Source: Acidobacteriota bacterium
GTDB taxonomy: Bacteria > Acidobacteriota > UBA6911 > RPQK01 > JAJDTT01
Length of the DNA stretch: 64,000 bases
Direction of reading: 5' to 3'
Assembly (NCBI GenBank): GCA_965263035.1
Contig: OZ253580.1
Span: forward strand, 1,120,001 to 1,184,000
In this document: one piece after another, positions 1-64,000 of the stretch
Layout: each line of letters begins with the position of its first letter
Position numbering within the stretch: position 1 is the stretch's first letter
The notes under the pieces: generated by a model
Database searches by the model: none
What the model was told of the DNA's origin: nothing
What the model saw: only the letters and a program-made list of their open reading frames with translations
Made by a program: the position numbers and the translations under genes

Positions 1-999
1 GGTCTTCCAGAAGAACGCCGCGTCCTCGAGACGGGCTCTCAAAACCCTCTCGTGTCCCCTTCGGATTCGGCCGTCCGAGTCTCCGTCGGTATTGACCACG
101 GTCAGGAAGTGGGGCCGGAGCTTCCCTCCGGCATCGGTCACCGAGAAGTACTTCTGGTGGTGCCGCATGACCGTGACCAGCACCTCCCGGGGGATATTCA
201 GAAAGGTCTCGTCGAAGTCTCCGCACAGAACGGTCGGGTATTCGTTGAGCTGAACGACCGTCTCCAGAAGACGTTCGTCCACCACGGGAGACAGTCCGGG
301 GGGAACCTTATCCGCGAGCTCTCCGGAAATCTTGCTGCGCCGTTCGTCCACACTGGCCAGAACGTAGTTCCGGCGCATCTGATCAGGGTACTCGCCTGCG
401 TGAGCCAAACGGATCTCGTCCTGCCCCAGGAACCGGTGGCCACGGGTGACACGTCCCGAATCGATTCCTTCGAATCGAAATGAGACGATCTCTGAATCCC
501 AGAGCGCTGTGCACCAGCGAAGGGGCCGAATGAATCGAAACCGGCTCTCCCGCCAGTACATGCTGCGCGGCCAAGGGAGGCCGGCCACAAGCTGGGGCGT
601 CTTTTCCTGGAGTATTTCCGGGAGGGACCGCCCCGGAATCCGCTTTCGGAATCCCAGGTATTCACCCTTTGGAGTCTCTACCCTCTCCAGCAGTTCCACG
701 TTCAGACCCTGGCTGCGAGCGAATCCGAAAGCAGCCCTCCCTGGACCCCCGTCGGGTCCCAGGGCAACGCGGACCGGAGGGCCGAGGACAAGCTCCTCCC
801 TCCCCGGCTGGCGCTCCGGCAGCCCGTCGGCCAGCAGGGCCAGTCTCCTGGGAGTCCCGTAGGAACGAACCGAGTCGGGAGACACCCCTTCCTGTTCCAG
901 CAACTCCGTCAGATTTCGGCCAAGCTCGGCCAGCGCCGGAGAGATGACGTCGGCGGGCATCTCCTCCAAGCCCAACTCAAGCAGAAAGCTGTGACCCAT
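1..999 (-). CDS. glyS: Glycine--tRNA ligase beta subunit (5' part; runs off window)
   Basis: Manual translation from ATG at 999 gives [20 protein letters not shown]..., the typical GlyS N-terminus; overlaps the end of glyQ. Confidence 0.93.
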
Positions 1000-1882
1000 G
1001 ATATTCCAGGTAGAGCCGCGCAGTCGCCACCGCCAGGGCGCGCACCCGGGCAATCAGGGCGACACGCTCGGTGACGCTGATTGCGCCCCGGCTATCCAGC
1101 AGGTTGAAGGCGTGGGAGCACTTCAGACAGTAGTCGTACGCAGGGAGAACGCATCTGGCCTCGTGGCAACGGCGGCATTCCTCCTCGTAGAGACGAAACA
1201 GGTTGAAGAGCAGATCCGTGTCGGCTACCTCGAAGCTGTAGCGGGAGAACTCGACTTCCTCCAGCCGCCGGATCTGTCCATAGGTCTTCTCGTGGTTCCA
1301 TCTGAGACGATAGACGCTGTCCTTGCCCGAGATAAAGGCTGCGATCCTTTCCAGCCCATAGGTCAGCTCCACCGAGACAGGCATCAGTTCAATACCGCCG
1401 GCCTGCTGAAAATAGGTGAACTGCGTGATCTCGAGCCCATCCAGGAGCACTTGCCAGCCCACCCCCCAGGCGCCCAGGGTGGGACTCTCCCAATTGTCCT
1501 CTTCGAAACGGATGTCATGACACTCCAATTCCACGCCTATGCTCGCAAGGCTCTTGAGGTAAAGGTCCTGAATGTCGTCCGGCGACGGCTTGAGAATGAC
1601 CTGCAGCTGGTGGTGGCGATAGAGACGATTCGGATTCTGGCCGTACCGCCCGTCCGCCGGTCGCCGGCTGGGCTGGACGTAGACGACCCTATAGGGTTCA
1701 GGACCCAGAACCCGCAGGAAGGTTTCGGGGTGCATGGTCCCGGCGCCGACCTCGGTGTCGTAGGGGTGTTGCGCCACGCAACCCGAGTCCATCCAGAACT
1801 CGAGCAGACAGTGCACGATGTCCTGAAACGTCTGCGGGGCTTCCGCAACTTCCTTGGGTGCTGCACAGACCGATTCGTTCAT
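977..1882 (-). CDS. glyQ: Glycine--tRNA ligase alpha subunit
   Basis: [40 protein letters not shown] motifs. Confidence 0.98.
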
Positions 1883-1891
1883 CGCCGGGTT

Positions 1892-2533
1892 TCAGAGGAG
1901 TTCCTTCAGTAGTTTCCGAGTCTTCAGCGGTTTTTCGAGGTGGTATTCTATCAACTTCTCCGAAAAGCGCGCTAGCGTTTTGTCCTCCTCATGGGTCAGG
2001 CAATCCGCCTTCAGCGAGGCCGGCGGCATCCGCATCAAGGCCCTCGCCCGGGTCGCAACGGGATGTGGCAGTTCGCTGTCAAGGTCGGGGAGAACGCCTT
2101 CCAATCTGAGAGTCCATAGTTCCAGATAACGAGACAGCAGGGAGGTGGGGACCGAGTCCACCGCCGAAAGCACGGCCAGGGCCAGGCGGAAGAAACGCTC
2201 GCTTTCCTCCTGCTCCCTGCTGAATTCCTGCAGAAGCTCGGTGAAGTAGCTCAGATACAGCGTGGACTCCCACGACGGGGCCCCCTGCGATAAGACCCGT
2301 AACACGTCGCAACTCTGAATCACCGCCAACTCCTGGTGTTCCTTGCGCCGAAAGCTCAACTTCACGTAGTTCAGGGGCTCCAGGCTGCCCCCGAATTTGC
2401 CTCCTGACTTTCTGGCGCCGTGGGCGATGCCCCGCAATTTTCCGAAACTCCGGGTGAAGAAGACGGCAATCTTGTGCGATTCGGCGTAGGGGTAGGTTCT
2501 GAGAGTGAGCGCCTCGGATTGATGGCGGCTCAT
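1892..2533 (-). CDS. recO: DNA repair protein RecO
   Basis: N-terminal OB fold (YAESHKI..FT...GKLRGIAHGARKS..KFGGSLEP); recO-glyQS synteny. Confidence 0.93.
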   Translation of the reverse strand: MSRHQSEALTLRTYPYAESHKIAVFFTRSFGKLRGIAHGARKSGGKFGGSLEPLNYVKLSFRRKEHQELAVIQSCDVLRVLSQGAPSWESTLYLSYFTELLQEFSREQEESERFFRLALAVLSAVDSVPTSLLSRYLELWTLRLEGVLPDLDSELPHPVATRARALMRMPPASLKADCLTHEEDKTLARFSEKLIEYHLEKPLKTRKLLKELL

Positions 2534-3897
2534 GAGGGGGTGACAACGGTGAGAAAATAGGTTGCCAATCCCAGAAAAGAAAGAAAACCCACCATGTCCG
2601 TGAATGTGGTCAGAATGATGCTCGAGGCGACGGCGGGATCGACGTTGAGCTTGATCAGAAACAGGGGAACCAGGGTTCCGATGATTCCGGCCACCAGAAT
2701 GTTGATGATGAGCGCTCCGCCCAAGACGAATCCCAACTCAAGGCTGCCCTTCCAGGCGAAGGCCACGGCCCCGCACAGCAATCCCAAGACGACTCCGTTG
2801 GTGAGGGCTACCGTCAGTTCCTTGCGCAACGCCGCTCGACTGCTCTTCCAGGTCGCCTCTCCCAGGGCGAGTCCCCGGACGATCACGGTCAAGGTCTGGG
2901 TCCCCGAGTTCCCCCCCATCCCGGCCACTACCGGCAGAAAGACGGCCAGATACGAGAATCGGGCGATGGTGGGTTCGAAGAAGGCCACGATGGTGGCTGC
3001 CATCAGAGCCGTCACCAGATTGATGAGCAGCCACGGCAGCCGCTTCCTCACCGATTTCCGAGGCGGCGTGTAGATCCGGTCGTCACTCTCGACGCCGGCC
3101 ATGTAGAAGATGTCTTCGGTCGCCTCTTCCTTGATGACATCGATCACGTCATCCACGGTGATCACGCCCACGAGCTTGTTCTCCTCGTCCACCACCGGGA
3201 TGGCCAGGAGGTCGTAGAGGGCCACCTGCCGTGCAACTTCCTCCTGGTCCGTGTCGGTCCGCACCGAGAGGATGTCGGTGGTCATGATCTTTCTCAGGAA
3301 GGTGCTGGGCGGAACCATGAGCAGTTCCCGCAAGGAGACGATCCCTACCAGATGGGACCTTTCGTCCACCACATAGACATAGAACGACATCTCCAGGTCT
3401 TCAGTGGTCTGAATGGAGTGGATGGCCTCTCCCACCGTCACTACCTCCCGAAAGGCCAGCACGTTGGGGGTCATGATCCGCCCTGCGGTTTCCGCCTCAT
3501 GCTCCAGCAGCCCCTGGACCTCGGCCGATTCCTCGGTGGCCATCAGATCCAGAATCGCCCCGGCCCGTTCTTCGGGTAGGGCCGAGATGAATTGGGCGGC
3601 GTCGTCGCTCTCCAGCTCCTGCAGGACGCCGGCTGCCTCTTCGGCGGAAAATTGGGCCAGGAGAGCGATGGCCGGATCGAGCCCCATCCCGGTGAGAGTC
3701 TGTCCCGCCAGATCCTTGTCCTGTTTAATGAGCAGAGCGAAGACCCGCCGCTGCTGCAGCTCACCCAGCTCCAGCATGATGTGAGAGATGTCGCCGGGGC
3801 GCAGCTTGGACAGAAGGTTGGTGACGTGCTCGAACGCACTCCGCCTCAGGAGGCGGCGGACGGATTGTGCCAGCAGATGAATCTTATGCGTCTGCAT
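2530..3897 (-). CDS. mgtE: Magnesium transporter MgtE
   Basis: MgtE N domain, two CBS domains, RLPWL, GMGGNSGTQ, DPAVAS..ILTTFTD motifs. Confidence 0.97.
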   Translation of the reverse strand: MQTHKIHLLAQSVRRLLRRSAFEHVTNLLSKLRPGDISHIMLELGELQQRRVFALLIKQDKDLAGQTLTGMGLDPAIALLAQFSAEEAAGVLQELESDDAAQFISALPEERAGAILDLMATEESAEVQGLLEHEAETAGRIMTPNVLAFREVVTVGEAIHSIQTTEDLEMSFYVYVVDERSHLVGIVSLRELLMVPPSTFLRKIMTTDILSVRTDTDQEEVARQVALYDLLAIPVVDEENKLVGVITVDDVIDVIKEEATEDIFYMAGVESDDRIYTPPRKSVRKRLPWLLINLVTALMAATIVAFFEPTIARFSYLAVFLPVVAGMGGNSGTQTLTVIVRGLALGEATWKSSRAALRKELTVALTNGVVLGLLCGAVAFAWKGSLELGFVLGGALIINILVAGIIGTLVPLFLIKLNVDPAVASSIILTTFTDMVGFLSFLGLATYFLTVVTPS

Positions 3898-4175
3898 ACC
3901 CTCACCCCCGGCAAAAACGGCTCAGATCAGTCTCGCCGCGGCGGACGGCCCGACAGCCTGAGACAGGACAGGTTCGTTCGGCGCCATCCTAACCCAGATT
4001 TCTCGTCGGGTCGCCGCGTGAACACGAAAAAGATCATATAACCAGGCATTTGCTCGTATTCGTCCTGGATCGAAGCCTCCCGGGCCCAGACCGTGCCGGG
4101 AGCGCCCGAGTGAGAAATGCGGGCCGATCGCCACCGAAAACTTCCTGTTTCTGAAACGGAGCAGTGAGTGAGCCC

Positions 4176-4973
4176 TCAGTCCGGACGAACTTCCTGTTCC
4201 CCCAGCGAGGCCGGCTCCTTGAGCCGATAACGCACATACCGGTAACCCTTCAGAACAACACCGCTGAGAAGGTAACCAGAAGCCATGGCCATCAAAGACT
4301 GTCGGGAATAGAAGAACACGGCGGCCACCATCAAGGCCAGGATCACAACCAGAAGATGAGACTTTCTGCCTCCCAGATTGAGCCGCTTGAACGACGGATA
4401 TCGGACCGTACTGACCATGAGACAGGCCACCGCATAGTTCATGCCGACCAGCGAGACCTTGAAGAAGACCGTATCCGGAGGGGTCTCGAAGTAGTGGATG
4501 ATCGCCGCTACGAAGGCCGCCGCCGCCGGGATGGGCAGACCGGCGAAATATTTCATCTCCTTCAACTCGACGTTGTACCGGGCCAGACGCACTGTTCCGC
4601 AGATGAAGAAGAAGAAGGCCGAAAAACGGGCGAAATTGCCCAGGTCGGCCAGCCCCCAGGAATAAATGAGCACCGCCGGAGCGATCCCGAAACTGACCAC
4701 GTCGGCCAGGGAGTCCAACTGGACGCCGAAATCGCTGGTGGCATTGGCGAGTCGTGCCACACGACCGTCCAGTCCGTCCAGGATCACGGCGATCCCGATG
4801 GCGACCGCCGCCGCCTGGAAGTTCTCGTTGAGTATGGATACGAGGGCGAAGAAGCCCGCGAACATGTTCCCCACGGTGAAGAGCGAAGGCAGGATGAAGA
4901 CGCTACGGCGAAATCGCCGCCTGGGGGGCCCGGAAGCCGGGAATTGGCGTTGGTTACGTCTTAACTTGCTCAC
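4176..4973 (-). CDS. pssA: CDP-diacylglycerol--serine O-phosphatidyltransferase
   Basis: DGLDGRVAR...FGVQLDSLADVVSFG CDP-alcohol phosphotransferase motif; GTG start overlaps the psd stop. Confidence 0.95.
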   Translation of the reverse strand: MSKLRRNQRQFPASGPPRRRFRRSVFILPSLFTVGNMFAGFFALVSILNENFQAAAVAIGIAVILDGLDGRVARLANATSDFGVQLDSLADVVSFGIAPAVLIYSWGLADLGNFARFSAFFFFICGTVRLARYNVELKEMKYFAGLPIPAAAAFVAAIIHYFETPPDTVFFKVSLVGMNYAVACLMVSTVRYPSFKRLNLGGRKSHLLVVILALMVAAVFFYSRQSLMAMASGYLLSGVVLKGYRYVRYRLKEPASLGEQEVRPD

Positions 4974-5575
4974 GGCCCGGGGTTCCAATACGCCAGGACG
5001 GTGCTGCCGCCGTAGACTCGATCGCCTTCGCTGACAACCATGTCACAACTCCGTGGGAGGAACATATCGACCCGGCTGCCGAATCGGATCAGGCCTATTC
5101 TATCACCCCTGCCGACCACGTCTCCCTCATTCTTCCAGACCCGGATTCGGCGCGCCAGGATCCCGGCCACCAACGCGAAGGTCAGGGGCCGGTCCCCGGA
5201 AATGGTGAGAATGACCCGTTCGTTCTCCACCGAAGCCCGATCGTCCCAGGCGAGATGAAACCGCCCGGAGCGGTGTTCCTTCCGGACCAGGATACCCTCC
5301 ACGGGTGAACGATTGACGTGCACGTTCCATATCGAAAGGAAAATGCTGACCTCGGTGCCCTCCTCAAACGGTTTCACACGAACGATTTTTCCGTCCGCCG
5401 GGCTGACCACGGCGGCGGGATCATCAGGAATGGAACGGTTCGGATCGCGGAAAAAGTAGGCGACGAAAGCCGCTAGAACCAACGTCACCACGCCCAGGGC
5501 CACTACCTGGAGCCAAGTCAGGACCAAGGTCAATGCGACTAGTGGAAGAAAGAAGTAGTATCCGTCTCGGGCCAT
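4970..5575 (-). CDS. psd: Phosphatidylserine decarboxylase proenzyme
   Basis: FFRDP, SPADGK, NVHVNRSP, RFGSRVD autocleavage motif; likely start MARDGY at 5575 (the upstream ORF extension runs through a MITE). Confidence 0.95.
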   Translation of the reverse strand: MARDGYYFFLPLVALTLVLTWLQVVALGVVTLVLAAFVAYFFRDPNRSIPDDPAAVVSPADGKIVRVKPFEEGTEVSIFLSIWNVHVNRSPVEGILVRKEHRSGRFHLAWDDRASVENERVILTISGDRPLTFALVAGILARRIRVWKNEGDVVGRGDRIGLIRFGSRVDMFLPRSCDMVVSEGDRVYGGSTVLAYWNPGP

Positions 5576-5674
5576 AGGCGCATGCTCCGGACTCCGGCCG
5601 GGAGTCGACTCCAGATCGGGGTCCCCGGCACGACACGGGGCTCTTGCCAGGAAGGCATTCCCAGCCTGGACTGG

Positions 5675-5833
5675 GAGCCTACGCGGCAGAAATTGATCTA
5701 CTGCGAAAGCGGTAGAATCGGTCCATATTTCCCCGATTTCTCGGCGAATAGAACAACTATGCACCTCCAAATCGAGAAAATCTAGCCTCGATTCCCCGCT
5801 TTCTCGCTACGATCATTCCTACCGCGCAGACTC
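5675..5833 (+). mobile_element. MITE family A, copy 1 (159 bp)
   Basis: Near-identical to 18981-19139, 38521-38679 and 49484-49642; termini GAGCCTACGC...GCGCAGACTC; flanks CTGG/CTAG. Confidence 0.9.
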
Positions 5834-5885
5834 CTAGGAGGCTGTCCGAGAATGGAGCCGTCACCGACGCTTGTCTGTTTAAATA

Positions 5886-6050
5886 GGCCCGTCCGGGTCG
5901 CTCATGAGCGACCCGGACGGCGGTGGCTGGACCGTACCGACGCGGACTGTTAGGAACCGTTTGGGAGTGAGGTCGGCCACCGTCTTTCCCGATGTCCTGA
6001 ATGGATACAAGGGCATCAAGGCCCGAATGACAAGCACAGGAGACAGGAAA
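5886..6050 (+). ncRNA. IS110 bridge RNA (5' hairpin, target-binding loop, donor-binding loop)
   Basis: 32-bp perfect palindrome 5889-5920; stem CGGTGGCTGGACC/GGTCGGCCACCG enclosing ACCGACGC (5936-5943) and GGGAG (5963-5967); second stem enclosing ATGGATAC (6001-6008) and GACAAG (6029-6034); all four guides match the junction sequences. Confidence 0.88.
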
Positions 6051-6051
6051 G

Positions 6052-6996
6052 ATGAAACAGCATACCGTAGGCATCGACATCTCGAAAGCGCACCTGGACG
6101 CGCACCGGCTGGCCGACGGCCATTCCGCCCAGTTCGACAATGACCCGGCCGGCTTCCGGGCGCTGATCGATTGGATCGGAACTCCGGTCGAGTGCGTCGC
6201 CTACGAGGCCACCGGCCCCTACCACCGGGACCTCGAGGAAGCGCTGTCCAAAGCGAAGCTACCGTTGGCCAAGGTGAACCCCTGGCAGGCCCGATGTTTC
6301 GCCCGGGCGACCGGGAGCCGTGCCAAGACCGACGCCGTAGACGCTCGGAAACTGGCCCAGATGGCCGCCAGCCTGGATCCGCGCCGGACCCCGGCCCCGT
6401 CCAAAACGCAACGCCGGCTCCAGGAACTGCAGTCGGCCCGGGACGCGCTGATCCGCCAGCGCACGGCCCTGCTCAACCGCCGCCAACAGCTCCGCGAACC
6501 CTTGCTCAAACAGCAGAACCAGACCCAGATCAACATGTTCGAGCGCCACCTGCGCGCCATCGACCGCAAAATGCAGCAGCTGATTGCGGCCGACGAGGCG
6601 CGGGCCCGCAAGTTGGAGATCCTCACCTCCATTCCCGGGATCGCGGCCACCACCGCCGGTCTGCTGGCCGAGATGCCCGAGCTGGGCGCCCTCAGCGGCA
6701 AGGCCGCCGCCAGTCTGGCCGGGCTGGCCGCCGTTCCCCGCGAGTCCGGGACTTGGCAGGGCCGGGCGTTCATCCGGGGCGGACGGGCGCGGGCGCGACG
6801 GCTCCTGTACATGCCGACGGTGGCCGCCCTGCGCTGGAACCCCGACTTGGCCGAGGTGTACCGGAGGCTGAGAGAGCGCGGCAAGCCCGGCAAGGTGGCC
6901 CTCGTCGCCGTCATGCGCAAGCTCATCGTCCTGGCCAACACCCTCGTCCGGCAGGACCGCACCTGGTTGCCCGTAGCGCCCCGAGCGACCTTCTGA
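6052..6996 (+). CDS. IS110 family transposase/recombinase
   Basis: RuvC-like DEDD (GIDISK, YEATG, KTDAVDA); C-terminal SIPGI, RESG (catalytic Ser), GK..KVALVAVMRKL. Confidence 0.96.
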   Translation: MKQHTVGIDISKAHLDAHRLADGHSAQFDNDPAGFRALIDWIGTPVECVAYEATGPYHRDLEEALSKAKLPLAKVNPWQARCFARATGSRAKTDAVDARKLAQMAASLDPRRTPAPSKTQRRLQELQSARDALIRQRTALLNRRQQLREPLLKQQNQTQINMFERHLRAIDRKMQQLIAADEARARKLEILTSIPGIAATTAGLLAEMPELGALSGKAAASLAGLAAVPRESGTWQGRAFIRGGRARARRLLYMPTVAALRWNPDLAEVYRRLRERGKPGKVALVAVMRKLIVLANTLVRQDRTWLPVAPRATF

Positions 6997-7384
6997 GGCC
7001 ACGGAGAGACCCCGTGAGGAAAGGGAGCGTGTGGACCCCCTGATGGCCGTCTGTCGAACTTCCGGTCAGGTCTGGCCGGAAGCTTGCTTACGGCCATGAA
7101 AGCTCTTCAGGGCGTATCCGGACCTCCCGGAGGACTGACGTCGACGATCTCAGGCCCCTCGATCCAGTTGATCCGTCCACTCATCGCCCCCTCCACGGCG
7201 CCCGCTGGATCCAGCTCGATCTCCGCCTCACCTCTGGCGGAAGAACGCTCCTCCTAACCCTGTGCCTCTTGGACCGGACAGATCACGTACTAACGACACG
7301 GGATGGAAACACCGATTAGCACCCACCACTTGCAACATGGATACTCCCTAAAATAAGGGGAACAGATCATCAGGAGAGTGTCGG

Positions 7385-8902
7385 ATGCCCCCTCGCTTCA
7401 AAGCCTACCCGAAAGATTACTACCAGAGTCAGCTGTTTCCAGCTAACGTATTCGACTTGTTGCCGGAGGATCACGAGTGTTTCCTCTACCGGGATCTGTT
7501 TCGGCAGCTGGACACGACGGAAGTGGAGGCCCGGTACAGCCACCGGGGTCAGCGGGCCTACGCGCCGCGCCAGATCGTTTCGATCCTGATCTACGCCTAC
7601 AGTCACGGCGTGTACAGCTCGCGACAGATCGAGCAGCGCTGCCGGGAAGATCTCGGCTTCATGTACCTGGCGGGGAGGAACTGCCCGAACTTCCGGGTGT
7701 TGAGCGATTTCCGGAAGGACCGCGGGGAGTTCTTCCGGTCCTGTTTCAAGCAGACGGTGGAGTTGGCGATGGGGCTGGGGCTGGGGCTGGTGAGTTTGGG
7801 ACACGTGAGCCTGGACGGGTCCAAGTTCAAGGCGAACAGCTCGAAGCACAAGGCGATGAGTTACGGACGACTGAAGGAGAAGGAGAAGGAGCAGGAGTTG
7901 TGCGAGGAGATCGAGGCCTTGACCCGACAGGCCGATCGCTGCGACGAGCAAGAGGATCGAGCCTACGCGGAGCGGACCGGGTATGAGTTGCCGGAGGAAC
8001 TGCGCGACAAGCAGCAGCGGTTGCAGAAGATCCGGGAGACGAAACAGTCGCTGGAAGCGCGGGAGGCAAAGCTTCGACCGGGTCGGGAGATCGAGGACAA
8101 GAAGCAGCTCAGCTTTGCGGACCCCGAGGCGCGGATCATGAAGCAAAAAGGGGGGTTCGAGTACGCGTACAACGCGCAGATCAGCGTGGAGGAGACATCG
8201 CAGGTGATCGTGGGTCAGCACGTGAGCCAGCAGGCGAACGATTCCCAGGAGGTGGCTCGGGCGCTGGATGAGATGGAGGAGACGAGCGGTCGGTTGCCGG
8301 AGAAGCTGAGCCTGGACAACGGCTACTATTCGGGAAAGAACCTGCAGGAGGTGTCCGATCGTCAGGTGGAAGCGTACCTGGCGACGGACCGGGGCGAGCG
8401 GCGGGGGAAGGGAGAGCTGGAGGAGAGTGAGCGTCGGCTGGTGAAAGCGGACTTTCGTTACGACGGGGAGCGGGACGGGTTTCATTGTCCCGGCGGCCAA
8501 CTGCTGAGGTTGAAGACCCCCCGCGGCACGGGACAGCGGGTGTATCAGGGGGACATCGAGGAGTGCCGATCCTGTGCCTACTATCGTCGGTGCTGCCGGT
8601 CGAAGTCAGGGGCGGCGCGCACGATCACGAGCGACGGGAAGGAGCCGTTGCGACGGGCGATGAACGAGCGGATGTCGAAACCGGAGAGCCGAGCGCTCTA
8701 CGCGCGTCGCAAGACGATCGTCGAGCCGGTATTCGGGCAGATCAAGAACTCGGGATTTCGGGGATTCGGGCTGCGGGGCAAGGAGAAAGTGGCCGGGGAG
8801 TTCTCCTTGGTCTGCGTGGCGCACAATCTCAAAAAGATCATGCTTGCGGCTCTGCGGGGAGAGGTGTGTCCGGAGTTCGGGAAGCGAGCGGCCTGGGCGT
8901 AA
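7385..8902 (+). CDS. IS1182 family transposase
   Basis: DUF772-like N-terminus (YSSRQIEQ..REDLGFMYL), LDGSKFKAN, YNAQI, LDNGYYS, RKTIVEPVFGQIK. Confidence 0.95.
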   Translation: MPPRFKAYPKDYYQSQLFPANVFDLLPEDHECFLYRDLFRQLDTTEVEARYSHRGQRAYAPRQIVSILIYAYSHGVYSSRQIEQRCREDLGFMYLAGRNCPNFRVLSDFRKDRGEFFRSCFKQTVELAMGLGLGLVSLGHVSLDGSKFKANSSKHKAMSYGRLKEKEKEQELCEEIEALTRQADRCDEQEDRAYAERTGYELPEELRDKQQRLQKIRETKQSLEAREAKLRPGREIEDKKQLSFADPEARIMKQKGGFEYAYNAQISVEETSQVIVGQHVSQQANDSQEVARALDEMEETSGRLPEKLSLDNGYYSGKNLQEVSDRQVEAYLATDRGERRGKGELEESERRLVKADFRYDGERDGFHCPGGQLLRLKTPRGTGQRVYQGDIEECRSCAYYRRCCRSKSGAARTITSDGKEPLRRAMNERMSKPESRALYARRKTIVEPVFGQIKNSGFRGFGLRGKEKVAGEFSLVCVAHNLKKIMLAALRGEVCPEFGKRAAWA

Positions 8903-9094
8903 AAAAGGGGCGGATAAGGGCGGATGAAGTCAAAAATCGGCCGCTGTAGCCTCTTTCCGAGTCGGAATTAGAGCAGCCCATCGATTCCTTCGGCTCCGGA
9001 GGCCAGGCTTCGAGGGTCTTCGGAGCCTTGGGCCATTGCCCCTGAGCATGGTTACGGGTGAAGGTCACTCAATGTCGAGTTCTCGGACAGCCTC

Positions 9095-9325
9095 CTAGCC
9101 AGTCTGGACCTCCATCTGGTGTCGATGGATGATGACCTGCATCTGGTCCTTCAAGGCCAGCTTCTTTTTTTTGATGACGCTCTCACGCATCTTCTCTTCC
9201 GGGTTCAGGTAGACCTTGCGAACGAGCTCCTCCAGTTGGCGTTCGTACCCCTGATGCTCCAAGGCGAGCCGCGAAAACTCCTTGTCCGTTTCCATCAGAT
9301 GATTCTTGAGAGCGGCTTCATCCAT
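9095..9325 (-). CDS. YdcH/DUF465 family small coiled-coil protein
   Basis: EF..L..EHQ.YE..L.......KKKKLALKDQM pattern; its TAG stop lies in the CTAG target site of IS1182. Confidence 0.85.
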   Translation of the reverse strand: MDEAALKNHLMETDKEFSRLALEHQGYERQLEELVRKVYLNPEEKMRESVIKKKKLALKDQMQVIIHRHQMEVQTG

Positions 9326-9467
9326 CGCGCGCTTCCTCCCGGTTCTTGGACCACGGCACGTAATGCCTCGTGCCGACGCATGAATTTAGCAAACGGGCCC
9401 TCGACCTTCAAGGAGCGGACCGGGAACGGAAAAGTCGATTCGACGATAGCAATGGGCTCGCTTGATC

Positions 9468-10541
9468 TCAGCGCTCGACCGAGAGGCCCTGCCGGGCACG
9501 ATGGCGCTCCAGACCCAGATTGATGAGCTCTTCGATCAGGTCGGGATAGCTCAGGCCGGACGCCTGCCAGAGCTTGGGATACATGCTGATCTGGGTGAAT
9601 CCTGGAATGGTGTTGGCTTCGTTGACCCAGAGCCGGAGGCTGTTCTTGTCCAGCAGGAAGTCGACCCGGGCCATTCCCTCCACACCCAGCGTCCGATAGG
9701 TCTCCAGGGCCAAACGCCGCGCCTCATCCATCTGCTCTTCGGAAAGTGGGGCCGGGACCAGCAACTGACTGATCCCGTCCAGGTACTTGGCTGCGTAATC
9801 GTAGAATTCCCCGGAGGGAACGATCTCGCCCGCTATGGACGCCCGTGGATGTTCATTCCCCAAAACCGAGACTTCGATCTCGCGGGCATCGACTCCCTGT
9901 TCGGCCAGAACCAGCAGGTCATATCTCAAGGCTTCTTCCAGATGTTGCCGGAGCTCCCCGGAGTTGCTGCTCTTCCCGACTCCGATGGACGAACCCATAT
10001 TGGCCGGCTTGACGAATACGGGGTAAGGGAGCTCGTTCTCAATCCGCGCCAGAACCTGGTCCGGAGCCTCCCCCCATTCGGCCTTGGTTGTGCTCACGAA
10101 GGGCAGGACCGGTAGTCCGGCCTGGGCCAGGACCCGTTTGCAGCAGACCTTGTTCATGGCCAGCGAGGAGGCCAGCACGCCGGCTCCCACGTAGGGTAGA
10201 CTCAACATCTCCAACGCACCCTGCACCGTGCCGTCCTCGCCGAACGGTCCGTGCAGGACCGGGAACACCACGGGCAATGGGGGAGGCAGGCCGGCCAGAA
10301 CCGCGAGCCAGTGCTCGGTTCCGGTGGGAAACTCCCAGGGCCCATCCGCCGAGAGCCCCAACTTCCGGCGCAGAATCTGAGGATCGTAGCTTCCGCCCTG
10401 CCGGTCCATGCCGATGACCGAGACCCGGTATCGCCGCTGTTCCAGGTGGTTCAGAATCGATCGGGTCGAGACGAGGGAAACGTCATGTTCGGCAGAGCGT
10501 CCCCCGCAGAGGACCACCACATGAATCCTGCGGTCTGTCAT
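9468..10541 (-). CDS. ddl: D-alanine--D-alanine ligase
   Basis: GGRSAEHDVSL, LHGPFGEDGTVQG, KPANMGSSIG, FYDYAAKY, NEANTIPGFT. Confidence 0.97.
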   Translation of the reverse strand: MTDRRIHVVVLCGGRSAEHDVSLVSTRSILNHLEQRRYRVSVIGMDRQGGSYDPQILRRKLGLSADGPWEFPTGTEHWLAVLAGLPPPLPVVFPVLHGPFGEDGTVQGALEMLSLPYVGAGVLASSLAMNKVCCKRVLAQAGLPVLPFVSTTKAEWGEAPDQVLARIENELPYPVFVKPANMGSSIGVGKSSNSGELRQHLEEALRYDLLVLAEQGVDAREIEVSVLGNEHPRASIAGEIVPSGEFYDYAAKYLDGISQLLVPAPLSEEQMDEARRLALETYRTLGVEGMARVDFLLDKNSLRLWVNEANTIPGFTQISMYPKLWQASGLSYPDLIEELINLGLERHRARQGLSVER

Positions 10542-10622
10542 CGGCGCTGAAAGTCCGCACCCTGGAGGGTCACCGCTACAGTCGTACCGGAATACAACCG
10601 GCCGGGGACCTGCTGTCTTCTC

Positions 10623-11594
10623 TCACTCCTCACTCCTCACTCCTCTCTTCCCTCCGGATCCCTTGGACTCGTAGGCTTTGATGATGCACTTGACGAGTCG
10701 ATGGCGGACCACGTCCCGGCGATCGAACTCGCAGATGGAGATCCCCTGCAAGCCCTTGAGCAGTCCACGTGCCTCCACCAAGCCCGACCTCTGACCCGGC
10801 GGAAGATCGATCTGAGTGATGTCCCCGGTGACGACTGCCCTGGAATTGAGGCCGATTCGAGTGAGAAACATCTTCATCTGCTCCGATGTACAGTTCTGGG
10901 CCTCGTCCAGAATGATGAAGGAATCGCCCAGGGTTCTCCCTCGCATGAAGGCCAGGGGAGCGATCTCGATGATCTCCCTGTCCATGAGTTTCCGCACCCT
11001 TTCCGCCCCGATCATGTGGATCAAGGCGTCCGAAAGGGGCCTCAAATAGGGATTGACCTTCTCCTGAAGATCTCCCGGCAGGAACCCGAGCCGTTCGCCC
11101 GCTTCCACTGCGGGACGGGACAACACGATCCTCTGGACCCTTTTGTCCAAAAGAAACGAGACCGCCGTCGCCACCGCGAGATAGGTCTTGCCCGTACCGG
11201 CCGGACCGATACCGAAGACCAGATCATTGTGGTAGATGGCTTGGACGTATCGGGACTGGTTCAGACTCCGTGGCGACACTTCCCGTATGGGAGTCTTAAG
11301 CACCAGAGCCTTGGGAAAGAAATCGTGGAGACTTTCGGCTGCCCCCTCGGCAATCTGCTGGAACGCTTCCCTCAACTCACCGTTGGAAAAAGAGCATCCA
11401 TTGGAGACCAGAGACGAGAAATCGGTGAGGATGTTTTCCAGGATCTGTTCGTGTTTCTCATCTCCCTGAATGAAGACCCGGGGGCCCCGGGCGCCGATCC
11501 GCACCTGAAACAGCGACTCCAGCAACCGCACGTTCTGATCCCGGAGGTCGAAGAGAATCTCAGCGCACTGGTCCGGGAGAAGAACCTTCTTCAA
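10623..11594 (-). CDS. phoH: PhoH-family ATPase (YbeZ-like)
   Basis: GPAGTGKT, RPAVEAGERLGFLPG, FMRGRTL, LDEAQN. Confidence 0.95.
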   Translation of the reverse strand: MKKVLLPDQCAEILFDLRDQNVRLLESLFQVRIGARGPRVFIQGDEKHEQILENILTDFSSLVSNGCSFSNGELREAFQQIAEGAAESLHDFFPKALVLKTPIREVSPRSLNQSRYVQAIYHNDLVFGIGPAGTGKTYLAVATAVSFLLDKRVQRIVLSRPAVEAGERLGFLPGDLQEKVNPYLRPLSDALIHMIGAERVRKLMDREIIEIAPLAFMRGRTLGDSFIILDEAQNCTSEQMKMFLTRIGLNSRAVVTGDITQIDLPPGQRSGLVEARGLLKGLQGISICEFDRRDVVRHRLVKCIIKAYESKGSGGKRGVRSEE

Positions 11595-11658
11595 GAGTGG
11601 GGGTTTTGCAGCCGTGCAAATGGGGACATGTATGGGGTCGGGGTCCAGGCAACCACTG

Positions 11659-11937
11659 CTAGACCGAGGAAGCCGCCAGGATCCGATTCAAAGAATGGGT
11701 CAACCGGGACTTGTACCGTGCGGCCGTCCGGCGATGGATGACACCCTTCTGGGCAGTGTGGTCAATGACGGTGTAGACCTTGGAAAGATGACTCTGGGCG
11801 TCTGCGGACCGTTGCTCCTCCAACATGCGGCGGAAGCGCTTGATTTCGGTCCTCATCCGGCTCAGATAGTGGCGATTGCGCACCCTGCGCCCTCGGCTCT
11901 GACGCATTCGCTTGTCCGCCGACTTGATGTTAGGCAT
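11659..11937 (-). CDS. rpsT: 30S ribosomal protein S20
   Basis: MPNIKSADKRMRQS...KGVIHRRTAARYKSRL; start trimmed to ATG at 11937. Confidence 0.97.
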   Translation of the reverse strand: MPNIKSADKRMRQSRGRRVRNRHYLSRMRTEIKRFRRMLEEQRSADAQSHLSKVYTVIDHTAQKGVIHRRTAARYKSRLTHSLNRILAASSV

Positions 11938-11962
11938 ATGGACTCCCCTGAAACAGCGCGCA

Positions 11963-12910
11963 TTATAGTTGTCCCTGGCGGCAGGTGTCAATGAGCAGGC
12001 GCTCCAGGTGAAACCGGGGTTCGGAGACGCCGCTCTTGCAGGCCCGGTCCGTCTCTCGAATCCGGATCAGGACTCTCTCGATCCATTCCGGTGGATAGCG
12101 GCGCACCTCCCCCTCCTGGCCACGATAGCTCCAGATCTTGAGCTTGCGGAGAACCTCCCGAAAGGATCGTCCCTGGTCCAGCATCTCCCGGGCCACCAAC
12201 AACCGTCTGAAGGTCCAGTAGAGCATGGCCAGGATCTGGGAGAAGTTGATGCCCTTCTCGACGAGCCGGTTCAGAATCAGAAGCGCCGTCGAGGACTGCC
12301 CTTCGGCCATGGCGCCGATGAGATTGAACACGTCGTATTCCCGACTCTCCAGGGTCATTTCCGCCACCGACTCCGCAGTGATTTTCCGGCTTTCCCAACG
12401 GGCCAGAAACTGTTTCTCCAATTCCATTCTGAGGCGCCCCAGGTCGTCCCCCACCAACTCGACCAGGGCGCGGGCGGCCGCCGGTTCCAGAACGTAGCCC
12501 TCCTGCTTGGACCAGGCCCGCAGCCATCGGGCCGGCTCCACCCTCTTGTCGAATTCGACCAAGGGTAGACGGGACCAGGCCCTGGGACGTTTCTTCGTTT
12601 CCAGAACCAGGACGGTCCGGGGCGCCGGGCGCGCCAGATACGCCTTCAGACCGGAGCCGGAGCCGGCGTGATCCCGAACGTACACCCATCGCCTTTTGGA
12701 AACCCATGGAAGCGTGCGAGCGGCGTGGACCAGCACCCCGACAGAGTCCTTCTCCAGATCGAAAACGGACCAATCGAAATCTCGGGCCGACTCCTCGACC
12801 TGTTCCCGGCAGAGGTCGTAAACGCGTTTGAGAAAGAGTTCCTGTTTCGAAACCACGACGTAAACGGGATGAGGCTGCGCCAGGGACTTCTGGAACTCAG
12901 AGAACCGCAT
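11963..12910 (-). CDS. holA: DNA polymerase III delta subunit
   Basis: TLPW..KRR, LVELVGDDLGRLRMELEK; leuS-lptE-holA-rpsT synteny. Confidence 0.9.
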   Translation of the reverse strand: MRFSEFQKSLAQPHPVYVVVSKQELFLKRVYDLCREQVEESARDFDWSVFDLEKDSVGVLVHAARTLPWVSKRRWVYVRDHAGSGSGLKAYLARPAPRTVLVLETKKRPRAWSRLPLVEFDKRVEPARWLRAWSKQEGYVLEPAAARALVELVGDDLGRLRMELEKQFLARWESRKITAESVAEMTLESREYDVFNLIGAMAEGQSSTALLILNRLVEKGINFSQILAMLYWTFRRLLVAREMLDQGRSFREVLRKLKIWSYRGQEGEVRRYPPEWIERVLIRIRETDRACKSGVSEPRFHLERLLIDTCRQGQL

Positions 12911-12946
12911 GGTCCAGGAGGCGAATTGCCCGAAAGCGGGAGGTCA

Positions 12947-13477
12947 TCAGAACCCCTCCAGCAGAGTCGTGACCACACTGGAGGAGAAATCCCGGGCCAC
13001 CCGCTCCAGGGCCGGGCTCAGTTCTGAGAAGAAGTTGCGGACGTCGACGTTGATGACGTACTGCTCCCGAAAGAGGTACTGGTCGTTTTGATAGAGAATT
13101 CGTCCGTCCCTCCGGTCCTGGAGCTGGACGCGGGCCTGGAGCGTGACCAGGAAGGTGGAGCCGAAGGCCTTCTGCCGGAATATGACGGGGTTGGCGGTGG
13201 TGGAGAAGATGACTCCGCTGAAAACGGCGTCGGCCTGCGAAGGATCATGGACCAGACGGTACGAAGACCTCTCCACAAACGCGTGAATCAGCGATCGCGT
13301 GAAGATCTGCTCCACTTGAAACGTCGCGGTTTCATTCTCCAGGGGAAGAACAGCCAAAGTCTGGAGCTGGGGAGCCAGCCGATTCTTGGACGCCACCCGA
13401 TAACCGCATCCGGCGAGCAAGACCGGTACGAGACCCAGCCACAGGGAGAGCAGGCACAAGGGACGGGTCCGCTTCAT
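12947..13477 (-). CDS. lptE: LPS assembly lipoprotein LptE
   Basis: Lipobox LAGCGY; position between leuS and holA. Confidence 0.88.
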
Positions 13478-15954
13478 CGCGCCACCACGTTCACGAGCCT
13501 CTTCGGGATCACGATCACCTTGATGACGTTTCGGCCCTCGATGTGCCCCCGGACCCGCTCATCGGAAAGGGCCAGTTCCTCCATCTTCTCCGACGCCACA
13601 TCGGCCGGAGCCTGGATCCGGGAACGGACCCTTCCGTTGACCTGCACCGCGAATTCCACCGTCTTCTCCCGAGCCAGATCGGGGTCGTGCTGGGGCCAGG
13701 AAGCTGACGCGATCCCGTGACGATGCCCCAGGATGCAATACATCTCCTCGGCGAAGTGGGGAGCGAAGGGGGCCAGAAGCAAGGCCATATTTTCCAGGGC
13801 CTCACGGAGCAGCTTCTGGTCAGGCTGCCCCCGGTCCACATATTCCTGCACCGAGTTCAGCAATTCCATGATGGCCGCGATGGCCGTGTTCTGGTGCAAT
13901 CGCTCCAGGTCCCGCGTCACCTTCCGGATGGTCTGGTGAAGTTTCCGCTGGAGGACGCGCGCCTGGGGAGACGTCTCTGCCGGAGTCTTTCCGGCGGTCG
14001 GCATGCCGTCGCCGGACCACTCGGTCCGAAATCGATGCAACAGCCTCCATAGCCGGTTCAGAAAACGCCAGCAGCCCTCCAGTCCCCGATCGTTCCAATC
14101 CAGGTCTCGGGCGGGTGGAGCGCAGAACTGGATGAAGAGCCGGAGGGTGTCGGCGCCGTACTTCCGGACGATCTCGTCCGGTTCGACCACGTTCCCCAGG
14201 GACTTGCTCATCTTGGCACCGTCCTTGATGACCATGCCCTGCGTGAAGAGTGTGCGCACCGGTTCATCCAGCTCGACCATGCCCAGATCCCGCATGACCT
14301 TGGTGAAGAAGCGCATGTAGATCAGATGGAGGATGGCGTGCTCCACTCCGCCGATGTAGATGTCCACGGGGAACCAGTAGCGCACTGCTTCCCGGCGAAT
14401 CGGTCCATCCGAATTGCGGGCGTCGGTATAGCGGTAGAAATACCAGGAGCTGTCCACGAAGGTGTCCATGGTATCGGTCTCCCGCCGGGCCGGGCCCCCG
14501 CAGGACGGGCAGGCCGTTTGGACGAACCCGGGGACCTGCGCCAGCGGGGAGCGACCCAACTCAATGCCTTCCATTCGGGGCAGAATCACCGGCAGTTGAT
14601 CCTCCGGGACCGGAACCGTCCCGCATCGGGAGCAGTAGACGATGGGGATGGGTGTCCCCCAGTAACGCTGGCGGCTCACCCCCCAGTCTCGGAGCCGGTA
14701 GGAGACGGTGGCCTCCCCGAAGCCTTGATCGCTCGCGTGCTCGGCCATCTTCCGCTTGGCTTCACCGGAGGTGAGTCCGGAGAAGGGACCGCTGTCGACC
14801 AGTCTGCCCGGGTCCACGAAGGCCTGGTCCGTGTGGACCGGCGGGAGTCCTTCACTCGGTTCGATCACGGTCCGTACCGGCAGCCCGTACTTGCGGGCGA
14901 ACTCCATGTCTCGCTGGTCATGGGCCGGGACGGCCATGATTGCGCCGGTCCCGTATTCCATCAGGACGAAATCAGCCACCCATATGGGAATCATTTCCCC
15001 GCCGAACGGATTCCAGGCGTAGCGTCCGGTGAAGGCTCCCAGCTTCTCGGCATCCTCTGCGGTGCGCAGGTTCTGGTCCTGGCGGCGCACCTGCTCCAAC
15101 AGCGCTTTCAGCCTTCTACCGTCGCTATCGTCTCCCAACCAGGCCTTCACCCTGGGATGTTCGGGAGCCAACACCATGAAGGTCGCTCCGTAAATGGTGT
15201 CCAACCGGGTGGTGAAGATGTCGATCCCCTCTCCGAAAGGGCCTCCCAGCCGGAAACGGACTCGCGCCCCCACCGACTTGCCGATCCAGTTGCGCTGCAT
15301 GGTGATCACTCGTTCGGGCCAGTCCTCGAGCTGGTCCAGATCCTGGAGCAACTGCTCGGCGTAATCGGTGATCCGAAAGTTCCACTGCTCCAGTTCCTTC
15401 TGGACCACGGGACTGTCGTCGCGCCAGCAGAGCCCGTTGACCACCTGCTCGTTGGCCAGGACCGTCTGACACTTCTCGCACCAGTTGACGGACCCCCGGC
15501 TCCTGTAGGCCAGACCCCGGTTGTACATCTGGAGAAAGAACCATTGGTTCCAGCGGTAGTACTCCGGGGTGCAGGTGGCCAGCTCCCGGTGCCAGTCGTA
15601 GGACCAACCCATGCGCAGGCACTGCTGCTTCATCCGCTCTATGTTTTTCAGCGTCCATCGCTCCGGCGGAACCTGGTGGCGAATGGCGGCATTCTCGGCC
15701 GGAAGTCCGAAGGCGTCCCAGCCGATGGGGTGCAAAACGTTGAAGCCCTGCATGGACCGGAACCGGGCTACGGAATCGCCCAAAGAGTAAACGCGAACGT
15801 GGCCCATATGAAGCGCCCCCGAGGGGTACGGAAGCATCTCCAGAACGTAGTATTTGGGCCTGTCCCGGTTCTCAGCGACGACGAATTCGCGGTTCTCCTC
15901 CCAGCGTTTCTGCCACTTGGACTCGATCGTCTGGAAGTCGTATTGCTCCTGCAT
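13474..15954 (-). CDS. leuS: Leucine--tRNA ligase
   Basis: [11 protein letters not shown] (HIGH) and KMSKS motifs, editing domain. Confidence 0.98.
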
Positions 15955-15966
15955 TGCGAACCGACT

Positions 15967-16539
15967 CTATGCCAGGTCCCGGCCGGCCTGCAGCCGGGAC
16001 AGAGTGATTTCCTGCTGTGCCTGGTACTTGCCTTTCCGGTCGGAATAAGAGACTCGACAGACGTCACGAGCCCGAAGAAACAGGAGCTGGGCAATACCCT
16101 CGCCCGAGTAGATCTTCACCGGGACGGGACCGTTGTTGATCACCGACATGGTCAGGCGCCCTTCCCATTCCGGTTCCAGGGGGGTGACGTTGACGGAAAC
16201 GCCGCACCTGGCGTAAGTGGATTTGCCGACGCAAATGCCCAGGACGTCCCTGGGAATACGAAAGTATTCGTAGGACCGGCAGAGGACAAAGCTCCGGGCG
16301 GGAATCAGACAGGAATCGCCCTCGTAGTCCCGATAGCAGTCCTCCGACGCCTGCTTGGGATCCAGAATCGGATCCACACCCTTTTGCAATAGCTTGTACC
16401 GTCGATCCACCCGAAAGTCATAGCCGTAGGAAGAGACTCCGTACGAGATGGTCCCCTCCCCGACCAGGCTCTCCGCGAATGGTTCGATCATCCCATCCCG
16501 CGCTTGGCGGGCAATCCAGTGGTCCGGCCGTATACTCAT
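15967..16539 (-). CDS. dcd: dCTP deaminase
   Basis: SYGVSSYGYD, GKSTYARCG, TPLEPEWEG, KGKYQAQ. Confidence 0.96.
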   Translation of the reverse strand: MSIRPDHWIARQARDGMIEPFAESLVGEGTISYGVSSYGYDFRVDRRYKLLQKGVDPILDPKQASEDCYRDYEGDSCLIPARSFVLCRSYEYFRIPRDVLGICVGKSTYARCGVSVNVTPLEPEWEGRLTMSVINNGPVPVKIYSGEGIAQLLFLRARDVCRVSYSDRKGKYQAQQEITLSRLQAGRDLA

Positions 16540-16655
16540 GGATTTCACTCAGCGAATCGCGAAAGTCTACCAGTCTCTCACCCGGATTTCCCCTCCCGGA
16601 TAAGCCCACTCCTGGCTCCAGGTCGACTCTTCCTGGGCGGAGCCTAAGCCGAACC

Positions 16656-16685
16656 TTGACATCCGGAACCTATGCCCAGTATAAG
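16656..16685 (+). promoter_or_regulatory. Putative sigma70 promoter of the HU gene
   Basis: TTGACA-18 nt-TATAAG, 35 nt upstream of the GTG start. Confidence 0.6.
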
Positions 16686-16720
16686 TCAACGGCTAACGAC
16701 TCAGGGAGCATTTCCAAGCC

Positions 16721-16987
16721 GTGATCAAGCGAGATATTGTGTCACGCGTTTCCAAGAAGATGGGAATGACCAAGGTGAGGTCCGAAGAGGCCGTCGACAC
16801 CGTCCTGGAGGTGTTGAAGCGCGCCCTGAAGCATGGCGAGCGCATTGAGTTGCGGGGCTTCGGAGTCTTTCTGGTCAAGCCACGGAAAAGTGGCATCGGA
16901 CGCAACCCCAGGACGGGAGCCGTGGTCCCCATTCCTCCCGGCAAGACCGTTCGCTTCAAACCCGGGAAAGAAATCCGCTCCGGCTGA
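16721..16987 (+). CDS. HU/IHF family DNA-binding protein
   Basis: IELRGFGVF, GRNPRTG, VRFKPGK. Confidence 0.96.
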   Translation: MIKRDIVSRVSKKMGMTKVRSEEAVDTVLEVLKRALKHGERIELRGFGVFLVKPRKSGIGRNPRTGAVVPIPPGKTVRFKPGKEIRSG

Positions 16988-17017
16988 CACCCCAGCCCCC
17001 GGACGAGTTCAACGTCA

Positions 17018-17953
17018 GTGACGGAACGTTCTCCCCAAGACGAGAACCTGCCGGCGCCGGAAACGGAGAAACCACGTTTCCGGCTGGCCCTTCTGTTGCT
17101 GCTCGTCACCTTCGCCACAACCCTGTGGGCCGGGTCGCTCTGGCACGCCAGCTTTATCATGAGCAGCGGTCATTCCTCACCCGACACGGCGGGTTACGTC
17201 GGGTGGCCCGACCTCCTTCTCGGACTCCCTTATTCGATCACCGTCCTGGCGATTCTCCTGGCTCACGAAATGGGTCACTATCTCGCCTGCCGCTACTATG
17301 GAATCCGTGCGACTCTTCCGTACGCGATTCCGGCTCCATTCCCCTTTCCCTTCGGCACCATGGGGGCCGTGATCCGGATCAAGTCCCCGTTCCGGGACCG
17401 GCGCCAACTGTTCGACGTGGGGATCGCAGGTCCTCTGGCCGGGTTCGTACTCATCGTTCCGGCGCTCATCATCGGGCTCGGCTATTCCACCGACTTCACT
17501 CCACCCAGTCTCGGCGGAACAACCTACGAGTTCGGGGAACCCCTGCTCTTCCGTCTGGCCGCAGAGCTCTTCGTTCCGGCCGGAGAGGACTGGAACATCA
17601 ACCTGCACCCCGTCGGCTGGGCGGCCTGGTTCGGGATGCTGGCCACGGGCATGAATCTCCTGCCCATCGGCCAACTCGACGGAGGCCACGTCGTCTACGC
17701 CCTGCTGGGACGCCGGGGACACCGAACCGTCTCCTACGCCGCCCTGGGTGGACTGGTCGCCTTGGGAATCTGGTGTTTTTTCGGATACCTGTGCTTCGCG
17801 GTGATCCTGGTCTTCATGGGCCTGAGACACCCGCCACCCAGCGTCCCGACCGGACCGCTGGATCGGCGGCGCATCCTGGCCGCCGTCGCCGGGCTGCTGC
17901 TGTTGATCCTCACTTTCACTCCGGCGCCGGTAAGGATCATCGACGCACCTTAA
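17018..17953 (+). CDS. Site-2 protease (peptidase M50)
   Basis: HEMGH, AGPLAG and NLLPIGQLDGGH motifs; multiple TM segments. Confidence 0.93.
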   Translation: MTERSPQDENLPAPETEKPRFRLALLLLLVTFATTLWAGSLWHASFIMSSGHSSPDTAGYVGWPDLLLGLPYSITVLAILLAHEMGHYLACRYYGIRATLPYAIPAPFPFPFGTMGAVIRIKSPFRDRRQLFDVGIAGPLAGFVLIVPALIIGLGYSTDFTPPSLGGTTYEFGEPLLFRLAAELFVPAGEDWNINLHPVGWAAWFGMLATGMNLLPIGQLDGGHVVYALLGRRGHRTVSYAALGGLVALGIWCFFGYLCFAVILVFMGLRHPPPSVPTGPLDRRRILAAVAGLLLLILTFTPAPVRIIDAP

Positions 17954-18113
17954 CAGTCCGTGGTGAAAGTCCCGCGAGCACCGAGACCGGTCCTGCGCCC
18001 GCCGGACAAGGCGCAACGGAGGGAGCATACCGGGAGTATGTGAGCCGATAGCAACGCAGTCCGCGCACGATGCAGGGACGGTCGAATGCCGTGACGACTT
18101 TTGCCACGGGCTG
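17954..18113 (+). mobile_element. MITE family B, copy 1 (160 bp)
   Basis: Imperfect TIRs CAGTCCGTGGTGAAAGTC / GACTTTTGCCACGGGCTG; TTAA on both sides; copies at 19213 and 57129. Confidence 0.88.
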
Positions 18114-18142
18114 TTAATAGCGGTCCCGGAACGCTGCAGCGG

Positions 18143-18922
18143 TCAGGAGCGGAAGGTCTCGGTGAATTCCTTCCAGATCCGGGAATATCCCTGCTGCAGA
18201 ATGATGATGGCCGCCCCACAGACGAAGAACCGGGCTCCCTTCTCGTAGTAGGGCTTGGCCGCCTCCGGACTCGCCACTGGAATGCCCCACCACTTGCCGT
18301 GACGGCGGCAGGCCTCGGCGACCCGGTCAACGGCCTGAACGATGAGGGGATGTCCCCCTTGGGTGGGGACGCCATAGCTCTGGGTCAGATCGGCGGGCCC
18401 CACCATGATCCCGTCGAGCCCCTCGACCGCCAGGATCTCATCGATGGCCTCGACTCCTTCCCGGTCTTCGATCTGGATCGAAACCAGGGTCTCCTCGTTG
18501 GCGGAAGCCATGTACTCGGGCATGGCCTCCATGCCGTAGTTGGAGGCAACCTCCACGCCATCCATGCCCCGCTGTCCCACGGGATGAAAGCGGCTGTTGC
18601 GAACCACGTCGCGCGCCTCCGCCGCCGAGCAGACGTGGGGAACCATGATGCCGTTCGCCCCCGCCTCTAGACAGCGGAAATAACTCCAATAGGGTCCCTT
18701 TCTCATTCGGACCAAGGGGTCCATCCCGGAGGCTCGGCAGGCCAGCCCCATGGCAAAGAGCTGGTCGTAGTCGTAGTCCTGATGCTCCATGTCTATCCAA
18801 ACGCCGTCGAATCCGATGAGACCGATCATCTCGATGAGCTTGGGCGAGGGATAGGGCGTGGGACAGGCCAGCATCACCGGCTCACCCTTCCGGAGTCTGT
18901 GCAAGATCTTGTTCCTTCTCAT
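18143..18922 (-). CDS. HpcH/HpaI aldolase family protein
   Basis: WIDMEH, GIMVPHV, QIED, VGPADL motifs. Confidence 0.9.
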   Translation of the reverse strand: MRRNKILHRLRKGEPVMLACPTPYPSPKLIEMIGLIGFDGVWIDMEHQDYDYDQLFAMGLACRASGMDPLVRMRKGPYWSYFRCLEAGANGIMVPHVCSAAEARDVVRNSRFHPVGQRGMDGVEVASNYGMEAMPEYMASANEETLVSIQIEDREGVEAIDEILAVEGLDGIMVGPADLTQSYGVPTQGGHPLIVQAVDRVAEACRRHGKWWGIPVASPEAAKPYYEKGARFFVCGAAIIILQQGYSRIWKEFTETFRS

Positions 18923-18980
18923 GACCTCCTCTTGTTCTTCCCGGCTCGTGACGGCGCCGTTCCCGGCAATGAACACCTAG

Positions 18981-19139
18981 GAGCCTGCGCCGCAGAAATT
19001 GATCTACTGCGAAAGCGGTAGAATCGGTCCATATTTCCTCGATTTCTCGGCGAATAGAACAACTATGCACCTCCAAATCGAGAAACTCTGGCCTCGATTC
19101 CCCACTTTCTCGCTACGATCATTTCTACCGCGCAGACTC
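18981..19139 (+). mobile_element. MITE family A, copy 2
   Basis: GAGCCTGCGC...GCGCAGACTC flanked by CTAG (18977-18980, 19140-19143). Confidence 0.92.
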
Positions 19140-19212
19140 CTAGCCAATGTCGGCGGACCCTCGTAAGGTATCCTTTTGGCCGAATCGACTGCAAATTGCG
19201 AGTCGACGCTAG

Positions 19213-19372
19213 CAGTCCGTGGTGAAAGTCCCGCGGGCACCGAGACCGGTCCTGCGCCCGCCGGACAAGGCGCAACGGAGGGAGCATACCGGGAGTATGT
19301 GAGCCGATAGCAACGCAGTCCGCGCACGATGCAGGGACGGTCGAATGCCGTGACGACTTTTGCCACGGGCTG
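19213..19372 (+). mobile_element. MITE family B, copy 2
   Basis: Almost identical to 17954-18113; flanks CTAG/CTAT. Confidence 0.88.
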
Positions 19373-19397
19373 CTATAACCCCTGACGAGGAGAAAAC

Positions 19398-20129
19398 ATG
19401 AACGAATCCAGCCCGTTGCCGCCGGACGTCCTGGAGATGCTACGGCAATATGACACCCCGACCATCTGCAACGTGATCGAGCTCTTCGACGTCCGTCCCA
19501 GGACCTCCGGCTACATGGACCAGAGAATCAAGGCCCACTTCCCCGAGATGCCCCCCATGGTGGGCTATGCGTCCACCGCCACCTATCGTTCCTCGGCGCC
19601 GCCTCAGGGAGCGGACGTCTACGACGCCATGCAGAAACAGCTCTCCGTTCTACGAGAGTGCTCCGGACCTCATGTCATCGTGTTTCAGGACCTGGACGAT
19701 CCGTCGACGGCGGCCACATTCGGCGAAGTGATGTGCACCTCCTACCAGACCTTCGGCGCCGTCGGTCTCATCACCAGCGGGACGGGCCGCGACCTCGACC
19801 AGGTCCGGGAAATCGGATTTCCCGTCTTCAGCAGCGGCACCAACTGCTCCCACGGCTATTGCCACACCCTGGACGTGGACATCCCGGTGCACGTCGGTGG
19901 GCTCACCGTGCGCGCCGGTGACCTGCTCCACGGCGACGCCAACGGCGTGACCAACATCCCACCGGAAATCGCGGCCGCGGTGGCCCGGCTCTGCCCGGAA
20001 TTCGCCGCTGCCGAGGAAGTGGTGCTGGAGTGCCTGCGCACGCACGGACCCGATTTGCCCAGGCTCCAGCAAGCCCGGAAGGAATGCCGCCGCCGCATCG
20101 CCGAACTCGCAAAACGGGCCACCGGCTGA
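19398..20129 (+). CDS. RraA/HMG-aldolase family protein
   Basis: DTPTICN, GEVM, GRDLDQV, GDLLHGDANGV. Confidence 0.9.
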   Translation: MNESSPLPPDVLEMLRQYDTPTICNVIELFDVRPRTSGYMDQRIKAHFPEMPPMVGYASTATYRSSAPPQGADVYDAMQKQLSVLRECSGPHVIVFQDLDDPSTAATFGEVMCTSYQTFGAVGLITSGTGRDLDQVREIGFPVFSSGTNCSHGYCHTLDVDIPVHVGGLTVRAGDLLHGDANGVTNIPPEIAAAVARLCPEFAAAEEVVLECLRTHGPDLPRLQQARKECRRRIAELAKRATG

Positions 20130-20136
20130 GAACGCT

Positions 20137-21006
20137 TCACAACCGGACCAGGGCCTCCGCCAGTCCACGTACCAGAAGCTCCATGGACCGATAGTCCAGG
20201 GTTTCCGGCCGGTCCGTGGAACGGTGGTAGTGTCGATTCCGGAAGAAGGCCGTGTCGGTCACCATCAGGGCCGGGTAACCCTCCTGCCAAAAGGACCAGT
20301 TGTCCGAGAGGTCGACGCCGGGAACGAAGGGGAGGGCGATGTGCTCCACCGGCAGCTTCCCGTGGACCGAGAGCAGACGGGACAGTCTCCGGACCAGACG
20401 CCGGGACGGGTAATTTCCGGCCACGGCGATGAAGTTTCCCCGGTCGGGATAGAACCAGCGCATCAGGGAAATGGGGTGACCCTGAGACCTGCGGGCGCTG
20501 CTGTAGTAGCCCACCATCTCCAGCGAGATCATTCCCCGAATCGAATCTTCCCGCTGCCGGCAGCGTCGGGCGTATACCCGGCTCCCCATGGTATCGGTCT
20601 TGAAATGGGGAGACTCCTCCAAGGTGAACGCCACCCAACGGATCGACGCGGCGGCCGGTTCCTCCACCAGGATCCGTGCCAGTTCAATGAGAACCGCCAC
20701 ACCGCTGGCGTTGTCGTCGGCACCTGGAGAACCCAATGCCGTGTCGTAATGGGCGCCCACCACCAGAACGGGAGCACCGGAGTCGGCGCCGGGAAGAGTG
20801 GCGACGAGGTTGCGATACTCCTTTCCGCCGCATTCGTACAGATCGTGCCCGATCCAGTATCCGGACTGAGTGAAGACTTCTTCGATGTATTCCCTGGCCC
20901 GCTCCAGACGGCGGTAGCGGCGCGAATTTCTCTCCCCCACGACTCCGGCCAGGAACTGGACGTGCCCTCTCAACCTGAATTGAAGCTCACCGGTCAAATC
21001 CGGCAT
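20137..21006 (-). CDS. Peptidase M28 family protein
   Basis: GAHYDT, PGADDNASG, EE, LEMVG, SDNWSF, YH motifs; start trimmed to MPDL. Confidence 0.9.
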   Translation of the reverse strand: MPDLTGELQFRLRGHVQFLAGVVGERNSRRYRRLERAREYIEEVFTQSGYWIGHDLYECGGKEYRNLVATLPGADSGAPVLVVGAHYDTALGSPGADDNASGVAVLIELARILVEEPAAASIRWVAFTLEESPHFKTDTMGSRVYARRCRQREDSIRGMISLEMVGYYSSARRSQGHPISLMRWFYPDRGNFIAVAGNYPSRRLVRRLSRLLSVHGKLPVEHIALPFVPGVDLSDNWSFWQEGYPALMVTDTAFFRNRHYHRSTDRPETLDYRSMELLVRGLAEALVRL

Positions 21007-21095
21007 ACAGGATCCATTATAGAGAACCTGGTCCCGGCGGCTTGCCATCGGCGGTGCCGGGAGGTCAAAATGTCGTCGACTGCACGGAAATCGAC

Positions 21096-22415
21096 ATGAA
21101 AGATTCACAAGAATCCCGTCCCGTCCGACTCATCATATTGAATCCAGGCCACTTCCACGCGACGCTGGTGATGAAGACCTCCTACTCCCAGGTGTCGCCG
21201 GAAGTGCACGTCTTTGCTCCCGATGGACCGGAGGTCCAGGACCATGTCCATAGAGTCGAGGGTTTCAACCGGCGGGAGCAGGACCCGACCACCTGGCGGC
21301 AGGAGATCTGCAAGGGGCCCGATTACCTGGAACGCATGTTGAGGCGCCGGCCCGGCAACGTAGTGGTGGTGGCGGGAAACAATCGGCGAAAGACGCAGTA
21401 CATCCACGAGAGCATCCGATCGGGGCTCAACGTCCTCTCGGACAAACCCATGTGCGTCAGTCATGAGGCCTGGAAGGTTCTGGAGAGGGCTTTCTCGACG
21501 GCAGAAGAGAAAGGACTCCTGATCTACGACATCATGACCGAGCGCTTCGAGATCACGACGATCCTGCAGCGGGAGTTGGCCCGCTGTCCACACGTCATCG
21601 GCGCACCCGTCGGTGGAGACTCCCGAGATCCGGGATTCGTCAAGGAGAGCGTTCACCATCTCTACAAGGAGGTCGCCGGCCAGACCCTGATCCGCCCTGA
21701 GTGGTATTTCGACATCGATCAGCAGGGCGAAGGGATCGTGGACGTCTCCACCCATCTGGTCGACTTGGTGATGTGGCAGGGATTCCCCGGAGAGGCGGTC
21801 GATCGCTCGCGAATCCAGGTCCTGGCGGCCCGCCATTGGCCCACGGTCCTGAGCCGGGAGCAGTACGGCCAGATCACGGGCAAGGACGATTTCCCTCCCT
21901 ACCTGCGGAAGAAACTGGACCGGGATGGCTGCCTGCCCTATTTCTGCAACGGAGAGATCCTCTTCCGGGTGGACGACCTCCACGCCAGGATCTGGGTGGC
22001 CTGGGATTTCGAGGCGCCCAGTGGAGGCGGCGACACCCACTTCTCGGTGATTCGAGGGACCCAGGCTAATCTCCGCATCCTTCAGGGGGAGGAACAGAGG
22101 TTTCGGCCCGAGTTGTCGGTTCAGCCCGCCGCGGGGGCCGACGCCGGAACGCTGGAGAATGGACTGCGGCGTTTCATCGAGGAAATCTCCGATCGATATC
22201 CCGGCTTGGCCCTGGAGAGATTGGAGTCGGGCTGGCAGGTGTCGATTCCCGACCGCTACCGTGTCGGGCACGAGGCCCACTTCGGAGAAGTGACGAGCAA
22301 GTACCTCGGTTTCCTGGAGTCGGGGTCCATGCCCCAATGGGAGATCACCAACATGATCTCCAAGTACTACGTCACCACCCGAGCGCTGGAGATGGCCCGG
22401 GCGGGCGCATCCTGA
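21096..22415 (+). CDS. Gfo/Idh/MocA-like oxidoreductase with putative oxidoreductase C-terminal domain
   Basis: PGHFHA, DKPM, YDIMTERFE, GHEAHF. Confidence 0.8.
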   Translation: MKDSQESRPVRLIILNPGHFHATLVMKTSYSQVSPEVHVFAPDGPEVQDHVHRVEGFNRREQDPTTWRQEICKGPDYLERMLRRRPGNVVVVAGNNRRKTQYIHESIRSGLNVLSDKPMCVSHEAWKVLERAFSTAEEKGLLIYDIMTERFEITTILQRELARCPHVIGAPVGGDSRDPGFVKESVHHLYKEVAGQTLIRPEWYFDIDQQGEGIVDVSTHLVDLVMWQGFPGEAVDRSRIQVLAARHWPTVLSREQYGQITGKDDFPPYLRKKLDRDGCLPYFCNGEILFRVDDLHARIWVAWDFEAPSGGGDTHFSVIRGTQANLRILQGEEQRFRPELSVQPAAGADAGTLENGLRRFIEEISDRYPGLALERLESGWQVSIPDRYRVGHEAHFGEVTSKYLGFLESGSMPQWEITNMISKYYVTTRALEMARAGAS

Positions 22416-22457
22416 AGACGGATCCTGCCGGACGGAGCAACCACGAGGAACGCCCGG

Positions 22458-24212
22458 CTACCCCCTGCGGTGGGTAGCGATCAGGTAGACCGCCGCCGTC
22501 CAGACGGCCAGCGCCACGAAGACGCCTGCATTGGCCAAGCCACGTTCGGCCGACCAGAGGATCGAATATCCCAGGGCTCCCGGCAGAAGAGCGTAGTAGG
22601 CAAAGGGAATCAGCGTCTTGCGCAACACCAGGCCTTCGCGGCCCACCAGCCCCACGACGGCCGAGGCCGCCACCACGTTGTGGACGCAGATCATGTTGCC
22701 GGCGGCCCCACCTACGGCCTGAAGCGCCACCACCCACGTGGGATCGACGCCGATCCTCTCCCCCACCCCGAACTGGAACAGGGAGAACATCATGTTGCTC
22801 ACCGTGTTGCTGCCGGCCACGAACGCTCCCAAGCCCCCGATGAGGGGTGAGAAGAACGGCCATGCGGAGCCGGCCACGGCGGCCACTCCGTCCGCCAGAA
22901 CGATGGGCATCTTCTCGAAGCCCGAATCCCCTCCCCCGCTGTGGATGAAGACCTGGACCATGGGCACCGTGAAGACCAGCGCGGCGGACGCCGTCAACAT
23001 GGTCCGGGCCGACTTGCTCCAGGCCGACCGGAAGCGCGGCCACTCCATGGAATGGAGAAAGAAGGTCACGCAGCAGACCAGGATGAAGATGGTTCCCGGG
23101 AGATAGAGTGGACGCACCGATGCCGTGATATCGGTCCCGAAAAGGTCGGGAAGGGTGATGGTCCAGGAATTGGCCCACGCCAGTAACGGCAGCTCCCGCA
23201 GACGAGTCAGGACCAGAAGAAACCCCACCAACAGGTATGGGAGCCATGACCGCAGTGCACCCAGGTCCGTGCGGGCGCCGCCGGAGCCTCCGACCCGGAC
23301 CGTGCCGGACCACTCCGACGGCCACCGCGCCCGGTCGTCGAACTCCCAGCACTCCTCCCGGGCGGGCATGAGAAAACCCCTCTTGGCGGCCCCGCCCACG
23401 ACGGCCAGTCCGGCCAGTCCTCCGAACATGGAGGGGAATTCGGGCCCCAACAACCATGCCACCAGCAGGTAGGGAAGCGTCATGGCGAAGGCGGCGAAAA
23501 GCGCGAACCGCCAGACCTGAAGGCCCTCCCGGTAGGAACGATTCCGGCCGAAGAATCGTGTCAGGAGCGCCAGCACGAAGAGCGGAACCAGGGCGCCCGT
23601 CACCGTGTGGAGCAAGGCGACCTTGGTCCCGATCATGATCAGGAATTCCGACCAGTCCGAATAGCCGGCCCGGGTGGCGAAGGCGACGACTGCGGGGTCC
23701 GCAGAGAGCCCCGTGCTCACGCCCACCAGGATGGGGGTCCCCACGGCTCCGAACGAAACCGGAGTGCTCTGAATGATCATTCCGGACATCACGGCGCCCA
23801 GGGCCGGAAACCCGAGGGCGACCAGGAGCGGCACGGCCACCGCCGCCGGCGTCCCGAAACCGGCCGCCCCTTCGATGAAAGAGCCGAAGAGCCAGGCGAT
23901 GATGATGACCTGGATCCGGCGGTCCGGGGTGATCTCGGTAAAGATGCGGCGAATGGTTCCCAAAGCCCCACTTTGTTCCAGGGTGTTCAGGAGCAGGATG
24001 GCCCCGAACACGATGTAGAGCAGGGAGAGGGCAACCACCAGCCCGTTCACCGAGGCGGCCGCCACCTGAGCCGGCGGGACCCTCCAGACCAGGAGAGCCA
24101 GTCCCGCCGCGGTGACGTAAGAGATGGGCATGGCCCGGCTGGCGGGCCAACGGAGGCCGACCAGGAAGAAACCGACGACGGCAATGGGGAGCAGGGACAG
24201 CAGAGCAAGCAC
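22458..24212 (-). CDS. L-lactate/glycolate permease (LctP family)
   Basis: [25 protein letters not shown]; many TM helices; adjacent to malate synthase. Confidence 0.93.
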
Positions 24213-24264
24213 GATCTAACGCATCCGATGCACCAAGGGCCGCTGGCCCCGGGAGGTGTAGGGA

Positions 24265-25935
24265 CTAGAAAGCATCCTCACCGGCGGCAATCCGGGCCAG
24301 ATCGCCGCGCGTGTAGGAGCCCAGACTTCTGAAGTCCAGTTCCGTATAGTTTCTGACCCACTGCAGGGCAATCTTGTGGGAGTCCCGATAGCGCTTGGCG
24401 GCGCCGGATCCGGAGGTTGCCGCGCTCAACTCCAGGATACTCTCCAACTCCTCCCCCAGCAGCCGCTTGACCAGAGCAAAATCGTGCTTGCGATCGGTCC
24501 GGGCATCCCGGGCTTCGTGGATCACCCTCTGCGCAATCTGGGCCACCGAGATCCGGGCCGTGGCCAGGTCCTCCATCAGGGCCGGGCGCTTACCCGGCTG
24601 CCCCGCCAGACTGTCGATCCCCTTGGCGCCCCGTCCATTGAGCCAACCCTCCACGTACTCCAGCAACATGCGCGCATTCCGGCGGGTTCCAGCCTCGGTA
24701 ACGATACCCTCCGGGACGGCGATCTCGATGGGGTAGTTCTCGGGCCGGGCCATCTCCGCGGACGGCTTCCAGCCCGAGCTCCTCAGGTCCCGAAAGGGAT
24801 CTGCCGCCGTCTTCATATGGAAGATATGCGCTACCCATCCCCGCAGAAAACCCTGGTCGGCCTCCCACTGCTTGTCCGCCCGAATCGCTTCGCCCGCCAC
24901 CTGGTTCACCTCGGCGTCGCGGCTCGGCAGCGCCGTGGCCATGCCACCGATGGGAACCGCGCCGCGCTTGAGGCAGACGGCCACCAAACGGCGAAATATC
25001 CGTGTGAGAAAGTCGGTGGTCTTGATGTCCACGTCGAAACGATCGGGCCAGACCGAAGCCGGGTCAGCCATCACGTACTCCAGGATGCTGGCCTTGAAAT
25101 CCCATCGAGCTGCGTTGAGACCGGCCGCGTACTCCCCCAGGGCGTACAGGATCTCTTCCATCTGGAACGCGGCCGGAACCGACTCCACCAGGGCGATGGC
25201 CCGGATGGTGGCGTTCCGGAGCCCCGGCAGAGATTCCTGACTTGCGGCGAAGAAGTCCCTCCAGAAACCGGCTTCTTCGGCAGACTCCATCTTGGGGAGG
25301 TAGAAGTAGATCCCCTGACCCCGCCGGGCCTGCGCCTGACCGGCATGAAAAAGAGTCAGCGCCGTTCCCAGGATGCTGGCGGAAATGGGAGCCCCATCCA
25401 CCAGGACTTCCGGCTCGTCCAGGTGAAGCCCCCGTTCCCGATGCATGAAGAAGGGGAGGTCCCCTTCCGCAAGCTCGTACTTCTTTCCCTTGGCGGCGTT
25501 GTAGTAGGTCAGGGTGCGCTCCACAGCACCCTTCCGGTTGGCTGCCGCCTGCAGGGTGTCCACCAGACGATGGCCGGCCGAGTCCTCGTCGTCGTCCAGA
25601 TCGCCTTGGGCCCGGAAGCCCCCCGGACCCGGATTCAGGGCGTTGATGAACATCCCGGTGACGGAGGCAGGACCCGAGATCTCGATCCCCGGCTCGTACA
25701 GATCCTCGGGCACCTCGGGAACGCTCCAATCGCCGGTGTTGGCATCGCTCGGAGGCAGATGGGCCGGTCCGGCGCCGTCCTGGAGCGCTCGCTTCAACAC
25801 CTGTGCCCGCTTCTCGCGGAGCTCATGGATGCGGCCGGCGAACTGATCGTGGAGGACCAGCAGATAGTTCTGAAATTCGGGACTCATCAACTCGTTTGCG
25901 CCTGGAATCGGAGCACATTGAATACGACTGCTCAT
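24265..25935 (-). CDS. Malate synthase (divergent)
   Basis: EISGPA, INALN, DEDS, RGLHL, YLPKMES, RWD, IGGMA, WVAH, LMEDLATARIS. Confidence 0.85.
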   Translation of the reverse strand: MSSRIQCAPIPGANELMSPEFQNYLLVLHDQFAGRIHELREKRAQVLKRALQDGAGPAHLPPSDANTGDWSVPEVPEDLYEPGIEISGPASVTGMFINALNPGPGGFRAQGDLDDDEDSAGHRLVDTLQAAANRKGAVERTLTYYNAAKGKKYELAEGDLPFFMHRERGLHLDEPEVLVDGAPISASILGTALTLFHAGQAQARRGQGIYFYLPKMESAEEAGFWRDFFAASQESLPGLRNATIRAIALVESVPAAFQMEEILYALGEYAAGLNAARWDFKASILEYVMADPASVWPDRFDVDIKTTDFLTRIFRRLVAVCLKRGAVPIGGMATALPSRDAEVNQVAGEAIRADKQWEADQGFLRGWVAHIFHMKTAADPFRDLRSSGWKPSAEMARPENYPIEIAVPEGIVTEAGTRRNARMLLEYVEGWLNGRGAKGIDSLAGQPGKRPALMEDLATARISVAQIAQRVIHEARDARTDRKHDFALVKRLLGEELESILELSAATSGSGAAKRYRDSHKIALQWVRNYTELDFRSLGSYTRGDLARIAAGEDAF

Positions 25936-26831
25936 TCTCTCCCCTCCTCCTGTATGCAACCTCGAGCGACCGGTCTGGGACGAGGCTTCCGGGGCTGGCA
26001 ACATGCACAGAAATGGCTGCCTCGCTGGCTGATGACCGTCTTCTGGATGATTGAACCGCATTGAGTGCACGGTTGGCCGTCGCGCCCGTACACTTTAAGC
26101 AAAGATTGATACTCTCCCAGGTCACCGTTGCTCCTCCGATAGTCTTGGAGGGTCGTCCCGCCATGGAGCACGGCTCTTTCCAGAACCCGCCGGATCGATT
26201 CGAAGAGCTTCACCTTTTCCCAGCGGCGGATGTACCGGACTCGTCTGGCCGGGTGCACGCCGGCTTCGAAGAGGGCCTCGTCGGCATAGATGTTTCCGAC
26301 CCCGGCAACTACCTTCTGATCCAGCAGCAACGACTTGATCCGAGCCTTCCTCTTGGCCAATTTTCCCAGAAAGTCCTCCAGGAGATAGTCGCTGCCCAAG
26401 GGCTCCGGACCCAGGGAACCAAGCCGGGACCCCAGGCCGTCGCCCTCCTTGGAGAGCAGCATGACCCGGCCGAACTTCCTGACGTCCCGGAACGCCAGCG
26501 TCCGGCCCCGGGACATTCGGGCCACGAGGACGATGTGGGCGTCCCCGCCACTGAATCTCGATCCGTTGTTCTCCACGGGTTCGTCCTGGATCGTGAGCTG
26601 TCCGGTCATTCCCAGGTGAATGATCCAGTACCAGCGGTCCAACTCGAAAATGAGGTACTTGGCCCGGCGGGATACGGCGTGGATGGTCTGTCCCGCGACG
26701 GCCGCCTCCAGGGTGGCCGGATCCAATTGGAAGACCCGCGATGGAAACGTGCTCAGCGATCTGATGACCCGGCCCCGGAGCCGGGGCTCCAGTTCCCGGC
26801 GCAAGGTTTCGACTTCGGGAAGCTCAGGCAA
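25932..26831 (-). CDS. mutM: Formamidopyrimidine-DNA glycosylase
   Basis: PELPEVET (TTG start at 26831 places the catalytic Pro at position 2), HLGMTG, GNIYADE, C-terminal zinc finger. Confidence 0.97.
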   Translation of the reverse strand: MPELPEVETLRRELEPRLRGRVIRSLSTFPSRVFQLDPATLEAAVAGQTIHAVSRRAKYLIFELDRWYWIIHLGMTGQLTIQDEPVENNGSRFSGGDAHIVLVARMSRGRTLAFRDVRKFGRVMLLSKEGDGLGSRLGSLGPEPLGSDYLLEDFLGKLAKRKARIKSLLLDQKVVAGVGNIYADEALFEAGVHPARRVRYIRRWEKVKLFESIRRVLERAVLHGGTTLQDYRRSNGDLGEYQSLLKVYGRDGQPCTQCGSIIQKTVISQRGSHFCACCQPRKPRPRPVARGCIQEEGRE

Positions 26832-27098
26832 GCTTCCGCTCCCGGAGGAACACTGCCTCACACCCTTCATGAAAATCCCAAAGAGGGGAGTCCTGGCCCA
26901 CGATCCAACCCACGGCGGACCTCATAATAGCGGATGACCAGCCTCACGGGGAGATAGCGCCCATCTTTCCGGGCGCACCGTACACCTTGTGGTTGCCCTT
27001 CCTTACGGCCAGCGCAGAATCCGGCACCGTTCAAACTCCGCGACGGCTTCCTACAAGGGCTGATAAACTATCCGGAACGGATGGAAAGGAGTGCCCGC

Positions 27099-27449
27099 AT
27101 GCCTTTTTTGGATCTGGCCCGAATCGAAGCCCGGGAAATCTTCCCCGGGATCAGAATCAGGGCGCCCCATGGCGAGAATCTCATGCTCTCGATCGTGGAC
27201 TTCGAACCCGATGCGCATGTCCCCCTCCATAGTCATCCTCATGAGCAGGGCGGCGTGTTGCTGGAGGGTCGGATGGAACTGCAGATCGGCTCCGAAACGA
27301 GAATCCTGGAGCCCGGAGACTACTACATCATTCCTCCGGACACCCCTCATCGGGCCGCAGCCGTGGGAGGCCCCGCACGAGCCCTGGACGTGTTCAGTCC
27401 CATCCGGCAGGACTACGCCGCCTTGTGGACCAACGGAGCAACCGAATGA
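27099..27449 (+). CDS. Cupin domain protein
   Basis: HSHPHEQ...IPPDTPH, DVFSPIR. Confidence 0.9.
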   Translation: MPFLDLARIEAREIFPGIRIRAPHGENLMLSIVDFEPDAHVPLHSHPHEQGGVLLEGRMELQIGSETRILEPGDYYIIPPDTPHRAAAVGGPARALDVFSPIRQDYAALWTNGATE

Positions 27450-28744
27450 GACCTTCCCGAAACGTGCACCTGATCGGGGGCGCACACAGCGGCTTCATCG
27501 GAAAATTTCATCCCGACTTCATCTGGAAGGGCCATCCGGATTACGGCCGGCGAGTCAACCCGTCGTTGGAAGCGCATCTGAAGAAGGCCGTCATCGGCGC
27601 CCTGAAAGACACCGGTGTCTCGGACCACCAGATCCAGCGGGGCTACGTGGGGAACTTCACCGGCGAGCTCTTCTCCAAACAGGGACATCTCGGGTCCCTC
27701 CTGGCCGGCGTCCGGCCGGGATTCAGGAACAAGGCTTTCTCCAGGGTCGAGGGAGCCTGCGCTTCGGGCGGTCTGGCGCTGATCGCCGGAATCGACGCCA
27801 TTTCCGCAGGCTGCGACTTCGTCCTGGTGGCGGGAGTCGAAGTACAGACCACGGTCAGCGCCAAGGAGGGCGCCGACTATCTGGCTCGGGCCGCCCACTA
27901 TGAAACCCAGCGGGCTTGCGATCCCTTCACCTTCCCCTGTCTTTTCGCCCGCCGCTCCAAGGCCTACCGGCAGGCCTACGGGCTAGCGGAAGAAGACCTG
28001 GCTCGGGTCGTCGTCAAGGCCTATTCCAACGCCAACCGGAACCCCAACGCCCACATGCAGGCCGTCCGGTTGACGCTGGAGGAGGCTTCGACGCCTTCCG
28101 ACCGGAACCCCCAGTTTCTCAGTCATCCCGATTTCCGCGACTACCTGAAGGTAAGCGACTGCTCTCAGGTCTCGGATGGGGCCTCGGCCCTGGTCCTGGT
28201 TTCGGACCGGGGTCTGGAGAGGTTGGGCAAGTCCCCCGTCCGGGACGCCGTTCAGATCCTCTCCTACGGTCACGCCACCGCTCCCCTGGACGAAATCCCG
28301 GATCCCCTGACTTTGTCCACGGCCGCGAGAGCCGCCCAGGAAGCCTATGAGGACGGACAGGTCGGACCCGCGCAGATCGGCGTGGCCGAGGTCCACGACT
28401 GCTTCAGCGTCACCGAGTTGCTCCTATACGAGGCTCTGGGATTCTGCCGTCCTGGCAAAGCGCCGGAGCTGGTCCGGAAGGGGACCACGGAGATCGAAGG
28501 AGATCTGCCGGTGAACACGGGAGGCGGCCTCATGGGCTTCGGCCATCCGGTGGGCGCCACCGGCGTCAAGCAGGCCCTGGAGATCTTCAAGCAACTCAAG
28601 GGCCGGTGCGGCGATTACCAGATCGCCCGTCGTCCCGAGTTCGGCTTGGCGGCGAATCTGGGGGGAGACGACCGGACCGGAGTGGTGACCATCTACGGGA
28701 ATCGACAGCCGGGGAACGGGACATCCGGCGAAGCCCATACTTGA
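27446..28744 (+). CDS. SCP2-type thiolase (HDCF loop)
   Basis: EGACASGG, EVHDCF, GHPVGATG, NLGGDD. Confidence 0.92.
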   Translation: MRPSRNVHLIGGAHSGFIGKFHPDFIWKGHPDYGRRVNPSLEAHLKKAVIGALKDTGVSDHQIQRGYVGNFTGELFSKQGHLGSLLAGVRPGFRNKAFSRVEGACASGGLALIAGIDAISAGCDFVLVAGVEVQTTVSAKEGADYLARAAHYETQRACDPFTFPCLFARRSKAYRQAYGLAEEDLARVVVKAYSNANRNPNAHMQAVRLTLEEASTPSDRNPQFLSHPDFRDYLKVSDCSQVSDGASALVLVSDRGLERLGKSPVRDAVQILSYGHATAPLDEIPDPLTLSTAARAAQEAYEDGQVGPAQIGVAEVHDCFSVTELLLYEALGFCRPGKAPELVRKGTTEIEGDLPVNTGGGLMGFGHPVGATGVKQALEIFKQLKGRCGDYQIARRPEFGLAANLGGDDRTGVVTIYGNRQPGNGTSGEAHT

Positions 28745-28760
28745 CCGGAAATCGCCGGAT

Positions 28761-29459
28761 TCACGCCGAACCGAGGGGGCTCCGCTTCAGGACGTAATCG
28801 ATGGCCTCTTGCGGGACCTCGTATTCGGTGAGGTACTGGTTGCCCTTGTAACCCACGTCCTCAAATCCGATGGGACTGGTGTAGAACGCATCCACGATCA
28901 GGCGCCGCGCCCACACGAAGAAGTGGACACCAGGCCCAAGGCGCCGATCGGTGCGAGCCGTGTAATCCCTGAAGCCCGCATACTCGGCGCCGGCTCGAGA
29001 GCCCTTCAGGGGCTCTTCCGATCCGTCGGCAGCGGCGGCCAGATCATCCAGCAGCCGGGTCTGCGCCTCCTCGGAGGCATCCTTGAAGCGGCTGGCCTGG
29101 CGGCGGCCCATCTCGCGGTCGAGCCAGAAGATTCCGGAAATGAAGATCCGAGCCAATTCCTCGTTCTGGTTGGAGAGCACGTCGATGAATTCCGGAGCCC
29201 CGGCATCCAGGGCGCTGCCGGAATGATCGTCGGCCGGAATGATCAACTCGCTCAACCGCTGCAGCGTCTCGTACTCTCCGGCATTGAAGCATTGCGGCGT
29301 GTAGTCTCCGGTCCTTTGCTTCTCCTGAGACACGGTCTTGTGGACATGTTGACCCGCCTTCAGATCCAGCACGCCGGCTGACGTCACCGCCAGGGCAATC
29401 CGCTTGAGCAGGGCGCGGCGGGACACTTCGCTCCGCTTGCGGCCGCCCGGATCAGACAT
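28761..29459 (-). CDS. Gluconate 2-dehydrogenase subunit 3 family protein
   Basis: Tat-like SRRALL, LIIPAD..SGSA.DAGAPEFID, FYTS.IG..DVGY.GN; coupled to a GMC gene. Confidence 0.88.
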   Translation of the reverse strand: MSDPGGRKRSEVSRRALLKRIALAVTSAGVLDLKAGQHVHKTVSQEKQRTGDYTPQCFNAGEYETLQRLSELIIPADDHSGSALDAGAPEFIDVLSNQNEELARIFISGIFWLDREMGRRQASRFKDASEEAQTRLLDDLAAAADGSEEPLKGSRAGAEYAGFRDYTARTDRRLGPGVHFFVWARRLIVDAFYTSPIGFEDVGYKGNQYLTEYEVPQEAIDYVLKRSPLGSA

Positions 29460-31164
29460 GGCCCTTCCTCATCTCCTCGGCGATGTAGTCCGAGGTGCGC
29501 CACGCCAGAGCCGTGATGGTCAGAGTGGGATTCTTGTCGGGGTTACTGACGAAAGGAGCGGCATCGGCCACGAACAGGTTGGGCACCTCGTGGCCCTGAC
29601 AGTACTGGTTGAGGGCCGAACTCCGAGGGTCGTTCCCCATTCTAACGGTCCCCAGCTCGTGGATGATGGTGCCGGGGACTGAAATTCCCTTCCCGTCCAC
29701 TTGCGGCGACCGGTGCCCCAACACCTGCCCGCCCATGGACTCGATGAGGTCGACGAAGGTCCGCTCCATGTGCCGGGCCTGTTTCCACTCGTAGTCGCTC
29801 CATTTGAAGTGGAACCGCAGCACCGGAATACCCCATCGGTCCACCGTCACCGGGTCCGACTCGCAGTAGCTCAGATTGTTGGGGATCATCTCGCCGCGGC
29901 CCGCGAACGAGACGAAGGCTCCGTATTCTCTTCGGATCCGTCCCTTGAGTTCCCGGCCGTAGCCGCCGATCCGGCCCACCTGACCCTGGAAGCTGCCGAC
30001 TCCGGGCATTCCGAATCCGCCTCCGATCTCGATATGGTACCCGCGGGGGAAGTCCTTGTTCTTCTTGTCCCATTCCCACCACGGAGAGTAGACGTGACCG
30101 CCGCTGAATCCGTCCGTGTCGTAACGGGGCATTCCCTCCAGAGCCGGGACATACCCCTGGATTCCAAGGCCCACCGTGTCCATCAGGAACCGGCCCACGA
30201 CCCCCGAATTGTTGGACAGACCCTGGGGAAAGCGGCTGGACCGGGAATTGAGAAGCAGCCGCGTGGATTCGCAGGCGCTGGCAGCCAGCACCACGACCCG
30301 GCACCGGATCTGGCGCTCCGTGCGAGTCTTCTTGTCGATGTAGGAGACGGCCGTGACGCGACCGTTCTCGTCGCTGAGGATCTCCCTGGCCATGGCCTGG
30401 TCGAAGATCTTCAGCTTGCCCGTCTTCAGGGCGGGCAGGATCTGTACCTGGCTGGAGGCGTAATTGGAGGCGGTGATGCAACCGCGGCCGCACTGTCCGC
30501 AGTAATGGCAGGCGGCGCGTCCATTGAGGGGCCGGGTAATGACCGCTCGCCGCATGGGTATGCAGGGGAGGCCCATGCGGGTGCAGGCCTGTTTGATGAG
30601 GTGCTCGTGGGCCTTGGGGGGCGGGCAGGGTTGGAAGATGCCGTCGGGGGCGCTCCGGATGCCCTCGATGCTCCCGGTGACACCGATGAAGGACTCCGCC
30701 TTGTCGTAGTAGGGGGCCAGATCCTCGTAAGTGATGGGCCAGTCGGTGCCCAACCCGTCCATGGAGTAGGGCCGGAAATCGTAGTCGGCGAATCGTAGAG
30801 AGATCCGGCCGTAGTGGTTCGTCCGCCCACCCAGGATCCGGGAGCGAAACCAGCGGAATTCGCTGCCCGGCGCCACCGTGTAGGGTTCGCCCTCCAACTC
30901 CCAGGCACCGTTGGGTGCCCGGAAAAAGCCCCATGGCTGCTTACCGAAGTAGTGGGCACCACCCACTCCGGCGCCCCGGTGATCCACGTGATGCGGGAGC
31001 ATGTGCTCCTTGTAGTCCTTTTCGGGATCCAGCATGGGACCCGCTTCCAGGAGGGCCACCTCAATGCCCTTCCCGGTCAGGACCTGGACCGCAGTGCCGC
31101 CGCCGGCGCCGGAACCGATGACCACGACGTCGTACACCTTGGGAGTTCGAATGACTTCAAGCAC
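29452..31164 (-). CDS. GMC family oxidoreductase
   Basis: GSGAGGG FAD motif, LGGRTNHYG, CHYCGQC, HELGTVRMG, NPTLTI; start at GTG 31164 or ATG 31182 (the longer ORF runs into the intron). Confidence 0.93.
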   Translation of the reverse strand: MLEVIRTPKVYDVVVIGSGAGGGTAVQVLTGKGIEVALLEAGPMLDPEKDYKEHMLPHHVDHRGAGVGGAHYFGKQPWGFFRAPNGAWELEGEPYTVAPGSEFRWFRSRILGGRTNHYGRISLRFADYDFRPYSMDGLGTDWPITYEDLAPYYDKAESFIGVTGSIEGIRSAPDGIFQPCPPPKAHEHLIKQACTRMGLPCIPMRRAVITRPLNGRAACHYCGQCGRGCITASNYASSQVQILPALKTGKLKIFDQAMAREILSDENGRVTAVSYIDKKTRTERQIRCRVVVLAASACESTRLLLNSRSSRFPQGLSNNSGVVGRFLMDTVGLGIQGYVPALEGMPRYDTDGFSGGHVYSPWWEWDKKNKDFPRGYHIEIGGGFGMPGVGSFQGQVGRIGGYGRELKGRIRREYGAFVSFAGRGEMIPNNLSYCESDPVTVDRWGIPVLRFHFKWSDYEWKQARHMERTFVDLIESMGGQVLGHRSPQVDGKGISVPGTIIHELGTVRMGNDPRSSALNQYCQGHEVPNLFVADAAPFVSNPDKNPTLTITALAWRTSDYIAEEMRKGHV

Positions 31165-31209
31165 GGGGCTATTCAAGCACATGCAACCGCCGATAAAAAG
31201 GGGGCGTGG

Positions 31210-31839
31210 ATCGGGTCGAGTGCAGGGGATTGCGCCCCTGCACCCTCCCACACCACCGGACGTACCGTTTTCAGTATCCGGCGGTTGGAGTCACTCGAGG
31301 CTCTTTCGAGCCTCGTAAAGGGCCTTTCTTTCCGGTTTTCGCCGCCGCTGGGACTTGATCTCCGCCCTTCCGGCTTGACGGGTTCCACCCTTGGGCCTTC
31401 CGTGCCGGGTCCGAGGGGCCTCCCCCCGCCCCGTTTCCGGAGGTAGTTGCGATCCCGCTGACGAGTCCACCATAGGGCCAGTCCGACTCCTTCGGTCCTT
31501 CGCTCCACCGGCATTATCCGGCTTCTTCGCTACTATGACCTCTGCTGACTTCTCAAAGGCTCTCACCCTTGAGATCTCCCCGAGTAAGGTGCTGCATCTT
31601 TCCCCCCGGGCCGCCCGGCTCTACCTGGTACGTCTGGATGGGGTTCGGGTTTCGCTGTTGCTCGCCAGCTCACCGCCCGCACCCGGCCTCGCTGCCGGTT
31701 CGTGTTCCTGCGGTCGTGGGTTTGCCTTCCGCTTCCTTCAGCTTCACCTCGCGGCTACGCCTTGCGGTTCGGCTAGGGTTGGTCCCATCACCTCCCTTGG
31801 GATCTTTCATCCCTTAGATACAGCCCATGTCGGGCGCAC
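31210..31839 (-). ncRNA. Group II intron, class IIC, ORF-less (630 nt)
   Basis: 5' GTGCGCCCGACATGG; IIC-type domain V ACCGCCGGATACTGAAAACGGTACGTCCGGTGGT (31285-31252); domain VI hairpin ending ACCCGAT; inserted 3 nt after a hairpin. Confidence 0.92.
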
Positions 31840-31907
31840 GAGCGGGGGTTTGCAACCCCCGATTCCGGGTCGGTGTTGAAGAGGGGGACAAGAATGTCCC
31901 CTCCCAC
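31840..31907. repeat. REP/REPIN-like inverted pair (one arm split by the intron)
   Basis: GTGG(31206-31209)+GAG-CGGGGGTTTGCAACCCCCG ... AGGGGGACAAGAATGTCCCCT-CCCAC; GTGGGAG/CTCCCAC ends are restored when the intron is removed. Confidence 0.75.
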
Positions 31908-31945
31908 CCCCCTCCCAGAGTGCCCCTATGCTTTTCCAAGAAGCA

Positions 31946-33370
31946 TCAAAGCAGCGATCGGGCCTCGGCCAATACCTTGCCGGCCAACTCTGCCTGGCGC
32001 CGGGTGTCGAAGGGTCCGGGTCCTGATTCGAACACTCGAGTCCGTCCTCCGCCGCCCGGTCTCCAACGGCGTGCGAAGAGGGGGGTGGCATGTCCGCCGA
32101 AGATGGTGATCAGATCCAGGTTCAGGGCACCGGCCAGATGCTGACCCAGCGAGTCGTAACCGACGTAGATCCGGCACTGCCGCAGAAGCGCCCCGAACTC
32201 CGCGACCGGCCCCTGAAACAAAACCAGCCGGACGGGCGATGAGCCCGAGTCATCTTGCAGAAGTCGCCCCCCCACGATTCGGGCCGTACTCAAGCCCCGC
32301 TCCCGAGTGTCGAAGTAGAGCTGCCGGGCCCGCTCCAACTCATCCGCGCCCAAGCCGGCATCCAGCACCAGCGTCGCCCCCCGATCCAGCAAGCCTGTCA
32401 CCAATAGACGCTCAAAATCGGAGACCGTTTCCCGATCCCGATGAATTCTCTTGTCCGGATTGCCTCCGACTCCCAGATTCATGCCCACCAGAACCGGCTC
32501 CCGGCCCAGGTTCAGGGGGGGCAGCATCTCCTTCGCCCAACCCCGGACCGAATCCGCGAGATGCAGGGACGGACCCTGAAGCGGATTCCGAGGGTGGGTC
32601 CGGAACATCTCACCAAGCCAACGGTTCAGATCCTCCAACTGGCTGCGTTCCTTCGTCTCTCTCCCTGAAACCGACGGATCCCAACCGCAGTAGCTCCTCG
32701 CCTCCCGGCCCGCGGGAACCAGCGGCAGGAGTCCGCTCTGGAGAAACCGGGAATCGGGATTGATGACGACGAAGTCGCCGCCGGCCACCAGACCAAGGGT
32801 CTCTTCGCGGACGGCATCCACCAGATCCACCCAGGTCAACAAGCGTTCCAACAGGGAGCCACGGCGCGGATAGGAGAGCTCGCGGGTCCGGAAGCGGGGC
32901 GAGTCCCCGGCGATCAGGGCGGCGTTCTTCCGGCTGCCCAGGAACACGACCTCGGCATCGGGAAAGGCGGCCAGGCAGGTGCGGACGATGACGCCGGTGA
33001 GCAGGACGTCGGCACCCAGGGTCACCCGGGAGGGGACCAGCACCCGCCCCACTTGGCGGGGGAGGGCCCGAATCCCGCTCCGGTTCAGCCTCTGAACCCG
33101 GGTCAGGAGCGCGTCTTCATCGTCCAGCCCCATCCGGTGGAGCCTCTGATGGAACGAGAGGGCCTCCGGGAGCCGCCGGACCCGGGTGACGATTCGGGCC
33201 ATCAGCCGCTGCTGCAGCCCTCGGTCCGGCGCCAGGAACGAGTCTCCCAAGGGTTCGATCAGATTTTGGAACAGGCGTTGAGTCCCAGTCCGGGCTCGAT
33301 CGGGGTCTGGCGAGAGGGCCGGACTCAGACCAGTGTTCAAGATTTCCCAACCCGGAAATCGTGGGGACAT
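31946..33370 (-). CDS. Glycosyltransferase family 9 (heptosyltransferase-like) protein
   Basis: SRVTLGADV, YVGYDSLGQHLAGAL, WRP motifs. Confidence 0.65.
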   Translation of the reverse strand: MSPRFPGWEILNTGLSPALSPDPDRARTGTQRLFQNLIEPLGDSFLAPDRGLQQRLMARIVTRVRRLPEALSFHQRLHRMGLDDEDALLTRVQRLNRSGIRALPRQVGRVLVPSRVTLGADVLLTGVIVRTCLAAFPDAEVVFLGSRKNAALIAGDSPRFRTRELSYPRRGSLLERLLTWVDLVDAVREETLGLVAGGDFVVINPDSRFLQSGLLPLVPAGREARSYCGWDPSVSGRETKERSQLEDLNRWLGEMFRTHPRNPLQGPSLHLADSVRGWAKEMLPPLNLGREPVLVGMNLGVGGNPDKRIHRDRETVSDFERLLVTGLLDRGATLVLDAGLGADELERARQLYFDTRERGLSTARIVGGRLLQDDSGSSPVRLVLFQGPVAEFGALLRQCRIYVGYDSLGQHLAGALNLDLITIFGGHATPLFARRWRPGGGGRTRVFESGPGPFDTRRQAELAGKVLAEARSLL

Positions 33371-33376
33371 TGTCGT

Positions 33377-36300
33377 TCAGTTCCGGGGGCTGCCACCCTT
33401 CACCGGAGCGGGGATCAGGGTCGGGCGTTCCACTTCCTGTACGGGACGGCGCCCCAGGAGCCATCGGGCAGCTCGTCCCAGATCCTCCAGAATCATGTAG
33501 GTGCACGGCACCAGAATCAGGATGACCGGAGTCGAGAATACGACGCCGAACGCCAGGGAAACAGCCATGGGGATGAGGAACTGGGCCTGCAGACTCGTTT
33601 CCAGGAGCAATGGAGTCAGGCCGGCGAAAGTGGTCAGGGAGGTGAGGAAGATGGGCCGGAACCGAGCCGCCCCAGCTGTCAGGATCGACTCTCGGAGCGG
33701 GACTCCGGCACGCTGTTTCCGGTTGACGTAGTCGACCAGGATCAGACTGTCGTTCACGACCACGCCCGCCAGGGCAACGATGCCGAACACGGACAGGATG
33801 CTCAGGTCCATTCCCAGGATCCTGTGGCCCAGAAAGGCGCCCACCAACCCGAAGGGAATCGCGCTCATGATGATCAGCGGCTGGAAGTAGGAGCGGAGAG
33901 GAATGGCCAACAATGCAAAGATGGCAGCCAGGGCCATGCCGAAACCTTGCAGGAGTCCGCTTACCGTCTCGCTCTGCTGCTCCTGCTCGCCCTCCAACGA
34001 ATAGCTCAGGCCCGGAAACTGCTGCAACAGCGAGGGAAGGTAGTCCGCCTCCAACTCCGCCAGAATTTCGTTGGAGTTGGCCCGTTGAGTGTCCACCTCC
34101 GCGGTCACGCTGATGGAGCGATTCCGGTCCACCCGGCGGATGGATGCGAAGCCACGGCTCAGTTCGGAATCGGCCACCACTGAAAAGGGAACCTCATCGC
34201 CGTCCGGGGTCCGGATCCGCATCCCCTCCATCTGCCCCAGGGAACGGCGTCGATCCGAGGGATACCGGACCATGATCTTGACCTCGTCCCGGCCCCGCTG
34301 AATCCGCTGGACCTCCTCCCCGTAGAAGGCTTGTCGGATCTGTCTTGCCAAGTCCTCTTGCGTCAGACCCAGCGACTCGGCGTCCGGATGAATCTTGAGC
34401 TTGATCTCCTGCTTACCGGCCCGGAAGGAATCGGCGATGTCGTAGACCCCCGCGTATTCGTTCAATTTCAGCTTGAACTTGTGCGCGGCCTCCTGCAGTC
34501 GGTTCAGGTCGGGACCGGAGAACTGAACATTGATGGGAGCTCCCGCGGCGAAGAGTGAGGCCGAGAAGCTGAGTTCCACGGCATCTGGGATGGTTCCCGT
34601 CAACTCCCGCCAGCGGTTGCCTATCTCGGTGCTGCTGAAGAGTCTGCCGTCTTGTGCCAGGGGCCGTTCTTCGGATGGCGCCAGTTCAATGTTCACCTCT
34701 CCCAGGTGGGCGCCGGTGAATCGGGACACGCCTCCGTTGTGTCGATTCTGAATGACGCGGGTGGGTTGATCCCCCACTGACGTGAGCACATGACGGAACA
34801 CGCTGGCCGAGCCGTCCCCCTGGCTGGACGAGTCGATCTCCTCCCGGAGCACCGAGGCGGCTCGCTCCACTTTCTCCATCACGCGGGCGGTGGTCTCGGC
34901 CGGTGTGCCCTGAGGCATGGTCAGAAAGGCCATCACGTTGTCCGCCTCCACCGGAGGGAAGAAATTGAACTTGATTCTTCCGCCCAGAATCATGCCGACG
35001 ACCAGCACCAAGATGGAGACTCCCAGGGCCGCCGTCAGGTAACGCCACTCGACGGCCACGCGCAGGAGGGGTTCGTAGACCCGCTTGACGAATCCTTTGA
35101 GCAGTCCTGAGATCAGGTCCTGAAGGCGGTTCCACAACCCGAACAATCCCCGTTTCCGCAGACTTTCGGAGCGTCTCAGGTGGGAGAGGTGATAGGGCAG
35201 GATGAGCAGGGACTCGACCAGCGAAAAGACCAGTGTGGGCAGGACCACCAGGGGAATGACCCGCATGATCTTCCCGGTGGGGCCTTCGATCATCAGCAGT
35301 GGGGAGAAGGCGGCCACCGTGGTCGCCACCGCAAAAAACACGGGAACCATCATCTCCTGTGTCCCGTCGATGACCGCCTGCAGCTTGGGCTTCCCCTGCT
35401 CGTATTGGGAAAAGATGTTCTCGCCGACGACAATGGCGTCGTCCACCACAATTCCCAGTACGACGATGAAGGCGAACAGGGAGATCAGGTTGATGGAGAC
35501 GTCCAGGTGGGGCAAAACCATGAGGCAGCCCAGAAACGAAATGGGAATGCCCAGGCTGACCCAGAATGCCAGGCCGACTCTCAGAAACAACGTCAGAGTC
35601 AGAACGACCAGCGCCAACCCCGCCAAGCCGTTCTTGATCAGCAGGTCGAGCCGGCTCCGCAGGATGCGGGAGTCGTCCTTCCACGTGGTCAGCGTCAGGC
35701 CTTCCGGCAACTGCAACTGTTTCTGCCTGACGTACTCGCGAACGGCGGCGGCAATCTCCAGAGCGCTCTGCCTCCCGACTCGGAAGACCTGGACCAGGAT
35801 GGCCGGCCGGCCGTCGAACCGGGCCGATTGATCGGTCTCGGCGAACCCGTCCACCACCCGGGCCACGTCTCCCAGCAGGACCCGGGTGCCGTCCCGTCCG
35901 GAGAGAAGCGTCAGTTCCTGGAAATCCTCTCCCACGTAGGCCTGACTATTGGTTCTCAGCAGGATCTCGCCCGCCTGAGTCTTCACCGAGCCCCCAGGGA
36001 GGTCCAGGGAAGATCGGCGGACCGCCCGGGCCACCTGATCGAAGGAAAGGCTGTGGCGGAGCAGGGCTTCCTCCGAGACCTCGATGGAGACTTCATAAGG
36101 GCGGGCGCTGGACAACTCGGCCTGGGTGATCCCGGGCAGGGAGGCGACCTCGTCCCGAACCTGCTCGGCGACCCGCTTGAGGGTCCGCTCGTCCGCCTGT
36201 CCCGAGACGGCTATGTTGATGACCTGATTGCGGACGATGGCCTCCTGGATGACCGGCTGCTCGGCCTCCTCCGGAAAGGTGCTGATGGCGTCCACCCGGG

Positions 36301-36631
36301 CCTTGACCTCGTCCAGGAGTTCACGGATGTCGGTCCCCTCCAGCAGTTCCACGTTCACGATGCCCATGGCCTCGGAGGCCGTCGACGTGATCCGCTTCAC
36401 TCCGGGAAGGCTTTGAACGGCCTCCTCGATCCGGATGCAGATTCCCTGTTCGACCTCTTCGGGTGCGGCGCCCGGATAGAGAACCGACACGCTGATCAGA
36501 TCCGTCGAGAACTCGGGGAAGACCTCCTTTCGAATCTCGGGGACGGAGAGGGTGCCGCCGACCAGGATCACGACCATCAGCAGGTTGGCCACGACCCCGT
36601 TGGACGCAAACCAGGAAACGAGTCCCTTCAT
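33377..36631 (-). CDS. RND efflux permease (AcrB/AcrD/AcrF family)
   Basis: YPGAAPEEVE, GIVVDDAIVVGEN, RFRPIFLTSLTT; 1084 aa. Confidence 0.96.
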   Translation of the reverse strand: MKGLVSWFASNGVVANLLMVVILVGGTLSVPEIRKEVFPEFSTDLISVSVLYPGAAPEEVEQGICIRIEEAVQSLPGVKRITSTASEAMGIVNVELLEGTDIRELLDEVKARVDAISTFPEEAEQPVIQEAIVRNQVINIAVSGQADERTLKRVAEQVRDEVASLPGITQAELSSARPYEVSIEVSEEALLRHSLSFDQVARAVRRSSLDLPGGSVKTQAGEILLRTNSQAYVGEDFQELTLLSGRDGTRVLLGDVARVVDGFAETDQSARFDGRPAILVQVFRVGRQSALEIAAAVREYVRQKQLQLPEGLTLTTWKDDSRILRSRLDLLIKNGLAGLALVVLTLTLFLRVGLAFWVSLGIPISFLGCLMVLPHLDVSINLISLFAFIVVLGIVVDDAIVVGENIFSQYEQGKPKLQAVIDGTQEMMVPVFFAVATTVAAFSPLLMIEGPTGKIMRVIPLVVLPTLVFSLVESLLILPYHLSHLRRSESLRKRGLFGLWNRLQDLISGLLKGFVKRVYEPLLRVAVEWRYLTAALGVSILVLVVGMILGGRIKFNFFPPVEADNVMAFLTMPQGTPAETTARVMEKVERAASVLREEIDSSSQGDGSASVFRHVLTSVGDQPTRVIQNRHNGGVSRFTGAHLGEVNIELAPSEERPLAQDGRLFSSTEIGNRWRELTGTIPDAVELSFSASLFAAGAPINVQFSGPDLNRLQEAAHKFKLKLNEYAGVYDIADSFRAGKQEIKLKIHPDAESLGLTQEDLARQIRQAFYGEEVQRIQRGRDEVKIMVRYPSDRRRSLGQMEGMRIRTPDGDEVPFSVVADSELSRGFASIRRVDRNRSISVTAEVDTQRANSNEILAELEADYLPSLLQQFPGLSYSLEGEQEQQSETVSGLLQGFGMALAAIFALLAIPLRSYFQPLIIMSAIPFGLVGAFLGHRILGMDLSILSVFGIVALAGVVVNDSLILVDYVNRKQRAGVPLRESILTAGAARFRPIFLTSLTTFAGLTPLLLETSLQAQFLIPMAVSLAFGVVFSTPVILILVPCTYMILEDLGRAARWLLGRRPVQEVERPTLIPAPVKGGSPRN

Positions 36632-37043
36632 GGTGACACCTTGGGACTGAAATCAGCCTGAACTTGGACCCTCATTCCGTCGACGACATTGGCGGGGGAC
36701 ACCTGTTCTCCCTCCTTCGGAACCGAGTCGATGGCGACCCTTACCCGTTCTCACCGCACGGAACGTGAGCGGCGCAGCCGGAGAGTGGACTCCGAGCCCA
36801 CGAACGGACTCAAGAAAACGATTATCCAGGAAACCGAATCCCGGTTCCAGATCACGAACGACCTGGCAACTAGTGTTTCCGAAACAGATTCGTCGCGTCA
36901 AATTCGCCGACGCCGTAGCGCATGCTCGGGACCCGAAGCGAAGCGTGGACTGCCGATTGAGCTTCGATTTTTCTCGTCAACTGCTTGAGGACGCACCGAG
37001 AAATACAGGCTATGCCCGAACGGACAGCTGCACGCGTGCGCGC

Positions 37044-38096
37044 TCAGCCGGATTCCCGAGGATCGGGATAGAACTGTTTGCAATAGCGCCGATAGATCCC
37101 GATCTCGCCGTCGGATCGACACAGACTGGGGCGGGATCGGTACCGTTTCCGGCTCCAGATCGCCACATCCTGAAGCACGTCGCGCTTCTGCGCCCTTATA
37201 AGGATTTTGTTCATGATCTTGGCGCGCAACCGCAACGGAACAAACCGCAAACCGACGATCGGCCGTTTCGGTTTGCGGATCTCCCGCACCTGCCCGGCCA
37301 GCACCAGATCGATGAGCGTGCCGTCGACGGGCGTTGCGAGCACCCACAAACGTACATCCATGCCGATGGAGCGCTCGTGAACATCCACGAACGAGTATCC
37401 CAATCCAATCACGCGGGTGACAACTGAGAAGTCCAATAGGATCGCCCTGATCCCCGCGATGGTCTGAGTTCGCTTGAAGTCAAAACAACTCGTGAGGCAG
37501 GCGCCGTCCACGGTGACCGGTTCGACCCGGCTGACATTGCTGTAGCCGTGCACGTACCGCAGGTGCGCCAGGTCCACGGAGTTCTCGGTCGTTTCCTGAG
37601 GATGGCCGGGAAACCGGATGGTCCGAAACCTCAATCTGCTCCAGTCGGTGCCACCCGGCGGGTCCTCGGGAAGGCTCCATTGCGGTGGCCGTCCATTGAT
37701 TCCCCACCAGGCGAAGACCATGCCAAGGACCTCCCGCGTCTCGAATACCCGCAGCTTGGCGGCCCTGGGGGCCGGGGCAAAGGGAGTGGCAACGCATTGT
37801 CCGCTGACGTCGAACTCGTAGCCGTGAAACGGACAGACGAGACAACCGTCCCGCACCCGGCCTCCGGCGGCGGGCCCCAGATCGGCCCCCAAGTGCGGAC
37901 AAACCGCCTCCGCCACGCAGATGTGCCCTCCACCGCCGCACCAGGCGACGATTTCTTCGCCCATCCAGGTCTTCTGAATCAGCCTTTCCTGCAGAATGGA
38001 CTGACGGCTGGCAACGAAGTACCAACCCTCGGGAAACGGGGATAGCAAGGAGGAATTGTCCGGCTCGAGACATCTTGCTGGCATTTCCCACCGCAA
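37044..38096 (-). CDS. Rieske 2Fe-2S non-heme iron oxygenase (Neverland/KshA-like)
   Basis: CPHLGADL...CPFHG Rieske motif; ENSVDLAHLRYVH mononuclear Fe motif; QDVAIW..K; start uncertain. Confidence 0.88.
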   Translation of the reverse strand: MRWEMPARCLEPDNSSLLSPFPEGWYFVASRQSILQERLIQKTWMGEEIVAWCGGGGHICVAEAVCPHLGADLGPAAGGRVRDGCLVCPFHGYEFDVSGQCVATPFAPAPRAAKLRVFETREVLGMVFAWWGINGRPPQWSLPEDPPGGTDWSRLRFRTIRFPGHPQETTENSVDLAHLRYVHGYSNVSRVEPVTVDGACLTSCFDFKRTQTIAGIRAILLDFSVVTRVIGLGYSFVDVHERSIGMDVRLWVLATPVDGTLIDLVLAGQVREIRKPKRPIVGLRFVPLRLRAKIMNKILIRAQKRDVLQDVAIWSRKRYRSRPSLCRSDGEIGIYRRYCKQFYPDPRESG

Positions 38097-38520
38097 CGTT
38101 GTGTTCTGACGGCTGCGGTAACCTCCGAGCCAAGCGGCTGGCTTAAAAATACCGGAATACGGGTTTTTGATCGTATGCCGGGGTTCGAACAGAGGCGCAT
38201 CGCGAGATTATCCGTGACTGGAGTGAAACCCATGGCCGCGGCTTGGCGGTCACGCCACAAACGCGACTTCCCCTACCGGGGCCTTCGCCAGACGGGGCGC
38301 CAGACGGCGGGACAATGACGGCAGACGATTCTTGCCTCCCTGAAGCTGTCCCGAGGAGAGACGAAAGAGCGTCTCCGTTCTTTTTGTCGTCGACGATCCC
38401 ATCACTCCCTCGGCCTCGTGACACGTAACGCCTTTCTCGCCAAACTTCCAGTCGGGACCCCATCGTTTCACATCGGCCGGACCGGGAAACAAACCAGGCA
38501 GTCAAGCTTACGAATGCTAG

Positions 38521-38679
38521 GAGTCTGCGCGGTAGGAATGATCGTAGCGAGAAAGTGGGGAATCGAGGCCAGATTTTCTCGATGTGGAGGTGCATAGTTG
38601 TTCTATTCGCCGAGAAATCGGGGAAATATGGACCGATTCTACCGCTTTCGCAGTAGATCAATTTCTGCCGCGCAGGATC
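38521..38679 (-). mobile_element. MITE family A, copy 3
   Basis: Reverse-oriented copy flanked by CTAG (38517-38520, 38680-38683). Confidence 0.92.
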
Positions 38680-38840
38680 CTAGGATAAACCGTTTGTTTT
38701 AAAGGTTTTATGTCACAGGTCCATGCTTATCTCGATTCCTGGACACTATCAAGTTTGCCATCCGTCATTGGCGTAACGGCCCGCCAGCGTGGCTGGGGAT
38801 CCCCTCCACGAAACGACCGGAAAAACCGCGGGATGCAGCC

Positions 38841-39146
38841 ATGAGATCACGCCGGCAAGCCGTGTCGGCGTTGCCATTGCCATTTGTCGCCGGCCACCTT
38901 GCTACGAATTGTTTGCCGATGCGAATCCATCCGGTTTCCGAATCGATCCCCCGATCACCCGAAAACTTCACTGGCGACGCCGCTTTCAGCCGCTGTGTGC
39001 CGGCGGCGGCGTGGAGGAATTTGAACCTCCCGGCACCCGACCGGGTCCTGGGAGGCTTGTGGACCCTCCTCGAGCCGGTCGCTTTTCCAACCGGCGGCTC
39101 CGCCCGTGCGGCGAACCTCCGAGCCGCGTCAATATCTACCGAGTAG
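38841..39146 (+). pseudogene. Possible remnant of an outer-membrane efflux factor (OMF) gene
   Basis: Sits directly before the MFP; PENF...AWRNL..PAPDRVL resembles an OMF N-terminus and is joined to LGGLW, resembling the OMF C-terminal ALGGxW. Confidence 0.35.
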
Positions 39147-40370
39147 ATCACCAGGGGCAAGATAGCAGGCTACTTGGTTGCGGTTGTCATCCTTGCCGGT
39201 TCCGGTGCCCTGGCCTATTACCTGGTGTCGCTGGCACCCGAACCGGAGCGCAGTGAGCCGCCTCCCCAAATCCCGTTCGTACAGACCGGCCGGGTTGCGG
39301 CCGGCTCCGGCGCCATACCCGTGTACGGAGCCGGCACGGTGCGGTCCAGCGCGGAAGTCGACATTGCTCCGCTCGTCAGCGGCCGGGTCGTCTGGATGGA
39401 TCCGGGATTCCAGAGCGGCGGGCGGATCGCGTCGGGTCAACCGATCTTGCGCATCGATAACGCCGACTAATTGCAACGCTTGCGGGAGGCTGAGGCCGAT
39501 CTCGAAGCCCGTCGGGTAGCCCTCTCTGTGGCCCAGGAACAAGGGGCGTTCCCCCGCACTGAATTCGAGGAGTACTCCCGCCAGCAACTCGAGGCGGGAG
39601 CTCCCGTAGGCGAACCGGATCCCTTGGCTCTACGGGCACCGGAGATCAAGGCGGCTCGAGCCGCGCTGCACCGCGCCGAGGTCCAGATTGCCGGCGCCAA
39701 GCTGGCACTGTCCCGAACCGAACTGCGGGCGCCGTTTGACGGCTACGTGCGCGACGAGTCGGTGGATGCGGGACAGTTTCTGGCTGCTGGTCAGACCGTC
39801 GGGCGGCTGCTCGCCGCCGACGCCGTCGAGGTGGTCGTTCCCCTGTCCGACGCCAACGCCGCAATGATCCCAGGGCTTTGGAAACTTCGTGCGGGGGACG
39901 CCGAACGGCGCGTGACCGCCCGCGTGACCGCCAAATTCGACGACGACAGCTATGCCTGGAAGGGCTACGTCGACCGGGCTGAAATCTCAGTCGACGAGCA
40001 GACGCGAACCATTGACGCGATCGTACGCGTGCCCAACCCCTTTTCCGCGGGTGTTCCGGCGAACGGGTCCGGCGGTCTCGGCGGCGTAACCCCGCTCTTG
40101 ATAGGCAAGTTCGTGGAAGTAGAGATCCAGGGTCTTGCACCTGAGAGCTATTTCCGGATACCGCGGCCGGCACTGCGACCCGGCAACGAGGTGTGGACGG
40201 CAGGCAAAGACCAAAAGGTGAGTATTGTCCCGGTGCGTGTCCTGCAGCGGATCAACGATGAGGCCTTCGTAATGGGTGCTCTCGAAGACGGGCAGTTGGT
40301 GATCACCGGCGGTATCCAGTTCGTCACTGAAGACATGGTTGTACGGACCGGGAACGGCGTAATGCGATGA
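39147..40370 (+). pseudogene. RND membrane-fusion protein with an internal stop
   Basis: Two in-frame ORFs (39174-39470, 39471-40370) separated by TAA in ...IDNAD*LQR; RTELRAPFDG, VDEQTRT motifs; TAG at 39144 just upstream and no clear ATG start. Confidence 0.85.
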
Positions 40371-43300
40371 GTCCGAAGGGAGAACTGCACGGGGAGCCGG
40401 GCGGTCCCATTGCCATCATGGCGAGCAACCGCGTCGCGGCCAATCTGTTGATGATCAGCATATTGGCGTTCGGCCTCGTGGCGTTTGGGGCTTTGGAGCG
40501 GGAAGCCTGGCCGACGGTTCCCTTCAATACCATCGAAGTGTCCGTGGTCTATCCCGGTGCCGCGCCCGAGGAGGTGGAGGAGTCGATCGTTGTCAAGATC
40601 GAGGAGCAGGTCGAGGCGCTGCCGGATGTCAAGGCGGTCAAGTCCATAGCGGCCCCGGGACTGGCATCGGTCAGGGTCGAATTGAAGACCGGCGCGGACA
40701 TCAACGAGGCCATGGACGAAGTCAAGTCCGCGGTCGCGCGCATCCCGTCGTTTCCCGGCGCAGCCGAGCGTCCGCAGTTCAGGGAGATGGACAATCGCAC
40801 CAGCATGATCCGTCTGATCGTGTTTGGCGACATCCCCGAGCGCTCGCTGAAGGAGTTGGCCTACCAGATCGAAGACGACTTGGGGTCGCTGCCCAACGTG
40901 TCGCACGTCGAGACCACCGGGACGAGAAACTACGAGATCTCGATCGAAGTGCCGCTCGTCCGCCTGCGCGCCTTCGGGCTGACGCTCGACGATATCGCGG
41001 ATGCGGTTCGCCGCAGTTCCCTGGACCTTTCAGCCGGCCGGATTGATACGCGGGTCGCCGAGGTGCGCGTCCGGACCATCGGCCAGAGCTACGATCAGCT
41101 CGACTTCGAGGAGATCGTCGTTGTCGCCCGGAACGACGGCACGATTATCCACCTCGGAGACATCGCCGAGGTGCGCGATGCCTTCCAGGACACCGACCTC
41201 ATCGTCCGGCACCAAGGGAAGCCGGCGGTCTTTGTCGAGGTCTACCGGGCCGAGGGCGAGCAGGTGATGGAGCTTGCGGGAGCCGTACACGAGCACATCG
41301 CGAACGAGATCGTCCCATCTCTGCCCCATGGCGTCGGGATCACCATCAGGAACGACGACTCCCAGACCTACTCGGAGCGGGCCGACATCCTCCGCAAGAA
41401 CGGTCTTCTGGGACTTATTCTGGTGTTCGTCGCATTGGCCCTGTTTCTCGAGATACGGCTCGCTTTGTGGGTCGTCGCCGGCCTGGTCACCTCGGGCGCC
41501 GGGGCCTTGGCCGTGATGCTGGCGCTCGACCTCGCGATCAATATCATTTCACTGTTCGCGTTCGTTCTGGCCATCGGCATCATCGTCGACGATGCCATTG
41601 TCGTGGCCGAGCACATCCACTACGAACGCATGCGGGGCGTTCCGGGAGTCGCCGCGGCGATCCGGGGCACGCGACGGATCAAGAAGGCGTTGACCTTCGC
41701 GGTTCTCACTTCGGTGGCGGCGTTCACGCCCCTGCTCTTCATCCCCGGGGGCATTGGAGAAGTGTGGAGCGCTTTGCCGGTGATCATCATCGGCATGCTG
41801 CTGATCTCGCTGGTAGAAGCGCTCCTGATACTGCCGAGCCACCTGTCCCACTTGCAGGGGCCGGAATGGGTGCCGGCCAACCTGGTGGATCGATTCTTCT
41901 CGTGTGTCCGACACTATATGGACCGAGGGCTGAACGGGTTCGTGAATGGCCCTCTGGATCGAGCGCTGCGCCTCGCGACGGATCATCCCGCCATCGTGGT
42001 GGCGGGGATCGTCGGACTATTCATTGTCAGCCTGTCGCTGGTACCGGCCGGTATTGTCACGACGACCTTTGCCCCCGTCGTGGAGGGTGACCTCGTCACC
42101 GCCACTCTCGAAATGCCGGACGGGACACCAGCCGAGCGGACCTACGAGGTGGCGATGGAACTGGAGCGGGCGGGAAGGCGGGTTCTGGAACGCCTGGATC
42201 GGGATCGACCGGACGATTTGCCCTCGTTGCTGTCGGGCGTGATCGTAACCGTCGGCCAGAGACCTCGCGTGGAAGGGGGAGGGCTTGACCCGACCCCCAC
42301 CATGAATCCGCAGTCAAACATCGCCTCCATCGAATTCAAGCTCTTGAGTTCCCAGCAACGGGAAATGTCCACCATTGCCATCATGCAGGCCTGGCGGGAC
42401 GAGGTCGGGATCCTCCCCTACGTTCGCGGGATCGCCTTCAGCGGCGAGGTCATCGATCTCGGCAGTCCCGTGGAGGCAGTGCTGTCGCATCCGGATCCGG
42501 AGCGCCTGTTGGAAATCGCCGACTCGGTAGTCGCCGGCCTTCGCAGTGTGGCGGGTGTCTTTGATGTCCGGTCCGATCATACGCCGGGCGTCGGGGAGAT
42601 TCAGCTGGCGTTGCGGCCGGAGGCGCGAACGCTCGGTCTCACGATCGAGGATTTAGCGCTGCAGGCGCGGGCGGCGTTCTTCGGCGTGGAGGCGCTGAGG
42701 GTACAGCGCCATCGCGAAGAGGTCCGGGTCTACGCGCGCCTGCCCGGCGACGAGCGCGATGCGATCACGGATGTCGAGGGCTACCTGATCCGCACCCGGT
42801 CGGGAGGACAGGTGCCGCTCAGCCAGGTGGCATCGATGAGAATGGGCACCTCACCGCCGTCGATCCGGCGCCAGGACGGTCAGCGCGTCGTCACGGTGAC
42901 GGCGGACGTGGACGAGAATGTGATTTCAGGCGGCGAAGCGAATGACATCCTCGAGAACACGATCCTCGCGCAACTGACCGCCGCCGCACCCGAGCTGACC
43001 TTCTCCTTTGGCGGCGAACAGCAGCAGCAGTTGGAGTCGCTGGACGCTCTGAACCGCGGGTTCATGCTCGCCATGTTCGCGATTTTCGGGCTGCTGGCCC
43101 TTTCCCTGGGGTCCTACGTCAAACCGTTTCTCGTGATGGCCATCATTCCGTTCGGTCTGATCGGCGTCGTCCTCGGCCACTTCGTATTGGGAGTCTCCAT
43201 AAGTGCCGCATCGTTCATGGGCTTCTTCGGGCTCAGCGGCGTCACCATCAACGATTCGCTGGTCATGATCGACTTCATCGACCAGCGGCGCAGGGAGGGC

Positions 43301-43558
43301 GCCGCTCCGAAGACGGCGATCATCGATGGCGCCAAGGGACGCTTCCGGCCCATCATCCTGACCTCAGTGACCACATTTCTCGGCTTCACGCCGCTCATTC
43401 TCGAACGGGCCATCCAGGCGCAGTTCCTGGTCCCCTTCGCCGCGTCGCTCGGGGTCCGAATCATGATTACAACCGGGATCCTGATGTTGCTCGTGCCGGC
43501 ACTTATGGCTGTCTATCTGCGTGCCAACTCGCGGCGCAGGGCAGCGGGGGCCATGTAA
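40367..43558 (+). CDS. RND efflux permease (island copy)
   Basis: YPGAAPEEVEE, GIIVDDAIVVAEH, RFRPIILTSVTT; 1063 aa; same subfamily as 33377-36631. Confidence 0.94.
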   Translation: MSPKGELHGEPGGPIAIMASNRVAANLLMISILAFGLVAFGALEREAWPTVPFNTIEVSVVYPGAAPEEVEESIVVKIEEQVEALPDVKAVKSIAAPGLASVRVELKTGADINEAMDEVKSAVARIPSFPGAAERPQFREMDNRTSMIRLIVFGDIPERSLKELAYQIEDDLGSLPNVSHVETTGTRNYEISIEVPLVRLRAFGLTLDDIADAVRRSSLDLSAGRIDTRVAEVRVRTIGQSYDQLDFEEIVVVARNDGTIIHLGDIAEVRDAFQDTDLIVRHQGKPAVFVEVYRAEGEQVMELAGAVHEHIANEIVPSLPHGVGITIRNDDSQTYSERADILRKNGLLGLILVFVALALFLEIRLALWVVAGLVTSGAGALAVMLALDLAINIISLFAFVLAIGIIVDDAIVVAEHIHYERMRGVPGVAAAIRGTRRIKKALTFAVLTSVAAFTPLLFIPGGIGEVWSALPVIIIGMLLISLVEALLILPSHLSHLQGPEWVPANLVDRFFSCVRHYMDRGLNGFVNGPLDRALRLATDHPAIVVAGIVGLFIVSLSLVPAGIVTTTFAPVVEGDLVTATLEMPDGTPAERTYEVAMELERAGRRVLERLDRDRPDDLPSLLSGVIVTVGQRPRVEGGGLDPTPTMNPQSNIASIEFKLLSSQQREMSTIAIMQAWRDEVGILPYVRGIAFSGEVIDLGSPVEAVLSHPDPERLLEIADSVVAGLRSVAGVFDVRSDHTPGVGEIQLALRPEARTLGLTIEDLALQARAAFFGVEALRVQRHREEVRVYARLPGDERDAITDVEGYLIRTRSGGQVPLSQVASMRMGTSPPSIRRQDGQRVVTVTADVDENVISGGEANDILENTILAQLTAAAPELTFSFGGEQQQQLESLDALNRGFMLAMFAIFGLLALSLGSYVKPFLVMAIIPFGLIGVVLGHFVLGVSISAASFMGFFGLSGVTINDSLVMIDFIDQRRREGAAPKTAIIDGAKGRFRPIILTSVTTFLGFTPLILERAIQAQFLVPFAASLGVRIMITTGILMLLVPALMAVYLRANSRRRAAGAM

Positions 43559-43574
43559 CCTGAACTTCCAGAGC

Positions 43575-43595
43575 CCGACGCTGCAGCAGCGTCGG
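43575..43595. terminator. Hairpin between convergent RND and P450 genes
   Basis: CCGACGCTGC-A-GCAGCGTCGG inverted repeat; no clear U-tract. Confidence 0.35.
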
Positions 43596-43722
43596 TTCCG
43601 TCAGTCATTGCAGCCTGCCCTGTACTGCCGTGCGCAAGTGTGCACGCATTCTCGATGGCGTCCGTCATGACGCACTTAGAGTCATGCGGTTCCAGCCGTG
43701 GCGCTGATGCGCGCTTGCGTGC

Positions 43723-45744
43723 TCAGGCCGAGTTTCTGACTTCAGCCACGCGTAGCTTCAGCTTCTTGTCGGGGGCAGCTGTCGGGAACGGATTGATTCC
43801 GAGTTCGTAGTTTTCGGGCACCAGTTCCAGCTTCATGTGGTAAGCGATGAGCAGGAGGTTGACGACCATCTGAAGTTCCACCCACCGACTTCCCAGGCAA
43901 GTGTGCGTGCCCAGGCCATAGGGAGCGTAGGCACCCGGCGCCAGATGCTCTGCCCGACCCGGCAGGTAGCGGTCTATGTCGAATTTCAGCGGATCCTTGA
44001 ACAGATCGCCGTCGTAGTGGGACGCCGTCTGGCAAACCAACAGTCGCGTTTGAGCAGGTATTTCGAAGCCCCTGACGATGCACTGGTTCATGACCGTCCT
44101 CAGCTGCCAGGGAATCACCGGGTACAGACGCGCGGACTCCATGCAGAGGCGGTGGGTGACGTCGATGCTGTGTTGGGTAAAGTCCCCCGCTTCCGGTTCA
44201 CGCCCGTTACCGAAGAACGACCCGGCTTCTTGCCGGACCTTCGCGTATAGATCCGGGTGGCGAACCATGGAATAGACTGCGAAGCCAAGCCCGCTGCCGA
44301 GATAGAGGCTGGCGATCATTGACGCGACGAAGGGGAAGACGAGGTCCGTTTCCGGAAGGAACTGCGGATCGTTGTGATGGAGTCCGAGGATTGCGTCGGC
44401 AAGATCCGGCGGCTGACCCTTCCTCTGCGCCGGCGTGTGGGATGCTTGAATCGACTCCTGGAGTTCACGGATACGCTTGCCGTAACGCTTCATCTTGGGC
44501 GTTGACATCATGAATTTCGGCAACGCGCCCTGAACGTGCGTCACCAGCGCACGATGTTCAAATTCCAGGAGTTCGTCGACGTAGTGACTGCAATCCACTC
44601 CTATCATCAGATGCGAGATCTGACTGCTGACGTGGGTCTGGAACGTCCCGGTCGCACGGAAAACGTCGCCTTCATTCCATAGCCTGAGCGATCGCCTGCA
44701 GTGGTGGATCAACTCTGGTAGCCGTCGCGCAAGCGTGGTTCGGGAATAGGCACTCTGTAGCGACTTGCGCATCTTGTAGTGTTCGGCGCCATCCATGCCC
44801 GGCAGGGTTCGGGATGCGCCGAACGCGTGTTCGAGATCCTGGATGTAGTCCTTCGACCGAAGGTAGAACCGCCCTTTCTTGTTGACCCACCGATTGGTCT
44901 CCGGCCCGATCAAGGCAACAACAGTTGCCTTGTCCATTTTGAAGGGAAGCTCGACGACCGGCCCGTACTTCCGGAAGATGTCGTACATCGCCTTTGGAAT
45001 GTTGCACGTGCGGAAGTCACGCTGTCGCAGGATGTCGAAGATCCGGAGCCTTGGGATGGGCTTGGTTCGAAGAACACGGCGGGTTCTCGGTGTGGCGGTG
45101 CTCTCCCTCACCGCGCTGGCAACCGATCGCCCTACCAGATCCAGCTTGGCGATCGTCTCGATCCGCTCGAGCTTCTCCTCATATTCCTCTGGCGGAAGCA
45201 GCAGCTTGAAACCGTCGCATGTATGCATCAAGGCAACGAGGATGGCGTCTCTCGGGTCCGGAATGAAATCGTTCAAGATGACGCTCAGGACTCTTGCCTT
45301 GGCTTCCTGGCGGGTCCTTTCGTCGGAGATCGGATAGTGTCCGGAACGTGAAACGGAGCGCGAGAGCGTCCAGAATCCGCCGCTCTCGTAGTCGAGGATC
45401 CCCCTCTCCACCAGGCGATCGAGTGTGGCCGAGACGATTTCTTCGGAACGGGCCGTGTTCCGTTCGATCCAGTACTGCGAATCCCGGGTCTCCCGGGATT
45501 CGGCGATTTCGTTGAGCGTGGGGTCGAGCAGGTCGTCTCCGGTTGGACTGGGATCAACCAGATACAACGCGTCCAAATCGGTGTCGATTCGATCCTCCAG
45601 CGCAAGGTCGGCGATTACAGCTCCCGCCATGACGCAGGAGAAATTCCAGCCTGGAACCATTTCCAGATAGCCGGTCCGTTCGTTGAGCATCAGGAGGATC
45701 AGCTCTTCGGCAAGGCGTATCGGGAACTCGGGGATCCTTCTCAT
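43723..45744 (-). CDS. GPP34/GOLPH3-like domain fused to cytochrome P450
   Basis: N-terminal LAEELILLML...AGAVIADLALEDRI...TGDDLLD..L (GPP34-like); C-terminal ESAR (ExxR), FDIDRY, YGLGTHTCLG heme motif. Confidence 0.88.
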   Translation of the reverse strand: MRRIPEFPIRLAEELILLMLNERTGYLEMVPGWNFSCVMAGAVIADLALEDRIDTDLDALYLVDPSPTGDDLLDPTLNEIAESRETRDSQYWIERNTARSEEIVSATLDRLVERGILDYESGGFWTLSRSVSRSGHYPISDERTRQEAKARVLSVILNDFIPDPRDAILVALMHTCDGFKLLLPPEEYEEKLERIETIAKLDLVGRSVASAVRESTATPRTRRVLRTKPIPRLRIFDILRQRDFRTCNIPKAMYDIFRKYGPVVELPFKMDKATVVALIGPETNRWVNKKGRFYLRSKDYIQDLEHAFGASRTLPGMDGAEHYKMRKSLQSAYSRTTLARRLPELIHHCRRSLRLWNEGDVFRATGTFQTHVSSQISHLMIGVDCSHYVDELLEFEHRALVTHVQGALPKFMMSTPKMKRYGKRIRELQESIQASHTPAQRKGQPPDLADAILGLHHNDPQFLPETDLVFPFVASMIASLYLGSGLGFAVYSMVRHPDLYAKVRQEAGSFFGNGREPEAGDFTQHSIDVTHRLCMESARLYPVIPWQLRTVMNQCIVRGFEIPAQTRLLVCQTASHYDGDLFKDPLKFDIDRYLPGRAEHLAPGAYAPYGLGTHTCLGSRWVELQMVVNLLLIAYHMKLELVPENYELGINPFPTAAPDKKLKLRVAEVRNSA

Positions 45745-45959
45745 AAATCTCCAGTCCGGATTGGACGGCTCAAGGCCTGGGCCTTCGCCGGGAGCCGGTC
45801 AGCCGGACGCGCTGCTCATAAAGCCTTGCAGCACAAACGTCATTGCCCCCGTCCGACCAAGCGCCAGCCATCGGGAGACGGGGCCAGCGAGCGGGCGGAT
45901 GGCTCCGTTTCCCTCTATATAGCATACTCCTAGCCGAATTTGAGGATGGCGTCGTCCAG

Positions 45960-46010
45960 CAGGGGGAAGCGGGCCGTCTTCGACTACATCGAGGGGTTCT
46001 ACAACCGGAT
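45960..46010 (+). pseudogene. IS3-family transposase fragment
   Basis: Translates as AVFDYIEGFYNR, the conserved IS3 OrfB C-terminal motif. Confidence 0.65.
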
Positions 46011-46101
46011 CCCCGAGAACGAAGCGAGCAACGCCGATCAGGATCAGGGCCCTCAGCCAGTTGGCCACGATACCGGATGATGCGGCCCGATCATGGTGAC
46101 T

Positions 46102-47277
46102 TCAGGGGTTGGAATCCTCCTGAATTTGGACCTTCATCCCGTCGATGACCGTGGCCAGGGTGGCCAGCGAAACCAGTTCTCCCTCTTCCAGACCCGAATC
46201 GATGATGACCTGTTCCCGCTCCAGCCGCACGACGTTCACATGGCGGAAACGGAGCCTGGACTCCGAGTCCACGACCAACACCTGATCTTCCCCCCGAAGT
46301 GCCGCCCGGGGCAAGGTAACGACATTCTCCAGCCGGCGGCCCTGGATTTCGGCTTCCACGAACATGCCCACGGCGAGGGGAGGACGGTCCGGATCCGGAC
46401 CCCGGCCATAGGGGTCAGCCACCTGAGCGATGGCGTGGATCATCCGGGTCTGAGGATCGATGGTCCCATCCGTTCGCACGATCCTCCCGTTCCATGAATG
46501 CTTCCGCTGGCCGAACTCGGCCCGCAGGAGAACGACGGGATGGCGTTTCTCCGACCCGTCGCCGCGATAGCCGAGGGGCAGGTCCACATAGGCCAACTCC
46601 TCGTCGGGTAGCGGCAGCCGGATCTCGGCATGGTCCACGGCATAGATCGTGGCCACCGGAGTCCCCGGGGTCACGTATTGGCCGATGTCCACGTTTTTTC
46701 GAAGGACCCGCCCCGCGAACGGAGCGGCGATCCTGGTCTTCTCCAGATTTCGCCTGGCCTGGGCCAAAGCGGCCTGAGCCGAAGAAAGCGCGGCCTTGGC
46801 CCGAGCGATCTGGGGCACTCGTCGCAACAGGGGGAGGGCCTCCCCTTCTCCCAGACTCTCCCATTCTTTGCGGGCGACCTCGGCCTGGGCCTCTTCGGTC
46901 TCCAAAGACAGTTGAGCCTGCGCGATCTGAGACTCGGCCTGAACCACCTGCAGGTGGTAGTCCGTGGCGTCGATCCTGAGGAGTTGACCTCCCGCCTCGA
47001 AGAACCCCCCGTCCGCGAGAGAGGGGGAGACTTCCAGGACCCGTCCCGCGATCTCGGGAAACAAAGTGGTCTGGGTTCGGGGAGCCACAGTCCCCTGGGA
47101 CATGACCTTCAGCCGGAGTGTCTGAAGCTGCACGGGAACGACCCGGATCACCGGAACCGGAATCTCCGGAGGCCGGGTCTCGACCACGGGGCGGTCGTTG
47201 AATATCTTCCAGGCCCACGTCGAGGCAACGGCCAAAGTCGCCATGGGCAGCAGAACCTTCAGCAGAAGCTTGATCAA
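46102..47277 (-). CDS. RND membrane-fusion protein
   Basis: QGTVAPRT, KTRIAAPFAG, IDPQTR, GMFVEAEI. Confidence 0.95.
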   Translation of the reverse strand: MIKLLLKVLLPMATLAVASTWAWKIFNDRPVVETRPPEIPVPVIRVVPVQLQTLRLKVMSQGTVAPRTQTTLFPEIAGRVLEVSPSLADGGFFEAGGQLLRIDATDYHLQVVQAESQIAQAQLSLETEEAQAEVARKEWESLGEGEALPLLRRVPQIARAKAALSSAQAALAQARRNLEKTRIAAPFAGRVLRKNVDIGQYVTPGTPVATIYAVDHAEIRLPLPDEELAYVDLPLGYRGDGSEKRHPVVLLRAEFGQRKHSWNGRIVRTDGTIDPQTRMIHAIAQVADPYGRGPDPDRPPLAVGMFVEAEIQGRRLENVVTLPRAALRGEDQVLVVDSESRLRFRHVNVVRLEREQVIIDSGLEEGELVSLATLATVIDGMKVQIQEDSNP

Positions 47278-48740
47278 TTGCCGTTCTCTCCGGTGAGAGT
47301 CACCGGGAGAAGTGCTCCCGGGGCACCCGGCGGGGCGCCCGGCTCGAAGCCGCCTCCCAGCGCCAAGTGGAGATCGATCCGGTTTTCCAGCAAGAGGCGC
47401 TGCAGGGTCAGGATCTGACTCTTGGAGTTGAGGATCCGACGATCCGTCTGCAACACCACCAGCATATCCCCCAGGCCATGGCGATAGCGAAACTGGGCCT
47501 GGTCCCGGGCCGTCTCGGCTTCCACGACTGATTCTTCCAGTTCACGCAGCCGATCTCGCAAGAAACTTTCAACCGAAAGGGCCGTCTCAACCTCGCCGAA
47601 GGCCTGCAGGACTGCACCAGCGTAGGTCTCCAGGATTTCCTGGGACCGGCCTTGGGCAATGTCGACCTGACGCTTGAGGCGTCCTCCCTGAAAGAGGGGC
47701 TGGACCAGGTTGCCCAGCAGGCTCCAGACGGCGTAGTCCCCATTCACCAGGCTCAACAGACCTTTGGTGGCCGTTCCACCGGCCGTGGTGAGGCTCAGTC
47801 GAGGGTGAAGGGCCGATTGAGCCTGGACGATTCCGACATCGGAGGCCAGCAGACGCCGCTGCGCCGCGATGAGATCGGGTCGGCGCGTCAGGAGCTGGGA
47901 GGGGACGCCGGCCGGAACGCCGGAGGAAACCTGGGGAAGGCTCTCCCGAACTTGCAGCTCCCCGTAGGGATAGCGTCCGACCAGGAGTTCGACTTGGCGA
48001 TTCCCGCGGTCCAATTGCTCGCGGCGAAGATGGACGGCGGATTCAGCGGCAGAAATGTCTGCCTGGACCAGACTGATTTCCACGGCCTGCCCCAGACCCG
48101 CCTCAAAGCGATTTCTGAGCCACTGGGAGGTCGCCTCATAACTGGCCACCGTCTCCCGGGCCAGGGCCAACTGAAGATTTGCCTCCGAGCAGACAAACCA
48201 CGCCTTGGCCGTCTGGCCCGCCAACGAATGCCTCGCCGCAGCAAGATCCGCTGCATGCGCGGAGGCGAGAGCACCGGCTTGAATCTCGCCGCTACGGATT
48301 CTCCCCCAGAGGTCCGCCTCCCAGTTGACGTCCAGGGAGGCACCGAGGTTGGTAAACGTTGCCCGCGGCACCCGGCCCTCGAAACCGGGTATGGGAAAAC
48401 CGATAAAGTTTTGCCGCTGACGGCGGCCGTTCAAGCTGAGTCCGAGCGACGGAATCCGGTCGGCACCGGCAATCTGGGCTTCGATCAGGGCCGTCTCCAA
48501 GCGGGCGGCGACGGCCCGAAGTTGAGGATTGTGGCGGAGCGTTTCCTCGATCAACGCATCCAATTGCGGATCCTGAAACTGTTTCCACCAATGGACATCG
48601 ACCGTTCCCTCCGCCGCCGTTCCCGAATTCCACGCCTCTGGAATCGGCAGGCTCGGCTGCCGTTCGGGTGGGACCGCGGTCCGGACGCATCCGGCTCCCG
48701 GAAGGAGCATGGCCAGAAAAAGAAGGTGCGTGGATCTCAT
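47274..48740 (-). CDS. Efflux outer-membrane factor lipoprotein (NodT/OprM family)
   Basis: Lipobox GAGC, WWKQFQDPQLDALI, WEADLWG, RRPDL, LHLALGGG. Confidence 0.95.
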   Translation of the reverse strand: MRSTHLLFLAMLLPGAGCVRTAVPPERQPSLPIPEAWNSGTAAEGTVDVHWWKQFQDPQLDALIEETLRHNPQLRAVAARLETALIEAQIAGADRIPSLGLSLNGRRQRQNFIGFPIPGFEGRVPRATFTNLGASLDVNWEADLWGRIRSGEIQAGALASAHAADLAAARHSLAGQTAKAWFVCSEANLQLALARETVASYEATSQWLRNRFEAGLGQAVEISLVQADISAAESAVHLRREQLDRGNRQVELLVGRYPYGELQVRESLPQVSSGVPAGVPSQLLTRRPDLIAAQRRLLASDVGIVQAQSALHPRLSLTTAGGTATKGLLSLVNGDYAVWSLLGNLVQPLFQGGRLKRQVDIAQGRSQEILETYAGAVLQAFGEVETALSVESFLRDRLRELEESVVEAETARDQAQFRYRHGLGDMLVVLQTDRRILNSKSQILTLQRLLLENRIDLHLALGGGFEPGAPPGAPGALLPVTLTGENGN

Positions 48741-49402
48741 CCGTAATTTTCCTGTGATGGAATCGGAGTCCGAAACCCGGCTGCCAGAAAACTGACAAGA
48801 CGAGCGACCACCTCGTCCACCTGGGACGGTTCCGGGACATCCAAGAAGAGGTTCTCCAGGTTTTCCAGATTCTTCCAGTCCGCGATCACGTGAAGCGTGT
48901 GGGACATGGCGCCCACCATGAAATGAAACCTCCAGAAAGCTTCTTCTCTGGGCAAATCGGGGAGCCTTGGGCTCAGGGCTCCGGAGAAACGCTCGATGAC
49001 CTCGGCGAACTGTCCATAGATCATCTCCCGAATCGCTTCGTCAGGAGAGTTGAAAGCCCGGGAGAGAAGCTGCATGAAGCGCATGCTCCCTCTCTCGGGA
49101 TCCCGGATCAGCTGTACCGGCGGTCGGATGAACGCCTCCAAGATCTTCTCCAGGGAGGGCACGGCCCCATCGGCGTCAACCTGACACTGGTCCAAGAGCG
49201 TCAGGCGCTGCCGGTTGAGAGGAGACAGACGCAGGGCGAAGAGCTCCTGAATGAGTCGATCCTTGGAGCCGAAGTGATAGTGCATGGCGGCCAGATTCAC
49301 ATTGGCCCGCGAGGTGATCATGCGAACCGAGGTCGCGGAAAATCCCCGAGCTGCGAAGAGTCCTTCCGCCGCCGCCAGGATCCTGGTTCTGGTGTCCTGC
49401 AT
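48737..49402 (-). CDS. TetR family regulator (PsrA-like)
   Basis: TRTRILAAAEGLFA..GF..TSVRMIT..ANVNLAAMHYHFGSK. Confidence 0.93.
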   Translation of the reverse strand: MQDTRTRILAAAEGLFAARGFSATSVRMITSRANVNLAAMHYHFGSKDRLIQELFALRLSPLNRQRLTLLDQCQVDADGAVPSLEKILEAFIRPPVQLIRDPERGSMRFMQLLSRAFNSPDEAIREMIYGQFAEVIERFSGALSPRLPDLPREEAFWRFHFMVGAMSHTLHVIADWKNLENLENLFLDVPEPSQVDEVVARLVSFLAAGFRTPIPSQENYG

Positions 49403-49414
49403 GATCCCCGAATA

Positions 49415-49469
49415 AAACAACCGTTTAAAACGTACGATCGTTCTACAAAAATTTCGTCCCGACTGTCAA
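49415..49469 (-). promoter_or_regulatory. Putative promoter and PsrA-type operator of the efflux operon
   Basis: TTGACA(49469-49464)-18 nt-TAGAAC(49445-49440); AAAC-N4-GTTT palindrome at 49415-49426. Confidence 0.55.
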
Positions 49470-49483
49470 ATGCTGCCAACTAG

Positions 49484-49642
49484 GAGGCTGCGCTGTAGAA
49501 ATGATCGTAGCGAGAAAGTGGGGAATCGAGGCCGGATTTTCTCGATTTGGAGGTGCATAGTTGTTCTATTCGCCGAGAAATCGAGGAAATATGGACCGAT
49601 TCTACCGCTTTCGCAGTAGGTCAATTTCTGCGGCGCAGGCTC
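49484..49642 (-). mobile_element. MITE family A, copy 4
   Basis: Reverse copy flanked by CTAG (49480-49483, 49643-49646); terminus GAGGCTGCGC. Confidence 0.92.
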
Positions 49643-49799
49643 CTAGGTGCTTCGATCCTTTCAGACGCACAGAATTTCCGCTGGAGACGAGAAGGTGATC
49701 GTTTCGTGGCGGAAAACACTCGGCGCGGTTGGTGGCCTTCTGACCGGTCCGAGTCCGCCATTCGACGGGGCGGAGACGTGGCGCAAGGGCGCCCGGACA

Positions 49800-50050
49800 C
49801 TACCTCCGGTGGATCGTCAGCTGGTCGAGCAGGAAATCTTCCAGACGTTCATCGTCGCCGCCCAAGGCCTGGACCTGTTCCCAGGACAATTTCAGGCGAA
49901 AGCTCTTCACCCGAAGATGACTGATCTCGACTGAGAGACCACCGTCACCCGAAATGACCTCGACCCGGGCATCCGACCCCAGATGGAAGAGAACGAAATT
50001 GTCCAACTCGTCCAGGAATCTGCACTTTGCCGTTTCCCGGGCGTCTCCTC
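49800..50050 (-). CDS. Small hypothetical protein (start uncertain)
   Basis: Protein-like C-terminal part of ORF 49800-50429 (RFLDELDNFVLFHLG...LLDQLTIHRR). Confidence 0.35.
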
Positions 50051-50062
50051 CGCGAGCTTCGA

Positions 50063-50368
50063 TCAGTCGGGTGCTCCTACTCCGGGAAGGATCTCGCCGG
50101 TCGGAGACACCGGAAAGGCCACCAGGTTCTCCCGCTCCTGCGAGAAGTTCTTGTCGTAGTAGAGGCGGCGGCCCAGGGAGATGGTCCCGGCCGTCGGCGG
50201 ATTGTCTGCGGATACGTGAACGGGGGGTAACCCCAGAGGCGCCTGGATCTGGATGGGTTCGCCGATGGGCATGGTGCCGGTAGCCTGCCCGGTAGGGGTT
50301 ACCGTATAGCCGCCCGACAGCAGCAGGCAGGCGACAAAGGCCAAAGCGGTGAGATAACGGAAATTCAT
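50063..50368 (-). pseudogene. Cytochrome c peroxidase (MauG/CCP) remnant with a large internal deletion
   Basis: Signal peptide plus PLGLPP..ADNPPT..TISLGRRLYYD (CCP N-terminus) joined to ERENLVAF..S.TGE (CCP C-terminus); no CxxCH motifs. Confidence 0.75.
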
Positions 50369-50505
50369 CACGGACCAATCTCCTCCAGAAAAACCAGTGA
50401 GCGCCATCCGCGGCGGCTCGACCATTCATACGACCCCGGATATCAGATGTTTCATCTGGATTTCCGGTGTCATCAAGTGAGACGGGGCCGGGAACCGGCG
50501 GCGGA

Positions 50506-51558
50506 TTATGGTGTAACGGCGACCAGATCCACCAGCAGATCGCGTATCCGGGGAACCTGCCGGGTATCGATCTTCAGGTGCCGATGCCGCCCGTGGCCGC
50601 CCCGCTCGAGTCGGGTTCTGCCCTCAGGATCGAGGATCACCTCCCCGGGAGAGGAGAGCAGGAAGTCATCCCGGTGGGGGCGCACCGAATAGAGAACACT
50701 GGTCAAGTCCCATGTCGGCCGGTCGTGAAGGCTCGGGACATACAGGCGGTACGACTCGCGGAGGGGATGGCGCGCGGCGCTGTCCTCATTTCGCCGCATG
50801 CGCTCTCCGGGGTAGAGGATGGACTTTCCGATCTCGTAGCCGCTCACCACGATGGGCGTGGGCCAAGCGCCGAAAAGCTTCCGCGCGGACGGCAGATCCT
50901 TGTAGATGTTGTATTCGCGCCCTCCCTTCGGCCCGGGTTGGCCGAAGCTGCCTGCCACCATGGAGAGCAGGCGGATCTTCCTGGACGCCAGATCTTTTCC
51001 TTGAAGCGGGGAGTATCGGTCGGGAGGAGAATCCAGCAGACGGGCCAGGTTGGTGGAGAAACCCACCTGGATCACCGTCACCGAATGATCGGGTTGACTC
51101 GCCAATGTCCTCCGAAGCAAGGCGGTAGCCTCCTCGACTTCGCCGGGACGCTTCAGAGATCGAGCATACCTCAGCCTGCCTTGATCCCTGGCTTCGCAGA
51201 CCTGCCGAACGTACAGGCCGGCCTCCGGCGTCGGCCCGTTTTGCACTTTCCCGATGGGAATTCCGGGTCTCCCGTAGAAGTGGTTGAGAAGATCGCAGTA
51301 GGCGGCGGCGAAGAAATTGTCCTTGCTGACGGTCACGGCCAGCAACCGGCACTCCCCCCGGTCCTGAAGCGCATGGATCACACCGAGCGCCAGGGCGTCG
51401 TCGATGTCGTTCCCCATGTCGGTGTCGTAGATCAGCCGCACCGGTTCGACCTCCCCCTGCACCTGCGGGGCTTCCAAGATGGCACCGTAGAGCCAAACTC
51501 CAATCGCCAGGAGAAGAACGACGGCGTCACCCCTGTTCTTGGTACGTATTCCAAGCAT
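50506..51558 (-). CDS. Inosine-uridine nucleoside hydrolase family protein, probably exported
   Basis: DTDMGNDIDDALAL, REYNI, RPTWDLTSVL. Confidence 0.88.
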   Translation of the reverse strand: MLGIRTKNRGDAVVLLLAIGVWLYGAILEAPQVQGEVEPVRLIYDTDMGNDIDDALALGVIHALQDRGECRLLAVTVSKDNFFAAAYCDLLNHFYGRPGIPIGKVQNGPTPEAGLYVRQVCEARDQGRLRYARSLKRPGEVEEATALLRRTLASQPDHSVTVIQVGFSTNLARLLDSPPDRYSPLQGKDLASRKIRLLSMVAGSFGQPGPKGGREYNIYKDLPSARKLFGAWPTPIVVSGYEIGKSILYPGERMRRNEDSAARHPLRESYRLYVPSLHDRPTWDLTSVLYSVRPHRDDFLLSSPGEVILDPEGRTRLERGGHGRHRHLKIDTRQVPRIRDLLVDLVAVTP

Positions 51559-51927
51559 CACGGATGTCCTTCCGGACGCCGTCCGATACGCTGTACACCA
51601 ATCGGACACGCCCGTCGTTGCGGGTGGTTGCGATTCTCATTCTCTCCCGCCAACCTCTTCGCGTTTCCGTTCAACACCACGATCGCCTTCTATGGTGACG
51701 TTCATTCGTGCGACCCACAAGGCCAGGAACCGCCAAGTTCCCTACTGAAAAAAAGCTTTTTGGGCCTCAACCTGGGGATCGAACCAGACCCGGGAGAAGT
51801 AGACTGTCCCTTTCTCGCGGCTCACGCGTGGAGACACCCGAGGTTAATGATGCCAAGAACTTGACGGCAGGTGACAGCTTAGTCATATACTTAGCTAATC
51901 TGAGGTCGTTGTCCAAGGGGCCAAGCC

Positions 51928-52161
51928 ATGTCAGTCGTCAACGTACACGAGGCCAAGACACATCTCTCCCGGCTTCTGGCGCGGGCCGAACGAGGTGAAG
52001 AAGTCGTGATCGCCCGCAATGGCGAACCGGTTGCGAGGCTGGTTCGTTACGAAAAAGATCGAGGCGTCCGGCAGTTCGGTTCGATGAAGAGTCGAGTTGT
52101 GGTGGATGACCGTTTCTTTGAGCCGCTCCCGGAGTCTGAGCTGGCAGCCTGGGAGTCTTGA
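51928..52161 (+). CDS. Phd/YefM family antitoxin
   Basis: VNVHEAKTHLSRLL..AERGEEVVIARNGEPVARL. Confidence 0.93.
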   Translation: MSVVNVHEAKTHLSRLLARAERGEEVVIARNGEPVARLVRYEKDRGVRQFGSMKSRVVVDDRFFEPLPESELAAWES

Positions 52162-52556
52162 GTCAGAGAGTGCGTATCCTCCTCGACACCCATGCATTCT
52201 TGTGGTGGCTGGCCGGTAGCGAGCGATTGTCCGAGGCTGCCCGCGCCGCAATAAGCGAGGCAGCGAATGACATCTTCATCAGCGCGGCGTCCGCTTGGGA
52301 AATCACCACGAAGCATCGTCTCGGAAGACTCCCGGGAGCCGAGAGCGTCGCCTTGGACGTGGTCGGCTGCATTCGGAGCCAAGGGTTTCGGGAACTGCCG
52401 ATTACAGCCCACAACGGTGAGCGCGCCGGGCGGCTGCCCGGTCCACATCGCGACCCTTTCGACCGGATGTTGATCGCCCAAGCACTGACCCTCGACCTGC
52501 CCCTCGTATCTGTCGAAAAGCTCTTCGACAGATACGGCGTGAAACGCATCTGGTAA
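52158..52556 (+). CDS. vapC: PIN-domain VapC toxin
   Basis: LLDTHAFLWW, SAASAWEI, HRDPFDRMLIAQA; overlaps the antitoxin stop. Confidence 0.93.
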   Translation: MSQRVRILLDTHAFLWWLAGSERLSEAARAAISEAANDIFISAASAWEITTKHRLGRLPGAESVALDVVGCIRSQGFRELPITAHNGERAGRLPGPHRDPFDRMLIAQALTLDLPLVSVEKLFDRYGVKRIW

Positions 52557-52700
52557 CGGCGGTGGTCGTCTTTTCCATCGCCTACTTCTGTTCCTTGGAG
52601 TCCTTTGCCCGTGAGACCTCGCAAATTGATGACTGCTCGGCGTCCAACTCCAGGACCCGGCCGTAGTAGACTTGGCGCTCACGTGACGGGGGCCGAAAGC

Positions 52701-54143
52701 ATGCGACACGTTCGGACATTGTTGATCCTGTGCGGTCTTCTGGCACCTGCGGCCTGCTCGTCGCCGCCGGAAGTCCGCGAGCCGCTCGACGTCGGAAGCC
52801 GGCGACAGTTGCTGCTGGACGACGCCTGGTTCGACCACAGCGACAACGTGGAGCTGACCCTGCACCGGCCCACGCTCCGGGAAACCGTGATTCGCTGCGA
52901 CCGCCCCTGGGAGGGAAAGAGCCTCCACTACACCACGGTGGTAGGGGACGGCGGGCGTTTTCGAATGTGGTACCGGGTCGCCCTGGGGAATCCTCGGGTG
53001 GATTCGGGCCAGGACACGGTGCTGACCTGCTATGCCGAGAGCCGGGACGGGATCGTCTGGGAGAAACCGGACTTGGGGCGCTATGAATTTGAAGGGTCCA
53101 CCCAAAACAACATCCTGGGGCCGCCGGAGGACTTCACCAACATCAGCGTGCTGCTGGACCCGAATCAGGAGGAGGGCAGTGGCGCTCGCTACAAGATGAT
53201 CTCCCGGGTCAACGGCATTTCCGGGTTCGTCTCATCCGACGGAATTCGATGGACCCCGGTCGCGACCAATCCCCTGTTGTCCAACGGCCCCTTCGACAGC
53301 CACAACATCCTGCTCTGGGACGACGAGCGGGAGCGGTACGTCATTTACCTCAGAGGGGTCGACAGTTCGGTGCCCGGGCCGTTCAAAGGCGGCCGCCGGG
53401 CCATCCGCCGGTCCGAGTCGACCGACTTTCTTCACTGGACCGAACCGGAGCTGGTCTTCTTCGGCGACGAGCAGGACCCTCCCGACTTCCACCTCTACAC
53501 CAACGCGGCCGTCAAATATTCCCGGGCCGCTTCCGCGTTCTTCATGTTTCCCATGATCCTGTACACCGACCGGTCCTACCCGGGTGCGCCCTATCCGGGT
53601 CTTTCCGACGTGCGTTTCGCCTACAGCCGGGACGGCATCCAATGGGAGAGATCCTACCGGGAACCCTACCTCACCCCGGGGCCGGACGAGCGCAACTGGC
53701 TGGACCGCAATCCCATCGTGGGGCACGGCCTGATCCGGACCGGACCCGGGGAGCTCTCCCTCTATTACTCGGATCTGTTCCGGGACCGCGAGAGCCGGAT
53801 TCGGCGCTGCACTCTTCGCACCGACGGCTTTGTCTCGGTGGACGGGCCCTACGAAGGCTGGGGAGAATTCACCACCCGGCCCCTCCTCTTCCAAGGGCAG
53901 GAGCTGGAGCTGAACTACAAAACCAGCGGCGGAGGGGCCATCCAAGTCGAGTTCCAGGATGCGCAAGGGGGAAAGCTGGAGGGATTCCAAATGGAAGATT
54001 GCATCTCGATCGTCGGCGACCGGATCGACGCCGTGGTGCAATGGAAGTCCAACCCCGACCTCTCCGGCCTTTCCGGCAAGCCTGTCCGGCTGCGGGTCCG
54101 CCTTCGCGACGCGCGCCTCTACGCGTTCCGATTTCGGCCCTGA
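52701..54143 (+). CDS. Putative beta-propeller glycoside hydrolase-like lipoprotein
   Basis: Lipobox-like PAAC; repeated S.DGI.W Asp-box-like motifs; LRTDGFVS, FTTRPL. Confidence 0.65.
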   Translation: MRHVRTLLILCGLLAPAACSSPPEVREPLDVGSRRQLLLDDAWFDHSDNVELTLHRPTLRETVIRCDRPWEGKSLHYTTVVGDGGRFRMWYRVALGNPRVDSGQDTVLTCYAESRDGIVWEKPDLGRYEFEGSTQNNILGPPEDFTNISVLLDPNQEEGSGARYKMISRVNGISGFVSSDGIRWTPVATNPLLSNGPFDSHNILLWDDERERYVIYLRGVDSSVPGPFKGGRRAIRRSESTDFLHWTEPELVFFGDEQDPPDFHLYTNAAVKYSRAASAFFMFPMILYTDRSYPGAPYPGLSDVRFAYSRDGIQWERSYREPYLTPGPDERNWLDRNPIVGHGLIRTGPGELSLYYSDLFRDRESRIRRCTLRTDGFVSVDGPYEGWGEFTTRPLLFQGQELELNYKTSGGGAIQVEFQDAQGGKLEGFQMEDCISIVGDRIDAVVQWKSNPDLSGLSGKPVRLRVRLRDARLYAFRFRP

Positions 54144-54216
54144 TTAGTTCATTGAAGTACTGCTCGAGAGAATTGCCGGTCCATCCCGGACCGGCGCCCC
54201 AACCAGGAGTTGAGCG

Positions 54217-55389
54217 ATGAAGATCTCGGACATCAAGGTGGACACCTTCCGCTACCGGACCCGGTGGTTTCGAGACTACGAGGGCCATTCCCATCCCGGA
54301 CCCGAACGCTGGACGACCAACAACCTGCTGACGATCCGGACCGACGAGGGAGCCGAGGGCTATTTTTTTGCCGGACCCTCCCAGGCAGTCGTGGATTCCC
54401 TGATCAAGCCGGCTCTCGTGGGTCAGAACCCCTTCTTCCGGGAGAAGATCTGGCAACGGATGCGGCGGATGCAGAAACTCACCAATTCGCTGCCCGACAT
54501 GATGATCGCCCACGTGGACTGCGCCCTTTGGGACCTGGCCGGACGGTACCTGCAGATCCCCGTGTACAAGATGATCGGCGCCGCTCGAACCCGGATTCCG
54601 GCCTACGCCAGCATAAATTCCGGCGACGACATCCCGGGCGGCCTCAGCACCCCGGAGGAGTACGCGCAATTCTCGGAGGAGTTGGTGCGGGACGGCTTCA
54701 AGGCCATCAAGCTGCACACCTGGATGCCGCCCATGCCCGGCTCACCGGACGTCAAGCGGGACGTGGCCGCCTGCGCCGCCGTCCGCGAAGCCGTGGGGCC
54801 GGATATCACCCTGATGCTGGACCCCCATCACCACTACGACCGGATCGAAGCGCTCTACCTCGCCAAGGAGATCGAGAAATTGGGTTTTCTCTGGATCGAG
54901 GAACCCATGAACGAGCACAGCATGTCCTCCTACGTCTGGCTCAACAGCAAGCTGGACATGGCGGTGCTGGGACCGGAGAACCTGGAAGGAAGTTACCAGT
55001 CCCGGGCCGAATGGGTCGTGAACGGAGCCTCCGACATGCTGCGGGGCGGCTGCGGTGAAGTGGGGGGCATCACGCCGATCCTGAAGCTGATTCACCTGGC
55101 CCAGGCCTTCAACCTCCGGATGGAGGTCCATGGGGGCGGCCCGGCCAACATGCACGTGATCTGCACCATGGACAACGGCTGGTTCTACGAGTGGGGACTG
55201 CTCCATCCCATGATCGAACGCTACCTCCCCTTTCCGTGGCAGAAGACCCTCTATGATCCGCTGGAGGCGGACGGCTGCGTCCAGGTTCCCGAGCGTCCCG
55301 GCCTGGGGGACGACATCGATTTCGAGTACGTCCGGGAACACACGATCGGTGAAGGGGGATCCAGCCTGGGAGCGCCGGACGTTTACTGA
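54217..55389 (+). CDS. Mandelate racemase/muconate lactonizing enzyme (enolase superfamily)
   Basis: VDCALWDLAG, KAIKLH, LMLD, WIEEP, GPE, PERPGLG. Confidence 0.92.
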   Translation: MKISDIKVDTFRYRTRWFRDYEGHSHPGPERWTTNNLLTIRTDEGAEGYFFAGPSQAVVDSLIKPALVGQNPFFREKIWQRMRRMQKLTNSLPDMMIAHVDCALWDLAGRYLQIPVYKMIGAARTRIPAYASINSGDDIPGGLSTPEEYAQFSEELVRDGFKAIKLHTWMPPMPGSPDVKRDVAACAAVREAVGPDITLMLDPHHHYDRIEALYLAKEIEKLGFLWIEEPMNEHSMSSYVWLNSKLDMAVLGPENLEGSYQSRAEWVVNGASDMLRGGCGEVGGITPILKLIHLAQAFNLRMEVHGGGPANMHVICTMDNGWFYEWGLLHPMIERYLPFPWQKTLYDPLEADGCVQVPERPGLGDDIDFEYVREHTIGEGGSSLGAPDVY

Positions 55390-55394
55390 GGAAG

Positions 55395-56384
55395 TCAGGG
55401 CCGGCTTCCCAGAAACCGGTCGAACCACTGGCACACCAGCTCGAAGTACTCCAGCTTGAAGACGTGCCGGCCCGGGGGTTGGTAGACCTTGAAGTGATCC
55501 GGCTTCCCGGCCGCAGCGTAGACGGGTTCGACCTCGCGGATCAAACGATCGACTCCGGCCTTGGGCATGTCCTCGTCCTCGGTGGGCGCCAACATCATGA
55601 AGGGACGCGGGGCGATGCAACTGTTCACGATGTCCCAATGCTCGAAGTAGCGGAGCATGTGGGGGAGGTAGGCAAACGAGCTGTGGCGTCCGGGCATGCC
55701 CTCGTGGATGTTGATGCGCAGGCTCCCCAGCCCGCCGCAGACGGCCGCACCGGTTCGGATCCAGTCTCCCAGCGCCAACCCCAGCCAAGTGGCCCATCCG
55801 CCCAGCGACATGCCGGCCAACCCGATGCGGCCGGCGTCGACTCGCTCCAGGGCCCCCAGGACCCGGGCGGCTCGAAGCACCTCGTCGGCAATGACACCGA
55901 TCTGGGACCGGCCGAAGGGGATCAGCATCCGGCTCTCCTGCTCCCAACGTTCCAGGGTGATCCGCCGCGTCTCGGCGCCCTTGGGCGTGAAGGTCAACAT
56001 GGCGTAACCGCGGCGCGCCAGTTCCCGTCCCCAGCCAAAGAGCGGGCCGGCGTCGGGCCGGGGCCGGTGGCAGCGCTCGTGGGCAACCTGGTCGGCGGTG
56101 CTGCCCGTGCCGTTCATGCAGACCAGCCCGGCCAGCGGGCCTGACGGCGCCCGCGGACGGATGAACCTGGCCGAGATCACCTCTCCCAGATAGTTGGGGA
56201 AGGTGATGCGGCTCTCGTGCAGGCCTGCCTCCTGCTCCCCGTCTCGGACCTTCCGCAGGGTGAAGGCGACGCGCTCGGGAATATCCTCCAGGCCGATGAG
56301 CTCTCGAAACTTCCCGGGGACCTGGGTCGGGGGGAGGTCGACGGGAAACGCCGGCTCGATATTACGGGGGATGGTTTCCGTCAC
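55395..56384 (-). CDS. Alpha/beta hydrolase (dienelactone hydrolase/acetylxylan esterase-like)
   Basis: RIGLAGMSLGG nucleophile elbow, IAPRP, GRH; GTG start overlapping the upstream stop. Confidence 0.85.
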   Translation of the reverse strand: MTETIPRNIEPAFPVDLPPTQVPGKFRELIGLEDIPERVAFTLRKVRDGEQEAGLHESRITFPNYLGEVISARFIRPRAPSGPLAGLVCMNGTGSTADQVAHERCHRPRPDAGPLFGWGRELARRGYAMLTFTPKGAETRRITLERWEQESRMLIPFGRSQIGVIADEVLRAARVLGALERVDAGRIGLAGMSLGGWATWLGLALGDWIRTGAAVCGGLGSLRINIHEGMPGRHSSFAYLPHMLRYFEHWDIVNSCIAPRPFMMLAPTEDEDMPKAGVDRLIREVEPVYAAAGKPDHFKVYQPPGRHVFKLEYFELVCQWFDRFLGSRP

Positions 56385-57058
56385 GCGCCTGCTCCGGAGA
56401 GGGACGGACCGGGCGCCGCTACGCCGGGAATTCCAATCCTCTCGGGCATGGTCCGCCGCCTCCGGATGCGCAAGGGAATCCTGGGATCGGCGTCCGGGTC
56501 GGAATCGGTCCCGGCGGGCACGCATAGAGCCTCCTCGCCGGGAACGCTCTGGTGCGTGTAGTAGTGCTCGAACACCGGATAGTTGTAGCTGCCCGGCAGG
56601 TAGATGAAATTGTCCATTCCGGTGTGCGGCAGGTCGGTCAGCCAGTAGCCGATGCACAGTCGTAGAGGAAGGACGGGCGAGAAGGTGGCATAGGGTGTGG
56701 GCCGGGGCGAGTCGGGATGCCACCTGCTCCGATCCGGGTTCCGGGGCCGGACGAAGAAGTCCGAACGCTGCACCTTCAACAGCTCGCCGTACAGATCGTA
56801 ACCGTATCCAACGTGACGAGGGTGATCGATGAGCTCGCTCAGGACCGGGTCCGCCGCCACGGCGTTGGTGACACGATAGTCCTGACCGGGCCGGTAGTTC
56901 GGGTCCGAAGCGCGGGCCTGATCGATGGCCTCGACATAGCGGTCCACCTCCTCCTTGGAGAGGGCGTTCCTGAAGCTGAGCATTCCCCGTTCCAGGAACT
57001 CCTCCCACTGTTCCGCGGTAAAACCCGGCGGCGCAACTCGAAACTTCCGTTCGGTCAC
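56381..57058 (-). pseudogene. Phytanoyl-CoA dioxygenase (PhyH) family gene, apparently internally deleted
   Basis: WHPD, YWLTD, YLPGS present, but after VPAGT the strand carrying the distal His is missing. Confidence 0.6.
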
Positions 57059-57128
57059 AAATGGTCTCTTGTCCGTTTCAAGTCACGCGCGTTCCCGCTG
57101 TCCCATCGCGCCTGTGGCGGGCCGCTAG

Positions 57129-57288
57129 CAGTCCGTGGTGAACGTCCCGCGTAGCACCGAAACCGGGGCTGCGCCCGCCGGACAAGGCGCGACGAGGGAG
57201 CATATTCGACCCTATGCGACCGAGTCGCAACGCCGTCCGCCGGGATGCAGAACCGGTCGAATGCCGCGACGACTTTTGCCACGGGCTG
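57129..57288 (+). mobile_element. MITE family B, copy 3 (diverged)
   Basis: Same termini and length as copies 1-2, with internal substitutions; flanks CTAG/CTAT. Confidence 0.85.
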
Positions 57289-57294
57289 CTATGG

Positions 57295-58584
57295 TCAGGT
57301 TTTGGTTTTCTCCCTCACCAGGTCGTCGCGGCTCAGGTGGACCCGGTCGAAGCTGTCGCCGGAGATGACGTAGTACCAGGCGGCGAAACGGACATTGAGC
57401 CGATCGGAGCGCTCCCGCGCCTCCTCCACCTGTTTCTTCCGCTCCTCTTCCTCCGTCGAAGGGTTCTGGATGTCCTTCTCGTCAAATGAGGCGCTGATGA
57501 ATAGGTAGCGGTTCTCGCCCGGGCCGCTCTCCTTGTCGTCGCTGGCGTCGCTGCCGGCGGTGACCGCCTCCCCCGACCCGTAGACGACCTCGCCGAAGCG
57601 GAGCGTGTAGGTCACGCCATCGGAGGTCAGGACCGTCATCTCCCCTTCGTTGGAGACCAGCGAGCCCTGACGCGTGAAGTAGAACCCCTTGTTCTGGAGA
57701 GACATCATGGCGGCCTGGGTGATTCTGGACGACCCCTCGGCCCGCATCAGGGTGCGGGACAACCCCGCAGGCTTGGGCCGGACACCCACGATGTTGAGTT
57801 CGTCGATGGACCGCATCAGCTCGGTGGCGCGGTAGGTCTCCATCTCCTCGTTGGAGCGAAGCTTGCCGAGGGTCCAATCGCTGCCCTTCTTGGTCAGGAC
57901 CAGCTTGCCGCGCCGATTCAACGAGCCGGTGCGCTCGTTGATGGAGTAGTTCTCCAGGACGACGCTGACGATGTCGTCCTTCTCCAACTGCAGCAGGTCC
58001 TTCTCGATCCAGTCCTCGAACTTGGTGGAGGGCTCTACCGGCATCTGGGCCACATAGACCCTCTTCTGGTCCGGCAACCGAACGAAGCGGAGGTTCTCCC
58101 GCTCCTCCACCTTCTTGCCCACGATCAGATCGGCCAGGACCTCGCCACCGTCCCCCTTGATGGTGACGCGGCGTCCCCGGCCCCGCAGGCTGGTCTCTCC
58201 CTCGTCCAGCGGGTCCAGGACTCCACAGATCTCATGGTCCGAGACGTTGTTGGACCGGAAGTCATCCTTGCGCATCTCGATGATGCCGGCGGCCGTCTTG
58301 GAAAGGAGTTCCTTGCCGTCGGCGGGATAGTCGTGGTGCGATGGGATGGTCCACTTCCCTCCCTGAGAGGTCACCTTGAAGGGACGGGCCGAAGCCGTGT
58401 CCGCGTCGAAATCCACCACTTCCAGAGAGACCGCCACGTTGGGATCGGTGAAATCGGGGAAGAAGGATTCGCCGACGTCCAGGAAGGCGTCGGGAGTGAC
58501 CCTGCCGGGAACCGTGACCAGGGCGACCAGCAGAATCAGAACGCCGCCGCCCAGGTAGCTCAAGGATTTGTTCGTTTCACTCAT
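57295..58584 (-). CDS. DUF4340 domain protein
   Basis: W.IPSHHDYPAD, WIEKDLL, RFAAWYYVIS; follows a GldG-type gene. Confidence 0.8.
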   Translation of the reverse strand: MSETNKSLSYLGGGVLILLVALVTVPGRVTPDAFLDVGESFFPDFTDPNVAVSLEVVDFDADTASARPFKVTSQGGKWTIPSHHDYPADGKELLSKTAAGIIEMRKDDFRSNNVSDHEICGVLDPLDEGETSLRGRGRRVTIKGDGGEVLADLIVGKKVEERENLRFVRLPDQKRVYVAQMPVEPSTKFEDWIEKDLLQLEKDDIVSVVLENYSINERTGSLNRRGKLVLTKKGSDWTLGKLRSNEEMETYRATELMRSIDELNIVGVRPKPAGLSRTLMRAEGSSRITQAAMMSLQNKGFYFTRQGSLVSNEGEMTVLTSDGVTYTLRFGEVVYGSGEAVTAGSDASDDKESGPGENRYLFISASFDEKDIQNPSTEEEERKKQVEEARERSDRLNVRFAAWYYVISGDSFDRVHLSRDDLVREKTKT

Positions 58585-58657
58585 GGCTCCATGACCTCAA
58601 CCTTTTTTAGCTTATGACACCGGCAGTCAGGGTCCGGCCGAAGCGGGCACCCAGCCC

Positions 58658-61420
58658 CTACGACCTCAACCTTCTGGCTGCCCGGGCGCCTTCCTCTTCG
58701 CGGCGCTGGCGGCGCACAAAGATGAGCACGCCCAGGACAAACACGGGAACCGGAGGAAGCAGAACAGCGTAGGTCCGAATGTTGCCCTGGATCTTCCGGA
58801 TCTGACTTTCCATGTTCTCCTTGCTGGCGCTGATTTTGGATTCTTTTTCCGCCTCGATGTTGGCCTTCAGGACCTCGAAGCGGCGGTTCTCCACTTCCTG
58901 GAGATTCTGGGCCATGATCTGCTTGGCCTGAGCGTCCAGGTCCCGGCGCTGGCGGACCTCGTCGACTTTTTCCTGCAATCGTTCCTGCGCCTGCTTGAGG
59001 GCCTTCTCGGCCACCCCCTCGGCTTCCTCCTCGTCCTTGACCCGCTGCTCGATGAAGCTGCGAGTCTGCGCTTCGACCCGCTCCAGAGTCCGGTGGCGGA
59101 CACGCTTGTTGCGGAGGGCCACGAAGGACTCGTCACCCATGAGAACGTCCATGCAGTTCAAGAAGAAGGTCACGTTGTCGAAGTTGAGGGTCTCGGGGCC
59201 TTGCGCCCGGATCTGGAAGAACTGCTGGGATATGAAGTCCAGGTCCGCCACCACCACGGCGTTGATCTTTTCGGGCTCGTCCTGCTTCCCTTCCGCCGCC
59301 CCCGCATCCTGGGCAACCTCGCCCTCGCCTTCCGAAACCTCTTGCGAGTCCACCTCAGCGCCGGTTTCGGATTCCTCCTTCACCGTCTCCAGGTCCTTGC
59401 TCCGGACGTGCGCGGCCAGGATGTAGTCCCGGTCATCCGGCCGATGAGGAAGCTTGCGGGCCAGCTGGACGCCGAAAAAGTTTCGTTGAACCATCCGGGA
59501 GTAGTTCTGGACCGCCGAAGCCTGTCCGGAGCGAATCAGGGGATGGAATTCCAGGTCGGAGCCGGACTCCTGCTTCAGGTGTCCGGGGAACAGGAAGACC
59601 AACTCCTGGAGCGCCACGCTGGCGGCGTGTTCCCGGTTGAAGGCCCGGTCGTTGTCGTTCCCTACCCCGATGAAAACCACTTCCTCCGGCAGGTGGGCCA
59701 GATCCGGGTGGGGGTTGTAGCTGTCCCAGACGATCCCGGCCTTGTCCCAGCGCACGCCGATCCTGGCCAGTAGCGTCAGGATGTCTCCCTTGGGTTTGGG
59801 GGGCGGACCCTGCTGGCGCTGAAAGGGGTTGGTGTTGGCACCGGCTCGCTCCGAAGGGGCGAGGCCGATATTGAAAATGGGCAGGGGATCCACCAGGAGG
59901 AGCGTCGGGTGCCCCTTCCGGACATATTCCAGCAGGTTGTCCAGCTCCGGCTGCGGCAGAGAGGAGGGCAGGGCCGCGAAGAGACCGTCCAACTCCTGCC
60001 GGATGGGAGCGGTCGCCGAAACCTGCACCACGTCGTACTGCTTCCTCAACTCCGCCACCACCGGCCAGGACGGGTTGCTCCGCATACTCTGGAAATCGAA
60101 CCCTCCGAAGAGCTTGGCTTCGGTGCCCAGGATGCCGACTTTCTTCCGCTCCGTCTTGGCCACGACCCGAACGCTGCGAGTGATCTCGTACTCGATGGGC
60201 AAGCCCCTCTCCATAAAAGGGATCACCTGCTCCTCGGCGCCGCAGGTGAAGGCCACGCCCAGGAACACGTCAGTGAAGCCCGCGCGGGCGCTGCCCAGAT
60301 GGGGCACCTGCCTGGGAGTGATTCCGAACTTCTCGCGGGCATCCCGAGCCGCCTGGGTGAAAGGCTCCGTATCCTCGATCAGAACCTGCACCCGCGAGCC
60401 ACCCACCGACTCGATCTCTCCCAGCACACCCAGTAGATTGGCCCGAGTCTGCACCAATCGCTCCGGGACTTCCGGGCTCACGTAGGCCTGGATGAAGACC
60501 GGTCGTTCTTCGGACAACTCGGAAATCAGGGAAACCGTCTGGCCGCTCAGTGAGTGGAGTCCCTCGGCGGTGGCGTCGACCCGGACGCCCGCTCGGCCCA
60601 GAATCACGTTGAGGCCGATCACGGCCAGAACCAAGCCGACCGTGCGCATCGTATGGTGGATCCACATGGGCCGCCCATCGGCCTCTCGGGGCCAGTGACG
60701 TTTATCCACCAGGAGCACGTTGAGGTAGAGCATCAGTCCGGCAATGGAGAGGAAATAGACCAGTCCGGAGAAGCTCATGACGCCGCGGGCAAAGTCGTCG
60801 AAGTGGCGGTAGACCCCAAGGGGGGCCGCCAGCTCTCCCAGACCGGCTCCGAAGGAGCCCATCAGCTCGATGAGAACGAAGAAGGCGCAGAAAACGGCTC
60901 CCGCGATGAAGGCGATGGTGGCGTTGGCCGTGAGCAGCGAGGCCAGCATCCCCACGGCGATCAACGCGCCTCCCAGAAGCCAATAGCCCACATAGTTGCT
61001 GAACATGAGTCCCAGGTCGGGACTGCCCAGCCAGCTCAGGACCAGGACGTGGCTCAAGGAGAGCACCAACGACGCGGTGTAGATGCCCAGGGTGGCCAGG
61101 TATTTTCCGATCACGATCTCAAGACTGGTGGCGGGCAGGGTGAAGAGGAGTTCGTCGGTGCCCTGCTTCCTCTCGTCGGACCAGACCGACATGGTCAATG
61201 CTGGAATGAAGAAAAGGAGCAGATAGGGAAACATGTAGTTGAGTTGGTCCAAGTTCGCCAGATTGTCCAGAAAGAAACGATCCTGCCAGAAAGCGGCGGC
61301 GGTGCTCAGAAGGATGAACAGGGTGATGAAGACATAGCCGGTGGGACTCGTGAAGTACTTCCACAGATCCCTCTTCACCAGCGCCAGGACAAAAGTGGTA
61401 TTGATCTCGAGTAGCTTCAC
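58658..61420 (-). CDS. GldF-GldG-type ABC permease/auxiliary fusion protein
   Basis: YFTSPTGY, WSDERKQGTDELLFTLP (ABC-2 permease); DATAEGLHSLS, EYEITR, VADLDFIS (GldG). Confidence 0.88.
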   Translation of the reverse strand: MKLLEINTTFVLALVKRDLWKYFTSPTGYVFITLFILLSTAAAFWQDRFFLDNLANLDQLNYMFPYLLLFFIPALTMSVWSDERKQGTDELLFTLPATSLEIVIGKYLATLGIYTASLVLSLSHVLVLSWLGSPDLGLMFSNYVGYWLLGGALIAVGMLASLLTANATIAFIAGAVFCAFFVLIELMGSFGAGLGELAAPLGVYRHFDDFARGVMSFSGLVYFLSIAGLMLYLNVLLVDKRHWPREADGRPMWIHHTMRTVGLVLAVIGLNVILGRAGVRVDATAEGLHSLSGQTVSLISELSEERPVFIQAYVSPEVPERLVQTRANLLGVLGEIESVGGSRVQVLIEDTEPFTQAARDAREKFGITPRQVPHLGSARAGFTDVFLGVAFTCGAEEQVIPFMERGLPIEYEITRSVRVVAKTERKKVGILGTEAKLFGGFDFQSMRSNPSWPVVAELRKQYDVVQVSATAPIRQELDGLFAALPSSLPQPELDNLLEYVRKGHPTLLLVDPLPIFNIGLAPSERAGANTNPFQRQQGPPPKPKGDILTLLARIGVRWDKAGIVWDSYNPHPDLAHLPEEVVFIGVGNDNDRAFNREHAASVALQELVFLFPGHLKQESGSDLEFHPLIRSGQASAVQNYSRMVQRNFFGVQLARKLPHRPDDRDYILAAHVRSKDLETVKEESETGAEVDSQEVSEGEGEVAQDAGAAEGKQDEPEKINAVVVADLDFISQQFFQIRAQGPETLNFDNVTFFLNCMDVLMGDESFVALRNKRVRHRTLERVEAQTRSFIEQRVKDEEEAEGVAEKALKQAQERLQEKVDEVRQRRDLDAQAKQIMAQNLQEVENRRFEVLKANIEAEKESKISASKENMESQIRKIQGNIRTYAVLLPPVPVFVLGVLIFVRRQRREEEGARAARRLRS

Positions 61421-62232
61421 TCTCCACCTCCCGATTCGGACGCTTCCACAGCTGCGGCCTCCTCATCGGCCGGTCCGGCTGCAGCCGGGACCGCATTCTC
61501 TTCAACGCGAGCCTGAGTCATACGGTAGAAGGATCCCTCCAGAGAGCCGTCCTCCATCAGCTCTGCGGGACTGCCGTCGAAGATCATTCGTCCGTTGTGG
61601 ACGAAAAGAACCCGGTCGGCGACGGCGTCCACCTCCTGCAGAATGTGAGTCGAAATGAGTATCGTCTTTCGTTTGCCCAGTTCCTGGATGCTGGACCGGA
61701 ATTCCCGGATCTGGTTCGGGTCCAATCCGGCGGTGGGCTCGTCCATGATGAGGACGTCGGGGTCGTGGAGCATGGCCTGAGCCAGCCCCACCCGCTGGCG
61801 GTATCCACGGGAGAGCTTGCCGATGGGTTTCTCCAGAACGTCCTCCAGAGCGAACTGCCGGGTGACGGATTCCATTCGCTCCTCCAGTTCTTCACCGGCC
61901 AGGCCGCGGGCCTCTCCAAAGAACCTGAGAAGCTCCGAAGGAGTCATGTCCAGGTACAAAGGCCCGTTCTCGGGAAGATAACCCAGTATTCGAGAGGCCT
62001 CGATCCGACTCTCGTGAACGTTGAAACCGCCGATGAGGGCGGTGCCTTCGCTGGCGGCCAGATAACCGGTGAGAATCCTCATGGTGGTGGACTTGCCCGC
62101 GCCGTTAGGCCCCAGAAAGGCCACGATCTGACCTTCCGGGATGGAGAAACTGATCTCCTCGATGGCGACGAAGGGCCCGTAGTACTTGCTGAGCCCCTGG
62201 GCTTCGATCATGGTGCGGGGAGAGCTTTCCAT
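61417..62232 (-). CDS. ABC transporter ATP-binding protein (GldA-like)
   Basis: GPNGAGKS, LSRGYRQRVGLAQ, DEPTAGLDPNQI. Confidence 0.95.
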   Translation of the reverse strand: MESSPRTMIEAQGLSKYYGPFVAIEEISFSIPEGQIVAFLGPNGAGKSTTMRILTGYLAASEGTALIGGFNVHESRIEASRILGYLPENGPLYLDMTPSELLRFFGEARGLAGEELEERMESVTRQFALEDVLEKPIGKLSRGYRQRVGLAQAMLHDPDVLIMDEPTAGLDPNQIREFRSSIQELGKRKTILISTHILQEVDAVADRVLFVHNGRMIFDGSPAELMEDGSLEGSFYRMTQARVEENAVPAAAGPADEEAAAVEASESGGGE

Positions 62233-62655
62233 GTTCTCCTTCCTCGTTGGTCCATTTCGGGGGACACGGACCGATCAATCTCGGTAAACGACTGGCCATA
62301 CGTCCGGGGTGAGTTTGGGTTCACTTGCCAGCAACCAGCCTACTCGCGCAACTTGCAGCGGGGAAGTGTCCCGCAAGAAAGGATATTCTAGCATCAGTTC
62401 GTCGGAATCTGCCAATTGCAGTGTCGTCAGCCAGGTGACGTGTCCGGTCTTCAGAGTAGATGATCCGGCCGACAGAGGAGGCGTGAGGTGCGGATGAGCT
62501 GTTTTCCCATTCATGGAGAACGAAGGGATTTTGCCGGGCTGCAGCCGGGTGAAGCTGCCAGCGGCTGAGACCGGCGTAGGCCCCCCTGGGGAAATCGGAC
62601 TCCTCCGCTATAGTTATTGAGTCCCTTACCGAGAATCCCAACGGGGAGGAAGAAC

Positions 62656-64000
62656 ATGCTGAAAACTCTCGTGACGGTCGGTGTCGCTCTCCTGGCCTTG
62701 GCGTGCGATGCCACGGATATCATCACCTCCGGAGTCCGGGTCGACGATCAGAGCGAAGCGGGGCAAGGAACCAGACCGCAACTCGGTGTCATCAGCTTTC
62801 CCAACAGCGGTGATGCCGCCGCCCAGGAGCCATTCTTGCGAGGCATGCTGCTCTTGCACAGCTTCGAATACGACGACGCAGCGGCGGCGTTTCGCGACGC
62901 TCAGGCCGCTGATTCTTCCTTCGCCCTGTCCTACTGGGGAGAGGCGCTCACGCACTATCGGCCGGTCTGGGGCCGCGAGAACCTGGAGGACGGCCGCACG
63001 GCCATCGAAAAGGCTCCCGCCGACGCGTCGGTCACCTCCAGGGAGCAAGCATACATGGACGCTGCCACGATCTTGTTTGGCGATGGTGAGCAAGCTCGAC
63101 GCTGGAAACGATACTCCGAAGCGATGGAGCAGGTCTCGAGAGAACATCCACAGGATCTTGAAGCCGCCAGCCTTTACGCCGTCTCGAGGTTCGGCGTGAC
63201 GGGCGGGGAGCGCGACCATCGGACGTACATGAAGATCGCCTCGATCAGCGGCGGAGTCTTTCGCAGGAACCCCGATCATCCCGGAGCGCTGCACTACCTG
63301 ATCCACGCCTTCGACGATCCGGTCCACGCACCTCTCGGTCTGCCCTACGCCCGCCTCTATTCGAAGGTCGCGTCGACGGCTCCCCACGCTCAGCACATGC
63401 CATCCCACATCTTCCTGGCCCTTGGCATGTGGGACGAGTGCATCTCGTCGAACGTCGACTCGTGGAATTCGTCTGAGGACCGCGTCGCCCGGCTGAGCTT
63501 GGGAAGCGACGATCGAGGCTATCATGCCCTTTGGTGGATGCAATACGCGTATTTGCAAAAAGGGATGCTGACCAAAGCCCGGGAGAATTTGTCCATCGTC
63601 GAGCAAGATGCCGCCGGATCGGACTCGAGCCACGCTCGCAATCACCAAGCCTATCTGCGAGCACACTTGCTCGTAGACGGGGAACAATGGACCGCTGACC
63701 TGCGGTCCGTCGACGACGATGACCTGTCCCCGAGGGCCTGGGGCGCGAACGCGCTCGTCGAGGGTATTCGCGCGCTCAAAACCGGAGACGTCTCGGGCGC
63801 CCGCAAATGGGCGGCGAGGCTTCGAGCCAAAGCGGACTCCAAAGGCGATGAAGAGACCTCACTGCCAATTGCCGCGCTGGAACTCGAAGGCCTGTTGCAG
63901 TTCGAAGACGGCGAGCCCGACGCCGCCGTCGCGACCCTCCGCAAAGCGGTTCGGCTCGAAGAGCAGACTCCGTTCGGTTACGGACCGCCATTTCCGCCCA
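62656..64000 (+). CDS. TPR-like lipoprotein (runs off window)
   Basis: Manual translation after RBS GGAGG: MLKTLVTVGVALLALAC...FPNSG..AAQEPFLRGMLLLHSFEY...HPGALHYLIHAFD...HAQHMPSHIF. Confidence 0.8.
   Translation, partial: MLKTLVTVGVALLALACDATDIITSGVRVDDQSEAGQGTRPQLGVISFPNSGDAAAQEPFLRGMLLLHSFEYDDAAAAFRDAQAADSSFALSYWGEALTHYRPVWGRENLEDGRTAIEKAPADASVTSREQAYMDAATILFGDGEQARRWKRYSEAMEQVSREHPQDLEAASLYAVSRFGVTGGERDHRTYMKIASISGGVFRRNPDHPGALHYLIHAFDDPVHAPLGLPYARLYSKVASTAPHAQHMPSHIFLALGMWDECISSNVDSWNSSEDRVARLSLGSDDRGYHALWWMQYAYLQKGMLTKARENLSIVEQDAAGSDSSHARNHQAYLRAHLLVDGEQWTADLRSVDDDDLSPRAWGANALVEGIRALKTGDVSGARKWAARLRAKADSKGDEETSLPIAALELEGLLQFEDGEPDAAVATLRKAVRLEEQTPFGYGPPFPP

Follow-up and report, generated by a model that had tools for sequence, protein, structure and literature searches.

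An IS110-family element with a probable bridge RNA inserted at a guide-matched site in the left end of an IS1182 element

Results and discussion

Organization of the locus

The window (the whole 64-kb stretch of DNA that was analysed) contains an IS110-family element at positions 5872-7345, which comprises 1474 bp including the right-hand CT core and which, equally to all features described below, lies on the + strand. Its bounds are the exact start and stop of the similarity common to 12 full copies. The element consists of a left end of 180 nt, a recombinase gene (6052-6996, 314 aa), and a right end of 349 nt (6997-7345). At the left junction the sequence reads ACCGACG (5863-5869), CT (5870-5871), and TGTC (5872-5875), and at the right junction ATGGATA (7337-7343), CT (7344-7345), and CCC (7346-7348). 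The CT core is common to both junctions and the same in all full copies. Besides the left donor ATGGATA and the CT core, the right end contains a candidate -35 box TTGCAA (7330-7335). The element begins with TGTCTGTTT and finishes with CATGGATA; these ends are not inverted copies of each other, such that terminal inverted repeats are lacking. The earlier note had read these junction motifs, together with the guide motifs treated below, from the sequence, and each of them was recovered at exactly the same position.

The insertion interrupts an IS1182 element that extends from 5834 to 9098, with 19-bp inverted repeats beginning at 5834 and ending at 9098. Its left 38 bp (5834-5871) comprise the terminal inverted repeat CTAGGAGGCTGTCCGAGAA (19 bp), the left target ACCGACG, and the CT core, and the identical type of end is found on uninterrupted IS1182 copies. 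The rest of IS1182 (7346-9098) starts with the right target CCC, continues with the transposase gene (7385-8902, 505 aa), and closes with the right inverted repeat at 9098. The host transposase scores 403 bits with the NCBIfam model NF033551 (cut-off 270) and matches the Pfam domains DDE_Tnp_1_6 and DUF772; judged by this DDE transposase between terminal inverted repeats, the interrupted element is a member of the IS1182 family. The target of the IS110 element corresponds to IS1182 positions 30-41, between the left inverted repeat and the transposase gene. A distance of about 33 bp from the left end of IS1182 had been proposed before; the placement within the left end holds, whereas the CT core lies at IS1182 positions 37-38, counted from the start at 5834.

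Recombinase

The product of the recombinase gene matches PF01548 (DEDD_Tnp_IS110, 5.4e-23) and PF02371 (Transposase_20, 1.5e-15), reaches 199 bits (cut-off 140) with NCBIfam NF033542 'IS110 family RNA-guided transposase', and aligns over residues 3-298 of 314 with the solved bridge recombinases ISCro4 (3.6e-34) and IS621 (1.2e-30). In the latter alignment, D9, E52, D94, D97, and S232-G233 are situated opposite D11, E60, D102, D105, and S241-G242 of IS621, and the motif at the catalytic serine is RESG here versus YESG in IS621. The roles of the catalytic residues of IS621 are described in PMC11208158. According to reading frame, domains, and alignment, both an N-terminal RuvC-like DEDD domain and a C-terminal Tnp domain with a catalytic Ser are present, with D9, E52, D94, D97, and S232 as the catalytic residues. 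The three lines of evidence (NCBIfam, Pfam, and the ISCro4/IS621 alignment) agree with the earlier identification of an IS110/IS621-type bridge recombinase.

The window copy lacks one Ala codon near 6652, within IAATTA(A)GLL, and is the sole such case among the 12 full-length copies; the reading frames of nine copies encode 315 aa, and those of three are broken. The deletion site coincides with a one-residue gap in the IS621 alignment, directly after the IPGI motif of the Tnp domain, and in the metagenome contigs of four out of four runs CCG is restored at 6652. The window copy may be impaired by this deletion. It might even be a dead relic of a working family, its 314-aa protein being inactive and movement occurring only with the protein of a sister copy. 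The uniqueness of the 3-nt deletion among the full-length copies, its position after the IPGI motif, and its absence from the metagenome contigs (CCG at 6652 in 4/4 runs) are all in line with such a relic, but the frame is open, all five catalytic residues are present, and the missing Ala belongs to a short series of small residues. We regard this as a serious possibility, though one with somewhat less than even odds.

Left-end RNA and its guides

Within the left end, the target guides ACCGACGC (5936-5943) and GGGAG (5963-5967) are followed by the donor guides ATGGATAC (6001-6008) and GACAAG (6029-6034). The donor guide ATGGATAC matches positions 7337-7344, GACAAG corresponds to 5870-5875 in reverse complement, and both are invariant in 13 of 13 copies. 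The pattern ACCGACGC-N10-30-GGGAG occurs once in the 64-kb window versus 0.25 times expected from shuffled windows (both strands), and ATGGATAC-N10-30-GACAAG likewise once versus 0.03 times expected. Both guide pairs are located inside a single stretch of 180 nt with the expected strand and order, and a chance origin of the guide motifs is excluded.

Without constraints, the 180 nt of the left end fold with z = -6.1 relative to 200 shuffles; with the guide segments held unpaired, the target guides come to lie in one internal loop and the donor guides in a second. The modelled RNA starts with a 5' stem-loop (5889-5920) of 14 bp with a 4-nt loop, in which 8 of the 14 pairs are changed on both sides among relatives. 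The putative target-binding loop (5921-5982) is built on a basal stem (5921-5933 with 5971-5982) and contains the left guide ACCGACGC, a weak distal hairpin (5945-5961), the right guide GGGAG, and the handshake positions 5968-5969. The putative donor-binding loop (5984-6051) possesses two basal stems (5984-5989 with 6046-6051, and 5995-5999 with 6037-6041), the left guide ATGGATAC, a distal hairpin (6011-6024), the right guide GACAAG, and the handshake positions 6035-6036. U5968 is able to pair with A7 of the donor and C6035 with G7 of the target, i.e., in both cases with the non-cognate DNA; a handshake pairing at position 7 is described for IS621 in PMC11208158. Of the CT core, only the C is matched by the left guides: instead of U, the target guide continues with G and the donor guide with A.

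With a covariance model built from seven acidobacterial RNAs, the RNA was detected in 5 of 8 further genomes from this genus and in none of the 12 more distant genomes searched. Pair statistics were obtained from a model-based alignment of 12 sequences (12 of 17 sources, E<=1e-9, by which wrong-strand matches to palindromic hairpins were excluded). In this alignment, which was fitted to the model and thereby favours the structure, 97.9% of the cells of the 41 modelled pairs are paired and in 13 pairs both partners are changed; no shuffle out of 500 was as good, and slid controls reached 33-52% paired. Among the seven acidobacterial RNAs, variable columns amount to 19 of 37 in the target loop versus 8 of 129 elsewhere, and four of the latter eight represent two compensatory pairs in the 5' hairpin. 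A search of Rfam 15 (E<=1) over 5500-7700 yielded only two chance matches to microRNA models and no curated family for the bridge RNA. On these models, the left end is predicted to encode a structured RNA in which a 5' stem-loop precedes two internal loops; this would constitute a bridge RNA of about 165 nt, its hairpin being followed by the target-binding and then the donor-binding loop. A two-loop RNA whose four guides match target and donor had been postulated from the sequence at the outset, and fold, guide/flank matches, and covariation all confirm it.

Alternatively, the left-end structure might serve mainly as a cis-regulatory leader of the transposase mRNA, controlling translation and not the choice of DNA. 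The basal stem of the donor loop (CUUUCC/GGAAAG, 5984-5989 with 6046-6051) is conserved, covers the ribosome-binding region before the ATG, and ends one base before the start codon. However, a leader fails to explain why loop nucleotides track the flanks through seven targets while the stems remain constant, and we consider it very improbable as the main function; the roles of leader and guide are, moreover, not mutually exclusive.

Guides and insertion sites within the genome

The genome (6.2 Mb, one contig) contains 13 copies of the IS110 left end, 12 of them with both ends and one truncated. All copies in the genome share the same donor guides and the same two element ends, and they exhibit 13-63 nt substitutions in about 1474 aligned bases (roughly 96-99% identical). 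Concerning the left target guide, the copies fall into two lineages, which differ in a single base, with either A or C at position 5 of the guide (5940). All three copies with the guide ACCGACG are situated at ACCGACG-CT-CCC within IS1182 left ends, and all ten with the guide ACCGCCG at a REP-like hairpin repeat, with the flank ACCGCCG-CT in nine and GCCGCCG-CT in one. Left guide and left flank match at 7 of 7 positions in 12 of the 13 copies. The search for further IS110 copies that the earlier note had suggested thus led to 13 in all, at sites that are not unrelated to their guides. Its description of the element as programmed for IS1182 stands for the three copies with the matching guide, but these form a minority lineage (3/13), and the other ten copies are found at a REP-like host repeat.

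The right guide is GGGAG in nine copies, seven of which are situated at CT-CCC and two at CT-CCT (with a G-T wobble at the third right-target base). One copy with the right guide AGGAG is found at CT-CCT, which is a perfect match. Three copies carry AGCAG; two of these are located at CT-CTC and CT-CCT, both mismatched, and the third is truncated and has no right junction. Overall, the right guide matches the core and two further bases in 10 of 12 copies. Judged from the sequences, the target-loop guides match the left flank in the same sense and the right flank as its reverse complement, including the core. The AGCAG copies are evidence against a strict guide/target code; possibly they arose by half-match insertion as in IS621, for which half-matched or mismatched insertion is reported in bioRxiv 10.64898/2026.08.31.748434, or by mobilisation in trans by sister RNAs.

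Since C at guide position 5 is common to four guide variants including the outgroup, A at this position is considered derived by parsimony. In a tree of 18 elements constructed with the target loop removed, the placement of the ACCGACG copies was not resolved, such that the derived state of A refers to parsimony across guide variants only. By this parsimony, IS1182 targeting would represent a recent retargeting by a single nucleotide.

About ten copies or fragments of IS1182 exist in the genome. Three are occupied by the IS110 element, and a fourth (89% identical) contains only a remnant of its right end, at the same site. Four full-length IS1182 copies (91% identical) with ACCGAAG-CT-CCT are all empty (0/4 occupied), as are two defective copies with a perfect site. 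The exact empty 20-mer predicted beforehand for IS1182 copies indeed exists, once in this genome, twice in the related genome G007, and once in the related genome G008. In G007, elements of the ACCGCCG and GTCGCCG types are present, and no ACCGACG guide was seen there. Genome-wide, free sites of the sequence ACCGCCGCTCC occur 91 times and those of ACCGACGCTCC seven times.

The three IS1182-borne copies may not represent three independent insertions. The IS110 element could have entered IS1182 a single time, possibly as a one-mismatch off-target event of an ACCGCCG copy, and the other copies could have arisen via composite transposition or homologous recombination, such that no real programming for IS1182 would exist. 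The composite in the window and that at 3693744-3696976 are 99% identical over IS110 and IS1182 body, the inverted repeats and the transposase of IS1182 are intact around the insert, the three copies do not emerge from the tree as separate events, and mismatched insertion of the kind reported for IS621 (bioRxiv 10.64898/2026.08.31.748434) would provide a route of entry. However, the three IS1182 contexts differ, with the copy at 651963 being only 88% identical, and between the window copy and that at 3695500 the left 38 bp differ at six positions, compared to about 1% in the bodies. Furthermore, the fourth IS1182 has its right-end remnant at the same site, and the matching A in the guide of 3/3 copies is not predicted by a pure off-target event. 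A single entry is, in our view, unlikely.

In a bolder reading, the C-to-A change in the guide may have moved the lineage from the REP-like repeat with its 91 free sites to the end of IS1182, with the ACCGAAG subfamily escaping, in a transposon-versus-transposon arms race. As part of such a scenario, the target loop would act as a hypervariable cassette with a history at odds with the tree of the remaining element, pointing to an exchange of guides between copies. We put this forward tentatively, as a reading that is rather doubtful at present.

Related elements

Transposases of the relatives are 84-94% identical in Acidobacteriota MAGs and exhibit 42-45% aa identity in Alphaproteobacteria MAGs. 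The donor ATGGATA-CT-TGTC is kept in all relatives, and TTGCA(A/T) followed by CATGGATACT at the right end is likewise kept in relatives. In the acidobacterial elements, the guide equals the left flank for GTCGCCG in three of four copies (one with a single mismatch), for ACCGCCG in 2/2, for GACGCCG in 1/1, and for CACGCCG in 2/2. The alphaproteobacterial group combines the left guide TTCGTGTCT with the flank TTCGTGT-CT and the right guide CGTGAG with CT-CACG, with single flank mismatches in some copies. In a further subfamily, the match extends over 5 nt on the left and 7 nt on the right (GAGGGAG versus CT-CCCTC). Altogether, the relatives add five guide/target pairs to those in this genome. 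At the loci L066-L068, the left end is expanded to about 800 nt.

Circular form and transcription

We infer that the element forms a circle, that it is transcribed from a promoter at the circle junction, and that it may still be active today. By analogy with IS621, the circular form would join 7345 to 5872. The donor loop (ATGGATAC and GACAAG) would then read the joined ends ATGGATA-CT-TGTC of the circle and the target loop (ACCGACGC and GGGAG) ACCGACG-CT-CCC in the IS1182 end, and the DEDD/Ser recombinase would exchange strands at the CT core, after CT. Furthermore, the circle would place the -35 box TTGCAA (7330-7335) 17 nt upstream of a candidate extended -10 box TGtTTAAAT (5876-5884), which would be paired with the right-end -35 box only in this form, and the transcript would begin at the base of the 5' hairpin. 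A promoter split between right and left end is described for IS621 in PMC11208160. The candidate junction promoter of the present element is weak, TTGCAA and TTAAAT each matching at 4/6 positions, which is below the scan criteria, and a promoter and terminator scan of 5700-7500 in the integrated state found nothing. A hybrid outward promoter leading from the IS110 right end into the IS1182 transposase gene was also considered and was rejected for its spacing of 13 nt.

The circle junction ATGGATACTTGT has 0 occurrences in the assembly, and the back-joint of a circle was not found in the metagenome contigs of four runs, which drop rare forms. Precise skips of 1474 bp in the runs X1 and X3, considered as possible excision, are explained by an empty paralogue at position 4173827 of this genome, and a contig joint carrying CCCAAATCTCG corresponds to a fragment at 1954209. 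Contigs from RNA libraries cover 5914-6468; carry-over of DNA is possible, so this coverage is no proof of transcription. Run X15 exhibits a higher summed depth at 5883-6004, which is not interpretable.

Comparison with known elements

On the basis of the anatomy of the element, its guide/flank matches and their covariation, the conservation of the stems with compensatory changes, the catalytic residues, and the empty sites, we estimate the probability that 5872-7345 represents a naturally occurring bridge system of the IS110 family and the IS621 type with a guide-matched target in the IS1182 end at about 0.9. All testable sequence-level features by which an IS110-group bridge system is defined are present. 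This kind of system has been described since 2024, and the present element adds no new mechanism.

The element resembles IS621 and ISCro4, as described by Durrant et al. 2024 (PMC11208160) and Hiraizumi et al. 2024 (PMC11208158), in the combination of a DEDD RuvC-like domain with a Tnp domain carrying a catalytic Ser, in a left-end RNA that precedes the gene and has a 5' hairpin and target and donor loops, in a left target of 7 nt followed by a CT core and a short right target, with handshake pairing at position 7, and in a -35 box in the right end and a -10 box in the left end (here candidate boxes). In the bridge RNA of IS621, the left guides are likewise reported in top-strand sense and the right guides as complementary, with the core included (PMC11208160). 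The sister copies at the REP-like repeat also have a counterpart, since REP elements are among the sites analysed for IS621 insertions (PMC11208160); ISPpu9 is likewise described to insert into REP sequences, so that REP targeting is already published.

Despite this general similarity there are some differences from IS621: the alignment of the recombinases is distant though near full-length (1.2e-30), the left guides of the present element pair only with the first base of the core, its right end is long (349 nt), and one of its lineages targets the end of another IS. Unlike that of IS621 and ISCro4, the host is an uncultured bacterium, with close relatives among Acidobacteriota MAGs.

Concerning the change of targets, natural redirection is described for the seekRNAs of the IS1111/IS110 elements ISEc11/ISXne4 and ISEc21/ISMch6 in Siddiquee et al. 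2024 (PMC11187229). As in the present case, the RNA stems are kept and the target-matching segments replaced, each element being found at its own matching target. Those pairs, however, are separate ISs from different hosts with transposases that are about 72% identical and with mostly different targets, whereas the switch described here concerns one nucleotide between roughly 96-99% identical copies in one genome. Natural redirection of such RNAs as a phenomenon is already published (PMC11187229 and PMC11208160). A keyword search of the literature, covering articles without their supplements, returned neither a report of an IS110-type element inside IS1182 nor one of copies within a single genome whose guides differ by a one-nucleotide switch.

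A specific target in the end of another mobile element is reportedly also used by IS4321 and IS5075, which are IS1111-type elements with a DEDD transposase and are said to possess subterminal inverted repeats and an RNA downstream of the gene. The present element differs from them in being of the IS110 type and in having its target 30-41 bp inside IS1182, just past the 19-bp repeat.

Implications

The value of the element lies in a clean natural data set for a system that is now used in genome engineering. It comprises 13 near-identical copies in one genome together with close relatives, which share one donor and have at least seven target specificities, and it includes a one-nucleotide guide switch, a guide variant that tolerates mismatches of the right guide, and unoccupied near-cognate ACCGAAG sites. 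These provide ready pairs for measuring the discrimination of single mismatches by a bridge recombinase that is distant from IS621. Equally to the IS1111-type elements IS4321 and IS5075, IS110-type elements can live inside the ends of other transposons. If the reading of a changing prey is true, a transposon-versus-transposon arms race would be legible here at single-nucleotide resolution.

Hairpins at the target sites

According to a comparison of flanks, the ten IS110 copies with the guide ACCGCCG, which form the majority, have their target in CGGCGG-N7-8-CCGCCG, a REP-like hairpin of which it makes up the 3' arm (e.g., genome positions 6067440-6067480); this hairpin is frequently arrayed in tandem in units of around 24 nt. 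The target in IS1182 is likewise preceded by a small hairpin (CGTC-ACC-GACG), and at both kinds of target the CT core, i.e., the dinucleotide shared by the IS110 junctions, is situated immediately 3' of the stem. This layout recalls ISPpu10, for which a target stem-loop is reported as required (bioRxiv 10.64898/2026.03.19.712850).

Variation among IS110 copies

Nine of the twelve full IS110 copies carry in their right end an inserted palindrome of 78-79 bp with perfect arms (e.g., genome 653373-653450; equivalent point in the window copy, 7108/7109), which is absent from the window copy and from two other full copies. The palindrome, whose arms contain the near-target CCCGGCG-CT-CCC, is also visible at loose contig ends (window 7108/7109). 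The guide type of a copy does not predict its presence, and this independence suggests that the palindrome has been gained, lost or exchanged among IS110 copies.

The left end is enlarged to around 800 nt in some relatives (L066-L068, loci with related IS110 elements; about 810-1640) by extra repeated DNA containing GGGAAATCTCTGATTTTCCACA, and the repeat with this sequence also follows a truncated IS110 copy in the source genome (5835261 region). At genome 4205113-4205524, an IS110 right-end remnant of 243 bp adjoins, at the customary insertion point, a fourth copy of IS1182. Another piece of the right end, 80% identical and in inverted orientation, is found 86 bp from it; the arrangement looks like a rearrangement scar.

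IS1182 and associated repeats

A MITE-like repeat of 167 bp (window 5671-5837; second copy in the window, 38521-38664) has 159 near-full-length copies in the genome, with 97-99% identity among the 40 listed. Its termini (CTAGGAGCCTGCGC...GCGCAGACTCCTAG) are similar to the IS1182 inverted repeat, and CTAG at 5834-5837 is common to its end and the start of IS1182. The repeat could represent a non-autonomous derivative that the IS1182 transposase mobilises. The IS110 target is not present within these 167 bp. The right inverted repeat of IS1182 also exists as around 16 dispersed solo copies of 24-28 bp. At genome 1608372-1608420, one such right repeat is joined directly to the left repeat of an IS1182 copy (TTCTCGGACAGCCTCCTAGGAGGCTGTCCGAGAA); the junction may reflect a tandem array, a structure resembling a circle junction, or merely a solo repeat.

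Concerning the IS110/IS1182 composites, the left 38 bp of IS1182 exhibit six differences between window 5834-5871 and genome 3696977-3697014, whereas the other 3.2 kb of the same two composites are around 99% identical; the left piece in the window agrees with that of a third IS1182 (88% identical). The composites are thus mosaics, which probably arose via recombination across resident IS110 copies.

Follow-up and report, generated by a model that had tools for sequence, protein, structure and literature searches.

Durrant et al. (2024, PMC11208160) describe IS110-group elements as having a long left end, in which the guide is located, and a short right end; with the bridge RNA provided in trans, a 22-bp donor is sufficient. 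ISPpu9 from Pseudomonas putida, in the account of PMC12288879, is an IS110-group element with extra lineage-restricted structured non-coding material, ssr9 (MITEPpu9), 3' of the transposase gene: ssr9 is one small-RNA gene with a copy of the IS end boxes on each side, it forms circles of its own, it is missing in close relatives, and it is not needed for transposition. The IS110-group element described below resembled ISPpu9 in harboring such material 3' of its transposase gene, but it differed from the ssr9 arrangement in having no internal end boxes and in displaying a patchwork of pieces from other IS families.

The element was found in a 64,000-nt stretch of DNA (the window) from a 6.2-Mb single-contig genome (G000), whose nearest relatives in the genome collection were Acidobacteriota MAGs. 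All coordinates below are window positions unless another locus is named, with LE and RE standing for left end and right end, respectively. The element, its gene, its right terminus, and the host element that it interrupted were as follows:

5870-7345, plus strand: IS110-group insertion sequence, with the CT core dinucleotide at 5870-5871 and 7344-7345
6052-6996, plus strand: transposase/recombinase gene, 314 aa (Pfam PF01548, E 5.4e-23; PF02371, E 1.5e-15)
7302-7345, plus strand: conserved right terminus, with -35-like TTGCAA at 7330-7335 and donor ATGGATA-CT at 7337-7345
5835-5869 and 7346-8902, plus strand: IS1182-family element, the left end of which was split by the IS110 insertion (NF033551, 403 bits, E 1.6e-120)
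7385-8902, plus strand: IS1182-family transposase gene (NF033551)

Thirteen transposase-bearing copies of the element were present in G000. When these copies were aligned together with their flanks, similarity started at CT-TGTCTGTTTAAAT (5870) and stopped at ...CATGGATA-CT (7345), and the element ends were confirmed because contigs of unoccupied target sites, found in RNA libraries from two studies, joined 5868/5869 directly to 7344/7345. The CT core was found at both junctions in every copy compared, while no terminal or subterminal inverted repeat was detected when the first 40 nt were compared with the reverse complement of the last 40 nt. The gene product contained both IS110-family recombinase domains, the N-terminal DEDD RuvC-like domain (PF01548) and the C-terminal Tnp domain (PF02371). 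With its DEDD plus Tnp-domain recombinase, its CT core at each end, and its lack of terminal inverted repeats, the element was like the IS621-type IS110-group elements of PMC11208160. It was unlike the short-RE organization given there for the group: the transposase stop codon was located at 6994-6996, leaving an RE of 349 nt (6997-7345; estimated as about 350 nt in the initial annotation) next to an LE of 182 nt, and the RE was even longer (about 425 nt) in most copies, the excess being foreign mobile-element material (see below). The group pattern of a short RE, with LE longer than RE, was thus reversed in the window element.

The sequence comparison was applied to 61 related genomes (G000 counted in). 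Matches to the RE were found in 11 of them, including all eight other genomes of the genus, and these were mostly RE pieces; a search with the recombinase identified relatives of the element in four genomes of the genus:

G007: recombinase 92-94% identical (aa); RE about 425 nt, like most G000 copies
G004: recombinase 88% identical (aa); RE 312 nt, composed of 6997-7131 plus the palindrome and without 7132-7271 (module B; see below)
G003: recombinase 85% identical (aa); RE 80 nt, interior absent
G001: recombinase 84% identical (aa); RE about 100-105 nt, interior absent, in two intact copies at different sites

Among the relatives compared, the whole RE was common to G007 only. In G003 and G001, the reading frame extended a few codons at the point where the G000 sequence departed, and their short REs retained an ISNCY-terminus-like motif. 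Judged from these 80-105-nt REs of sister elements, the excess length of the RE is apparently lineage-specific. The short REs found in G003 and G001 may be ancestral or may have arisen by deletion; the REs of an alphaproteobacterial outgroup (45%-identical recombinase) were about 165 nt and displayed indels. Matches in G016, a genome marked unpublished, were excluded from all claims.

The LE carried a bridge RNA with the following parts:

5889-6051, plus strand: bridge RNA, recognized from the LE fold and from guide matches to target and donor
5889-5921, plus strand: 5' hairpin of the bridge RNA in the fold, followed by two stems enclosing large internal loops
5936-5943 (left target guide) and about 5960-5967 (right target guide, placed by eye), plus strand: target-binding loop
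6001-6008 (left donor guide) and about 6029-6034 (right donor guide, placed by eye), plus strand: donor-binding loop

The LE fold had a z of -5.65, with 0 of 200 shuffles as good. The 8-mer ACCGACGC (5936-5943) repeated exactly the left target together with the first base of the core, and the 8-mer ATGGATAC (6001-6008) was identical to a sequence of the RE terminus; by eye, GGGAG (5963-5967) was complementary to right target CTCCC, and GACAAG (6029-6034) was complementary to the LE start. The IS621 type is likewise described as having an LE RNA in which a 5' hairpin precedes two internal loops, the arms of which match target and donor (PMC11208160). The left target guide varied along with the left flank across the G000, G007, and G004 copies, and three states were recognized (those of the G007 and G004 loci being read by eye from LE sequences): (i) ACCGCCG in the majority of the G000 copies, (ii) ACCGACG in the window copy and those at 653k and 3695k, and (iii) GTCGCCG in G007 and G004, where four intact copies had this guide and three of them displayed this state, while the fourth (L062) had GCCGCCG, with one mismatch. 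A left guide linked to the flank in this manner is, at the sequence level, the signature of a programmable target guide. The premise of the initial annotation that the bridge RNA lies in the LE holds because the target guide changes with the flanks, in addition to the fold and the 8-nt matches to both target and donor.

The opposite tip of the element was strongly conserved. The RE comparison within G000 covered 12 copies (the 13th, c5835k, was fully divergent past about 7000 and was omitted), and none of the 44 columns of the terminus (7302-7345) was variable among them; the terminus was also conserved in G004, G003, and G001. Its donor sequence matched the left donor guide 6001-6008. At the circle junction, read by eye, the order was TTGCAA (7330-7335), a 17-nt spacer, and TTAAAT (5879-5884), and these two boxes would make a putative sigma-70-like promoter on the circularized element; for the IS621 type, an RE -35 box and an LE -10 box that meet on circularization are described (PMC11208160). 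A promoter/terminator scan of the linear sequence 5800-7420, which leaves the circle junction outside its view, gave no site of either kind. The ~44 nt at the RE tip look functional, in agreement with the minimal donors of the bridge-recombinase work.

The RE interior, located between the stop codon and this terminus, was dissected into three pieces:

6997-7037, plus strand: first RE segment, with a hairpin at 7000-7016; origin unmatched
7038-7131, plus strand: module A, with hairpin 7059-7082 inside stem 7043-7050/7090-7097 and a small hairpin at 7117-7131
7130-7309, minus strand: module B, a decayed ISNCY-family 5' end composed of the terminal repeat, the leader hairpin, and the first ~40 codons

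No solitary copies of the first segment were found in G000 at E<=1e-3; about a quarter of its positions differed in L062 of G007 and in G004, where its hairpin was broken, and it was absent from G003 and G001. Module A was found in inverse orientation just 3' of orfB in four IS3-family copies of G000 (NF033516, 244 bits), with or without the ~76-nt palindrome (P), and, in other families, 3' of an IS1111-type transposase gene in G300, in G164, and in four of five metagenome hits; an A-like hairpin was also located 3' of IS3-like copies in G023. Hairpin 7059-7082 was thus part of a module common to IS3-family and IS1111-type elements. Module A was searched for in a phylum sample of 301 genomes and by a metagenome pattern search, and the phylum sample gave matches in only four genomes, G000 counted. 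Metagenome hit L142 was rejected as module A, being an unrelated short palindrome.

Module B shared 143 of 180 aligned bases (79%) with an ISNCY-family element of G007, being aligned to its 5' end (L135, 1292-1504); this element is frameshifted, and its open reading frames matched NF033594 (E 1.3e-19 and 8.8e-56). Its decay was evident from the start codon ATG changed to ATC, a 29-nt gap, and an early stop in frame. The module B peptide matched a relic at 2509k of G000 (E 3e-07), the continuation of which matched NF033594 positions 32-96; the window minus-strand peptide alone had no Pfam or NCBIfam match, and tblastn with the ISNCY-like peptides gave no further copy in G000. Solitary copies of the 170-nt ISNCY-type end were found in several genomes of the genus, and hairpin 7223-7240 was the conserved, covarying ISNCY-family leader hairpin read on the opposite strand.

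The RE interior also varied between copies of the element. P, a near-perfect palindrome, was located between 7107 and 7108 in 9 of the 12 G000 copies, while the copies in the window, at 2494k, and at 3695k contained no P and displayed two different junctions. Besides the 9 IS110 copies, P was found in G000 in two IS3-family copies, in partial form in the solo RE at 4205k, and in diverged form at 2072k; solitary RE fragments were located at 4205k and 5347k. Two G007 copies (L138, G007:C2:4663200-4665700; L064) harbored a ~1.85-kb ISKra4-like element in the RE at about 7305-7313, identified by NF033572 at E 2.4e-29, under the family cut-off, with flanking matches that overlapped by 9 nt. The RE interior is therefore variable and insertion-tolerant, because the presence of P, the junctions, and the ISKra4-like insert differ between copies, and we infer that it is dispensable for transposition. 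Nucleotide diversity among the 12 copies was 0.025 (pi) in module B versus 0.038 at transposase third codon positions, and 6997-7107 had only 2 variable sites in ~111 bases versus ~11 predicted from the third-codon-position density (31/314); this low diversity could reflect a constraint on module A.

An IS can act as a landing site for others, and internal deletion then leaves end fragments. The ISKra4-like element inside the RE of the two G007 copies was like such nested ISs, whereas the debris in the RE of the element was unlike nested relics in that it had become part of the mobile unit and had been copied to 12 or more sites.

The initial annotation had viewed 6997-7260 as a multi-branched RNA of ~250 nt, additional to the LE bridge RNA. 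The pairings listed for it were present: four helices (helix 1, 7024-7030/7245-7251; helix 2, 7031-7036/7175-7180; helix 3, 7038-7043/7107-7112; helix 4, 7043-7050/7090-7097) were perfect Watson-Crick, the fifth (7059-7069/7072-7082) had 10 of 11 with one G-U, and the three small hairpins (about 7000-7016, 7117-7131, and 7223-7240) could be located, with the MFE fold recovering most of the listed pairs. The plus-strand fold (-112.3 kcal/mol, compared with -98.9 on average for 200 shuffles, one of which did as well) was better than shuffles but only modestly so (z -2.61), and the minus-strand fold was alike (z -2.40; 2 of 200 shuffles as good); near-equal scores on the two strands are a better fit to inverted repeats in the DNA than to an RNA specific to one strand. 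The pairings are real, but they are weak evidence for an RNA.

The covariation test of the proposed fold was applied to 17 right ends (13 distinct rows) and 51 pairs: 94% of cells paired, and almost all pairs were invariant. Helices 1, 3, 4, and 5 were broken without compensation in three divergent rows (L062 of G007 and two G004 rows). Two pairs were scored as changed on both sides, both from the G004 rows, and this count was reached by 62 of 500 shuffles; at one of them, columns 42/259, the 3' partner columns of G004 were non-homologous, G004 containing no such module. Helices 1 and 2 bridged the segment of unmatched origin (6997-7037) and the ISNCY relic, helix 3 used the CAGGG that forms the base of P's own 3' arm in full-length copies, and P itself, where present, interrupted this fold near its center. 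The Rfam search of the proposed region at E up to 10 gave, as the best match overlapping the RE, one with E 3.2 and 18.2 bits (gathering score 41.2), and the same search of seven related loci, including P-bearing ones, gave nothing at E<=0.1. With the interior missing from sister REs, the long-range helices without covariation, and no Rfam match, the multi-branched RNA is refuted as a single 250-nt molecule by the very comparison of homologues and covariation that had been suggested as its check, and its interpretation as an accessory or regulatory RNA finds no support in the same observations. The RE is most likely not a dedicated second RNA because close relatives of the element lack the hairpin-rich stretch.

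The RNA-library material was composed of assembled contigs from four runs, which are uninformative on transcription, strand, ends, and level. These contigs spanned the LE, the transposase gene, and the RE, with the RE continuous with the transposase 3' end, and they included P-less X15 and X16 and the P-bearing contig end X17; given this continuity with the transposase gene, the RE may well be transcribed. The summed contig depth was higher for the LE than for the RE, a comparison confounded by an adjacent 168-copy repeat. A plus-strand ORF of 57 aa was located in the RE at 7084-7257.

We consider it probable, at about three chances in four, that this is an IS110-group element whose RE interior is passenger debris of other mobile elements, followed by a functional terminus of ~44 nt. 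The observed part of this reading is the composition of the interior, its homologies, its absence from relatives, and the lack of covariation in the long-range helices. In the mechanism proposed, the guide RNA would be located in the LE, and only the last ~44 nt of the RE would work for the element, supplying the donor sequence to be read by the left donor guide and the -35 box that would meet the LE -10 box on circularization. The ~300 nt between stop codon and terminus would be passenger fragments that entered or were captured in the lineage and then decayed: (i) a segment of unmatched origin, (ii) module A, here without its partner P, and (iii) a broken ISNCY-family 5' end on the minus strand. 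The structured look of the RE would come from the parents' own hairpins, i.e., trailer palindromes and a leader hairpin over a start codon, and the long-range helices would be chance pairing between unrelated pieces. The suggestion in the initial annotation of a captured structured element is borne out as far as captured mobile-element material with hairpins from its parents is concerned, but this material is a patchwork and not a single RNA; likewise, the long RE is indeed atypical of the standard IS110 model, but the departure is explained by insertion. The presence of a long foldable RE in an IS110-group element does not by itself imply a second RNA gene, and here the RE would be a cargo of other elements' ends.

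Not all of this cargo behaved as inert sequence. The alignment of the A+P unit contained 14 sequences from IS110, IS3-family, and IS1111-type contexts, distant genomes among them. In the unit (~165 nt), a hairpin of 9-10 bp preceded a stem of 22 bp, on top of which were three mini-hairpins. The module A hairpin was kept in all 14 sequences. In the P stem, 8 of 22 pairs were changed on both sides, amounting to 27 cells versus 7.9 +/- 2.0 in shuffles (0 of 500 shuffles reaching this count) and 1-6 in slid controls, and 11 of the 14 sequences folded somewhat more stably in the orientation of this element. The window copy kept A only, its P having been deleted. A+P thus looks like a selected structure, whether as RNA or as a DNA hairpin, and, given the P-stem covariation, part of the full-length RE is probably such a structure and not inert junk. 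Tentatively, and with the odds against it, A+P could be viewed as a structured module under selection, one that travels among IS110-group, IS1111-group, and IS3-family elements of Acidobacteriota and settles in their 3' regions, acting as an orientation-tolerant double-stranded RNA processing/termination signal or as a selfish hitchhiker. A covarying hairpin module common to three kinds of IS is a by-product of interest in this analysis, and, if A+P proves to be a processing/termination signal, it would bear on the separation of guide RNA from transposase mRNA.

The same covariation leaves room for the main rival to the debris reading, in which module A, together with P where the copy is full-length, serves the element as a 3' RNA structure, namely an RNase III-type processing site, a terminator, or a stabilizer, and only the rest is debris; such a structure would terminate the transposase mRNA and prevent transcription from running around the circle. 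The compensatory changes in the P stem, the universally kept A hairpin, the low diversity at 6997-7107, the location of the module directly downstream of transposase genes in three kinds of IS, and the greater stability of most sequences in this element's orientation all speak for it. The orientation relative to the upstream gene, however, was reversed in the IS3-family and IS1111-type elements; P was lost in 3 of the 12 copies, including the window copy with its intact transposase gene; the module was absent from the G003 element and from both G001 copies, which occupied different sites; the scan of 5800-7420 revealed no U-tract terminator; the module was rare in the phylum sample; and DNA-level processes can by themselves keep the arms of a palindrome complementary. 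We consider a working A/P structure unlikely.

Far less probable is a hitchhiking small-RNA module in the manner of ssr9/MITEPpu9, i.e., a separate IS-end-bounded unit, possibly regulatory, that the same recombinase would mobilize either together with the transposase gene or alone. ISPpu9 offers the precedent of a downstream small-RNA module that, by the account of PMC12288879, is missing in relatives and unneeded for transposition, and the module described here was similarly lineage-restricted, with solitary RE fragments at 4205k and 5347k of G000. Against this, no second LE-start or RE-terminal motif was found inside the RE at up to 3 mismatches, the solitary copies of A, P, and B were located in other IS types and not at target sites of this element, and the RE contained no guide-like complementarity.

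A relic or second guide RNA in the RE, also raised in the initial annotation and conceivable as the leftover of an IS1111-like downstream-guide arrangement, scarcely deserves credence: although the IS1111-group guide lies in a long RE according to PMC11208160, and although the module-A-bearing element of G300 and G164 has a short LE, a long RE, 12-bp subterminal inverted repeats, and (by eye) a guide-like match to its own LE, an IS1111-type right-end guide is excluded here because 6997-7330 (the last 15 nt, the element's own donor site, being left out of the search) had, on either strand, no match of at least 7 nt to the target or donor sites, left or right, whereas the LE had 8-mers, and because the window element had no subterminal inverted repeat, a feature (7-17 bp) that goes with IS1111-type right-end guides (seekRNA); moreover, its LE already has a full two-loop bridge RNA covarying with targets, and in G300 the A+P unit followed the stop codon and preceded the guide-like region, outside the latter.

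That IS1111-type element (L126 of G300, at about 90-1811; L127 of G164; also L139, L140, and L143) was 86% identical between two genera. It had a short left end, a right end of ~494 nt, and 12-bp subterminal inverted repeats, and its A+P unit was located just past the stop codon, ahead of a region that could pair with the left end of the same element.

P resembled REP/REPIN-like palindromic elements in being a long near-perfect hairpin with compensatory arm changes and a loop inverted between two copies; unlike REP/REPIN, P was not a high-copy genomic repeat in G000. The loop inversion was seen between two IS3-family copies that were otherwise 95% identical (G000:C1 2981641-2981723 versus 1959705-1959787; L122 and L120): the ~40-nt interior of P was flipped between its 21-25-nt inverted arms.

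The target sites of the element differed from those of the IS621 type, being either a CGGCGG...CCGCCG hairpin repeat or, for the subtype in the window, the left end of an IS1182-family element. The majority subtype was inserted between units of the CGGCGG-loop-CCGCCG hairpin repeat (...AAACCGCCG-CT-CCC.TTCGGCG...), and this target was REP-like, as for other IS110-family elements (flanks including window 5855-5869). The window subtype was inserted 37 nt inside IS1182-family left ends (window 5835-5869 and 7346-7384; G000 copies at 653k, 3695k, 4205k, and 1954k); the intact target was seen in uninterrupted IS1182-family left ends elsewhere in G000, the site being the same or different by one base. 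The left target guide of the window subtype was one base (C to A) off that of the majority subtype, and this change fitted the IS1182-family site. It looks like natural guide reprogramming onto another IS, and the single-base guide change together with the insertion into IS1182-family left ends would provide a field example of such reprogramming.

A ~170-nt repeat, forming one end-to-end long hairpin, was located next to the element at window positions 5668-5838. G000 contained 168 copies measuring 150 nt or more (94 on the plus and 74 on the minus strand); the repeat had no Rfam match and displayed very high summed contig depth in the four RNA libraries, which is a poor measure. Its fold was much more stable on the minus strand (-92.1 kcal/mol, z -9.5) than on the plus strand (-59.8 kcal/mol, z -4.7), and this strand gap suggests many G-U pairs and hence a structure at the RNA level.

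Follow-up and report, generated by a model that had tools for sequence, protein, structure and literature searches.

On the minus strand of the window (the whole 64,000-nt stretch of DNA that was analysed), a composite of two REP-like hairpins and a group II intron occupy the spacer between a glycosyltransferase-like gene and a GMC oxidoreductase gene, the latter followed by a gluconate 2-dehydrogenase subunit-3-like gene (Table 1). Across the site, the minus strand reads CGGGGGTTGCAAACCCCCG-CTC, then the intron, which opens with GTGCGCCC and closes with GACCCGAT, and then the 3′ exon CCACGCCCCC, beginning with CCACGCCCC at 31209. The hairpin at 31861–31843 is separated by CTC at 31842–31840 from the intron, which starts with GTGCG at 31839 and ends with ACCCGAT at 31210; the insertion 3 nt after a hairpin, proposed in an initial annotation of this DNA, was thereby confirmed. 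The intron is sense-oriented, and 27 nt separate its 3′ end from the GMC gene's first in-frame ATG, so that the claim that it sits in the leader of the GMC operon holds as a statement of position.

Table 1. Features of the intron, its insertion site and the neighbouring genes (window coordinates).
Feature	Position	Strand	Evidence or remarks
ORF-less group IIC intron, 630 nt (GUGCG...ACCCGAU)	31210..31839	minus	Rfam, fold, copies
Domain I core	31591..31758	minus	RF02001 group-II-D1D4-3; 81.4 bits, E 8.7e-16, above gathering
Domains II-III region	31495..31588	minus	RF01998 group-II-D1D4-1; 47.2 bits, above gathering
EBS1 GAGC, in the loop of hairpin GCUG-GCGAGCAA-CAGC	31660..31663	minus	Complementarity, covariation
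Domain IV remnant, including the ~190 nt found ahead of the RT start codon in the sister copies	31287..31494	minus	Alignment
Deletion junction, stem GAGGCUC-GAAA-GAGCCUC replacing the 1.2-kb RT ORF	31297..31314	minus	Alignment
Domains V-VI (DV-DVI)	31210..31286	minus	RF00029 Intron_gpII; 39.0 bits, gathering score 40
Domain V, 34-nt hairpin with 2-nt bulge, CGC replacing the AGC triad	31252..31285	minus	Rfam, fold
Domain VI, unpaired A at 31216, 7 nt from the 3′ end	31212..31249	minus	Rfam, fold
Target stem-loop CGGGGGTTGCAAACCCCCG, REP-like hairpin, B type, in the 5′ exon	31843..31861	minus	
IBS1 GCTC, final 4 nt of the 5′ exon	31840..31843	minus	
First 3′ exon base C, presumed IBS3	31209	minus	
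Upstream hairpin of the composite repeat, GGGGACATTCTTGTCCCC (REP-like, D type)	31884..31901	minus	
Upstream co-directional gene, 474 aa	31946..33370	minus	Weak glycosyltransferase-9 match
Downstream GMC oxidoreductase gene	29452..31182	minus	First in-frame ATG 31182 (predicted start)

A Rfam scan spanning 29000–34000 returned three intron matches that were collinear and all on the minus strand, and those to RF02001 and RF01998 were the sole gathering-level Rfam matches within the whole window. The match of DV-DVI to RF00029 fell 1 bit under gathering, which counts against the assignment. The minimum-energy fold (z −2.7) recovered the domain V hairpin with its bulge, domain VI and the EBS1 hairpin. 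A CGC in domain V is typical of IIC introns, and the unpaired A at 31216 is the putative branch point. The termini GUGCG...GAU agree with the 5′ GUGYG and 3′ AY of group II introns, the similarity among 24 copies in the genome is bounded exactly by GUGCG...GAU, and the same ends are the limits of a 630-nt skip in one public contig. The element is a class C (IIC) group II intron, the defining features being present wherever they could be tested. Its initial description as a 630-nt IIC ribozyme with domains V and VI was accurate to the base, and the reverse transcriptase (RT) ORF, which had been reported missing, is wholly gone from the window copy when this is aligned to RT-bearing sister copies.

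The genome holding the window is a single 6.198-Mb contig with 62% G+C. Searching it with the intron (blastn) returned 19 intact ORF-less copies of 630–632 nt and 95–100% identity; one other copy is 100% identical to the window copy, seven more differ at one base, and nine intact copies lie within 1 nt of each other. Three further ORF-less copies are broken by other mobile DNA (IS3-family elements with HTH_Tnp_1 and rve ORFs in two cases and a complex insert of ~4.7 kb in the third), and there is also one 51-nt fragment. The two RT-bearing sister copies measure 1848 nt each and differ mutually at 6 of 1848 positions. The siblings and the RT-bearing parent envisaged in the initial annotation were therefore both found, the former at sites consisting of a hairpin and GCTC and the latter with an intact class C RT.

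Each sister copy contains an open 497-codon frame with a YADD motif. The encoded protein has the Pfam domains RVT_1 (3.8e-38) and GIIM and nothing else, no endonuclease (En) domain being found in the Pfam scan, and it matched the NCBIfam model group_II_RT_mat (TIGR04416) with 362 bits against a cut-off of 300. Compared with proteins of solved structure, it scored 451 bits (E 4.6e-134) with the GsI-IIC RT and 346 bits with the RT of a IIC RNP, vs. 124 bits with LtrA (IIA) and 110 bits with a IIB RT. Judged from its sequence, the ORF encodes an En-less class C IEP. Since the GsI-IIC match begins at residue 87, the real RT start is probably the ATG at intron position 538.

The relation between the two forms was determined by local alignments, as a global MAFFT alignment of short and long copies misplaced the deletion. 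Positions 1–517 of the ORF-less form align to positions 1–520 of the long copies with ~92% identity and more divergence in part of domain IV (DIV), and positions 540–630 align to the final 91 nt. The segment lost begins shortly before the ATG and ends shortly ahead of the stop, and a perfect 7-bp stem capped by GAAA stands in its place. The 19 intact ORF-less copies all have an identical junction, which the alignments of the three interrupted copies also span; a junction common to all copies indicates a single deletion event followed by multiplication. Six more divergent ORF-less copies share character states with the long copies, a pattern that would fit successive waves from an evolving master copy. 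The 40-nt stretch of DIV just upstream of the junction is nearly identical between the ORF-less and ORF-bearing forms, and the DIV retained before the ORF may constitute the RT-binding part (DIVa). Given ribozymes that are ~92% identical, with DIV more divergent, compatibility between the sister RT and the ORF-less RNA was assumed.

A review describes bacterial ORF-less introns as rare and splicing-only (PMC4424553), in line with which the window copy might be a one-off remnant, decayed and immobile, of an intron whose ORF was lost. With 22 ORF-less copies sharing one junction, nine of them within 1 nt, with intact catalytic domains, and with an orthologous site that is empty in a congener, such an origin is scarcely credible. 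The absence of siblings at REP sites, which had been named beforehand as the sign of a relic, is contradicted by the copy census.

All 24 copies come after GCTC, and the next exon base is C in 23 of them. A perfect stem of at least 6 bp ends 3 nt before the site in 22 of the 24 copies, and the other two follow a hairpin with a mismatch; genome-wide, such a stem accompanies 435 of 26,036 GCTCC sites (1.7%; binomial p 2e-37). The motif CCGCTCC occurs 35 times in the window compared to 26.6 ± 4.7 expected, approximately its chance frequency, indicating that the sites are not explained by sequence alone. Insertion has occurred behind hairpins of four or more distinct sequences, and no relation is seen among the 3′ flanks, which are unique from the second base on; this points to independent insertions. 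One copy, at genome position 436206, lies antisense within a Zn-alcohol-dehydrogenase gene (ADH_N 6e-28, ADH_zinc_N 8e-19), where a non-repeat hairpin and GCTC|C are present by chance.

REP-like hairpins accommodate the remaining 23 of the 24 copies. The hairpin most often used, CGGCGRCAAGAAAGYCGCCGCTC, is present in 241 copies at up to 3 mismatches, 147 of which end in GCTC, with 19 of these 147 occupied by an intron; the base after the empty GCTC sites of this main family is C in 127 of 128 cases. Its members are frequently arranged as direct tandems (51 pairs at 28-nt spacing). The window-type hairpin family comprises 73 copies, two of them occupied, and is usually preceded by the partner hairpin GGGGACATTCTTGTCCCC, of which there are 91 copies at up to 2 mismatches; another partner hairpin has 35 copies. 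Two Y1-transposase ORFs were detected, for which the best family was the REP-associated tyrosine transposase NF047646 (73.6 and 76.5 bits, below the cut-off of 80). Upstream of one of them is an in-frame stop, and copies of the window-type two-hairpin composite, in direct orientation, border this ORF on either side; the other has main-family hairpins nearby. With hundreds of hairpin copies and RAYT-like genes flanked by hairpins, "REP-like" is a fair name, and the initial assignment of the host repeat to the REPs was supported, as was the view of the intron as a non-autonomous ribozyme that uses REPs as multicopy targets.

The description of the target as a GTGGGAG-type REP split at CTC|CCAC stood only in part: GTGGGAG is present at 31907–31901, but CCA follows GCTC in 37 of 128 and 19 of 62 empty sites of two hairpin families. 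As only ~30% of empty sites continue in this way, the arrangement is not a general feature of the target, and what is recognised is a stem-loop with GCTC|C.

Because most copies occupy one REP-like family with similar upstream composites, in a genome that has RAYT-like genes, passive spread as DNA was considered, in which the intron would be carried along by REPs moved by a RAYT-like transposase, or by duplication or recombination, with no retromobility. It would leave unexplained the 3′ flanks that are unique from the second base, the four or more kinds of 5′ hairpin, the copy at a non-REP site inside a gene, and the similarity among copies that begins and ends exactly at GUGCG...GAU. Together with the tracking of the exon end by EBS1 between species and the strand bias of the introns, which is opposite to that of empty REPs (both described below), these observations render passive spread very unlikely.

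EBS1 (GAGC) is complementary to the exon end GCUC in all 24 copies, giving a 4-nt pairing. The pairing was further examined by covariation among RT relatives from public genomes: 80 loci were collected (best identity 62–68%) from Acidobacteriota, Verrucomicrobiota and Bryobacterales MAGs, and their 5′ ribozyme halves were aligned with nhmmer, giving 73 hits. After removal of 27 that fell short of intron positions 1–4 and five that were gapped or had no flank, 41 introns and the window copy (42 in all) remained, with 27 distinct combinations of exon end and loop. Pairing was found at 91 of 108 positions, compared to 54.0 ± 4.4 with shuffled partners, and none of 5000 shuffles reached 91. Exon-end/loop pairs included GCCA/UGGC, GCUA/UAGC, CCUA/UAGG and UUUG/CAAA. 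For EBS3, no D1 column was found to track the first 3′ exon base among the 13 relatives with both boundaries. Most of the distant RT relatives sit after terminators consisting of a hairpin and a T-run, the classical IIC location, and the hairpins that precede the introns of the closest clade are G+C-rich and have no T-run.

The same correspondence was observed between sister species. In the congeners G001, G003 and G008 the loop reads GAGG and the exons end in CCTC in three of three ORF-less copies, and an ORF-bearing copy in congener G004 combines GAGC with GCTC, as in the source genome. The GAGC/GCTC match noticed initially as an EBS1–IBS1 interaction is thus backed both by covariation across relatives and by a switch in congeners.

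The cumulative GC skew was lowest at 2.86 Mb and highest at 5.84 Mb, and the origin was fixed by the skew minimum and by dnaA (240 bits) at 2.872 Mb. The sense strand of the intron lies on the leading-strand sequence, that is, on the lagging-strand template, in 20 of 24 copies (binomial 7.7e-4). Among the empty main-family GCTC|C sites the same orientation was found in 44 of 127 (35%; Fisher 2e-5). A strand bias has been reported for class C introns in a large survey (PMC8919778), and that observed here is what reverse splicing of an En-less intron into exposed single-stranded DNA, with priming from the lagging strand, would be predicted to produce.

We consider it very probable that the window copy is one member of a non-autonomous, ORF-less class C family that arose by deletion of the RT gene and was multiplied by an RT acting in trans. 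A single deletion would have taken the RT gene from domain IV and left the GAAA-capped stem, and the derivative would then have multiplied to at least 22 copies. Its RNA would be transcribed and spliced with the RT/maturase of the two ORF-bearing sister copies, and the RNP would reverse-splice into single-stranded DNA at replication forks, recognising the DNA stem-loop, then GCTC (the IBS1 pairing with EBS1 GAGC) and then C. As the RT has no endonuclease domain, the nascent lagging strand is proposed to serve as primer for cDNA synthesis. Abundant REP-like hairpins ending ...CGCTCC would provide the majority of landing sites, and the window copy would have entered a REP composite that was itself an earlier insertion between the glycosyltransferase-like gene and the GMC oxidoreductase operon. 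We infer the trans action of the RT, splicing, the identity of the helper, reverse splicing at forks and lagging-strand priming against the background of En-minus and group IIC biology (PMC12584367, PMC8919778). Transcription of many copies is not obvious, since an upstream co-directional gene was assigned to 11 of the 24 by a rough ORF/GC3 heuristic that mis-handles overlapping ORFs and skipped the GMC gene at the window.

Two other intron families bear on the question of which RT acts as helper. An unrelated second family with an RT is present in four copies, and a second ORF-less group II family (fam2), with seven copies, inserts on the opposite strand, into the loop of the same REP-like hairpin. 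No RT-bearing copy similar to fam2 was found in the genome, and no nucleotide similarity between fam2 and the second RT-bearing family was detected by blastn. The helper relationships may accordingly exceed one RT per ribozyme, and some heterologous help may occur, as the case of fam2 suggests. It is therefore conceivable that the ORF-less IIC family was retromobile and is now extinct, or that it is helped by a different RT, such as that of the second RT-bearing family, the more so as its ribozymes differ from the ORF-bearing ones by ~8%, and by more in DIV. We regard both as unlikely: nine near-identical copies indicate very recent activity, the RT ORFs of the two sister copies are intact and differ little, and the long stretch of DIV before the ORF is conserved in both forms. 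Moreover, the second RT is far from the IIC RTs (165 bits, against 451 for the sister RT), and its ribozyme is dissimilar to fam2, the sole family compared.

Four congeneric species harbour ORF-less forms of this class C lineage, with differing deletion junctions, those of G001, G003 and G008 differing mutually and from that of the source genome. One congener copy retains the first four and the last nine ORF codons. The ORF may have been lost repeatedly, or one old deletion may have been trimmed further. The single-base change of EBS1 from GAGC to GAGG matches the REP variants GCTC and CCTC. A broader reading, offered tentatively, is that the REP-like hairpins of this genus are a landing site common to several layers of selfish RNA elements, with the RT shed more than once, EBS1 retargeted, and fam2 as a further layer; within this reading fam2, having no similar RT-bearing copy, would depend on a heterologous RT.

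The history of the window site could be traced in congeners. The orthologous spacer of G003 contains a hairpin and GCTC|CCATGCCCC and is intron-free, and those of G002 and G005 are short and without any REP. A REP without an intron in the former and no REP in the latter two indicate that the REP arrived first and the intron second. In addition, one contig from a public run with 310 nt of identical GMC flank joins 31209 to 31840 and skips the 630 nt; it is weak evidence, as it extends just 23 letters past the joint and the kind of run is unrecorded. If derived from DNA, it would represent an empty-site allele of the same species, and if from RNA, ligated exons. The exon–exon joint was absent from the contigs of three metatranscriptome runs, although contigs are no guide to absence, transcript starts or levels, and the intron is multi-copy.

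The sense orientation of the intron so close upstream of the GMC start, and the outward promoters described for IIC-attC introns (PMC3001079), raise the question of whether the window copy has been co-opted as a regulator of the GMC operon, through splicing-dependent expression or an outward promoter. No sigma-70-like promoter was found in a scan of 31000–32100, and two plus-strand terminator-like sites in the same interval were not above shuffle expectation. The absence of such a promoter, the identity of the window copy to copies at unrelated loci, and a site that is empty in one congener and REP-free in two others make co-option highly improbable.

ORF-less introns are described as rare in bacteria and as nearly always found beside related IEP-encoding introns (PMC4424553), and a large survey states that they have expanded in "certain genomes" (PMC8919778). 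The one well-studied exception is a IIB-like family in a thermophilic cyanobacterium: Thermosynechococcus elongatus has 17 ORF-less introns with one common deletion, which outnumber the ORF-bearing ones (Mohr, Ghanem & Lambowitz, 2010; PMC2882425), and in E. coli assays its ORF-less TeI3 introns were mobilised by TeI4 IEPs supplied in trans (PMC2882425). As far as the published description of TeI3 cited here extends, the present family resembles it in that one deletion of the DIV ORF is found in all ORF-less copies, which outnumber the ORF-bearing ones, in the good EBS/IBS pairing at its sites and in the occurrence of IEP-encoding relatives in the same genome. The TeI3 introns are IIB-like (CL), with En-containing IEPs, long EBS1/EBS2 targets and twintrons, whereas the present family is of class C, with an En-less RT, a target made up of a DNA stem-loop and a 4-nt IBS1, and REP-like landing sites. 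Mobilisation in trans is experimental for TeI3 and would apply to the present family by inference.

IIC introns such as B.h.I1, GsI-IIC and IIC-attC insert after the stem-loops of Rho-independent terminators or attC sites (PMC12584367, PMC8919778). The present family shares with them its RT lineage, a small ribozyme, insertion a few nt after a hairpin, a short EBS1–IBS1 pairing and a bias to one replication strand. Unlike the classical IIC introns, it uses G+C-rich REP-like hairpins without a T-run, and its dominant form is ORF-less. REPs have been recorded as insertion sites before, in that two of nine group II introns of Pseudomonas putida KT2440 are listed as REP-associated (Tobes & Pareja, 2006; PMC1525189). 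In comparison with that record, the association here extends to 23 of 24 copies, its determinants are a stem-loop and GCTC|C, and the introns are non-autonomous. Beyond this table row, no report of group II introns homing to REP/RAYT repeats was found in the literature, and neither was one of an ORF-less IIC family, although the supplementary tables of PMC8919778, which lay outside the search, may list expansions.

The family would thus work like the non-autonomous introns of Thermosynechococcus; what is new is its class, its REP-hairpin target and a natural EBS1 switch between species. It suggests that class C introns, minimal and structure-recognising as they are, can also turn into MITE-like non-autonomous retroelements, here more numerous than their autonomous partners by ~11 to 1, and that REP-type repeats, themselves non-autonomous, can provide hundreds of ready-made targets. 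The single-base switch of EBS1 and IBS1 between sister species offers a natural and testable case of retargeting, and a compact 630-nt ribozyme with a separate helper RT would make a convenient two-part system for studying the recognition of single-stranded DNA targets by IIC introns.

Analysis of the genome that holds the window (G000) showed a second ORF-less group II intron family of approximately 642 nt, unrelated to the 630-nt IIC family and present as seven copies and one fragment. It matched the Rfam model group-II-D1D4-6 with 165 bits and its domain V scored 36.9 bits. The insertion point lay within the loop of the main REP hairpin, the commonest landing hairpin of the first family, on the complementary strand (between GGCGACT and TTCTTGTCGCC), and all seven copies were in leading-strand orientation, as worked out by hand. 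No similar RT-bearing copy was found in G000 by blastn. At locus L111, the copy began exactly at the end of the open frame of a gene for a RAYT-like (REP-associated tyrosine) transposase; this intron landed in the repeat immediately 3' of that gene.

Coordinates of intron copies and related matches in G000
Feature	Locus	Position	Strand	Basis or remark
Second ORF-less family, copy	L025:749-1390	G000:C1:3066875-3067516	+	Rfam, copy census
Region with second ORF-less family copy at end of RAYT-like gene	L111:648-2030	G000:C1:2482147-2483529		
Second RT-bearing family, region with one copy	L130:1-2301	G000:C1:5536700-5539000		
630-nt ORF-less IIC intron, copy	L014:1501-2130	G000:C1:436206-436835	-	Antisense in Zn-dependent alcohol dehydrogenase gene
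630-nt ORF-less IIC intron, interrupted copy		G000:C1:3067627-3070027		
630-nt ORF-less IIC intron, interrupted copy		G000:C1:3923178-3925592		
630-nt ORF-less IIC intron, interrupted copy		G000:C1:5180457-5185638		
Isolated domain V match	L131:578-653	G000:C1:340877-340952	-	52 bits

The second RT-bearing intron family of G000, a group II element of 2007 nt, had four copies, one of which was interrupted. Its ribozyme matched D1D4-4 (92.6 bits), and its RT, with RVT_1 and GIIM domains, scored only 165 bits against the IIC RT. The 3' flank of this family was a repeat of approximately 514 nt that occurs more than 20 times, so the intron apparently uses another repeated element as its homing target. 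The strongest domain V match in the whole of G000, at locus L131, had neither a D1-D4 match nor an RT within 2 kb and may represent a further ORF-less or degenerate intron.

Three copies of the 630-nt family were themselves interrupted, and the insertions therefore form nested layers, with IS elements inside introns inside REPs. Two of the three shared one IS3-family element, located at differing positions, and the remaining copy held an insert of approximately 4.7 kb with several ORFs, including one with a weak match to a DnaA/IstB-like ATPase. Another copy, at locus L014, had inserted approximately 317 codons into the 365-codon frame of an alcohol dehydrogenase gene, which is truncated by it; this intron lies antisense and cannot be spliced out of the dehydrogenase mRNA.

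The spacer that separates the GMC oxidoreductase gene from its upstream neighbour (window positions 31183-31945) was compared with its counterparts in the congeners G005 (L126) and G002 (L128). It was approximately 760 nt long in G000, vs. a short and REP-free spacer in both G005 and G002, while in a third congener, G003, the REP was present and the intron absent.
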